The notes under the pieces were generated by a model. That model worked only from the letters and a program-made list of their open reading frames with translations, searched no databases and was not told where the DNA came from. This document shows, piece after piece, positions 1 to 64,000 of a stretch of 64,000 bases of DNA (positions are counted from its first letter, which is position 1; each line of letters starts with the position of its first letter). The translations under genes and the position numbers were made by a program. The stretch is taken from assembly GCA_964057225.1 (NCBI GenBank), contig OZ059899.1, forward strand, positions 4,836,001-4,900,000. Direction: 5' to 3'. Origin of the DNA: Auanema rhodensis (Eukaryota; Animalia; Nematoda).

Positions 1-1724
1 CTCGATCAAAGACTAGTCTTTTCATACATCATCACTCTTTCCTTATTTGCTCACTGCAACTTTTCTCAGTTGGCTGCTTGGCCCAAGACTGTTCAGGTTT
101 TTATATTATATTCATATAAGTTTAATGAAAACAATTTTTAGTGTGGCATTATTGGTCTTTTCCATGCTGCTGTTGTGTTCTACTGTCAACACAATATCCA
201 CGAGAATCTGGTAAAAACTTATAAATGATTTATAAGTACAAATGCTTTTCTAGGAAACTGGAGCTTGTACTAACAATACCGTTCCTCTCAACACAGTAAA
301 CGTGAAAAATGATACTGAACGTCTTCTGTTATCTCCACTTTTCCTGTGGGAAATAATGCTTGATGTTGTGCTTTCAATCATTTTGGTCGGATTTTTGAAT
401 TATCAGGTTTATTATTCCTATTTTCGTTCTTATTTTTTATTTTTTCAGTTTGAAGCTGCTTTCCGTATGTCTTTCTTCGGTGATATTCAGGCTAAAAGAG
501 ATACTCACCGAATGCAGGTGATTATGAAAAAAATCAATTTTAACTTGAATTATTTGTTATTTTTTTTAGATTGTGCGTGATCAAGCTGATTGGCTATTAA
601 ATAACATTATCCCAGCACATGCGGTTGAAACCTTGAAAACTGACACCAAATACAGGTATGTTTTTAAAATTTTTCTCTATAATTTTATAAAATGGTTCCT
701 AAAATTTGGAAATCTTATGATTTTCTAAAGAAAACGCTAGAATGGCTAAAAATAGCCAGGTGAAGTGACGTGTCAGCTACTTGTTTCTTACGCCTCCTTG
801 AATAATTTGTTATTTTCGTTTCAAATAAACTTTTTTGCATTTACAATTTTTAGCTATTTTTAACTTTTTTATTCTAGTGAAAATCATGAATCTACTGCAG
901 TTTTATTTGCTTCAATTACGAATTGGAATGATATGTATGAAGAAAATTTTGAAGGTGGAAGAGAATTTTTGCGTGTTTTGAATGAGGTGAGTTATTAAAG
1001 CATTTGAGGATTTTATAGATGTACTTACTGTACAGGTTATTGGAGACTTCGATGAACTTCTTGATCGTCCTGAGTTTTGTCATATCGAAAAGATTAAGGT
1101 ACATTGTTAAAATGAAATTGTAAAATATTTGTTTGCTTCAGACAATTGGTGCATCTTATATGGCAGCCAGTGGATTGAATCCAGAACAAAAAAGAAATAT
1201 GAAACATCCTAAAGAACATCTGTATCAAGTACTTTTCTCTTGTTATTGTCGTGAAACGATTATTATTCTTTATAGATGGTGGAATTTGCATTAGCTATTC
1301 AGCATGCCTTGAGCGTTTTTAATGAGGATCTTCTCAATTTCGACTTTGTTTGCAAGCTTGGACTGAATATAGGTTTAAGAGATTTCTCTGTAAACTAAAT
1401 TGTAGCATACCTTAATTCAGGTCCTGTCACTGCTGGTGTTATTGGTACAACCAAACTGTATTATGATATTTGGGGTGATACTGTTAACATAGCCTCCCGA
1501 ATGTATAGCACTGGCGTACTGAATCGAATTCAAGTAAATTAACTTCTATATGATAACTTCATAACTTCTATATACACATAAATTTATAGGTTTCACAGCA
1601 CACTAAAGATATATTGATGGATCGTTACGATTTTGAGTATCGAGATCATATAGAAGTTAAAGGTATTGATGGTGGTATGGATACCTACCTATTAGTCGGA
1701 AGAAAGCCCGAACAATCAGCGTAA
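1..1724 (+). CDS. acy-1: Adenylate cyclase (ADCY9/ACY-1 type), 3' part (last TM helices and C2 catalytic domain); 5' end lies outside the window
   Basis: Spliced translation gives ...[11 protein letters not shown]...[10 protein letters not shown]...[38 protein letters not shown]...[16 protein letters not shown]...[32 protein letters not shown]...VKG. All introns are GT-AG. Stop TAA at 1722-1724. Confidence 0.93.
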
Positions 1725-1750
1725 TACTATGTATTCATTAATAGAAAAAT

Positions 1751-1793
1751 CTAAAACTAATCTTCAAATCTAAACCTAAAACTAATCTTCAAA
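1751..1793. repeat. Short tandem duplication of CTAAAACTAATCTTCAAA (2 copies, 25-nt period) in the acy-1 3' UTR
   Basis: Identical 18-mers at 1751-1768 and 1776-1793. Confidence 0.8.
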
Positions 1794-2309
1794 CTTAATA
1801 TGTTTTAATTTGCATAGTTTAGAATGTTTGCATTTTTTTAACGCTTTACGAAATTAAGTTTTGCTTGCCATAGATAGCTACGGGTAGAATTTAGCATAAT
1901 TTTGCAAAAAGTTGTATCTCTTGCTGAAGCTTTATTGCATTTCTATTGTGACCTCATAATATAGTACACAGTAGTTCTAAAATAAAAATTTTTATTCTTT
2001 ACTCAATGAGCTATAAATAAACTTACACATGTAAAATCTACAAATACCAGTACTAGATATAGTCGGAAAAGGCATAGAATACTACAGAACAAAAAAAATA
2101 AAATTGAATACATTACTGATGAATTCAAATAAAAGGGAGGACACTTGAGAGACAAACAAACAATTAAAAATATGCCATTTTCTTTACGGATGGTTTCACT
2201 ATATATACAATATGAACGAAATGATTTGAAATAATGGAAGACGATTTGACCGGCAATATGAATTGAGATGCTTTCCTAGAAGGCTCGCATTTGGTAATAT
2301 CACAGACAA

Positions 2310-5300
2310 TCATAGAATGGAACAACACCGGCAAACACCTAAAATAAAGAGCATTATTAGCAACGATTTTAAAAAACGGAATATCAACTGATTACTTCAT
2401 CGGTCTCGCTACCGTATTCCAGAGCAAATTGGTATTGTCGCCCTCTTGCCCAAGACATGTTTAGAGCATTTCAGCTTCTACAAGAGTTCGTCTAAGTCAA
2501 GCAAAAAATGAAAGTATTAGTTGTTACAGCATTAATAGCAACAACTAAATAACTGCACTAAAGGCAGAAAAATTCTTTAGGTTGACTAGTAGTAGTGCTA
2601 ATGTCTTAGTACAAACAGAAGAAAATAGATGAAAAATGTGAATAAAGTTATCTCTTGTGAGGCAAATATTAGAACACAACGAGAATATTACTAGATTCAC
2701 TATTATTTCTATTCATTTCCTTCTTTTTCAATGATTAAAGTTCGAACGAAGACAGTAATTCAGACAGATTCAAAAGACATGTCTTGGCGTTAGAAAAAAA
2801 TTTGGATGTGTATGTGTGTACGTGTGTGTTTCAACGTAATTTAGAGCAGAGACATCGAATTATAAATATCGTGCCACTCTGAGGTGAGTTGACGACAGGA
2901 CTAAGCTCTATTATTAGCGTACGGATAGCCAACCTATTGAATGATACAATACGCACCAGCCCTCGGATGTTGATGATTAACGGGAGGCGTCGCTGGAGCG
3001 AAGTAGGCTTGAATCTCGACGGTTGGACGATGTACCTAAAATAAATTGAAGTTTATAAACATGACTAAATACACACGATAACAATTGTTTCAATTATCTT
3101 ACCTTGAACAGATTAATTGCATCACGAGATACGTTAGGACAGTCGTAGAGATCAATTCTTTTTAGATTTTTGGCATTTCTCAGATATGAGAGCGCTGTAT
3201 CCGTAATTAACGGACAATTATCCAGCTCCAATATCTGAAGAGTTGCAATTAAGTTTAAATGTTTTTTTCAATAAAAAATAAGATAATATACCCTAATTCT
3301 TTCTTTATTATTTGTACACAACTGATGAATAGCATCGTCAGTAATTTGCTCACAGTGAGAAAGACTCTGAAATAAGCAAGATTAGAGATCAAACTTTGTA
3401 ATAGAAATTCTGACCAAATCAGCAATGTTGGGGCAATTTGAGCTAATACATGTTATTGAAGCATCAGTTATAAGAGTGCAATCTTCAAGATCCATCTTCT
3501 GGAGTTTTTTGCAATGCCGTCCAAGCTGTAGAAAACCAACATCTGACAGCAGATTGCAGCCAGTGAATTCAACATCCCTTTAAACAAAGAATATTCGTTT
3601 AAGAACAGATTCTTGACTTTTTTTTTCGTTATTCGAAATACTAATTAACTAACTTGAGGAATTTACAGTTATTTGCCAACGCAATAAGAGAGCGATCAGT
3701 TATTTGAGTACATTGCGACAGACAAAGATATTCAATTTTTGGACAGCCATTGGCAATGTTAGTTACGGTGTCATCAGTAACCTAATTAAAACTGTAAGAA
3801 AAAAAACATTTTTTTAACTGCTTACAAAACAGTTGAGCATATTTAAACGTAGAATATTTTCCATATTCGGTTCCAAGTTCTCAAAACAACGCTCAGTTAG
3901 CTGAAATAAGAATTAAGTTACAAATAAAGATATTAGAACTTATACCCCTTCGCATCCTCGTAATATTAGAGTTTGTAGATATTTACAACCCGTAAGAATG
4001 TTGTGTATTCCACGATCCGTAATGCTATCACACCAAGAAATATTTAAATATCGCAAGTTTGGACAACCTTCGCTGAAAAAGTAACGGAGCGTAGTTATGT
4101 TTGCTGAATTTATTTTCTACCTGATATATTTACAAGCTCTATCGGTGATAACTACGCAGTTTTCTAGATTCAAATGAATGAGTCTATGACAATGCTTTCC
4201 CAAATTCTCGCATGTACTAAATATCGTTCAGTTTTAATATTAATAATCATCGACTTACGCATCCGTGACTCTACGGCATTTATACAAACTTAGATGTTCT
4301 ATATTTTTGCATCGAGCAGTAAAAGCACGCAGAGATGAATCCTAAGAATATAAATTTTTATTTGTTCATATATTTACGATTTCCCACTTGGACGTTTTCG
4401 CAGCCTTTAAGAGATAACTGTTTCAAAAAACCACCACATCGCCTCGCCAGATTTTCAATGACACTACTCTAAAACCGTTAACTTAGACAATGAAATTGCA
4501 GAAAAAGACGCTATACTTTGACATCTTTTTGAAAAGTGAACAGATCTACGCGTTGCCAATTACTACCGTCGAGAGCAAGCTGATTCCATAAACGACAAAC
4601 CTGAGCAGACCGACACAAGTCTTTAACTCCCAAAAAGGAGAAAATACTAAAATTTGCAATTGGTATTGGAGAAAATCAATTGCAAAGTTAAAAAATAGTT
4701 CAAAAATAAACATTGATAACATACTGGAGTATACATTCCCGAGGAAGCTTGTTTATGAGGGCACCGTCCTGTGATGAAGATGATAAGGTTGTAATCAAAT
4801 ACATCTGAAACTAAAGAAATTCAGATTACTACCAATTTCCACTTAATTATGAAAAAATCGACATAAATGTCGAAATTGTATTTGTGAAAAATAACTGGAT
4901 TCCTTGTTTTCATCAAATGTTCAAATGTTTACTATAAAGATTGAAAACGATTATCTATGCAACAATAAAAAGATTGTTATAGTTTGAAAGTAGCTTCCCA
5001 ATTTCGCTAGTAAAGATATAATATTCAAAAATATCTGAAGCATGCAAGATTTTGAAGAAAACAAAGATCAATAATATATTTCTTTTGTAAGACGAAAAGA
5101 GGTTCGACTCATTTCAAAAATAAAATTAAGTAATTTTCAAAAGATTAACCTGATTATGCTTAGCCTGTATTGTTGGACGAGAACCTGCTGGTACATAACG
5201 TTTCTTGATTCGCCGTGAACAGGCGCCTCCATTGATATTCTATAATATTTGATAGGTCAAATAGAATTTTACCAGCGAGTTTGGTTGTAGAGTAGGAAAC

Positions 5301-5603
5301 ATTTATTTTATGTAAAGTGTAGTATGTAATTGACCAGATCACGTGAATAACGTGAATATTATTAGATTTTGCCGCCCAATTATTTACAATTCTAAAATCT
5401 TTAGAAGCACAGACCGGTTGAAGTAAATTTTTGTTGTTTCAAAATAATGCTTTTTTAATGTTCTATTTTTTCGATATTAAGTTTAATTCACCATAAATAT
5501 TTATTTTTTATGTTATGTTAACAATTTTTCGAGAATATTTTGGAAATATAGTAAAGCGTACCTCCACCGGGTGGATATCTTGTTCAGAATCGCCCGCACT
5601 CAT
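2310..5603 (-). CDS. fbxl-1: F-box/LRR protein, FBXL2/FBXL20 orthologue, ending in a CaaX box
   Basis: F-box LINKLPRECILHIFSFL...LCRSAQVCRLWNQLALDGSNWQRVDLFTFQKDV, then ENLARRCGGFLKQLSLKGCENV, about 12 Cys-containing LRRs, and AYFAPATPP. Terminal exon 2338-2310 encodes (G)VCRCCSIL*. Upstream exons 5603-5562 and ~5239-5150 are phase-compatible. A shorter start is possible at ATG 4804. Confidence 0.9.
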
Positions 5604-6465
5604 AGACTCATAACCTTAAAACGAATATTAAAATATGGGTAATGAAACTGCACATGAAAAGCAGAAATTAAAGATGAATCTATTAGAAAGCGAAAAAACT
5701 ATTTTCCCGGTTAGCTTAAAAATAGCTATGTGCTCAGTTCGTAAGACTTAGAAGGGAGAACAGCATTCATCCGTAGATGCTTTTCTCGAGCCAAAATAAC
5801 GATACATTGCACCCAAACAAGAAAAAAAGGCATAAGATGAGGGACTATGTGCTCATGCCTTCACCAATCGATGCGAACACTGCAAAACAAGTAGGCAGTC
5901 GTTTTCACATAGTGTTAGAGGTCATAATATTATAGTAACGGAGAAGAGCAGAGACTATAGTAAAGCTATCTGGAGAACCCTGCGCAAACTTATAATAGTT
6001 TCTTCAGTACTACATGTGCTCATAATTGAAGCACCGAGGTGGAAGCATTCTTTTAAAAAAATTGTCATCTAACTGAGAACAAAACCAAAGAGTACGTCAA
6101 CGCCCATAGGCCTGCCCGCCGGTCGGTCACGGGATTCGCTCAGCTGAGTGCTGTCTGGGGCTGCGGCGGCCCAGAAGCTCTCTGGGCTGCATGTGATTTC
6201 TCGCTGCCTGGTATCTCTGTTCTCTCCGCTCTGTGTCCACACCCTCGATTCATCAATGCTATGCTGTCGAATTTAACTCTCCTATTTCAAAATACTCTCT
6301 CATTACTCAGCTGTTTGTCACTGACCAACTTCCCGCAAGAGTGGACAAAGCCCGTCACCACCACGTACCGTTTAGTAGCCCTTGTCAAATAACAAATTTT
6401 AAAGAACGGAAGATTTTTTTGGTTCTTTTCAGGGATATACATTATAAGTTCGATAATAATAGAAT

Positions 6466-7451
6466 TTACCCGCTGAATGTATCGGTTGATAGCGAGTCAA
6501 TTTCGGACACTCCATTTCCAGAAACACGGAAATAACCTTTGTTATCTTCATTTCGCTGAAATGAAAATAACATGCTGTACTAATATTATATTTACGTTAA
6601 ATTCCTTGACAAATGTTCCTCTCTCATCTTCACAAACATGAACTTGACGAGATTCCAATTTTGACCAAAAGCGGCCAAGTGATGGACGAACCTCGCCCTC
6701 AGCTCTCACCTGTTGGTTGATGGTACAGCATAAAATATTATTTTTCACAGAACTAACCAAATGATTTGATATTACTATAGTCATCCGTTTTTTTACAAGA
6801 CCTTTCAAAAGACTGATCACTGTCCTTTGGGCATCAGATCCTATTTTTATTTAATAAAACAACGATTGATCCTATTACCTCCAGTTTTCAAAGTCCAAGC
6901 AGTTTTATTCATAATATAACCTATATTATCAATGAACAGTAAACGAATTCCCAGTTGTTCGAAATTATTCTACAAATTATATATTAAAAACAACCTCATT
7001 CCTAAGGCTCACTTCAATAATTTGAAGTTTTTGTACTAAATTTCGATAGTCGCTAACAGAAGACAGAAATAGTCGATCCAAAATTTCTATCTTTAAGTAA
7101 ATATCGTTTCAATTCTTTCAGTTCTCATGTTGACAGACTTCTCTTTCACAGTCAAATTCAAGGAATCTACGAGATTTGAAGGACCCGTTAGAATCAACCC
7201 AACATACTCCGAACCTAGGCTGGGATGATAAATACTCATGAGCTACAGACATCATAAGCTGAAAACTTTTTCAATTAACAAAATCCTTTATGAATGTAGA
7301 CCTGAGTTTTACCTACGCCACTTTCCCCCACAATTTCATAAATTTCACCTGGATTCAATCCGCCTTTGAAAACTTTATTTACAGATTCAATTCCAAATGA
7401 GTATTTAAGTTTAAATCCTACTCTTACCAAAGCTTCAAAAGCGGTTTCCAT
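6466..7451 (-). CDS. rfs-1: RAD51 paralogue (RFS-1 / RAD51C-D-like RecA-fold ATPase)
   Basis: VNKVFKGGLNPGEIYEIVGESGVGKTQ (Walker A), VCWVDSNGSF, LLFIDNIG (Walker B), IVISNHL, RPSLGRFWS, and C-terminal YFRVSGNGV. ATG follows a TTTTATAG acceptor. Stop TAA at 6468-6466. Confidence 0.8.
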
Positions 7452-7639
7452 CTATAAAAAGCTAACCGGATAAAGCTAATCATAATACAAAAAAGACATT
7501 ATAACGACAACCATAAAGCACTAAGATCATTCTTTAAAAAAATACAGAAATTTTTCATTTTCAACTTCGAAAATTGTACTGCTATTATGGGATACATGTT
7601 AGTAATTACCCAGAGAAGGGTGCTGTTAGAAAGAATAAA

Positions 7640-8549
7640 TTACTGAGGCAGCATAGGAACAATAAGATGTTCTGGAGACATCAAGTTATATTTTGTGACA
7701 TAAGTAGTGAATCTAGAAAACTATTGCATTAGACTGGATGGATAATATTGGATGAAATACCTTTTACATAAATGAGTTTCATTTTCAAACTCATCAAACA
7801 ATTTTCGGTGATGGAAATAGGCATGGGAGAATATGCGATAAACCCTTCTACATACAGATCCTAACTTAGATATTGATGACTCCTATATTTCTTAATCTTA
7901 AAAAGCAATTTTTAGAATTTAAACTAACCTTAATACTCAAACGGTTAGGAAAATATTTATTACTGTTCAACAGTGTATTGGCCCCATCAAGAGTATGCCG
8001 TGTGTAGTCAATAGCAGGGCACTAAAATATAAAGAGATTGAATAAAAATAGTAAAAGGAAGTGAGTACCTCATTTGGATTTTTATGCGCAGCACAAAGGA
8101 AAATCCACTGCTCAGTAGCAGTCATTTGAACACAAGTTTCAGGAACACATTCTTCCTACAAAAGAAAAACATATATTTTAATGAATTTACAACAAACCTG
8201 AAGAAGAAAGGTTAATCCATTTAATTGTAAGCAAAACTGTCTTAAATGTTCATACTTCCACACACCTTCATCCTAAAATAAGTTAATAAAAACCAGATTG
8301 AATAATAACGAAACCTGCTCCGGCGGGGGGTTTAAAATGGCATCAATAGCCACAGGGTTAGCATCAATAAGCTGCTGAATATACTGTTGAACGTTCAAAG
8401 TGGAATCCATTTCCTCAAAAGGTAGAGCTGGCCATTGTGACCAATCCTTAAAACAAATGTTTACAAGATTCAGCGAAAAATGTTTCAACCTTCCGCTTAG
8501 TTCCGGGATCATTTCTTCTAATAATTCGTCCCTCAGCAACGTGAGCCAT
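7640..8549 (-). CDS. mob-4: MOB4/phocein (STRIPAK subunit)
   Basis: [16 protein letters not shown]...[13 protein letters not shown]...[34 protein letters not shown]...[20 protein letters not shown]...[12 protein letters not shown]. Confidence 0.95.
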
Positions 8550-9934
8550 CGAAAAATAGAAAGCTAAAGAAAAACTGTGATTCCTTTAAACTTAGGCGTT
8601 ACTTGAAAAAAGAGACAGGCACCCGCAATAGCAAACAATAAACAAATCGTAACTGCAGCAAATTTTATGGAACTGAGCCGTTTGTGTGAAAATACTCTTA
8701 CACTCGTCCTTTTACTTACAGTATGTACTAGTATTATGGAGTTTTGGAATATGGGATTTGTCCTTTTCAATAAGACAATTCAGCTAAATGAAAGATTACT
8801 TCTGAAATACTTTAGATATTTAACATGTAAATCAAATTAGTTATATCAGTAATTCGATCACTGCCCTGTTAATTATTGCTTACTTATGAAATTTTTGTTT
8901 TAATTGTTGAATAAATAATTACGAATATTGGATTTTTTTCTTTTTTTTTTATGTTGAAACTTTATGGATCCTCCTATTTGTTCTGTAGATCGTGTTTTCA
9001 TAGAAAACATTTTGTGATGTATCATTAGTTAAGTATGATGGATCATGAAGTTCTACAAATAACTTGTTAATAACTGTGAGATATATATTTAGTTCAACAG
9101 CTAAGAAACGCAATCTTATAATTTATGTTCTTCAATATGTTTGTAATTTGTTTGAGAGTTCAGTTAAGGTTTAAAGAATATTATATATATATATACTCAA
9201 GTTGTAGCTGATTATAATGTTGTATTTCAGTCTTAACTTTCATTTATGAGCTATACTTTCATTTCTGTAGCTTATGGTTCATGAATTCTTGAATGATAAT
9301 AAAGTTTTCTTTTTGATTTATTTTCGAAGTGTATCGTACGTGATGCTTTTAATGCGTACTGTCGTTTGAATAGAAAGGGGTTGGTTTTGAGATTTAATGC
9401 ACAGCTAATGGAGTTCAAGTGTTGTCGGTAATATGATAATAAGATAATGTTATTGATTACATCATTCATTGCCTTAATTTTATTCTGTTTTTAATCATAA
9501 TGAATAATAATTTAAATCGAACGTTTATGATTCTAAATCTTCCATGCTTTTCTGTACCATAATAAAAACTTTGGAACATATTGAACTTATAATCTACATA
9601 TAAACCTTCATAGTATTTAGCATTTATTGCAATTATTGTTCAATATATTAGGTACTCGATATTTGCAGTCTCATTCTCTGTGTATTGTTTATCAAAACAT
9701 AACTAGATATTCAAATTAGTATGGCCTTCAGCTGAAATGGTTGATACAAATCATATATTGCAATATAAATGATAGATAGTTGCGTTTTATCAGAATTCAT
9801 AAAAACTTATTTTTACGTATTATGTTAAATAATATCTCGAACCAAGTAGAACAATCCTCACTTTATAACAGCCGAATGTTATTGCGTAATGATACTCTTT
9901 AAAGACGTTTATTTTGATGTTTTAGATACTAAAT

Positions 9935-11774
9935 ATGAGATGGTTTCCTGGAAAGTTAGAATTAGCGATGCAAGTTTCTTTGAGAAACAAAGCTTTGCTT
10001 ATAGTTTTCATTGAATCTGATGATGAAAAAGGAAAAATCATGAGTCAAACATGGGAGCAGGTTCGTTACTGAGCTACATGATTTGAATATGTTTGATCTA
10101 TCTAGATAGAGCCTTCAAGTTTCTCTTGTAATCATGTTGCCGTCCATCTTCAGGAGGGCGATGATATGGCTAGGGCCTTTGCAGCTAAATGTATGTTAGC
10201 TTATGAGATCACTTTGATATTTAATTTGGAAAAGTGATAACATTTTATTCAGATCCTGCCTCTAGCTTACCTGCAACATTTTTTATTAATTGCGATGGTG
10301 ATATCATCGATACTCTCACTGACGCTGAAAGTTCTCAATTTCATCCTAAGATTGTTAGTGTTGTGGAGGTATACATAATAGTAATAAAACATCCTAACTC
10401 TTGAAATGTAGAAGTTTTTGGAATGTACGAAAGAATCATCTACGTCTGTATCGTCTGCTGCTTCTTCATCTGCTGCTTCCCATCCAACATTTACTGCCCC
10501 TAGCACAGCTCGTACATCTTTCGAAATGTCATTAGAAGAGAAGATCAGAAGGTTTTCCTTATAGTAAATTTTTTGAAGACCCTTCCCTTCAGAGCAAAGG
10601 AGAAGTTAGATGTAAAGAAGAAAGAGGAGGCAGAAGCTAAGAAAAAAGAGGATAAACAGAAAGAATTGGACCGTATTCAAACTGGTAAATTGACTTCCGA
10701 AAATCAAAAGAAGAAACAAGAAAAAGTAATAGTCATGCACTTATATGTAATTTTCTAAAAAAAATTTTCAAGGAGCTTTTGGAAGCAGCTGAGGAACGTA
10801 GAAAAGATAAACTTTTAGCTGAGCAAACCAAGTCTAGAGTGAGAGCTCAAATTCAAGCTGACAAGTAAACTAATCAAAAAAATAGAGGGAAATATTAATT
10901 TCAGAGAAGAACGGGAATATCGAGAGCGTTTACGAGCTGGAGTATCAACCTCTACGCCTTCCCAACCGAAGGAAGATGTTGTTCTAAATAAGCCCATCAG
11001 ATCAGATCAGTAAGTTTTTTTTTAATTTATATGAAAAACTTTTTGTTTAGTTGTCGTGTTATGATTCGTTTTATTGATGGAAACAGCATTACCGACGAAT
11101 TTCTTGCTAGTGAACCTTTAAGTAAAGTTTTGGATGTAATTCACAATGTGAGTTGAGAAAGAAGCAGCTTTTGAATTATATCTCGAACATCTAGAGTGGC
11201 TTCGTTACTGGTTCATTCTCGCTTGTTAATTCATATCCCCGAAAAGTATTTGAAGATGTTGAATTTGGAAAATCTTTCATGGATTTATCTTTAACCCCGA
11301 GCTGTACATTATTTGTAGAGCAGGTTACTTAGTTATATTTTTCGAATATAAATAGTCAGTATTTAAGAAACAGAAAAATGTAACTACCGTCAACACCACT
11401 GGTGGCATATATTCTCTTATAAGTCTGATTCTTATTGCTCCTTGGAATTGTCTGTGTGCGTTATATAGACTTATTTTCCAAAGAAAAGAGACAACTAGTG
11501 GTTAGCATACATTCCCTTCTGAGATTTCATCCAAATTTAGGTACCGTGAGCTCCTCAGCTTCTCAACCACGCCAATCTCAAAACTCACAACGGCGAACAA
11601 ATCAAGGCAATTTTTCTGCTGCTACTATTCGGAGGGTATACCTCATTAAACAATGAAATTCACTTGAATTTTTTATAGAGAGGAAACGTGTCTGGATTGC
11701 ATAATAGAAATGGAGACGATTCTGATCCAGATGAAAATCCTAATTGGAATGGAAATTCCACTCAATTCTTGTAA
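9935..11774 (+). CDS. ubxn-4: UBX-domain protein 4 (erasin; p97 adaptor)
   Basis: MRWFPG thioredoxin-like N-terminus, charged coiled coil (RVRAQIQADKEER), UBX domain (CRVMIRFIDG...SYPRKVF...LSLTPSCTL), a hydrophobic hairpin, and C-terminal NWNGNSTQFL*. Confidence 0.9.
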
Positions 11775-11923
11775 AACTTTTATGATATTCACGAAATCTT
11801 TGATGTTTCCGAAATTCTTGTCCAAAAAAAATTTTCCAGTTTTTATATTTATTTTTTTCCAACTCGGTTTTAATCCTATACTCATTTAATTGAACATTTT
11901 TGATAACAATAAATTTTATATAG

Positions 11924-12987
11924 ATGAGTAAGAAATTGGAGATATGCATTGATACATTACAATCTGCTGAATCAGCTGTTAAGGGCGGTATACAATACAT
12001 TAAAAATATAGAGATAATATGCTATTGTAGGTGCTGACAGACTTGAAGTTTGTAGTTCATTAGCTCTTGGTGGACTAACACCAAGTATAGGTTGATATAC
12101 TTATCTGTTTATGAGTAGAATATTTTCTTCAGGTCTTGTCAAAGCTATTAAGCAATATTTTCCTAATATCTCGCAGTATTGCATGATAAGAGCTCGCGGA
12201 GGGAATTTTTGTTATGATCCCGTAAGAATTAATAATTCATAAATATAATAAAATTTCACATTTGCACTTATTTTAGTCTGATATTGAGGTCATGAAACAA
12301 GATCTGATTGAATTAAAGCAAGCTGGGGCTTCTGGTTTTGTGTTTGGATTTCTTAATAAGTTTGAAGTTCGGATAGGAAAAAGCAATTATATTGTGTTTA
12401 GTGATTTACTTTTGGATGTTGATACCTGCAAAACTTTTATTGAATTAGCTGACGGGTTACCATGCACATTGCATAGGGCTTTCGATGTTTCAACTGATTG
12501 GAAAAAATGTTTAAATCAGGCTATTGAACTAGGCTTTTCATGTATTCTTACTAGGTAAGGAAATATAACATATGTTATTTTTCGCTGATAAATTATTTTA
12601 TTGTGTTTTAGTGGCCAAGAGTCGAATGCTGTCTTAGGAGTTGCACGGCTGCATGAGATGATTATTCATGCTGGGTCAAGAATTGAAATCATGGTTGGTA
12701 TGTAGATAGAAAATGGTTTGTTTTGAGAAACTAATATAATGCTTTTTGGGCTCTGGAGTTTCGTCTAAAAATCTGAGATCATTGATTGAAACCTTAGGAG
12801 CCAGCTGGTATCACGGATCCGCATCCAAATCTGTAAAAGAAGTAGATTACTCATATTATATACTTGATAATCGGATATTATTTAGGCAAATAACAAAATC
12901 GCGATGGGAACTGCTGATAATAATGACCTAAAATATACATGTTCATTAGAAACTTCAGAGATGAAGAAGATTTTACTTGAATATTAA
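11924..12987 (+). CDS. cutc-1: Copper homeostasis protein CutC
   Basis: LEICIDT...GGADRLEVCSSLALGGLTPS...MIRARGGNFCY...GFVFGFL...CTLHRAFD...ILTSGQ...IMVGSGV...YHGSAS. One intron (12698-12749) needs a non-canonical acceptor; see findings. Confidence 0.93.
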
Positions 12988-15900
12988 TTAGTAAATACTT
13001 AAGTTATTATTTTTCAATTGTAGACTTGTCAATATTCTTATTTTTTAATTATAGTTGTGATATATGGCACTCACTTGTTCTATTTAATTTAATGATTGTG
13101 ATTGTGATTTTTATTTAAGATACAGGTGAAATAATATCTACACAAACACATAACAATCAAACAACATTCAAGAGAGTTCAATTAAAATGAAAATTTTATT
13201 TTCAACCTGTATTACGGGTTACAACTCACATTTCCATTATTATATGCTAATTGTTTTTATACTAATTTTACACACATGGATATAACTAAAGCTTTTAATG
13301 GGAAAATTGCATCCATTTCAAATTGCGGAAATATCCAACTTAAAAGGTAAATTTCATTATTTTTTTTCAATGTAAGCTCAACTTTCAACAAAAACCAATT
13401 CTTCCTCTTTTTTTTTTATTTCCCTTTGTTTTATTGAAGTTAAACAAATGGAATTCTAAATATGCTATTTATAAAGATAACTTTCAACAATCTATATCGG
13501 AAATTCACATAGATGGCGAATTCAAAAATAAGTTGTTCTACATTTACGCTTAATTTTTTTTTGAGACAGACAGTGTTGAGCTATACTACGGTGGCTTTTA
13601 TTGCTTCTTATATATGTGATAATTGACGATATCGGATATTAAATTTTTGTAATATGTATGAATAGATTTCTTATCCGTTGTAGAACTTAATTGAAAACAT
13701 CGTAACAAGAAACAAATTAATTTTTTGTCGATATTTTTTTAAAAGGATGATTGTGGCATTACGAAGGAACACATTGTATTTAGCTAGCTGATTGTTGCCC
13801 TGGACGTAGACGACACTCTAATCGTGTAATTCTATTTGATGAAAGCAATTAGAGTCATTGGGGGTGCTTTTGCTACAAGTCTTCTCACACAAGTCTCTAC
13901 AGCTATTTGATTTTCAGTTGAGAGATTTTTGCAGCAAACTTAAAATCAAATGTTCACAGTTTCAACTGTTACAAACAATAACAGCTGAATATCATCTTCG
14001 ATTTTAGATTGCCTGGCAGTCTCTAGCTTGTTTATTCTTAACTGTAGCTCAAATCAGATATTTCATTCTTGTGGCTTAGCTCCTTTCAATATTCTAATCG
14101 TCCACAGAATGGTGTCAGATGAAGAAAAAGCTTTTTGCCTCAGAGATCGGCTACATGCCATTTCCGATCTGTCTCCTCTCTCCCGCTATCATTTTCCCTC
14201 CCTCTCGCTCTACTCTCGTCAACTATCTTCTCATTCGGCTGTTCACTTTTGCAGCTTCTCGATCAAGAAATTCTTTCATATTCGCTTATCGTCCCTCTTC
14301 TCCTCATCTGCCATATCCACCCTCTTCGTTTTTTCATTTCAACCGTCTTTTTCGTTTTCTTTTTCGTTCTCTTAATGTTGCTTTCACTTCGTCTTCATTT
14401 TCTTTTCTCGTCGTTTATTCCGTCTTCGACTTCTTCTGCTTCTCCTTCATCTTAGCTCGTATTCGGAGTTGTCTACCTCATGTTCTTCCTCCCAGCTCCG
14501 ATTACGGCAATTTGTTGAACACTACTATCCAAGCAGCAGCCTGAGTATCTAATTGACTGAAAGAGTGAAACGATGTAGAAGCCGACCACTTGCTACATCT
14601 TCTGATGGAGCAGTTCGATTCATCTTCCTTCTCTTCGTTCTACCTAGCTATCTCGGTCCGATTCTCTTCATGTTTATCATTCTGTATTAGCGTACTTTTC
14701 TAGTTTTATTTCTGATTCTCAGTAAATTTTAAAAAAATTTTAAAAGTACAATTCTAGTTTCATCTTATATTATCTTTCTATTTAAGTATATCATTTGATC
14801 TATTGTTTTTCATTTCAACACATTTTACATCTCTATATTAAGAAGATATATAATCCTTAAAAGCAGCTAACCAAGCTATTCTAATGACATCACTATATCG
14901 GAACAATCAGCTTAAAATTTGATAATTACGAAGTTGTATTGTTCTTTCCTATTCCATGTCTTTCATCTCTTCATCAGGATTTCTATTTGTTGCCTAATTT
15001 TATTCTTTTTCTTTATTTAGTATCGCTCTCTTCTCACACTGTGTTCTATCATGGTTTCAACTAAATAACTATAACAATATAGAATAATAAAACCCTTCCT
15101 GGCACTATTTTTGACAATTCAAAAGTTCTTTCCGATTACTTAATATCAGTTTTAGGTGAACTAATAAAATAGCGTTCTTGGAAGTGATTCTTAGATACAT
15201 CTTGAAACCTCATCAAGACTTAATCCAACTTTAAGTCAAAGAATATCCTAATGAGGTTCAAAATGACTTTTGTTCTTCTCACTATTTCTCTAATGCTTTC
15301 TAAGAACAAACACGTGCTTTTCAAGTTAACCAATTATGAACATTTGCTAGTTTTCAATCTCTTTGAGTTTGGATATTAAATGTTCTACATAAGAACATCA
15401 TTGTTCTAGTTTCCACAAGAAAAAAAAGAAAAGTTTTATCTTTCGTTCCTTAAATCGTCTATCTTTTTGTTCAAATTTGTCAATAAAATTAGAAAAAATA
15501 TATATTCAATTCGTCATATGGCATTTTTATTTTTATTTTAATCTATGTTAATAATCAAATGACGCAAAATTACCTTTTAACTTATTTTCAAGGTAAAAAA
15601 ATCTTTGTTGCATTCTTCATTTTTACTATGAAGTTAATTAATCTGCCTAGTAATCAATATTTTTTCTATTTTTTCATCTTAATTTTGAGATAAAATAAGA
15701 TATAGCATTTTTAAAAAATAATGTGAAAGATTAATATATGTATAAATATGGAAATATAAATTATCAGATATAAACACATATAAAGATATGCTTAATCGTC
15801 ATTTTCATTTTAGTTAATTAACCTTCAAAGAAAAAAAATATTTTTATTTAGCTAATAAAATTCATAAGGACCTATGATTTTTGAACAATAGGCTTTTTTC

Positions 15901-16782
15901 TTAAAATATATTAAGCGAAGTTACATTCTTTCGGGCTAGTTCAGGTCATTCAGTTATAATTATTTAATTCATTAAGCCTATTTTATAATCGCAAACGAAA
16001 AAGTTAGATAGAGATAGTGAGAGGGAAATAAAAGGAAAAAGCAATGAGTGGATATAGAAAATAAAGAGAGCAAAAGAGAAATTAGGAAAAGAGAGAGAGA
16101 AAGAACAAATTGATGAGTCGAGAACTTTGCGTTCAACATCGATACTCTCACATCCTTCATGTCTTGATTGCACATACATCTATATTTTCAGTTTGCGAAC
16201 GAAATGAATATTTTACTGCGAAATTCTATTCATGACCATATTCGGCTTAATCTTCTTCATATTCGTCTTGCTCTTGTTTCTTAACTACAAACGACATTGT
16301 CCTGTGTTGTCCCGTTGCTTTCAGTCCACCGCTCACCCTCTCTTTCTCCATCTCTCTCTTCATCTCTCCGTCTCCTTTGCCAGTTAGTCTGTTCCTATTT
16401 CTTAGCTTTTTCTGTGTTCTTGAAACTTTCTATGTCTGTGTTTCACATCCGTTGAATTTTTCTTTAAAAAAAAACCTCGTTTTAATTGCTCCCTTTTGTG
16501 AAATTACATTAACATGCTATATATATATATAATATATAATATAATATATATGTAGCATATCCACAATATAAGTATATATCTCTTCTCAACCAATTTCTCT
16601 CTTTTCTGTCGTTATCACTCACTTGGTCACACACGTACTTCTTCATTTACTCTGAGAATTGCTTAGAAATTCTAGTGTAGAACCAGCGGATCAATGAGCT
16701 CAATTTTTCATTAATCTCCTTCTGTACTTTCTCTTCATGCGAGTATTTTTGAAATTAATATGAAACAGTTATAGTCGTCGCC

Positions 16783-17757
16783 ATGTCTGATACATCGTTG
16801 CATGTGGAAAAACAATTTTCTCTCTGTGGTCTCGGATTACGAGCTGCCGTAATCTTGTGCACCTTAGCGCAAATGTTTTTTTGCGCTTCGACGGGGTAAG
16901 AAATTGCATTGAGCTAAACGCACTTTGATATCTTCACAATTCATATTCTACATTGAAATTTCTTTAGAATTTCCTATAAACATCTTCTTGAATCCACGAC
17001 GATTGTCTCAATTCTCTTCTTTATACATCTGATCTGCTCCATCATGGCTCTTATATTCTTTGTTTTCTGTTTAATTCAAAGAAAGTTTGGGACATCATAC
17101 GAAGTACTTCTGCATGCGTATCTTCTGAGTATTGTAAGTATATTCGTACAATGAAGAATGAAACTGTCCAAAAATAGTTCAGACGTCCGTTTAAAAGGAT
17201 TCAAGTAAATCAAAAAAATAGTTGCAAAAACATGAAAATTTCTATTTACGCTTCCATTTTTTTTACATAAATGAAATAATATTAAGTATGTTAAAATCAA
17301 CATATGCCAAGTATCCTAGGTGATGAAATGATATACTAGAGATTTCATGAGAAATATTCAGATAAAGTTAAAATATGCACTCTTCTTGACCTTTGAAATA
17401 TATGATTTTTACCTACACATAATGTCAAACCATAAGTTGTACCCAAAAATGGAAAAAGTGAAGCATTACTTCAAAAAATGTCATTGAATTCGAATAAACC
17501 TAGAGTCATTTCAGCTTCTGATGGCTCTTACTTCTTTTTTTGGCGTTATGTATTTACCGCTGTCATTTCTTCAGCAGGCACATTCTATTAGTGAGGGTAA
17601 CTCCTAAGATTTAACGTCATCAAATAATAAACTTTCCTTTTTAGGCGTTCATTATGCTTTTCTCTTAGCAGCAGCCAGTGGTCTATTAGCTTTACAGTTC
17701 CTTCAACGCAATCTTGTTGAGCAGATGTTACCTATTATGGAACATTCTTTTCGTTAA
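16783..17757 (+). CDS. Small 4-exon multi-pass (about 4 TM) membrane protein of unknown function
   Basis: Phase-consistent GT-AG exons give MSDTSLHVEKQFSLCGLGLRAAVILCTLAQMFFCASTG|ISYKHLL...ILFFIHLICSIMALIFFVFCLIQRKFGTSYEVLLHAYLLSI|LLMALTSFFGVMYLPLSF...|VHYAFLLAAASGLLALQFLQRNLVEQMLPIMEHSFR*. Start context is gccATG. Confidence 0.8.
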
Positions 17758-18092
17758 TGTTTAAATGCTAATTTGTAAAAATATAATACAAAATCACTAA
17801 GATCACATTGAATTTCATTTAAATTAATGATTTATACCTATAGTTGATTTTATCTTATCAATATCGTTGTTTCTTCTATATGAATTGAATAGGCTTTATG
17901 ATTTCTAATTCACAAATTTTAATTCAAAAACTTCACAGAAAGGGTGTTTTCTCAGATCAATTTTATCGTTACAACATTTATATATTGTTTAAAAAAAGAA
18001 AAATTAGGCTCAATTAGACTACTCTATATGCAATACTATTTCAGCATTCTCAAAATAAATATTTTTAAGCATTTTTATAATATAAACAAGTG

Positions 18093-19862
18093 TTATTTAG
18101 AGATTCTACTTCTTAAGCATGTCAAAAGCTGATTAAAGTTGTCGTTTGATCCAACAAGTAACTCAAATTCTACTGTTCTTTCGTTTAAAAACAACAATGA
18201 AAACTTCAATAAAACCGTTTTTACTTCCCTATGAGAATTTTCTCCGCCTATATCTCTGGATGGATTTTTTCTTGAAGTGCACATAATTTTCCTCGAGTTC
18301 CCGCTAAAAGAAAACAATTGTTGAATCGTGAGCAATAATTAAGTAATACGATTGATTCATTTGATTTTGATGACTTTTCAATCTCCTTTTTCTTCTTAAA
18401 TTCAACCAAGTACAAGCAGCTGCTTCGCAAATGAACTACAATATGTTTTTACTGAATGAAAACAAATCAAATGAATACCTTAAATTCATCAGTTGCCTCA
18501 TATTTTATTTCAAGCTTATCTAACTCTCTCTGCACATTTCGGGTTATGTCTCCTTGACAAATATGTACAGATGATATTTTTAATTGTGAGATAATTTTCT
18601 GACAAAAAAAACAAAATCTCACTTAATATAAAACCCGTACCTCTAATCTAATTTTCTCGCAAAACGTCCAAACGATAACCCAACGTTGAGTTCTACCTTG
18701 ACACAAAGTATTAACTTTGTGTTTAACACCAACAAGCTGGTTCAAACGACCCAATATGATTTTCAAACTAGATTTTTTTCCCAACATTGATGAGAAAATC
18801 CTCGAATAAAAGATTCTTACTTTCTTTCCTATTTTAATGTTACCAACTTGATTCTACTAGCGAAAGTTATACTGTCTTCTATCATTTGTAGAACAAACGT
18901 CTCTTCTCCTCCCTCTACTTCTAATTCATTAAGCCTGGCTACAGTACTTGAACGAGGAAGACTTCGCGAGTCGGATCTTGCACTTCCAGCATCTGGTAAA
19001 TTACTTAAATGCTCCGAAGATATTTGAACGGGAAAGCGCTAAAAAATCGATTCAGATTTATCAAAATATTTTTGAAACCTGAGCTGCCTCATCTTGTTCA
19101 AAAAAGGGAGGATTACATAATGAGAATGAGAACTGCTTCTCAGGATACTTATCGAAAATTTCCTATAAAAACATTTGAAGATATCACAAAGATAATAATA
19201 TTTTTAATAAAACCTGGAAAATAGTATTTTTTGATACTTGCAGGACTTTTATTTGCTTTTCCAAAGAATTATTTTTCACATTCTCGTTAGCTACTTCAAT
19301 TGATGATGTTTCAATATCAGTCCCAATAAAAGACCAGCCAAATCGTTTAGCACCCAAAAGAGAATAAACAGAGGAAGCTCCAGTTCCTGTAACCTTCGCA
19401 AAGGAATAATAATTACAAGCATTAAGCAAAGAAAAGTAATTGGAAATTTATAAAAACCTATATCAATTCCATTTACATCATTACACATATCATTCATGAG
19501 AAGTATATCTTCTACCAGTAGCAAATAGTTCATTTTTTGAGGAATTCGAGGAACAAGACAACCAATTGGTAAATTAACCTGAGAAACCATTGGTACTTGG
19601 TAAATATAATAACTCTTACATTTAATCCAAAGTCGTTATGGAACATAGCAATTGTTAGCAATCTGATGGCCTTATCTTCGAAAAAATTTAAATGAATCTA
19701 TATTGAATAGTTTTTTCAATCCATCACGCCTACACAAACTTTTCCATTGTTTCCTAACGTACAGTATTTTCTCAGTTCTGGGTATTTGATAGCTAACGCT
19801 TTAAAATCAGGGGGATCACTTTTATAAGGATTTCGAGGATGCATTGACATATTAAAACTCAT
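18093..19862 (-). CDS. mett-10: METTL16-family U6 snRNA / mRNA m6A methyltransferase
   Basis: MHPRNPY..PPDFKALA, LVPRIPQKMNY, GIDIGTGASSVYSLLG, GTDI, catalytic CNPPFF, VEGGEETFV, SSMLGKKSSL, QGRTQRWVIVWTF. Confidence 0.92.
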
Positions 19863-20524
19863 TTTAATTTATCCTTTTCCACATAGCATTTTCTGAAATT
19901 AAAAAAAACTGAATCAAGCAAACAGAATTTTTAAATTATGTAAGCATAAACTTCCTTTTTCAATAATAAACAATATTATACTAATTATATTGAATATACA
20001 ACTAAAACAGTTAGAATACTATTTTAATTAAATATGAGGATTAGAAAATAGTATATAGAATAGAAAATATTATGTTAACTGCTAGTTTACCTCTTTGAGA
20101 AGTTTTAAATAAATACGCAAAGTTTCGAATTTTTTAAAATTCCGTTTGGCTTGCCTGCGTACACATACATATTCAAGTTTCTGACGTGGATTGCTGCTAA
20201 GTTTTCCTCTAATTATAAGATCATTCTGCTTTTTCTCAACTACTGAATTATTTGAATTGTTTTTGATATAGAGGTTTAAGTTAGTACATGAAATCTATTC
20301 CGGTTGCTATTTTAAAGTTTTAATATATGTGCATTTGTGTTTAGTGATTTTCAGTTATTCTTTCCAAACTCGTTATTATCAGAGTTGAATTGTTTCTAAC
20401 TTGAATCAAGTCTCATTACTAGCTCTTCTAAACAACGAATTTTCTTTATTTTGACGTTAATTTGTTACTTCAAGATATGATCATATAGTTATATTGAATC
20501 ATTTTAGCTTTTATCTATTTAAAA

Positions 20525-21479
20525 ATGTCAGAAATGTGGGAAGGTAAATTTAGATTATTAATCTAGTTTTTATATCCTTCTCTTGTCTTTCAGATCTGCG
20601 CAAACGAGCGAGAGCTACAGAAAATTCCATAGATGTAAAACTAGTATCTTTGAATAAGTTGAATTCACATACAGGTTGTAAAAATTTCAAATCCATAACA
20701 ATAGTTCCTTGATTTTATAGCTCATGAAAAAAGTATGAATAGCAGACAAGCGGTATTTGATACATTAACTGAAGAAATCGATGCTTTATTAACTAAGCTT
20801 GGTAATATTAACGATGAAGTATGTGAGCATAATTAAGCTGCCTCTTAAAATAGCATTATCAGATGAATGATGTAGTGGGAGCACAATCTTCAATAGGATG
20901 GGCACAAAACCCAGCTGTGCAACATACTTTAAGACGCCATCGAGAAATTCTTAGAGATTACGGGATAGAATTTAGAAGAGCTAAAGATAACGTGTATCAG
21001 CAGCTTCAGAGGTAATAATGTTAGTTTGGTACTGAAAATAGTTATTTTTCAGAGAATCTCTTCTTGCTAGCTCAACAAGCGAAGGAGCATGTCTTAATAA
21101 CAGAATGAAAACGTCTGATTTATATCTCAAAGAAAGCGAACATATATCAAGCTGCACGATTTTACTCGATGAACAAATGGAGTAAGTTTTCCGCTTTACT
21201 GTTTGAACAGTTTTTTTTGTATTGCAGGATAGCTATGGCAACGAAAGAAAATCTTACTAGGCAAAGTAATAGTCTCCGAGGAATAACTAAGAAGATAAGG
21301 GAAATATCACGTAATATGTATTTATTTATGGTACTTCTGATACTTTTGTTTCAGATAAATATCCAATGCTTAATAATATAATGCAGAAAATTTCTCATAA
21401 AAAGAGAAAAGACACTGTGATAATGGCAGCTGTAATATCACTGTGTCTTATATTCATGATTTACTACATGGCTCATTAA
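20525..21479 (+). CDS. gos-28: Golgi SNARE GOSR1/Gos28
   Basis: WEDLRKRARATENSIDVKLVSLNKL...HTLRRHREILRDYGIEF...DLYLKESEHI...IAMATKENL...KYPMLNNIMQKI..KKRKDTVIMAAVISLCLIFMIYY (C-terminal TM). Confidence 0.93.
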
Positions 21480-21902
21480 ATTATCTAATGAAATATCTAT
21501 TCTAGGCTTTTTCTGGTATGTATATCATCTAAACTTTCATCTCATTATAACAACTATTTTTCAATCTAATTTTGAGAATTACGAAAAACAATTTTTTTTG
21601 CATAAATTAAATCGAATTCATGATTATATCTAAAGTTTTAAGGGCTAGGTATTCGTGATTAACAAATTTGTTTTAAGTGGGTATTATATCCAACAAACGC
21701 TGTCGTAAATCTTCAGATGTTGGACTTGTATAACAGTATATAATTATTGTGATATGTATTTAATTGTTTTGCCTTGTACACATTTTTATTTTATTTATAA
21801 ATATTAAATTATGTTTAAACTAATTTTCTTTTTTTTTTGGTTGATGACCTCTTCTTGATATATTTCAATACTATGCGTCGAGGTAAAGTCTTAAATCGCA
21901 GT

Positions 21903-22859
21903 ATGTCCTCTTCTCTTCGTGCTGTAATTTGCCCTTCAATTTTGAATGCTGACTTAGCAAATCTGGCATCCGAATGCCGGAAACTTTTGACTAATGGGGC
22001 TGACTGGCTTCATCTTGACGTGAGTCAATTCTTTTTACGGCTTGTATAGGAAGTTTCACGAATAGGTGATGGATGGAAACTTTGTTCCAAACTTGTCGTT
22101 TGGACATCCTGTCGTTGAATCTTTGAGAAAAAGCTTGGGTACTGAACCTTTCTTCGATGTTCATTTAATGGTTTTGTTAATGTTAATTATCAGTTACATT
22201 ATCCAGAATAATAGGTTAGTGATCCTGACTTCTGGGTAGAACCTATGGCAAAAGCTGGCGCCAGTCAATTCACATTTCATTGGGAAGCTGCCCATGAAAA
22301 GGGCGGACACCAAGCAGTTAATTGTCTTATTGAGAAGGTATGAATTATTTCTTTTTTTCTAATTCATAATTTTAAGATTAAACAACATGGTATGAAAGTT
22401 GGACTTGCCATTAAGCCGGGAACTTCTGTTGAAAGAATTTTGCAGTAACTTTTCTAGTTGTAGTAATGTTATAATACGGTTTAGATACGTCGAGTCAATT
22501 GATACTGCTTTGATAATGACTGTTGAACCTGGATTTGGCGGACAGAAATTCATGGAAAGCATGATGGAGAAGGTTTCATCGCTAGAGACGTATGTGAATA
22601 CGGCCATATTTTAGGTTAGCACTATTCGTACTAAATATCCTTCTCTGAATATTCAAGTCGATGGAGGTATCTCTCCATCAAATATCGAGGTAAGCCTAGT
22701 CGATTTAAAAATGTCGATGAATTAGAAATTCAGATTTCCGCTAATGCTGGCGCTAATCTGATTGTTTCTGGAACTGGTGTTATCAGAGCTCCCGATCAAG
22801 CAGAGGCTATGAACGTCATGAGAGAATCTGTGAAACTTGGAATTGAGAAAAGATTATAA
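21903..22859 (+). CDS. Ribulose-phosphate 3-epimerase (possible in-frame upstream ATG at 21873)
   Basis: [13 protein letters not shown]...[21 protein letters not shown]...FDVHLMV...FTFHWE...GLAIKPGT...[15 protein letters not shown]...IQVDGG...[10 protein letters not shown]. Confidence 0.95.
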
Positions 22860-22959
22860 TTTTATAGAAAAGGACTTTGGTCCTGCGACGGAAACATTCC
22901 TCCAATTATTGTTATGTTTTACAAAATAATAGTTTTATTTAAGTTGTTTCAAATCTTAC

Positions 22960-24377
22960 TTAAGACATAAGTTCAACATCTTCTTTTAATTTGCTTTGTT
23001 GGTAAGTATTCCAAACTTCAAAAATGAATTTTTCGGGAAAATCGAAAGGAGCCAGATCAGTCTTAACATCAAAAGTAGAACTATAAGCTCGGCTTCTTGT
23101 TACTTACCTTCTTCAGCTCATCGGTCAAGTCAAAAACATTCTTACTTCTTTGGGTAACCTCTAGCAATGAGAGGGCGAGTTGATTGTCATGAATTCCTAT
23201 ATATCCTTCTAGTAATTCATTAATTTTAGCTATCCATCCATCGTTCACTCCAATTTTCTAAATATGTATAAATGTTCTTTAGAGCAATATAATTTATCAT
23301 CACTTCGATTACAAGTCCTCCTCCAGGTTTTATTCGAATCGTCTCCGTGCCTCTGATTGTTTTTCCACCATTAAATATTGAGCGGGGTTGTAGAAATCCT
23401 ATTTGATATTGAATAGGAGAAATTAGTCTCATTGTAAATCTGTACAAATCACAATATTGAACCTAACAGGCTATCAGCCCTAGTACCTAGTATCGAGAGG
23501 AATCTGACGAAACATGCGAGCAACTTCAAAATGGCGTAAGCCAATCACGTCTACGCCATTTATTTTTTCTATCAATTGACCGACAGAAACATTTGGGCGA
23601 AGTTTATCTATGGACTATTTGTTATATTCATCTGCTAACATTGTTACCTAGAGTACTATATTTTGCAATATGTTTTATGAAACAACGACAAAGCCCATTA
23701 TCAGCTATTGTTACACCAAGTGACCTAAATAAAGTTTCGTGAATAATTTATTTTTATACTTACTTTTGCGTTTTAATAACTTCTATCTCATAAGGCTGTC
23801 CTGCAATATGAACAAATAATAAATCGTCACTCATCATGGTTCCATTAAACAAGAATTCCATATTCGGCTAAAAAAATTTAGTTTTAAATTTTTTTCAAAT
23901 TATTTCTAAAACTTTGAAAGTGTTCACAGTACAGAAAATGATGTCGTCTTGACTGATATCAAAAGCATCGGCAATTTTCTAAGATTATGTTGCTGAGTTT
24001 AAGATTCTAAAAATTTAATTACCTCAAATAATTCAAGCATACTTGTGTAGTCTGAAATAATTGCAGTTGGAGATCCGTGAGCTAGCTGACAAGAAATTTT
24101 TACAGATTTCTGCTTATCTAAAAAATCATGTTGTAGGAGTAAAACTATAATTTTTCAAAGTTTTGCCTAGCTGTTCCTGAATTTCTGAACGAATAGCATT
24201 TGTTAATACTGTAGAGTTATTACAGGTTACATTAGTATCGATAACTTCTTGTATATACGAGCGATTATGTCCCTTTCTCGCCAGACTGCGTGACCGTCTA
24301 CGAACACGAGATCTGTAATAAAACTGAACAAAGTTTTAAAATATATATTTGAATCACCTGCTTCTTCGTTTTGACAT
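22960..24377 (-). CDS. GIPC-family PDZ protein (gipc-1/gipc-2-like)
   Basis: CQLAHGSPT (GH1 domain), IADAFDISQDDIIFCTVNT, PDZ SLGVTIADNG...VGQLIEKING..VIGLRHFEVARMF, GH2 LEGYIGIHDNQLA...FDFPEKFIFEVW. Confidence 0.88.
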
Positions 24378-24801
24378 TATTCTTCGAACTTTGTAGTTTT
24401 CAACCAGTTAGTATAATGGCAGTAAGTGAAAATGACTCATGCATCCACATTTCACGTAATTTTCACGTTGATTTCTTTATTTCAAAGCAAGGTGACATTA
24501 GCGTGTTTTTCCAGACTCATAAAATTTAGTTCATATTCGTGGCATCGTTTTACTTATATTATATATTCATTTATATTGGATCTTTATATTAAGTTGTTTA
24601 AACTTCTCAATATTTCCCTGTTTATTCTTTCAATGTCGTCATCTGTATCATTTTGCGATCTCGAAACATCTTGCAATCCTAGCTAGATACGTAAAACAGG
24701 CTTCTTCTTTCTTCAGTTTTGGCTTTTACTGCCCCGCCCAAGCGGTTCAATTGCTTTGTTTGTCCGAAGAAAGAATCACAATTTTCAAGAAGCTGATTCA
24801 A

Positions 24802-27103
24802 ATGAGGTAAGCTTATAAATCTAAGAAAAAGTTCAAGTTCAAGTTTCATATTATTTTAATTTCATTATTTTCGTTTAATTTCATCATATTATAGAACTCT
24901 CTTAATAATTCCTTTTCTGACTATTTCCGGTGTTCTGACACAGAAAGTTGGTCCACCTGGTCCAATCTCATCCCACTTCCTGGATTGGCTAATTGCTCAC
25001 GGGTATTTTTATAACATTATACTTTTTTCTGATAATTTGTCTAATAGATATGAGTCGGATGCATTTGATAGGCCTGACGTAGGCCCAAATGGCAGTTTTG
25101 GTGGAAAAAAGAGAACCTCAGAAAAAGTGATAACTATTCACGTGCATAATTGTAACGAAAAATATTTATTTAGATTAATAATGAACCAGTTATATTCATT
25201 CATGGAAACGGTGATGCTGCACTTCATACTCAAGCTCCTTTAGCTACTGGATGGAGCAGGTTTACTTTATTAGCGAGATAGTTTTATTGACTCGTTTTGA
25301 TTTTTAGATCTATACAATATTTCTTAGAACAGAATTATACTGAAGCTGAACTGTATGCTACAACATGGGGAGATGCTTGGGGAAGCGGTTCAATATTAGA
25401 TAGTTACAGCACTATGCATACATGCGCTAATTTGTTATATCTGAGAAGGTATTTTTGAAGAAATAAATAACCGTAGTTTAAAAAAAATTGTTCTTATAGA
25501 TTTATTGAAGCCGTGATATCTTACACTGGCGCTAAAAAGATTGATGTTATCGCCCATTCTGTTGGTGTTCCTCTTGCTAGGTAAGTTGAAATAATCTTCT
25601 ATTTCTCTATCACATAAAGATATGAAATGAATATTTGAAAAAAAAATTTTTTTCAGAAAAGTTTTAAAAGGTGGTGATCTTATCGGCACTGATGGAAATT
25701 GCACTCTCGGGCCTCCACTGACCGATAAAATTGATACATTTGTAGGAATTGCAGGACCTAACTACGGTATAAATGAAAGCTCATCCAAAAATATACATTT
25801 TATTTTTTTCAGGTCTTTGTGTTTGTCAACTAGCTCAAACTGTGCCAGCATGGTGCAACGCTTTAGATGGTTTATATCCTGGATACACTTGTCAAGATCA
25901 GGTTAACTAATATATTTTATCATTTCATCCCTCATTCGACTTCTCTTCTCTTCCTAAATCTAAAAAGAAAGTAAAGCGGTTGCAAATAAGCTAAACAGAT
26001 CTATTTGGAAAATCCAAATAATATCTCAGCTTATTTCAAATAGCCTATGATCGTTATTTGGTTTGCCGATTTTTGGATAAGCTTGTCTACGCCAACATAC
26101 AATTAGTATCAATCCAGCCTAGCCTATACAGAATCGGATTGAAACGTAAGAGTGATACCCACATCTATAAAGCGTGTAAGAAAACATAAACATCGGACCT
26201 TTCAACAGCATGCATCTAGCGTTCTCTTCATGTATTGCAATCTGCCTATTTTATGTGATATACTTAAATCTCGATGCAATTCTAAACGTTAAAAGCTGAG
26301 ACAAGCGATATCGAATATGTCAAAGTCTTCGTTGTCTCGATTACCCAACCCAGCTTGTGGTCCATCTGCTTAGTTGTCATAATCCTGTTCCTTATCCCTT
26401 CTACCAACCGGTTTTAGTTCATTTGATGGGTGTCCACACTATCTCGGGCTATACACGGGGCTAACTAACGTTGCTTAGCTGATGAGATTGAACGAGAAAA
26501 ATCAGACGGGCAACATCAAATAGGTCTGGTTGGTTTTTGGTTTTTATAAAGCTTATCCCCCATCTGACTTCAAAATAAAAAAAAAGACAGAAGATTTTTG
26601 GTTCAAAAGCATTATTCAATTCTTTAAACTGATTTATGATGTCCCCACACTAGTACCAAAAGATAGGAACTGGAAACTTAACTGTCACAAAAATATCTAA
26701 TTATTTATCCTTCCAATAAAATTCATTATGATGATTCTTCTTTTTTAAAATCGCAAAATATAACAAAACTTTTCAGCTTCTTTGTGGATATGCTTCCGGG
26801 GATTGTCAGCAAGAAAACTATTCAGCTTTGTTAGAAAAGATCAACAGAGATCCCGTTAGGGAAGCTGAACATATATATGCTATGTGGAGTGACGGTTTCT
26901 GAGGAACATAAGTAATTTTCCATTATAACCCAACTGTTTCAGTTGATGAGGTCTTGTTGTTCCGAGGAATGACATGGGGTAAACCAACCTCTAGGATTCC
27001 TGGTATGAACGGCCGATGGGTTTCCGATCGTAACGGTCACGTGGCCATGAAGGATCTCACAGAATTGAGGCAATACGAAGCTGTTGTTCACCATTCCATT
27101 TAA
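24802..27103 (+). CDS. Secreted class-2 lipase (lips family, Lipase_2/EstA-like)
   Basis: Signal peptide MRTLLIIPFLTISGVLT, then GSFGGK, PVIFIHGN, YTEAELYATTWG, nucleophile elbow IDVIAHSVG, DTFVGIAGPNYG, WSDVDE and GHVAMK. Confidence 0.9.
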
Positions 27104-27402
27104 GACAATCTAGGAACGTCTTGTTTGAGAATTTTTAACTTATTTGTTTTCACTCATGTACATAATATGAAATATTTTATTTTGCCAAGATAGCATAATA
27201 ACAGGATTGTGAGATGTTTTAACATGTAAATTACCGGCGGCTTTGAACCGATTGATGCTAGTTTCGATAGGGATAATACAGAGATCAACTGCCAAAATAA
27301 GAAAACAATATAGCTTAGTCTTAACGAAATGAATGCGAATCATAATTTTAATTTTAAAAAGTAGTAAAATAGTTAACTTAAAACTGATATTTCAACTGTA
27401 CA

Positions 27403-33161
<5,759 letters not shown>

Positions 33162-33233
33162 CTTCTAAACAAAATAATATTTCAAACGAGAAATGAATTA
33201 TCATTCTTCAAAAACACATGCTAAACAAGACAA

Positions 33234-33440
33234 GGCCAATCAGATTTGTACCGACCTCACAGCAAACACCAAAGAGGAATTTGAAAGGGTACAGTATTCG
33301 AACGCACGCTTTGGCGCGTAGCTATTTACAAGGCCTGCATGTCTAACCTAATATACGTAACATGTAGCCGCGTAATTTTGCGTATTTCTAGGAAAATTTG
33401 GATCGATGTGTATATGTTACGTTAACTGAATTTGATTGGA
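33234..33440. promoter_or_regulatory. Bidirectional promoter of isw-1 and Pcc1, with an E2F-like site and CCAAT boxes
   Basis: Divergent ATGs at 33161 and 33500. TTTGGCGCG at 33310-33318; CCAATCA near 33236; TGATTGG near 33433. Confidence 0.5.
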
Positions 33441-33499
33441 CACATAACTATACTAACTAATGTTCATTTGAAAGCTTGGAACCTATAAATTCTAGACTA

Positions 33500-33948
33500 A
33501 TGGAAATCGACCAATCAACTGCTTCCTCTTCTGATGAAGAAAATATTCTTGAAGTCGATCGTAAAAACAAGGCGTTAGTGTGAAAAGTTAGAATTATTTT
33601 TTATTTAAATTTAGTGAGATAAAACTCAATATGGGGTGCTCAAAAACTGCATCTATCGTATTAAATACGTTATCCGTTGATAGAGAACCAAGCAGAAGCC
33701 AAGCACATAGACTTCTCCGTGCAGATGATGATACTCTAATTGTGTACGAAATATTCTCCTTTATTGTACTCTTTTTGAAATAATTTAGACAGATATCTAG
33801 TTTCGAATCTCGTTCTCTTCAAAAGTCTATAGCTAATGTTCTTGATATGTGCGAGCTTGCCAGATCTACCGTCGAACTTGCAGATAGCAAGGCGTGGCTA
33901 AAGTCCGGTCGACCAGCTGGGAAAAAAAGAAGATTGAATGAAACATAA
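33500..33948 (+). CDS. EKC/KEOPS subunit Pcc1/LAGE3
   Basis: TASIVLNTLSVDREPSRSQAHRLLRADDDTLIVQISSFESRSLQKSIANVLDMCELARST fits the Pcc1 pattern. Three exons. Confidence 0.8.
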
Positions 33949-34093
33949 GAATAATTTTCTTGTTATATTTCTTACTCTCGTTATTTTAATATTTGTTGAA
34001 CGTTAATGTTCTAATTATTACTGTTGAATGGTCATTTCCATAACTACTACAGAATTTAAAACTTTTAAAATTATCTCTTTTCTTTTTTAGAAA

Positions 34094-37000
34094 ATGTTTA
34101 AAAATTTAATGTCAAAGGTAGAAGAAGCAAAAAAAATTACAGCTTCTGTCGGTGAGCAAATAACACAACAAGTTGGAGATCAAATAAGAAATTTGGTTTG
34201 TTTCAAACATTGTTTTGTGTTGATTCACTGAATTTAGAATGAAGCTAACAACGATAGTGGTGGTATCACTCGAAGGTTAAAAACAGCAATTGGGGTTAAT
34301 GCAGATGCAAAGGACTTATCACCTTCTGTTAGTTTTGATATAGACTATATTTTTGGCTTATATTACTATTTCATTACTATCTGAAATTTTCTTAGAAGTT
34401 GGACGGCCTGGATTCCATACCTGAAGGAGATCTGCTAGGATTAGATATACCGAAAAGAGAGAGAAGGTGGTCAGGAGATTCCAATATGAGTGTGGAAAGG
34501 TAGCTTGGCTTCTATTCTATTCTTTCAATATTGTATTATAGTTCTGTATCCACATTTTTCCAATCTATACCTGGAATGCTTACCAGTACTTTGGAGACTT
34601 TAGATTCTGATCAAGAAAGTGTTGTTGAGGATTCAAGTTCTACTCTCATAAAATCAGCTTCGAAAGAACAGGTATGAAAAAAAAAGGTATTTATTACTAT
34701 TCTGTTACAGATATCAACAGTTTTGTCCAAATTACAAGGTAGAGCAGCTAATTATAAAGATAAATATCGCGATCTTGTGAAGCAGTATAATTCTTTAGTG
34801 GCTGAAAACAATAAATGCCGAGTAATTATTATGAAAATTAATTTAATTCATATTGAAAAACTTTTCAGACTGTTCTTGCACAAACCCAAGATAAAGCTTT
34901 AACAAGAATTGAAAAACTCCGAGGGGACAAGAAAGTTTTGGCTGAAAAGTTGAAAGAAAGTCATGAGCGGTTAAATCAAGGGGTCAGTATTGAAAAAACA
35001 ATTTATTATATACAACAGAGCTACAGGAAAGCCCATCTAAACACCAAAAGCTTGAAGAGCTACTTGAGAAATGTAAGGCTGAAATAAACAAAAATCGTTT
35101 GAAGTTAAAAGAATTATCAGATGAAAATGATAAGCTCAAGGCTCCCGCATCGGTAAGTCTTAATTAAAAGTTAAATTTTAATAATTAATCTGATATTTTT
35201 AGGAATCTGCTGACGGAGTATCGGAAGAATGGAATGAACGGATTAATAAAGTCGAAGAAGATTGGATGCAACGACTTAATCAAGTAATGCTCGAAAAGTG
35301 TCTGTATATTTTTGTATTATATCTAGGGTGAATCCGATCATGCCCTACAACTTGCTACGACGAAAGCTGAAATGCATGGAGCACTCGAGATTAAAGACAG
35401 AGAGGTTTTATTCCATTATATTTTTCAAACTTATTTTTTTCTTTTCAAGATTGAATCTTGGAGGGCAAAATGCCGAACTTTAGAAATTCAAGATGGTCAG
35501 GCGAATGAACGATGGCAAAAGAAAGTAGACGATCTCCAGGAAATCGTAAAGGTATCTTCGTACGCGTTTATCCTTTTGATTCATTCTCATAGGCTTTGGA
35601 AGCTGAAAAAACGGATATGATTGAGAAACTATCTACAGCCAAACAACAAGGAGTGCAAGCTGTGCGTGAAGAAGAAGAACAAAAGCGGTCAGAGATGATG
35701 GCCGAATTTAAAGAGCGTGAGCAGAAATTTCAAAATGACTTAGAAAACAAATTAGAAGAAATTACAAAGCAGCACGCTGTAGATTTAGATAAACTGGTAA
35801 GTATTCAATATGCATAAATTTTAAAAATGTATTTTAGCATCTTTTGATGAAGGACCAAAATATACCTAAGGCTACTTCGGAAGATATTAGCAATCATGAT
35901 GAACTTTTGTCTCAGATGAAAGCAAGTATTTCTGAATTGGAATGCAAATTAGCAGAAAAAGTTTTTATTGCTGTTCACTTATTCATATGTTCTATGGTTG
36001 TTTAAGGAGGACGAGATGAAAGTAGCACTTGAACATTCAAGCCAACGTCAAAGAGATGAGGTTGCTGCTCTCATTAGTGAGCATGAGGAAATTATTACGC
36101 AAACCCGGCAGCAAAATGAGGTTGAGCGCGCTGCCTCTGTGTCTAAGTTAATGCTAACTTTATTCATTTGAATTATTTTCTTATTCTCTAGGTTGGAGTA
36201 TGCTCAGAATGAATCCGACCATTTAAGAAAGAAAGTGGAAAGTCTTCAGAAAGAGCTCGATCAGCAAGTTGTGGATAAAAGTGACGAAGCTCAAAAAAAA
36301 GAAGTAAGAATAAAATTATTTATTTATATTAAATTCAAAATTTAGAAATTGTTGACTACTAAGATTAATGAGTTGCAAGATAACTTAGCAGCATTGCAAT
36401 TAAAATCAACAACTGATAAAGAAGAGTTTATTGTTCAACACAATAAAGAAAAACGCGGTTTTGATACTCAAATTGAAAATCTTCAGCAGCAGCTTGATAC
36501 AAAAATTTCTGAGCTCCAAGAATTAACTGAAAAGTAAGTTGTTTATTTTCAATTTTCATGTTTCTTTTCATGTTTTATTTATCTCTCTGCTTAGTTTTAT
36601 ACTTCACATTTTATGCTAATCTCTCTTTATTCTAATTTTTGATTTCTAGTAGTAGATTACGCCGCTGCGTCAATGTTCCGCTTGTCCTCCTATGTCGATT
36701 TTTATTTTCATGAATTTGAAGAGAATTTTGTTTTGGTAATCGAAAATCTTTCATGATTTTAGTTTTTTTCCAATGTTTCTCTCTTTCTCTTTTCATTACT
36801 ATTTTATTTTCATTTGCGCTGTTATATGGCGTGCTGCTCCAAGGAGTGGCCGTAGCAGCATGATTAGCTGTTGTTTATGTAGATCGACCAAATTCACTGT
36901 GTTTTCTTTTGCAAATGTATAAGTATTCTATCGATTTTAGCTCCTAAAATTGTTATTTTACCCTAAGATGAAATGCACGATAAGTGTTCAATGAAAGCTT

Positions 37001-40000
37001 CTTCCATTCTCTCAGGCAATGGTGTCCTATTACTGCTTTTCCCAATATAACGTGCTCATGAGATTATACTTCTTTGCTGGCGCGCTCGCTCAATTTCCTT
37101 CTAGACGTTGCATCCTTTGTTGTTAGTTTCTCCCTTTTCAGAGCCGTTGTTCAGCAGAATGAGTATGATGTTAGGATCACAGAATTAACAACGATGCTAG
37201 ATGAGAAAACCGAAGCTTTACGACAAAGCGAAGCTAAACGGGATGAAATTCAGGTTTATTTTGCAATGTTTTTTTATTCTTCATGTTGTTCTCAGAGAGA
37301 CTTAGAAGCTGCCAAAGAATTGTCAGCAATGCATGAGCATTTGAGGAGTGAGCTAGAGGTATAAAAAATATTTCAATGGTATGTTCATATTAAAACTTAC
37401 AGGAGACAAGGAAGCAGAGAGATTTAGTTGAAGTAAAAGTTTTAGAGCTTATATCTCGTGCTGAAAGTGCTGAAAAAGCTCTAGAAGGTTATTTTCCTTT
37501 ATGTCTTAAGTAGGACGCCTAATTTTATAGAAGATAGAACTAAACTCGCTAATGAGAAACGCGAATTGGAGGAATCGTTTACTAAATCTACCTCGAATGT
37601 TTTGGAGTCCAGTGATCTACCGTCTTTCGATCAATTGGGGGTATTTATTCATTTTCTCATTCATTTTACTCTGTCTATATGTTCCAGCAAGCTAACGATG
37701 AAACGAGAGCGGAAGAACACTCTCAGACAGTTTCTGAATTAAACAACGAAATTGCTGCGCTACAAAAAAAAATAGAGAATCTAATCCAAGAAAAAGATAA
37801 ATTAGCTTCTGAATTTAATCTCCTTCGTAGTACTGCTGACAGTGAGGAAACATTGAAAGTAAAGCATATTGTATTACTTGTCCTTTTTGTACTTTTCTTT
37901 TTTTAAGGTGGATCTTGATATTGCTAGAGAAAGAATCAAGCAATTACAGGATGATGTAAACTCTCACTCTGACTTATATAATAAGCTTCAAAATGAAACA
38001 AACGAACTAATTTGTTCGTTAAAACAACAAGTTGAAGAGAAAGAATCATCTTTGGGGGAACTTTCAACTGAGTTAGCCGAGAAGATTGAAATTTTAAATT
38101 CTTTGTCTGGCTCCAATGACACATTGAGCAAAAAAGTACAAGAACTTGGAGAAGTCGTTAGTCATTAACCTAATATTTTTGTTTCAAAATATCATTAAGG
38201 AGATTGAAATCCGCAAGCAGTTAGTGGAAACAGAATCGGGATTAGAAAAGCTTAACAATGAGTTAGTAAATGTTCGAGATGAGAAGAAATTGCTCGAAGA
38301 GGAGATATGTCAAGTAACTTTAATTTTTTTTTTTTTTTTTTTTTGAGTTAAATTTTAGCTGAGAGAAGAGCAAAACGTTTCGGTCAAAGCGTACGAAGAG
38401 AGAATACTTCTATTAAAGTCAACCGAAGAAAAGTTTTCTGATGCTGAATCTGAAATTGTGAATATTCATTTCCTTCGTGCACATTTTGCTTAATCTATTT
38501 CAGAGAATTTACAAAGACAAGATTGCCGCTTTAGAAAAATCCGAGGAGCAATTTAGTGATCAGTTAAAGGAAAGAAATGAAAAGATCAACGAGTTAGAAA
38601 CAGAACTTCACAAGTAAAGTATTAAAGCTATGATAAACATTATGAAGATTTTTCAGAAAACAAAATGATCTCCAATCTATTGAGGAAAATATGGTATCTC
38701 AAATCCACAAAATTGAAGAATTGGATTCAATACATAAACAGGAGTTAGCAAATAAGGATAACGAATATTCAAAACTAGAAGAGGAAATTTCTTCACTTAA
38801 AAATGATCTCAAAAGTTTTGGGCAAGCTGCTGATGATAACGCTTCCAAGGTAGAGTTTTTTTTGAAGATTTCATTTTTATGATATCTCTTTCGCTATCAC
38901 AATTCCGATTTTGTGATCTTGTAGGACTCTGAATCTACATCAAAAGTTGAAGAACTCGAAAATCTAAACGAGCGATTGAGAGTAGAATTTATAGCAAAGG
39001 CGTGTATTCCAGTGACTATTGTAGTTATTATTATTATTTCAGGAAAACATAATAACCGAACTTCGCAAATCGGTTGATGATGCTAGAGAAGAAACAGCTA
39101 AAAAGCAAGTGGAATATGAAGCTAAAGTTGCTGAACTGCAAGTATTTAAATCATATTTTCTAAATTTTTTTATTATTTTTCTGTTTTTTCAGGGGCAGTT
39201 GTCGGCTGAATTAGACGGTAAGAAGGCTGCTGACCTTATATCTATTGAAAACCAACGAGAAATAGAGTCTCTCAAGCAATCTCTTGAGGATAAGGAAAGT
39301 AATCATAAAAAGATGCTTGAAGAGGAACAAACATTAAGGCAATTTGTTAGTTTATTTCAAATCAAATGTTTTTTTTACTTTATAGAGAGCAATATGCTAG
39401 TGCTCTTGAAAACGTTAGAAACCAACTTGAAGATGCAGTGAAAGAAAATTCTGCACTATCCACTCTTCGCTCGGAAAAAGAATCTATTGCTCAAAATCTC
39501 TCCGATCTATCAGAAGAATATAAGAAGTATCAGTTAGAGCAAGAAGAGGTAGTAAGACTTGTTTTTTTTTCTGAAAATTTTTCTTGCAGAAATTCAATGC
39601 TGAAGTAAAAAATCTGACGCAGAAGGCAGAATCTAACTTGAATAAGATGAAACAAAACTCTGAAAAGGATATAGCTGCTGCAAAAGCAGAACTTATGCTT
39701 CAGGTTTCATAGAAATTTGTGATTTTTCTTTAAATTACGGAATATATAGATTGATGAATTGAGAGCTTCTATTTCTGAAAAAGATCGTAAACTTGATGAT
39801 GGAACTTTAGAAAGAGCCAAACTAGAACAGCAGCTTATTTCTCTGTCATCGGTTAAAGAAGAATTAGATGAGAAGAAAGAAAAGGAAAAGAAGGTATTTC
39901 AATCTAATATTGCCTCAAATATGATTTTTGTTTTCAGTTGTCTTCTAAAGTGACTGATCAGGAACATAAGATTATTGAGCTCGAAGCGGATAATAAATTA

Positions 40001-41008
40001 TTGAAAGATAAAAAATCTGATCTAGAATTACAACGTGAAGATCTGAATACAAAGATAAATGATTTTGAAAATAAAGTCAAGGAATTGCAATTGAAGGTAA
40101 TTATTCTATTTTCTATTTTTGAAAACGAAGTTCTAGGTTGGTGAATTAGAAGAATTTAATGCTGATGGTCTTCGTAAAGCTGCTGCCAAACAAGATACTG
40201 ATAGCAAAAAGGTAATTGAGAATAATATTTATATTTCAAACCAAAAAATTTCAGGTTATTCGCGAATTACAGAAAGAAGTTAAACAATTGTACATGGAGC
40301 TAAATGAAAAAACTGAAGCTTTAGATAAGCTCAAAGCAGAAAATGACGTTAAAGAGGAAAGTGCTGTTCAGAAAACTGTTAGTAGTCAAAATAAATCACT
40401 TGAGAAAGATTACATGGTAATTACTCTGGAATTTTATCTTGTATTTATCATATTTCAGTATGAGGAAGAACTAGAAAATATGCGGAAACGGTTGAATGAT
40501 TCTCATAAGGAAATCGATCACTTGAGAGAACGAAATGAACTTCTTCAACGTAGCATAGATTCTCATACTAAAGTATAACTTTTGGAACAGAAGATATAGT
40601 TTTCATTTTTATGTTTTAGAACAATTCCCCTGCTACTATATCTGTAAATGGTGGTGATAAAAAAACAACAGGCTACGATGATATAGGTTTTGCTCATTCT
40701 GCTGAAGCAGAGGTAAACTTATAAATATAAAACAATTGCTTATATATTTTAATTACAGTATCTCAAAAATGTTCTTTATCGTTATATGGCGGAACGTGAA
40801 ACTTTAGGAAAAGAATGTGTAGTATGTTTTCATTTAAAATCACTGACCAAATTTTCCAATTAAGACATTGGCACGTGTTATCGGAACTGTTGCTAAGTTT
40901 GATAAACGCCAACTTGATGTTGTACTCAGTAAAGAAGAATCTAGGGTGTCTACTTGGGTAGAAGGCACTGTGAACCAAGTTTCTCATGTACTGGGTGGAG
41001 CTAGATAG
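34094..41008 (+). CDS. golg-4: GRIP-domain golgin (GOLGA4/golgin-245-like)
   Basis: N-terminal MFKNLMSKVEE, more than 30 coiled-coil exons, and C-terminal GRIP domain AEAEYLKNVLYRYM...TLARVIGTVAKF...EESRVSTW. Confidence 0.88.
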
Positions 41009-41431
41009 AAAGTTTATATAGGAACGACCCTTCACAATTTTCGCCTTTTTGTACATATATATATATATTCATGTGCAATCGGGTACTGATGAGGCAACTA
41101 ATATTTCATACTTAGAATATCTAATTTAACAATCATTTTAAAATGTCAGTTTTAGGCTAGGCATCAACAGTTTTACTTTAATATTTTAGCCGAATCGCAT
41201 GAATATCATGCCTGTGATGCAAATCTGTGAAGAAAATGTGATTTCTAACTTATTGAATTTTACAGAGACTATTTATATGTTATTAAGTTATGGTGGGAGT
41301 TTTCTGTAATAATGCTTTAGATATAAAATAAATAAATATTAATATTTCGATGATTTTATTTATTGAAATGTAAATTTCATCTTACTTGCTTTTTAGTAAT
41401 TTGTATTTAATGGCTGATTTTTTGATCAGGT

Positions 41432-42350
41432 ATGGCTGTATCAGTCACTTTGCCGAGCGGCCGTATTATGAAGTATATAGGAGAGAAGGAGGTTGAATCC
41501 AATTTGATACATAGGGGGTTCAAAGGCGACGTGTCCTTAACAAGTATTGATAGATCAGACATCACGAGACATGTGTATGAAGGAGGCTTCAAGGTGATCC
41601 TCCTTTCAACATTGAAAAAGCCTATTTCCTTTAGGTATGGGAATGTTCCATTGATCTTTGTGCTTTAATCGAGAATAATCAAGAGCTTTTTTTGAACAAA
41701 AGAGTGATTGAAGTTTAATGGTTTAAACTATCAAGCATACTTGATTTTTTTGTTTACAGCTCGGCTGTGGTGCTGGCCTTCCCGCTATTTTGACTTTAAT
41801 TTTTGGGGCTGAATGCGTTGCATTTCAAGATTTCGTATGTTGCATATACGGACCTAAGGTTTAAAAATGAATAATTTGGTTCTAGAATAGTTGCGTCGTC
41901 GAGTGTTTTACTAAAGACAATATAATTTTGAACGGTGCTGCTATTGAAAAAAGTATTCTTCTCGGCTGTGACTGGAAAAACATATCAGGAATTCCTCAAA
42001 AATCGTAACTTTTTTTTAAATTCCGCCATTTTTTTTCTCTTCAGTTTTGACGTTGTTCTAACATCTGAAACTATTTATAATCAGGATGATTATGAATCTC
42101 TCCATAATGCTCTAGATTTCTGTTTATCTCCAGATGGTTTTTGGTATGTTCATAAAAATTATTCGAAAAAGATTTTGAATATTTTAGCTGGTTAGCGGCT
42201 AAATTTTTCTATTTCGGTTTAACCGGGGATGTACCATCATTCATGGAATTTGTGAAATCAAAAGGAGTTTTTGATATAACTCAAAAATTAGTAATTGACA
42301 CGTCCGTTCCACGAAGAATATTAGAAATAAAAAGAAAGCTAACGAGTTAA
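41432..42350 (+). CDS. Histidine protein methyltransferase METTL18/Hpm1
   Basis: SDITRHVYEGGFKVWECSIDL, KRVIELGCGAGLP, AFQDFN, FDVVLTSETIYN, LAAKFFYFG. Confidence 0.9.
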
Positions 42351-43202
42351 GCAGGGTACTACTTTTTGTTCGATTTTTTGTTTGTTGATTTTAATCATTG
42401 TTTTACTGATTCATAAACAGAGTATTTTATGTTGGCCTTATAATTATTGAGTTTTAGTTGGATTTTCCATGTCAAATATATATATATATATATTATATAT
42501 GTGTGCGTATATGACAACGCATTTTGGATACATGTGTGAAGAACCTTAATAGCCTTTACACTTGCTATCACAACTATTCGAGTGAGCGAACCGATTGTTT
42601 ACTTTTCTTTCGTCAACTTCTTGGACTACAGAAGAGCTATGTGAAGCGTATAATACATCCGTTTTCTTTTGTTCATCATCATTTTCTTCTCTTCGTTTAC
42701 TCTGTTAAACTTTTACAATTTAGGGCTCCTTCTCGTTTTCTTCAACTGTTTCTCTAATACAGTTGGTTCTTGCTATGAAAATCGTATCCATAAATTTCTC
42801 CAAGGCATATCTGTACTCTACTTAGCAACAATTATATACATGTGATATAGATAGGCATTACATATGTTTCATAATATTATATTTTCTCGTTATTTCATAT
42901 ATTCCTTTTTAAAATTAGAAAAACCTTGATGGAATGAATACTTCAATTGATTGCTAATGCTATTTTTTTTGTTTGCTGATTATTTTATCTATTGCACACT
43001 ATTCTCAAACTTCTTCATTGATTTTATGAGTCAGTATTTTTCAGTATTCGTGCTATAGTGTTATTATCTATAACAATCAAACGTTGTCTTCGCACTCTCG
43101 TTTCTAATGTTGTTTCATTATTAGGTTCAGCTTGTTCATCATCTTTTTTTTTTGCAATCGTTTTATAAAATATTGTCTCTACTTTTCTTTTCAGTGAATT
43201 CC

Positions 43203-46200
43203 ATGTCTGGTTATAAGGTGGAACAACGAAATGTACATTATATTCACTCAGACTTGCCTGTTATTCCTTCAACCAATAGAGGTCCCCGTAATGATCAGAT
43301 TTGGGATAATATCCAGATGGAATTAGATCTTGAGACCATTGAGGTAGATGAGAGATACTTATTATAAATGCGCCATTCCCTTTTACAGACCCAAGATATA
43401 GGCAATTCAAAAAATATAACTGTAAATAGGCTCATTGATATTTCTGCTTCCAATGAACAACTGGAAGATCAATCTTCGAATCCATCCTGTTCCATGTCAG
43501 TAGAAAATCTTTCACAAATGGACGATCTTAATAACCGAGCAATCAGGTTGGTTTTTCACAGATAATGTAAAGGAAAGGAATAACTATAGAGTTCAAAACG
43601 ATACTAATCTAGCCATTTTACAAAAGGCAACTACAGGTTTCATAGTTAGAAATATGATTGTTGAAGCCGATGATATTTTGGTATTAACTTTATTTATTTT
43701 TTCTTTTAAAAGATTTTTTAAAGTTACCGCGAGGAACAATCATGAAGCCGGTTTCAAGAATGGAGGATATAAATTCTCTTAAAGCATATCTAAGGCCATA
43801 TTATACGGTTCTTGTGGATGTCTTAGATTCTTCAACGTTCGCAATTGTTCGAGATTCTGAAATCATGAAAATTACGGAAGACCAGACAATGTACATAATA
43901 TATATTTTAGACAAAATTATATCATTATATTTAGGATTCTCATTGCAATGCCGGCTGAAAAGCGGTTTCTACTTCACAATGATTTTGAAAGATTTTTTTT
44001 TGTTGAAAATTTGAAGGAAGGTGATCTTGTCACGATAACCAATAAAACGGTTAGTGTTCTCTCACTCATTTGATAATAACTTAATTTTACTCTTCAACGG
44101 TTTGTCATGCAAGTCATACACAAGTTCGATCGAGAAATATGCGAAGCAAGCATGTGTGTTGTCTCTCTAATTTATACGTTTTTGTTATTTGTACAGTTGA
44201 AAGGTGTACTTGCATCAATTTTTCAACTCTTCCTCGTTCTCTTTCTTTTTCTCCTTATTTTTTTCTTTTCCCCATACTTCTGCTTGTTTGTAGAACGTGT
44301 CTGAGGACAACTTTCAAGGAAAGATCATTGAGATTGGAGAAATCGAACATCGTTTTGGTATATGGTTTAACGTGCAAGTAAGTATATACATTTTATAAAT
44401 CTTGCTTATCTTTCTGAGTAGTCTCGTTGTTTTCAATTTGGAATTTTGTTAACGCTATTCTTTTTTTATGTTCTATTAGCTGTTATGCCTGTTGTAACAG
44501 CTAGAATGACGACGAAACTAGTTGCTTCGACCGTGTGTTTGGGTGTGTATATATGTGTGTGTGTGTGTGATGTGAGATGAAAAGAGAAATAGAAGCAATA
44601 TAATCGATTCATGAAGACATACCAGCTGACACTGAATGTCTATTCTTTTTATTTTATCCAGAATCCTAAATAGTTGGAAAAAGCGCTCATTATTGTGTTC
44701 TTTTTCTTCATCGTCATCTTGAACTGCTTTGAACGAAAAAATAATCTAATCCCATTCGTTTGTTCTAACTAACACCTGTTCTCTGTATATTCATCTATTC
44801 GTTTTCATTCTCTTTCTCTCCATTTCAATTCTTCGTGTCCTCTCTCTTTCTAACTTACTCTCAACATTATTATGTTTGTATGCAACAGAAAAAACGAGTA
44901 GAATCTTCTGTTTCTCTCGGTTAGTCATTCTAAACCGCAGAATCCTCTCATTTCCTCTCTTCATGGCTGCATGGCGGCTCTAAATGGAGAACTAACATCT
45001 ATGAAATTGATGACTGTATATATATCTACTTCTCGTCCTAAGGTCGGAAAGTATTCGAGAAAACCTCAATTCAACGTCAGTTGATTTTATGTTATTCAAA
45101 TCTGAAGATAGTTGTGCTGTCCGCTCAAGCTTCTAAATTACTTTGTGTATCTTCATTTCATTTGCTGGCTTTGGGTCTCTTTCTCCCTAGCCATCTCAAC
45201 TCTCTCCGTCACTACCTCCGCTATATATTTCTCTTTATGTTTCTATTTTTTTCTTTTTTTTTCCTGCACTCCGTATGAGAGAGATGGAATATATTATAGT
45301 TTCTATTGCTCATTATTCATTTCTGTTGTGCCATGTCTGCAGCTATTTACTTGTTGTCTCTATGCTTTGACGAGGCCCAAGCATCGATTGGCGTGCCGAG
45401 TCAACCCCAATTCTTCCTGTGTTTGTTCCATTTTTGTTAGTTCCCTATTATAATATTAGTAACACCGATTTTTTCTTTCTTTCTTTTTTTATTCAACTAT
45501 TTATCATATTTTATAATATTTTTGCCTGAAGTATTAATTGAATTGCTTTTAAACTTAATAAGTTTTTGTTGTAATTTAGCCTTATGGAATGAATGAACAT
45601 GAATATTCTTCTCCTGGACAAGCCTATTATAATGGATCACAAATTTCGAAACCAGCATGGAACTCGATAGCTTCATATGGGTACAAGTATGATTGTTTTC
45701 GCTAATTTTTGTAATATTAATTTAATAGACCTAGTAAATCTACGACGGAAGTACGAAATGTGCCGATTCGACGGGTCGATCATCGTGTAGAAACAGTATT
45801 TGATGCTGACAATTCCGTACCTAGAAGAATAAATGGAGACATGGCTGGGTAGTTTTTTTTTTGTTTTTTTTTATACTGATTTCTCTGAAGATTCGAAAGA
45901 GATCTCACCACATGGGATGGTGAGTCTCGCTCTATAAACGACCCCACAAGGGAATGGCGAAATTCGGGGGAGCTCAGAGAAAAGCGTCATGGAACTGCTC
46001 GACGATCTATTAATAACCCCGTTTGTTTTTAAAATTTTCTTTAATTCTTCATTTTCGAAATTCTAGAGCATTCGCTCAAATAGCTCACAACCTAGTCGAA
46101 GTCAAAGTGCTCATGTTGTAGCTGTTTATGACAGAACATTTAGGTTTGTTATATTGATTTTCCCCCTAATAAATTGGTCTATTAAGTGTGGAAGATCTTA

Positions 46201-48880
46201 CCAAGAGTAATGGCGCTAAAGTTGGAGATCGTTGTAGGTGGAATGATGGTAATAAATCTCACCTTGGCTATATTCGTTTTATTGGACATTTAAAGGGACA
46301 TTTTAATTTATATGCAGGTGTTGAGTTTGTAAGTTTTTTTTTTGCATTTTGTGCATTTTTATCCTTTCTCCCACAGGACGATGCCATCGGTAAAGGTACT
46401 GGTGTCTTTCAAGGTGAAATAGTTTTTCAAACGCCTGAGAATCGAGCAGGATTCGTACTGCTATGTTCCTTGGAAGTACTTTCCAGACCTAGATCACAAG
46501 ATGGGGCTCATTCTCTCAGCATTCGCCACAAGCAAGTCAGTTTCCATCCCAATTAGTTGATAAGAATTGATTGGTTTTTTATCATATAATTTTGGAATCT
46601 ACTGGTTTTTAAGGCTTCGGCAGAATCTCTATCTGACCCTCTCCCCCCCCTTCCACCTCCTGTGCCTCCTGCTCCAGCAATGCGCCCTGAAGATTATCTC
46701 ATAGATTCCTTTTCCGTTGGTTAGTTTTTATGAATAATTATGAATGAATTAGATAACTTAATCATTATTCAATTCGCATTCTTAATTTTTTTTTAAACTT
46801 GCATTACAGATAGTTATGTAGAAGTTTGCTATCGTGGCTCTTGCCGGTCAGGAGTAGTTCGTTGGATCGGTGATGCTCTTAGTGAGGATAATGATCATTT
46901 ACAAAAAAGTGCTATTGTTGAACTGGTATTTAAATTTTAAGAAGTGTATATATAATCTTTTTTTAATTAAGGATGAAGATATCCCAGCAGGTTGGAGAAT
47001 AGCTCCATCATCAAGCTCTAAAATATATCAAAGAGCTGTAATTGTACCAACATCAGTACTTAGAAGAGATAGAAGAGTTCAGTCAATTTCAGATATGGAT
47101 ATCGCAGCCAGGAGTGCGTAGATTTTAAAAGGTTATTAATTATATTTAAATGTTTTTAGGTAAAACTGATTTCGGTAGTATTGATAGTGGAATAGAAACT
47201 ATCCGTTGTGAACCATGGAAGATCGTGGAAGATCTTCTGGGACGTATGAAGGGAATTCAAGGACATAGAAATAGTTGTTATATTGATGCAACTTTATATG
47301 CAATGTTTGTGCAAACAACAGCATTTGATTTGTAAGCTTTTAGTTTATTTGATTATTTTTTATATTATTTATTATAGTCTTTTGGAGAGACCACCACAAC
47401 GAGGTGATGTTCCTCAATACTCTGAGTTTATTAGGGTGTTATCATCCGAAATTGTTTATCCTTTAAGAAAGTAAGATAATTTTTAACTATATAGTATGCA
47501 TTGTTTTATATTTATCTTAGATTTCACTATGTTCGTGCTGATCATATAATGAAATTACGACAATTGTTATCAGAAATTCTTCCCCATATTAAAGGCTTGA
47601 CGAATGAAGAAAAAGATCCTGAGGAAGTATTGGGAGAAGTATTTCGAACAATCCTCAAAGCGAAGCCATTCTTGGAAATAATGTATTGTATTTCACTTTT
47701 AGCCTTAGAATGATTTCTATTGTTTCAGCAATCTCAAAGATAACAAGATAGATCGGACTTACTTATGTCCTTTGGTAGTTGAAGATTGGCAAGGGGGAGT
47801 TGCAACAACACAACATCTTCTAGAAAGATCCATGAAAGGGGCCGGAGTGAAATTTGCTTTCCCACCGAAAGTTCTAATCCTTCAGGTTTATCTCAAAGTT
47901 TCTCATAATTTCTACTTTTATTTGGCTTTTTAAGTTACCGCGATATGGGCAACAAAAAGTTTTTGATAAAATTCTTCCATTGGAACGGATAGACATTACG
48001 GGTCTTGTACATAATGGTGAATTATTTTACTTATTTATTTATTTATTTTTTAATTATAGCCGCACAACAATGCTTTGCTTGTAATAAACCTGCTGAAGGA
48101 ATGTGTCCTGAGTGTTTCTTATGTAAAAGAGTATTTTTGACCGAGGTTTTTAAAAATATTTACTTTTCATTCAAATCCATTTGCTTAAAGGTCTCATTTT
48201 GTGCTTCTTGCTTCAAAAAAATCCATCAAAGTGCAGGAGAGGCTGATCACCATATGCGCGAATTCTATCCTAGTGGGCGACCTGTAAAAAAGCCACACAG
48301 TCATAAGATGGTTTGTGATGCATCACGTTTTCTATTTCTAAGTGAAATACAACTTTTTTCAGACACTATCTGCAGTTCTTTGTATTGAAACTTCGCATTA
48401 TGTTGCATTTATTCGACATGCATCGACAGGACGTTGGTTGTTCTTTGATTCTATGGCTGACCGTGAAGGCCTGAGTGAAGGTTTCAATGTTCCTAAGGTG
48501 AGTTGATTTTTCCATTTTTTTTCTTCAAGAACATTTTTGTTGCTCTTTCTTGTAGTTGACATGTTTCTCTACAATATTTTTAATTACTCTTAAAACAGGT
48601 TTCCGAATGTGATAAGATGTCATGGTGGCTTTCATCTGCAGGGTGGGACCGACTGCGTATGGCTGATCAGATAGGCTGTACTAACGTAAGATCAACATCA
48701 CTAATTCCGTCATACTCACCTCACAATATTAAGACAATGTTCGGTAAAGGCAGTGATATGGATCCACTTGTAACACGCTTGCTTTCTGACTCATATATAT
48801 GCTTTTATCAAGAAGAATCACTACCACAGTCATCCAGCACAAATCTAATAACCAACGTCTTACAAAAAATGAAAATGTAG
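43203..48880 (+). CDS. cyld-1: CYLD deubiquitinase (CAP-Gly domains plus USP domain with a Zn-binding B-box insert)
   Basis: CAP-Gly GYIRFIG...[15 protein letters not shown]; Cys box [20 protein letters not shown]; EEKDPEE; ILQLPRYG; CFAC..CPECF..CASC..IH; His box [15 protein letters not shown]; [12 protein letters not shown]. Confidence 0.93.
44543..44570. repeat. Imperfect (GT)n microsatellite in a cyld-1 intron
   Basis: gtgtgtatatatgtgtgtgtgtgtgtga. Confidence 0.6.
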
Positions 48881-50332
48881 ATAGCTGATTCATTTTTTGT
48901 GATCGGTACTTCAATTTCGTTAAAATAGTTGCCTGTACGTGTGTTCTTTCTTATTGCTGTTAATGCTTTCTCTTAACACTTCACCCCAATGCTAAAATGC
49001 TGTATGTAGTGATATTCTAGCTTTTTCAATTATATATATGTATAATATTAAATTCGCGCGGTATTACCAGCAGAGCTGATAGATTTTTTTTATATATTAT
49101 ATGTATACATATATTGTTTGAGATTTTTTATGAGAATTGTTGCCACGTTTCCCACGGGAATTACTTGTAGAAAGTGTATCAAATTGAAAAAAAATAATAT
49201 TAATAAAAATTGCCTTTCATATAATAATGTTCTTGTTTTTTTTTATTTTGTACTCATTGTGTCATTTTTACACTTTTTTTATTTCAATAACAAATTTGGA
49301 ATTATTAAAGCATTGCCTATCTATTAACATTAGAACAAGCTATTTTCTATTAAATATTTTGTAAATGGTAATGTTCAAGTCTTCTATCACTTTTTGTACA
49401 TATCATCTATACTACGCAGGCGAAATTATTTTAAAGCTAAACAAATTTACAAAATCAAGTTTTCTGATTGAGTAAAGAAATTTTTTTTTGTATTTTGCAT
49501 AATACTTAACCTTTAATCTAATTTTTTAAATTTCTCTCTCTCTATGTTCATGTAACTGTTATATGATATTTACTCTCAAAGAATGTGCAACAGATTAAAC
49601 ATACATATTTGATTATACAATTATTTGAACTGTTTGCACAATATTTTTAAGAACTCTTTGCAAAATCTATTTAGAGATGTCAGTTAAAAGTCTTAGTCAA
49701 AGGTCATCAAAGTGTACATATTTCAAATTTTTCATTTATATTTGTTTTTGTAAAATTACTGAGGAAATTTTGAAATCATAGCTATTTTATATTATAAAAC
49801 TTTATGGATGTATTGGTTTAAAAATCATTAAAAAGGTATATGAAAAAGAATACATTGAATATGAATTGAGATAAAAAAGAATATTATAATTATACAATTA
49901 ATGATTAAAAAAAATTTCTACTGGGTCATGGATAAACTCGAAGCCGATGAGTAAAGCTAAAATGCTCATATTAACGGTCTTACGCAAACATTTTCGAATA
50001 TATTGATTATAAATATGGGAAATAAGAAACATCGAGCTTTTGTTAACGTGATGTTGAACTGAAATTAATGCTTAGAGAAGATCGTCGGTTCGAACAAGGA
50101 CATTGGCAGGATATGTGTTATCTAGTTCGAAATGGAATCATCCGGGAATATACTTCTGGTTTTCAAGTTTAATTCTCTCATGAAAGGAAAGAAAATGAGG
50201 AAAGAATGAATTTAAAAGAATATGAGGGTCAATTAAAAAAGTACCGTTATTTGGGATTAGATTAGTTTCTAAAAACAAGCTTATTAATAAAACGTTTAAG
50301 AACAATACTTATGACAATACATGAAGATTATA

Positions 50333-52488
<2,156 letters not shown>

Positions 52489-55400
52489 CTGGAATAACGA
52501 TATAATATATTGGAACATATTGCTTCTCTTGTGCTTTATAGAAACTATGAGGAACGAGAAATTGAGAGAAAATGACAAATAATATCGATAGAAAATTGAA
52601 GAGAAGATTTAACAAAAAGTAAAAGTAGTTTAATTTGCTTCCGTAGTAATAGGAATTAGAGTTCATAAAATTTTGAGGTGTTTCCATGGTGATAACAAAT
52701 CTGATTGAATCTCGATGCATTCAAAGTTTTTAAAAACTTTGAAATTTACCTTCCCAATAGGAAAAAAATATATGTAAAAATATAATTTTTTCTTGGAAAT
52801 ATAATAAAAGACAAAAGGTTAGATACTTGAGAATAGTTGGGAGAAACTTGACAAAAAACCTGATATTTTTTAGAGGAAGAAAAAGAAAACACCATGAATA
52901 AATTAGACTTTTATGAAAATTTCTTGAATAGACTAGTTGAATGGAATAGTTCAAAGGAAGAAAATAAAAAATACAACCAGCAAGTATTCCATGATGATGA
53001 GGATGATGAAGGAGGATGAAGCCTATGGTCGTCAACAATTTTTTTCTCTTTTCTTCTAATTTTTTGTTGAAGTGAAGTTGTAGAAACCGAAATATTTTTT
53101 TGAAAAATATATTAGATGTGACAAGAAACAAAAAAAAACTAAATGTAAACTTTGAAATGAGTAAAGATCATCAGGTACGACAACATGAAGTTGCAACAAC
53201 AAGTTGAATCAAAATGAAGAGAAAGCATGTTCAACAATAGGTTGTCATTTCTTGCATATTCGCAAAAGTTGTATTTTTTGAAAAATGAGGACGTCTAATA
53301 CATATACATATACAGATATTTAAACAAAAAATGAAGGTGAATATTGTCTATACATGTCTATATGCACATGTACATGTTCCCTATGTAGGACACAACTGGA
53401 TTGCGTTAGTTTACAGAATTTTGAATAAACCATTTCGTTTTTTTTTAATATACATGAACACTTTTTTACAAATTGAAAATTATTTAAACTAGATACTTGA
53501 AAAGAAAACTTATAAATTGAGAGAAAAATAAAAAAACATTGAACAAGAAAAGAATATAACCCATAGTTACAATAAGAAAAACGAAGAAATGATAACAGTG
53601 ATGTATAATATTTTTATCGAAATACACAAAGATTTAGCATTTTTTCTGTATACTGATGAAAAAACATTAGTTGAAACAGAAATAGCTTTCGGACGTTCAA
53701 TAGGATGCTGGGAGGAAGGGTGGAGACGCATGAAGTAACTTGTTTTACAAAGAAAAGTATGATCACGTTGATCATGATGGAGGCAAACCAAACAGACAAA
53801 TAGACCAGAGGGACTGGATAGGAAATGTCATAAAAAGAGAGATAGAGAGAGTAGTAAAGGAGGGAATAAAAATGCTACAGAATCAAAGAAACAATCGATA
53901 AAAATTCCAAGTTAAGGGTAAAACTTTGTATATGATTGAATACTCTATTGGAAGGTGAGAGTTGAATATAGATAGACGTTCCGAGTACAAGACAAAGAGC
54001 CAAAAGAAAAAAAGAGAAGGAATAAGAGTAAGGGAAAGAAAAAAGTCAGAAACGAGAGAGATATTGAGGGCCGTTTTTGAGAGTGGAAAAGGAAACTGAA
54101 TGAAATATTCGAGCTTTTCAGAAAAGCATCCCTGCGTCTATGCCAATTTAACATGAAAATAAAAGACAGCAAAAAAGAGACATCGTTGACGAGGGGGTAA
54201 GAGAAGCATATTTGAGAAAAGGAAAAAAGAGACGCATGATATCCACAGGTTTCTGAAATGGTGAGGATGAAATCACGATATCTCAAGAGGAAAATGGAAT
54301 AAAACAGAGAGGAAAGAGAAGAGGATCAGTGAAGAAGGGAGAAGAGGAGATGCAGGAGATGAAATCCAAGAAAATTGGGCAATAGTGGAGATTTGTTGAT
54401 ATGATTTGAATGTTTAAAAACGAGAACAATAGGGGAAATGAGAAGTGAAATGAAAAAGGAAGTAAAAGCCTTCGTTAAAGCTATAAATAAACATATAATA
54501 TATTTATTTTCCTGTGAATGATAAGTTGTAGGATATTTATAGAATATAAGAAAAAGAAACTGGTAAATGTTGTATAATATATGCATATTATATAATAAAT
54601 ATAGTTGATGAAATCGAAGATAGTGAATCAAAGCTGAAGCGTGTGTTCAGTGCAGCTGAAAGGATGCGAGGATGATGTCTCTACTACATAGAGAAAAGCA
54701 ATAGAAATAGCATGAAGAAAAAGAAAAGGAAAGAGGAGAAGAGAAGTGAAAAGAACGAGAAGAAGAAAATAAAGGGAAATTCAAATGGTAAAATGAATAT
54801 GAAGAAACAGTTGAATGAACTAAAAATTTTGTTTTTGAGCATTATATGCTTTGCTTGAGTCGCCGAAACAGCATGCATATCATCTATTGAAGACGTTTCA
54901 AAGTAAATCTGAAAAGCGATGAACGATTTCATTTGCCTTGTCACTGCTGCAAGCTGAGATCAATAAGCGCATAATCTAAGTCAAAATAGCGTATATATCA
55001 GCAGACAATTATTAAAGAGCATACAGCCTAATGAATTATTTAAAAATATATAAAAATGCATAAATATTTCAAAAGGAATGTAAATCAAGTCAGTATTTAT
55101 ATAGTATATCATAAAAGAATAAAGAAGAGCAATGCCGTGAGCAATTTGGCGGAAAAAAAATAAATGGTAAGCTGTCTATTTTATATTTTCACGCGGTTCA
55201 CGTAAAATTTAAAAAAAAAAGTGTAGGCGGTGCAAAATATGTGAGAGATGTGAAAAGTATAATGAATAAATAAGAAAAAAAGAGAGCATAGCGTATTAAA
55301 ACGTGAAAACGAGAGCATGTGGCGAAAAATAAGTTGTGAACTGAGTAGACAATTTAATAATCAACAAAATAAAGAATGTGACTTTAATGGACATAGGATA

Positions 55401-57168
55401 TACAATAAAAAAACTAATTAAAGTTTTTATGATAATATTTTTTAAAATTCTACTTAAAATATATAAAACATTGGGGAGGGGATCGATAGAGGAAACATTT
55501 TATAATTGAAGCTTTGAGAAAGATAAGAAGAAATTATAGCTGAATGACTAACAGTTTGAAGAAAATAATCAACAATATAAATGACAAAAAATATTTTTGA
55601 TAAGGATTGATGCATTGAGATTGAAAAGACAGTTATAAATTATTGCATTAATTAAGTAATTTATAATATCTAGTAATAATATAAACTAATCCAATTATAC
55701 AATTCTCATATAATATTTTTGAAATTTCCAATTCAATTTTAATGAAAAATAATAGAAAATGAAGAATATATTTTATGCTTAGCAGTATAATCATATGATT
55801 GCGCAAGCAAAATATATATTTCCCTGTTTGTTGTCCATAATGGTGAAGAAATATTGGAAAAATGACGATCATGATGATACATTCTGGAGTTGAAGGAAAG
55901 GAAAGAAAAGGAATAGATTGAGAAATCATGTGCATTAGGCAGTTTTGAAGTTTGAAAGATGAAGTTCGTTTAATATGTGTTTTTGTCTTGTTTCCTTTCT
56001 ATCTCTTGTTTCCTCTTACTTCCTACATTTTCAAATGCTTATCTCGAGCAGGAATGCGGAAAAGTTCTTCCGAAAACGGAATAGAACGGGCTACAACATT
56101 GAGATCGATGTATGTAAAGCTGGTGAACAAGAATAAGAAACTGAAGAAACAGCTGAGACACAATACAGCGAGAGTATACGAAAAGCAGAGGTAGCAATGT
56201 GAGCATCTCAACTTTGCGGTGAGAATGAGATATGAGCGATGAAACTAATTGTTTATTTGGCCTTGTTTGGAATTCTATGATCATATATACATCAGCAAAA
56301 AATGAAGTATAAGGGTTGAAACAGCAGCTGGTGAGAGCAGCGCAATCGATTGGGGAGAGCGCAGAGTCAGATGTCGAGAAATATCAGGTGATATTCGGAG
56401 GGCATCAAGAAACTGGAAGAGAATCGCCATGGCTGATACGCCGACAACGCAAAAAAAAGAATTAAAAGAAAAAGAAAAAGTAAATTAGAGAGAGAAAGAG
56501 AGCACGAGTAGAAAGAAGAAAAGAATATCAGAGGGAAAGAGAGAGAGAAAATACGCGGTAAATATAGGCCCAAAAAGGGCAGAGAGATGTAAAAGAAATA
56601 TTATAATAATATATAAAAACAAAATGAAAATTAATAGCTATCATATAGTGTGGGCTCATTCGATCTTAATCCGAACATAAATATATTCATGACGTAGATT
56701 ACATCATCCTTCCAAACTTATTGAAACATGACGAGAGAAAGAGTATCAAAGATCATTGAACGATTGTTACACATATAGATAATAGTTAGCTTTCTTCTGC
56801 TTCTTCTTATTTTAAATTCTGCTCTATTCTTTGTTTTCACATTCAACCTAACTCGCCTTCTTTCGTTCTTGTATTCTCTTTACCTCTTACAAACCACCTT
56901 GCTCAACTTATGAACTTATTCTGTCAATGCTATAAATAAGGCTGATTTCGCTAAAAAGCAAATAGAGCATGTTTTAAAATGCTGAGTGGTAAACAGATTA
57001 TGTGAATTACAACTAGAAGCATGAAGCAAATGAAGCTAAAAACCTTTTTCGATCAATTGGAAGAAAACATAAATGATGAATTGAGTGAAGAATATTTGTA
57101 ATTGATTGGTCAAGTGAAAACCTATACGTTAACTTAACGCATATAAAACCTTCCTCATGTGCCTAGCT

Positions 57169-57179
57169 CCCCCCCCCCC

Positions 57180-57236
<57 letters not shown>
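57169..57236. repeat. C13 run followed by a (TC)27 microsatellite
   Basis: Poly-C at 57169-57181, then perfect TC dinucleotide repeat at 57183-57236. Confidence 0.95.
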
Positions 57237-57239
<3 letters not shown>

Positions 57240-59936
57240 TTCCCTATTCTTATTCTTTCCTATTTTAGCAAGAAATCATTTTGACACTCAGTGAAATATT
57301 GGGATAAAACAGAAATGAAGCTGCTCAAAGCTTTAGCACAGCTTGTCACAATGTAGTAAAATAAAAGAGGAAGAAAGATAAAATGTTTTTCAACTTCTAG
57401 TCAAAATTTGGAAATAGTTTTACGGAATGTACCAGTTGTTCTAACATAAGCAAAAATTGTTGAAATAAGAAAAAAAGTTTGAAAATAGTTCTTACAATAC
57501 ATCTGAATGAAAACTAAACGAGGGAAAGAATATAAAATTATATTTTGTATTATATTGTATTATTCTACGTATTAGTTATTAAATAAATAATTTGTATTCT
57601 ATTAAGTTAATGAATATACATCACATGTTCATCTTCATCTACAGATACATCTTAAAGAAACGTATTAAATTTCAAAGCTTTTAAATGTATTATCCAGAGT
57701 ATTATTGTTTTCATTCTATTTGTCAAGATTAAAATACCAACAATCTGAAACAATTGAAAATATATAGACACTACTTATCTTGTTGAAACACAATCATTTT
57801 CATTTTGTTTTCAAAAAAAAAAGAATAATAGTATATATTTGGTATGATGATTCAGAAACATCGAATTATGTATCTTTATCTAATATAGAAAATAATAAAT
57901 TTTGTATGAAAAGATAGTAAACGGACGGCACGCTCTCAAATTAACTATAAAACGTTTACTGGAGTTTCTTCCTATATGATGTACTTAGTAGAATGTATGT
58001 TCAACTTAATTAGTTATGGAAATGCGGTCGATTAGAAGGCATAAGTCGGAATGAAACCTCTCATTAATAGAAAAATCCATAACAATTAAACAAATTAATT
58101 GCAATAAAGGGTAGAAACATCAATTGAAAACTAATCAAATTCACAGCTATATCTATATATAGGAAAGTAGTTTTAAACCTTTTAGCTGAACTAGCTGGAA
58201 CAAAAGCTGAATTTTTTCTTTTTATGGAAAAAAAATGAAAATTTGAAGGATACATACATGTACATACTGAAAATTCGAACTTCATTCACTATCCCTTGAG
58301 TAATTTTCACACTTTCTGCCAAACAGATAGAAACAGAGATAGAAACATGAGAAAATACTTATGATCATATACTTACTATTATATTTTCTGCCAACCGTTT
58401 CTCTTGTATTGTCCCGTACTTTCTCTTTTATATACTCTATTTCTATCTTTCTTTTTTTTTTGCACAACACCTACTCAATCTTATTCTTTCCCTTATTTGC
58501 AATCAACCTATATTGTGATTTTCCATGCGAACCTCGCTCGTTTCAGTATTTTGCTAAACATTCTTCTCGTTCAATTTCCTATTTCCTTCATACTTATTTT
58601 TCAATTAAAAAAGGTTGGTGTAGTCTGCCAGTGGCATCTCTTTCAGATAGCATATGTTTAATAAAGTTTTCTGGAATCCATATCCACTGGCGCATTTTCA
58701 GTGAACATCAATATACTCTGGCCCATTGGACAAACTGATGTACCAAGAGATTGGATTGCCACTCATCTCTGAGAATTAGCTTATTATCAGTTTTACTATT
58801 CTGCTAAAAAGCCGTTTAGTTATCCTAGCTATATATAAGAGTTTGAATGATTACAATAGATAAATTTTTAAAAAAGAAGTCATATAGGCAATATGAATTT
58901 GTATATTTCTGTCACATGATTCGCCCAAGGTATTGATTTCTTTTAAAGTATTTTCATATAATTTTTCGTCCTTGATATAAGTATTCTTATTTTTATAATA
59001 TAAATGAAGATAATTAACATACATTTTCCAGCTTGAATATTTATCTTGTAAAGAATGCACTAAAGGGTCGTATTTTCATAAGTCAATTTTAAGTTTCATC
59101 AAGCTATTTTCGTTTTTCTATGTAGGCAACATATCTCGAGTTTTCTATGCAATTTCTGTTTGCTGAACTAATTTTGCTGTTTCTCCTACTACTTGTATCT
59201 TGTGGATTGCATATATTTTCTGCGGCGTATAAGGTTAGAACGATATTTCTTCACTTTAGTTATTTCGTATGATCCTTTCAATTGTTATAGTAAATAGTAT
59301 TTTTACTTATTATCGTAGTTATTTGAACTATCTTAATTTTGATAACAAATTGTTTTTTTTATGATGTATTGTGATACCTATATAAACAAACTATCTTTTT
59401 ATAGGTTGGTGCCAACTGCTTTAACATTGTTCATATTAACTTTCTATCATTAGTTGCCTTCTCTTAATCGTAATCGTGATTTCCCCATTTTAAAAGCTAG
59501 GCTCGATTTATGTTGCAGTAAAATTCATATTGAACATCGGGTTTCAAGATTCTTGGTTTGCAGCCGGCCCTGCTTTAATGTGCTACAAAGCCTTGAGACC
59601 TAAATACGATTACCATACGGCGCTCTACGTCCATTCCTAACTTTTTCAGCATTTTTAATTTCTTCCCCTACAGCACGTCTATTCTCTAGTGCTATAGTTG
59701 TAATTCATGTAAAACTTCTACATAATCATATTCATTTTTTTTTCGTTTTCCCAAGTTGTATCTTTAAAATAAGAATTATTAGCCATGTCCCTTTGCTCGT
59801 ATGCAGCTGTTTCCATCCAATAATACTCATTGATGATACATTTTGAAAAGGATAATGGTTATATAAATATGGGAAGCTATGACAATACCAGTTCCCGTCT
59901 CCAGAAAATTGAATAAGATTGCTCTGTACTAGTGTA

Positions 59937-60134
59937 ATGAGTGATGGTAGTCACAGAGAAGTTGCTGAATTCTTACTGCTGTTGTCGACTTGTTTAATTC
60001 TTTTCTTTATTATCCTGACATCTTGTGTGCTCGTGTTATCCATACATTTTCGTAACAACAACAAAGGTGTCAATGCTGAAAAAAAAAAGACGAATCGGGG
60101 TCGCTCAGATATTGTTTTGGATATTTCTAGTTGA
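59937..60134 (+). CDS. Putative small single-pass membrane protein (65 aa)
   Basis: MSDGSHREVAE-FLLLLSTCLILFFIILTSCVLVLSIHF-RNNNKGVNAEKKKTNRGRSDIVLDISS*: one TM followed by a basic tail. ATG lies 4 nt after a CTAG acceptor. No homology recognised. Confidence 0.35.
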   Translation: MSDGSHREVAEFLLLLSTCLILFFIILTSCVLVLSIHFRNNNKGVNAEKKKTNRGRSDIVLDISS

Positions 60135-60187
60135 TCTTTGTTCTAACATCAGTATAATTCTTATTTCTATCTTTCACTATATTTAAT

Positions 60188-60852
60188 TTAATAATAACGT
60201 TCCAAAAATAAATATATTATTGTAACATATATTTTAAATAGTTTGTGTATAGCTTTAAATAGTGGAGAACTCAAAATTTTTTTATCATGAATCAGGTTAT
60301 TCACATTATTCACTGAGGTCCATTTATATCACGACTCCCACTCACCATTCAAGCTTATGCTGAGATTGGTAAAAAGATGACTAATAGCAGCCGAAATTTT
60401 AGTCACAACTCTACCACGGTTGTCAGTTTTTGCTAAGCAGCATTCCATTTTTTTTGTTGACTCAATCCTTTCTTGGATATAAGCTAAAGCTTTAAAAAGT
60501 TCTCTCTTTTTATATTTTCATAGTACTTTCATATAAGTCAACACTTGAAACTTCATCAGAATACTTACTAATACTTCTTCTTCATTTGGAGTTTCCGAAC
60601 AGATGGTGTTCTCCAATGTGACATTATTACTCATCTTGATTTCAATTTTTTTTGTCTTTATCCAGGCAGTGGTATCCAATCTAATCTTCTTTTGCTAGTC
60701 ATGCAGGGGCAACAGAGTATGAAATTGATTTCCCCATATTTTGACATACATTCTTCTTTTTCACCGGATTGAATTTCGTTTTTAATTTGAACTATTAATG
60801 AGCTATTCACTGATAGGAAATAAATAAATAGGAGAAGGATGATAACTCTTAT
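60188..60852 (-). pseudogene. Coding-like reading frame with a signal-peptide-like start, one frameshift and two TGA stops (pseudogene, foreign insert, or unresolved spliced gene)
   Basis: About 220 codons with only 2 internal TGA (60520, 60331) once a 5-bp AGATT duplication at 60678-60687 is removed. Confidence 0.35.
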
Positions 60853-61877
60853 GTCCTCTCGTACTTTTCATTTTTCTCCTTCATTTCAATGCAGTTACAA
60901 AGCATAAATATATATGTTATAACAGTTATTTCTTATTTTTTTTCTTTTTTTTTTGATCATCCGACTTCAACCATACCTCTTATTTGTGGGGTTGACTGAT
61001 CCTTCATCGTGTGCCGGTGTCAAACTTAAGGAATATAATACACTTCTTATATCACCACTTACTTTTATTTTTACCTTATTTCAAGCAAGAAAGACTATAT
61101 GAAAAGGTAATTTGTTTCTCATTATCTAATCTTATATCTCTACTTTTTCATTAGAGTTTTGCACTTCACATTGACATCTGTCCACTACTTTTAATGCTCA
61201 TTCACATGCTTTATGCACTTTTTTACAGCATTCTGCCTTTACGCTTAAAATTCACATTTACTGGTGTCTCCTCAGTTGTTATATACTAACTTTAACCTTT
61301 GCCTATGTTATACAAGTATTGTGTGCTACATTCTTTTCTCTTCAACCTATATTGAAATTATAAGTCAATTGTACACAAAATACTAATATAGAAGGAGTTC
61401 TAACTTCATTATTGTCAACATATAATTACTTTATATGGCTTATCTTTTGTATTTAATTTTTAAATTAATTATCTTTACACAGTAATGTTCTTAGTAATAT
61501 CTTCTTTTCTTTAGCTAGTGTACTTTCATGTTTGATTATACTCTTGGTTACAATCACTGATTTTGCATTTTTATTTCAGTCAATCTCCTTAAAAATTTTA
61601 AGCAACTGTCTTTTACTGATATTCAACCTTTTCTATTCATTTTTGCAAGTTGTTCTCATTATGTTATGTAGATATTTACTTTAATATTCCTTTCTGTACA
61701 AGTTTTACTGTTATTTACATTTCATTTCTTTAAAGAATTTATACTTTGACCCAATTTTATGTTGCAATTTTATGTTTTTTCTCCTGTTTTTATGAATTTT
61801 GTATTCATAAGTTCAATTCTTTTATTTCAGTTTAATTATTTACGTGCTAACACCTCGTTCATAATATTAGAGAAACA

Positions 61878-63039
61878 ATGACCACTGTAGCAGATCAAGA
61901 AAATTCTGTAGGAATCTCGAATACCGTATGTTCATTTGATTTATTTCCTATTTGGCTTATTCATTTTAGACAATTCATAATTTTCAAGCAATGTTTCCTA
62001 CTAAAACTGAAGCGCAAATTGAATCTGTTTTACAGAAGCATCATGGTGATATAGCTAGTACTATAGATGAGTTGCTCACTGATCAATCAGTAATATTTCC
62101 TTTTCTCTTTTCAAATACTTCTTTTTCTTCTTCTAGACTTCTTTTAATTCTGGTAATACTGCTTTATTTTACACCGCGGATTTTTCCAACTTTGCTTCTG
62201 CACCTTCAAACTGCCCTACTCAAATGACTTCTCCGGTGCCACCGCCACCTCCGTACTCTGAAGCTATTCGAAGTCCTGCGCATCCACCTCGTATTCAGTA
62301 TGCCTTGGAACCACCAGCTTCTGTAAACTCAAATGCCCCAACTTCATCTTCCTCTTCTTTAACTTGCGGTTCAATATCGTCTAGTCGAAGACATCATTCG
62401 GCTGATACTATTGATCATATGGCTGCTTCTATTACAAACAGAAGGTTAATTATATTAATTGTTCTAGTTTATTTGAAGTTTGTAATTTAGTCGTTATCGA
62501 AATACGAGAATGAGCTTGAACGAATTCAAACAAGAAAAGCGTCGACTAGATATCCTCAAGAAAGAAAATGAACAAAAACTTGAACATGTAACTGATGAAT
62601 CGCAAGCCAGGTTTATTTTTTTTATATTTGTACTAATCTCTACTTTATTTTAGGATTCTTGAAGACGAACAACTAGCACTTATGATGCAAGATCGTGAGC
62701 TCAATCGTTGTATGGGAATAGCTCCAGGTTGTACTCCAAGTGAACTTCTTTGAATTAATTTCTCTTTAGTTAATCAAAGACGAAGTTCCTCTTCTTTCCG
62801 ACCGGAAATGAATGCTCAACCGAAGCAGAGCCGGCGAGCTACATCTCCAGGTCCAATGGTACCTCAAGGGCCCATTGTCGATGAAATGCTCATGCAATCC
62901 ACAGAGAAAGATTTTCGCGAGAAATTAAAAATCATAAGCAAAGGTGGGTTTTTTGTTTTAATAGAATTTGTAATGTTCCGTTTCAGCTTCGAAAGCACGA
63001 ATTAGCCAAATTACTTCAAGATTTCGAAAGGAAGATTAA
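61878..63039 (+). CDS. CUE-domain protein (CUEDC1-like ubiquitin-binding adaptor)
   Basis: CUE domain FQAMFPTKTEAQIESVLQKHHGDIASTIDELL; PPPPPY motif; ILEDEQLALMMQD; FREKLKIISKASKARISQITSRF. Confidence 0.82.
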
Positions 63040-63199
63040 CCAACCTATAATGAATTTTCTTATTATGCATTTCCTGGGATATTTTTCCATCGAAAACAAA
63101 TGTTTGTACAAATGAAGTTTCATAACGCTTATTGGAATTTCAATAAATAAATAATCACATTTGAAAATTAAAAATTATGCGCAAAGTTCAATCGAATTA

Positions 63200-63963
63200 T
63201 TAATCATCTTCTCCAGCGGGCAGGTTATCCTTGAGAATGCCGTCGAAACGGATACGAATTTCTGTATTTGTTGGGTTTTCAATAGCAGTAGCAAACACCT
63301 GGTAACAAAGTATTTAAATATAAACTTGAAAATTGTGTAATACTTTGAAATGCAGAGCTTCCAAGGCGCCTCTTATGGCGCCAGCTATGATTTGAGAATA
63401 ACTGAGAGCTCCTAAAGAAGCTGGTACCTGAAAAGATAAAATAATCAAAATATACAAAAAAATATATACCTCAACGAGTTCAGTTAATGGATTATTTTCA
63501 ATGATTAAGGAAAATTCACGATCCCCAGCTCCCCAATTTGTAATGGCAGCTGGTACACCTGAAAATAATGAGACAGGTCTTGGGAAAGTATGAATTATCA
63601 AACCCAGATAACTCGGAATAGCGTTTTTACTCAAAACATCAGCCAATTGTCTGCAGTCAGTGCACTTAGGCACATGAGTGTTCTTAGCTAAAAAATCATC
63701 TGCCAAACGATTTCCCATATTGAATCCCATCTTAACGAGATACAAATTTTTTCATGCCACGTATGTTTTACTTTGCCTACCTTATCAAGCTGCATATTGA
63801 CCTGTTTTGGATCTTCATAATCTTTTAACATTTCTGTAACAAGAGCACCGTATGTCAAGGAGAAGAGCTCAGCACTCATCTAAATTTATCACTTCTATAC
63901 ACTTCATATTCACTCAGATACCTTTTTGGATTCAAGCACACCAGCTTTACTAGATTTAGCCAT
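63200..63963 (-). CDS. trpp-3: TRAPP complex subunit 3 (Bet3)
   Basis: ELFSLTYGALV..MLKDYED..VNMQLDKMGFNMGNRLADDFLAK...ENNPLTELVEVP...YSQIIAGAIRGALE...DNLPAGEDD*. Confidence 0.95.
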
Positions 63964-64000
63964 CTAAAATATGAACTTGTTATATTATTTGTGATTTGAT

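Follow-up and report, generated by a model that had tools for sequence, protein, structure and literature searches.

Does splicing at the 3' end of fbxl-1 choose the lipid anchor of an SCF ligase adaptor? The question is raised by the Auanema rhodensis DNA analysed here (64,000 nt, hereafter the window), in which the gene can be read into two different CaaX boxes, one ending in L when the last intron is removed and one ending in Q when the donor of that intron is read through. The first-pass annotation had suggested that retention of the intron, or polyadenylation within it, may switch the protein from geranylgeranylation to farnesylation. Our analysis leads to a different reading, which we regard as probable, with some reservation: the 3' end of fbxl-1 is a regulated and conserved splice unit that decides between a lipid anchor and none, and the codons of the second CaaX are most likely a by-product.

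The gene lies on the minus strand and has 15 exons, from 5603 to about 1978. It had been named an fbxl-1 orthologue of the FBXL2/20 type, and the F-box, the LRR profiles and the best named matches agree on this assignment. When profiles were matched exon by exon, the F-box was found to be encoded by exon 4646-4517 (PF12937, E 5e-13; PF00646, E 3.4e-07), and LRR_6 and LRR_4 matches fell on other exons of the gene. LRR_FBXL15 was found in the orthologue from Auanema sp. JU1783 (P0158), the closest relative among proteins; the JU1783 locus and the window also share a neighbour, an adenylyl/guanylyl-cyclase gene that stands tail to tail with fbxl-1. Single exons and database orthologues, rather than a joined spliced protein, served as queries in the homology searches. 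The best named matches of P0158 are nematode fbxl-1 and vertebrate FBXL2/20, and a hookworm homologue (P0021), retrieved with the largest exon, leads as query to nematode fbxl-1 and vertebrate FBXL2/20 as well. The search with the largest exon was itself swamped by multi-repeat LRR proteins and was useful only for choosing P0021 as a full-length query. The fbxl-1 of C. elegans was absent from the protein matches, and the comparisons were run without it.

The public JU1783 protein ends in ...ELSPVVN, an unsupported tail without the conserved anchor, and the present result corrects this gene model, which misses the anchor tail. In JU1783 an acceptor is annotated inside the intron, 49 nt from its donor (corresponding to 2909-2908 in the window); it is probably a prediction artefact, because the frame stops in JU1783 but stays open in the window, and because the contigs that retain the intron run unspliced across the site. 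An AATAAA is present at 1996-1991, within the 3' UTR of fbxl-1.

Both tails can be read in the DNA. A base-by-base check places the end of exon 3035-2957 in phase 1 on G2957, at the donor G/GTGCGT (cut at the slash). Reading through this donor gives GGT GCG TAT TGT ATC ATT CAA TAG, that is G-A-Y-C-I-I-Q-stop, with the stop at 2936-2934; the tail HPRAGAYCIIQ-stop, as given in the first-pass annotation, is correct to the base and is also encoded in RNA that retains the intron. The acceptor AG is located at 2340-2339, and the last exon, from 2338, supplies (G)GT GTT TGC CGG TGT TGT TCC ATT CTA TGA, where the first G belongs to the preceding exon; G2957 joined to 2338 would read G-V-C-R-C-C-S-I-L-stop, with TGA at 2312-2310. 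This CRCCSIL tail is indeed encoded in frame, but the interval 2956-2339 cannot be kept as the single intron that had been assumed, since the RNA has a cassette exon inside it.

FTase takes CaaX boxes in which X is M, S, Q, A or C, and X = Q fits its preference. C-I-I-Q-stop (2948-2934) conforms to the FTase substrate pattern, with Cys at -4, aliphatic a1 and a2, an allowed X and the stop adjacent. Over the six frames of the window, the strict form C-[AVILM]-[AVILM]-X precedes 0.25% of 6,040 stops and the loose form 0.94%. A CaaX arising by chance right after a donor had been called unlikely. At this strict base rate it is improbable for one intron chosen in advance; yet the coincidence is not extreme and is no proof. 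In the literature search, CIIQ turned up only as unrelated acronyms and not as an experimentally tested motif.

Table. Features at the 3' end of fbxl-1, in window positions, and tails read through the corresponding donor in other nematodes.
Feature	Positions	Strand	Support or remark
Penultimate coding exon, VHRPTVEIQAYFAPATPPVNHQHPRA + first base of next codon	2957..3035	-	joints 3032/3100 and 2477/2957 (X1-X3), translation, orthologue tails
Read-through codons (G)AYCIIQ + stop TAG, candidate second CaaX	2934..2956	-	translation; 100% identical in JU1783
479-nt intron, GT..AG, partly retained	2478..2956	-	four runs with joint 2477->2957; contigs of X1-X3 unbroken
82-nt cassette exon	2396..2477	-	joints 2477->2957 and 2336/2338->2394/2396 in X1, X2, X3, X5; canonical AG/GT
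57-nt intron, cassette to last exon	2339..2395	-	joint 2336->2394, cut +2, four runs; 65% identical to JU1783
Terminal coding piece (G)VCRCCSIL + stop TGA, palmitoylatable cysteines + CaaX ending in L	2310..2338	-	translation; orthologues
3' UTR of fbxl-1	1978..2309	-	contig pieces 1978..2336 (X1), 2018..2336 (X2); end approximate
Conserved block 1: last 28 nt of exon, donor, first 90 nt of intron	2867..2984	-	97% identical to JU1783
Conserved block 2: cassette + flanking intron (30 nt upstream, 15 nt downstream)	2381..2507	-	96% identical to JU1783
Conserved intron island with one complement arm (2787-2777)	2763..2795	-	31/33 identical to JU1783
Diploscapter pachys read-through tail: GA-stop			two gene copies, same GGTGCGT donor
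Caenorhabditis auriculariae read-through tail: GNGYLLPAKAH-stop
Caenorhabditis bovis read-through: long open frame
Caenorhabditis angaria read-through tail: GAA-stop
Cooperia oncophora read-through tail: GTSAFRVLFPISC-stop
Heligmosomoides polygyrus read-through tail: GTYSDLA-stop
Haemonchus placei read-through tail: GISISLIGINI-stop
Bursaphelenchus xylophilus read-through tail: VSI-stop
Mesorhabditis belari and older Pristionchus model read-through tail: ICR-stop			intron shifted

RNA contigs of four runs (X1, X2, X3 and X5; library type unrecorded) were compared with window positions 1500-5300. X1 to X3 are runs of the window's own species, all from one study; X5 comes from a related taxon, and its 3' UTR differs from those of both the window and JU1783. 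The contigs give no strand and no RNA ends, and their depths give no isoform ratios. In X1-X3, the remaining 13 introns of the gene are all missing from single contigs, which therefore represent cDNA. The interval 2956-2339 is split in the contigs into a 479-nt intron, an 82-nt exon and a 57-nt intron, and both cassette joints show in four runs the ends CT..AC on the plus strand, which is GT..AG on the gene strand. The cassette is read GAA GCT GAA ATG CTC TAA, that is E-A-E-M-L-stop, with TAA at 2463-2461. Its inclusion shifts the frame, so that the protein ends in ...HPRAEAEML and no cysteine is left in the tail. Spliced on both sides and carrying an in-frame premature stop in all four runs, the cassette has the form of a poison exon; its stop lies 65 nt upstream of the last exon junction. 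The idea that splicing alters the lipid anchor thus survives in part: the tail is under splice control, but the main event strips all cysteines (AEAEML) and does not put a second CaaX in place of the first.

The 479-nt intron is also found unspliced. Contigs of 513-538 nt in X1, X2 and X3 run unbroken from 2449/2451 to 2963-2986, from the cassette into exon 3035-2957, and RNA encoding CIIQ therefore exists, with intron 2956-2478 kept in contigs of three runs. Genomic DNA as the source of these contigs was ruled out, since coverage falls to zero (4929-5055) within the 339-nt intron 4811-5149. The proposed RNA reading through the donor at 2956 is thus present, in samples in which the other large intron is fully spliced. 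A hexamer scan found no canonical AATAAA within the retained intron.

The cassette joint and the retention contigs have depths similar in magnitude to that of the gene's main contig, though depths cannot rank gene parts, and the anchor-less and intron-retaining forms assemble most readily among the RNA contigs examined. The direct joint 2957-2338, which encodes the anchor, was absent among the 15 joints listed of a total of 18; the orthologues and the contig end-points back it indirectly. A contig in each of X1 and X2 passes from the 3' UTR over 2338 into the cassette unbroken, and those of X3 and X5 break exactly at 2338. The retention contig of X3 begins at 2983, not at 2986, a start that, by the logic of a 31-mer graph, a third path sharing G-T-G after 2957 would cause. 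The direct joint probably exists but looks like a minor path in these samples. That anchor-bearing mRNA may be rare here is odd, given how conserved the tail is.

Comparison with JU1783 suggests where the constraint lies. The 13 coding exons are 79% identical between the window and JU1783, and the 12 upstream introns 46%, which amounts to unalignable; at this exon identity the window and JU1783 are different species of Auanema. The read-through codons (2956-2934) are 100% identical, and the next 94 nt (2933-2840), non-coding in the read-through frame, are 94% identical. The cassette exon is identical at 81 of its 82 positions; its single substitution hits codon 5 (L to I), and none of the 65 nt downstream of its stop differs. 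High identity extends about 70-90 nt beyond both the CIIQ and the cassette stops. The terminal piece encoding CRCCSIL differs by one synonymous change. In X5 the cassette has one change in 85 letters, as against 11 in 92 in exon 5150-5241. The nucleotide conservation of the cassette exceeds that of the neighbouring coding sequence (99% versus 79% in JU1783; 84/85 in the third taxon), and the conserved blocks coincide exactly with used splice sites, namely the donor at 2956 and the acceptor and donor of the cassette. These alignments show a constraint that acts on RNA, centred on the used splice sites, and not on protein. Peptide selection on CIIQ is not demonstrated, because the high identity of its region does not end with its stop: over the following ~90 nt it is still 94-100%, compared with only 79% in the coding exons. 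With two genomes and no substitutions between them, selection on the CIIQ codons is inseparable from selection on the RNA element.

The orthologue comparison further showed that the CRCC-a-a-L tail is kept throughout Nematoda, and that the phase-1 intron before it is retained in most species. By contrast with this tail, no CaaX follows when the corresponding donor is read through in any of ten further nematode species of eight other genera (Diploscapter, three Caenorhabditis, Mesorhabditis, Cooperia, Heligmosomoides, Haemonchus, Bursaphelenchus and an older Pristionchus model). Among the species compared, GAYCIIQ-stop is shared only with JU1783, in identical nucleotides. The CIIQ motif does not stand out as kept by selection, as the next ~90 non-coding nucleotides are equally identical in JU1783 and the motif is absent from the ten species. 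According to the first-pass annotation, the switch was to be abandoned if neither retained RNA nor a read-through CaaX kept in relatives could be found. Retained RNA was found, and the codons are identical in the congener, so that the switch is not refuted on these terms. In none of the ten other species is such a CaaX encoded. The Auanema intron has no sequence in common with the last introns of Diploscapter, Mesorhabditis or two Caenorhabditis species, and gene models of the other nematodes compared contain neither the cassette nor a cysteine-free isoform.

The conserved blocks were searched for structure and for known RNA families. Their folds score no better than shuffles (z-scores of +0.7 and -0.4), and the same holds for a duplex of one block with the other. 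Rfam gave no match for the blocks on either strand; the only match, sub-threshold and to mir-101, lies in another exon. A structured small RNA was rejected on the fold z-scores, the shuffled duplexes and Rfam. An 11-nt perfect complement connects the intron island (2787-2777) with the cassette just after its stop (2460-2450), a length that 8% of shuffles reach.

We propose that the choice would be made at the donor after 2957. Joining this donor to the 82-nt cassette, as the contigs show, shifts the frame, and the stop five codons on leaves no prenylatable or palmitoylatable cysteine. Skipping of the cassette (2957 to 2338) would instead produce the ...GVCRCCSIL tail, which, by homology with human FBXL2, is expected to carry geranylgeranyl on the CaaX cysteine and palmitate on the two preceding cysteines. 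The two conserved blocks may be the cis-acting RNA that sets this choice, with the 11-bp pairing between the intron island and the cassette exon as a candidate element. At the same time, the retained intron may be a 'detained' intron of the unit, spliced slowly or only under some conditions, and the CIIQ codons would sit inside the conserved donor-proximal element, most likely as its by-product. The cassette-included form may give a soluble FBXL-1 with a cysteine-free tail, or it may be RNA headed for decay.

The same features could also serve pure dosage control. The cassette would then be a poison exon and the intron a detained one, both forms would be degraded or stay in the nucleus, and what is set would be the amount of CaaX-bearing FBXL-1. 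Such control would account for the premature stop placed 65 nt before the last exon junction, for a cassette conserved as nucleotides and most strongly in its non-coding part, and for the only substitution (L to I) falling in the five new codons, a pattern known from ultraconserved poison exons. We consider it unlikely all the same, because the cassette joint was assembled in every run at depths like that of the main contig, more than efficiently decayed RNA predicts. An unrecognised small RNA or antisense element in the blocks, with the isoforms as splicing noise and CIIQ as chance, would agree with nucleotide conservation that lacks a conserved reading frame, in contigs that give no strand. 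This we find hardly credible, as the blocks fold no better than shuffles, have no Rfam match on either strand and match used splice sites exactly, and four runs show the cassette joined at both of its ends.

The farnesyl switch, in which retention or intronic polyadenylation would lead to a translated FBXL-1 ending in CIIQ, farnesylated by FTase, devoid of the palmitoyl cysteines and sent to other membranes than the CRCCSIL form, has to be weighed against the same data. The donor is read through in RNA of three runs with the other large intron fully spliced, CIIQ-stop is identical in JU1783, a strict CaaX has a base rate before stops of 0.25%, and Q as X suits FTase. However, conservation at the nucleotide level continues ~90 nt past the stop with no sign of peptide selection, and ten other species have no CaaX on read-through. 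About 900 nt and another splice junction follow the stop, so that the RNA is likely a substrate for decay or nuclear retention, and the intron is without a canonical AATAAA; we thus judge the switch improbable. Very improbable, in our estimation, is a unit that yields three C-termini, with geranylgeranyl plus palmitoyl on CRCCSIL, farnesyl only on CIIQ and no lipid on AEAEML, and with the conserved blocks as sensor. If it were true, the splice choice would set a graded 'lipid code' for where the SCF ligase acts.

Returning to a splice unit that grants or withholds the anchor, it can be set beside known systems. According to PMC9988375, human FBXL2 is geranylgeranylated at C420 and palmitoylated at C417 and C419, membrane targeting requires both modifications, and literature cited there (ref. 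32) reports that GGTase3 geranylgeranylates FBXL2. The earlier statement that FBXL2 targeting depends on geranylgeranylation agrees with this, but the enzyme cited is GGTase3, not simply GGTase-I. The genes for human FBXL2 and FBXL20 (SCRAPPER) are like Auanema fbxl-1 in encoding an F-box, cysteine-containing LRRs and a tail ...YFAP.TPP...CRCC-a-a-L; the difference is that in Auanema a cassette and a retained intron directly precede the anchor codons. A literature search found no report of splicing that removes or swaps the FBXL2/20 tail. Alternative 3' exons that add, drop or change a CaaX, and with it the membrane location, are described for OAS1 p46/p42, CDC42 and Arabidopsis G6PD5 (PMC6950736, PMC10883850, PMC9478949), the OAS1 pair being p46 versus p42 and the CDC42 pair the ubiquitous versus the brain isoform. 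These belong to other protein families, whereas the Auanema exon is out of frame, adds five codons and owes its conservation to the RNA, not to the protein; unlike in them, the retained intron of Auanema holds a second candidate CaaX.

Ultraconserved poison exons and detained introns are known in splicing regulators. The Auanema unit resembles them in its premature-stop cassette, in a nucleotide identity that exceeds that of adjacent coding exons and in a flanking intron that is partly retained. The hosts of such poison exons are RNA-binding proteins, whereas the host here is an F-box ligase adaptor with no obvious loop of self-regulation, and in Auanema the conservation is shown within one genus and the sensitivity to decay is putative. 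No description of a stop-carrying cassette with a retained intron in FBXL2/20 or fbxl-1 was found in the literature search. The locus is a new example of the known kind of splice-controlled tail, so far in one genus only.

To our knowledge, FBXL2/20 are among very few ubiquitin-ligase subunits that a CaaX anchor directs to membranes. Which substrates they destroy depends on where they are located; examples for human FBXL2 are PI3K p85-beta and IP3R3. Removal of the anchor by a conserved splice unit would mean that FBXL2/20 ligases are subject to a level of regulation that is new and open to genetic analysis, and, if the CIIQ form is real, the unit would also change the type of anchor.

The public protein model of fbxl-1 in the compared relative, Auanema sp. 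JU1783 (P0158), terminates in ...HPRA-ELSPVVN-stop, a tail that arises via an annotated acceptor 49 nt inside the intron, and it therefore lacks the conserved C-terminal lipid-anchor (CaaX) tail CRCCSIL. The CRCCSIL coding sequence is intact farther downstream in the JU1783 locus (L001), and the last exon of this model is probably mis-set.

Within the gene, two segments at the 5' end (tabulated below) stand far above the other fbxl-1 coding exons, at ≥95% versus 79% identity between the window and JU1783. Toward the 3' end, two 9-mers are common to the conserved parts of the intron and the 82-nt cassette exon, and these could be protein-binding sites or could reflect chance. Read from the sequence, a putative frame opened by an ATG within the cassette would extend over the 57-nt intron and, as a +1 frame, reach the last exon.

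Features of fbxl-1 in the window and in JU1783
Feature	Position	Remark
Start-codon region (exon 1)	window 5569-5621	≥95% identity to JU1783
Acceptor and start of exon 2	window 5214-5261	≥95% identity to JU1783
9-mer TGCTCTAAA (RNA sense)	window 2840-2848 and 2460-2468	intron part and cassette
9-mer ACATGTCTT (RNA sense)	window 2774-2782 and 2452-2460	intron part and cassette
Putative ATG-opened frame, starting MSWARGRQYQFALEYGSETDE...	window 2386-2470	ATG within cassette; minus strand
ELSPVVN-tail region of P0158	L001:6710-6787 = window 2956-2880	JU1783 public annotation

Downstream, fbxl-1 (minus) and a cyclase gene (plus, stop ~1724) form a tail-to-tail pair at window 1958-2027. The RNA contig ends of the cyclase gene and fbxl-1 lie ~20 nt apart (1958/1959 versus 1978), and one contig of the RNA run X3 links both genes with a 50-nt skip (window 1977-2026).

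Among the deposited nematode fbxl-1 models, the CaaX tail is missing from many (P0021, P0043, P0154, P0156, P0163, P0073 and P0306), and it is lost by two routes: read-through of the last donor, or a last exon taken in the wrong frame. Thus, the FBXL-1 anchor is under-annotated throughout the nematode phylum.
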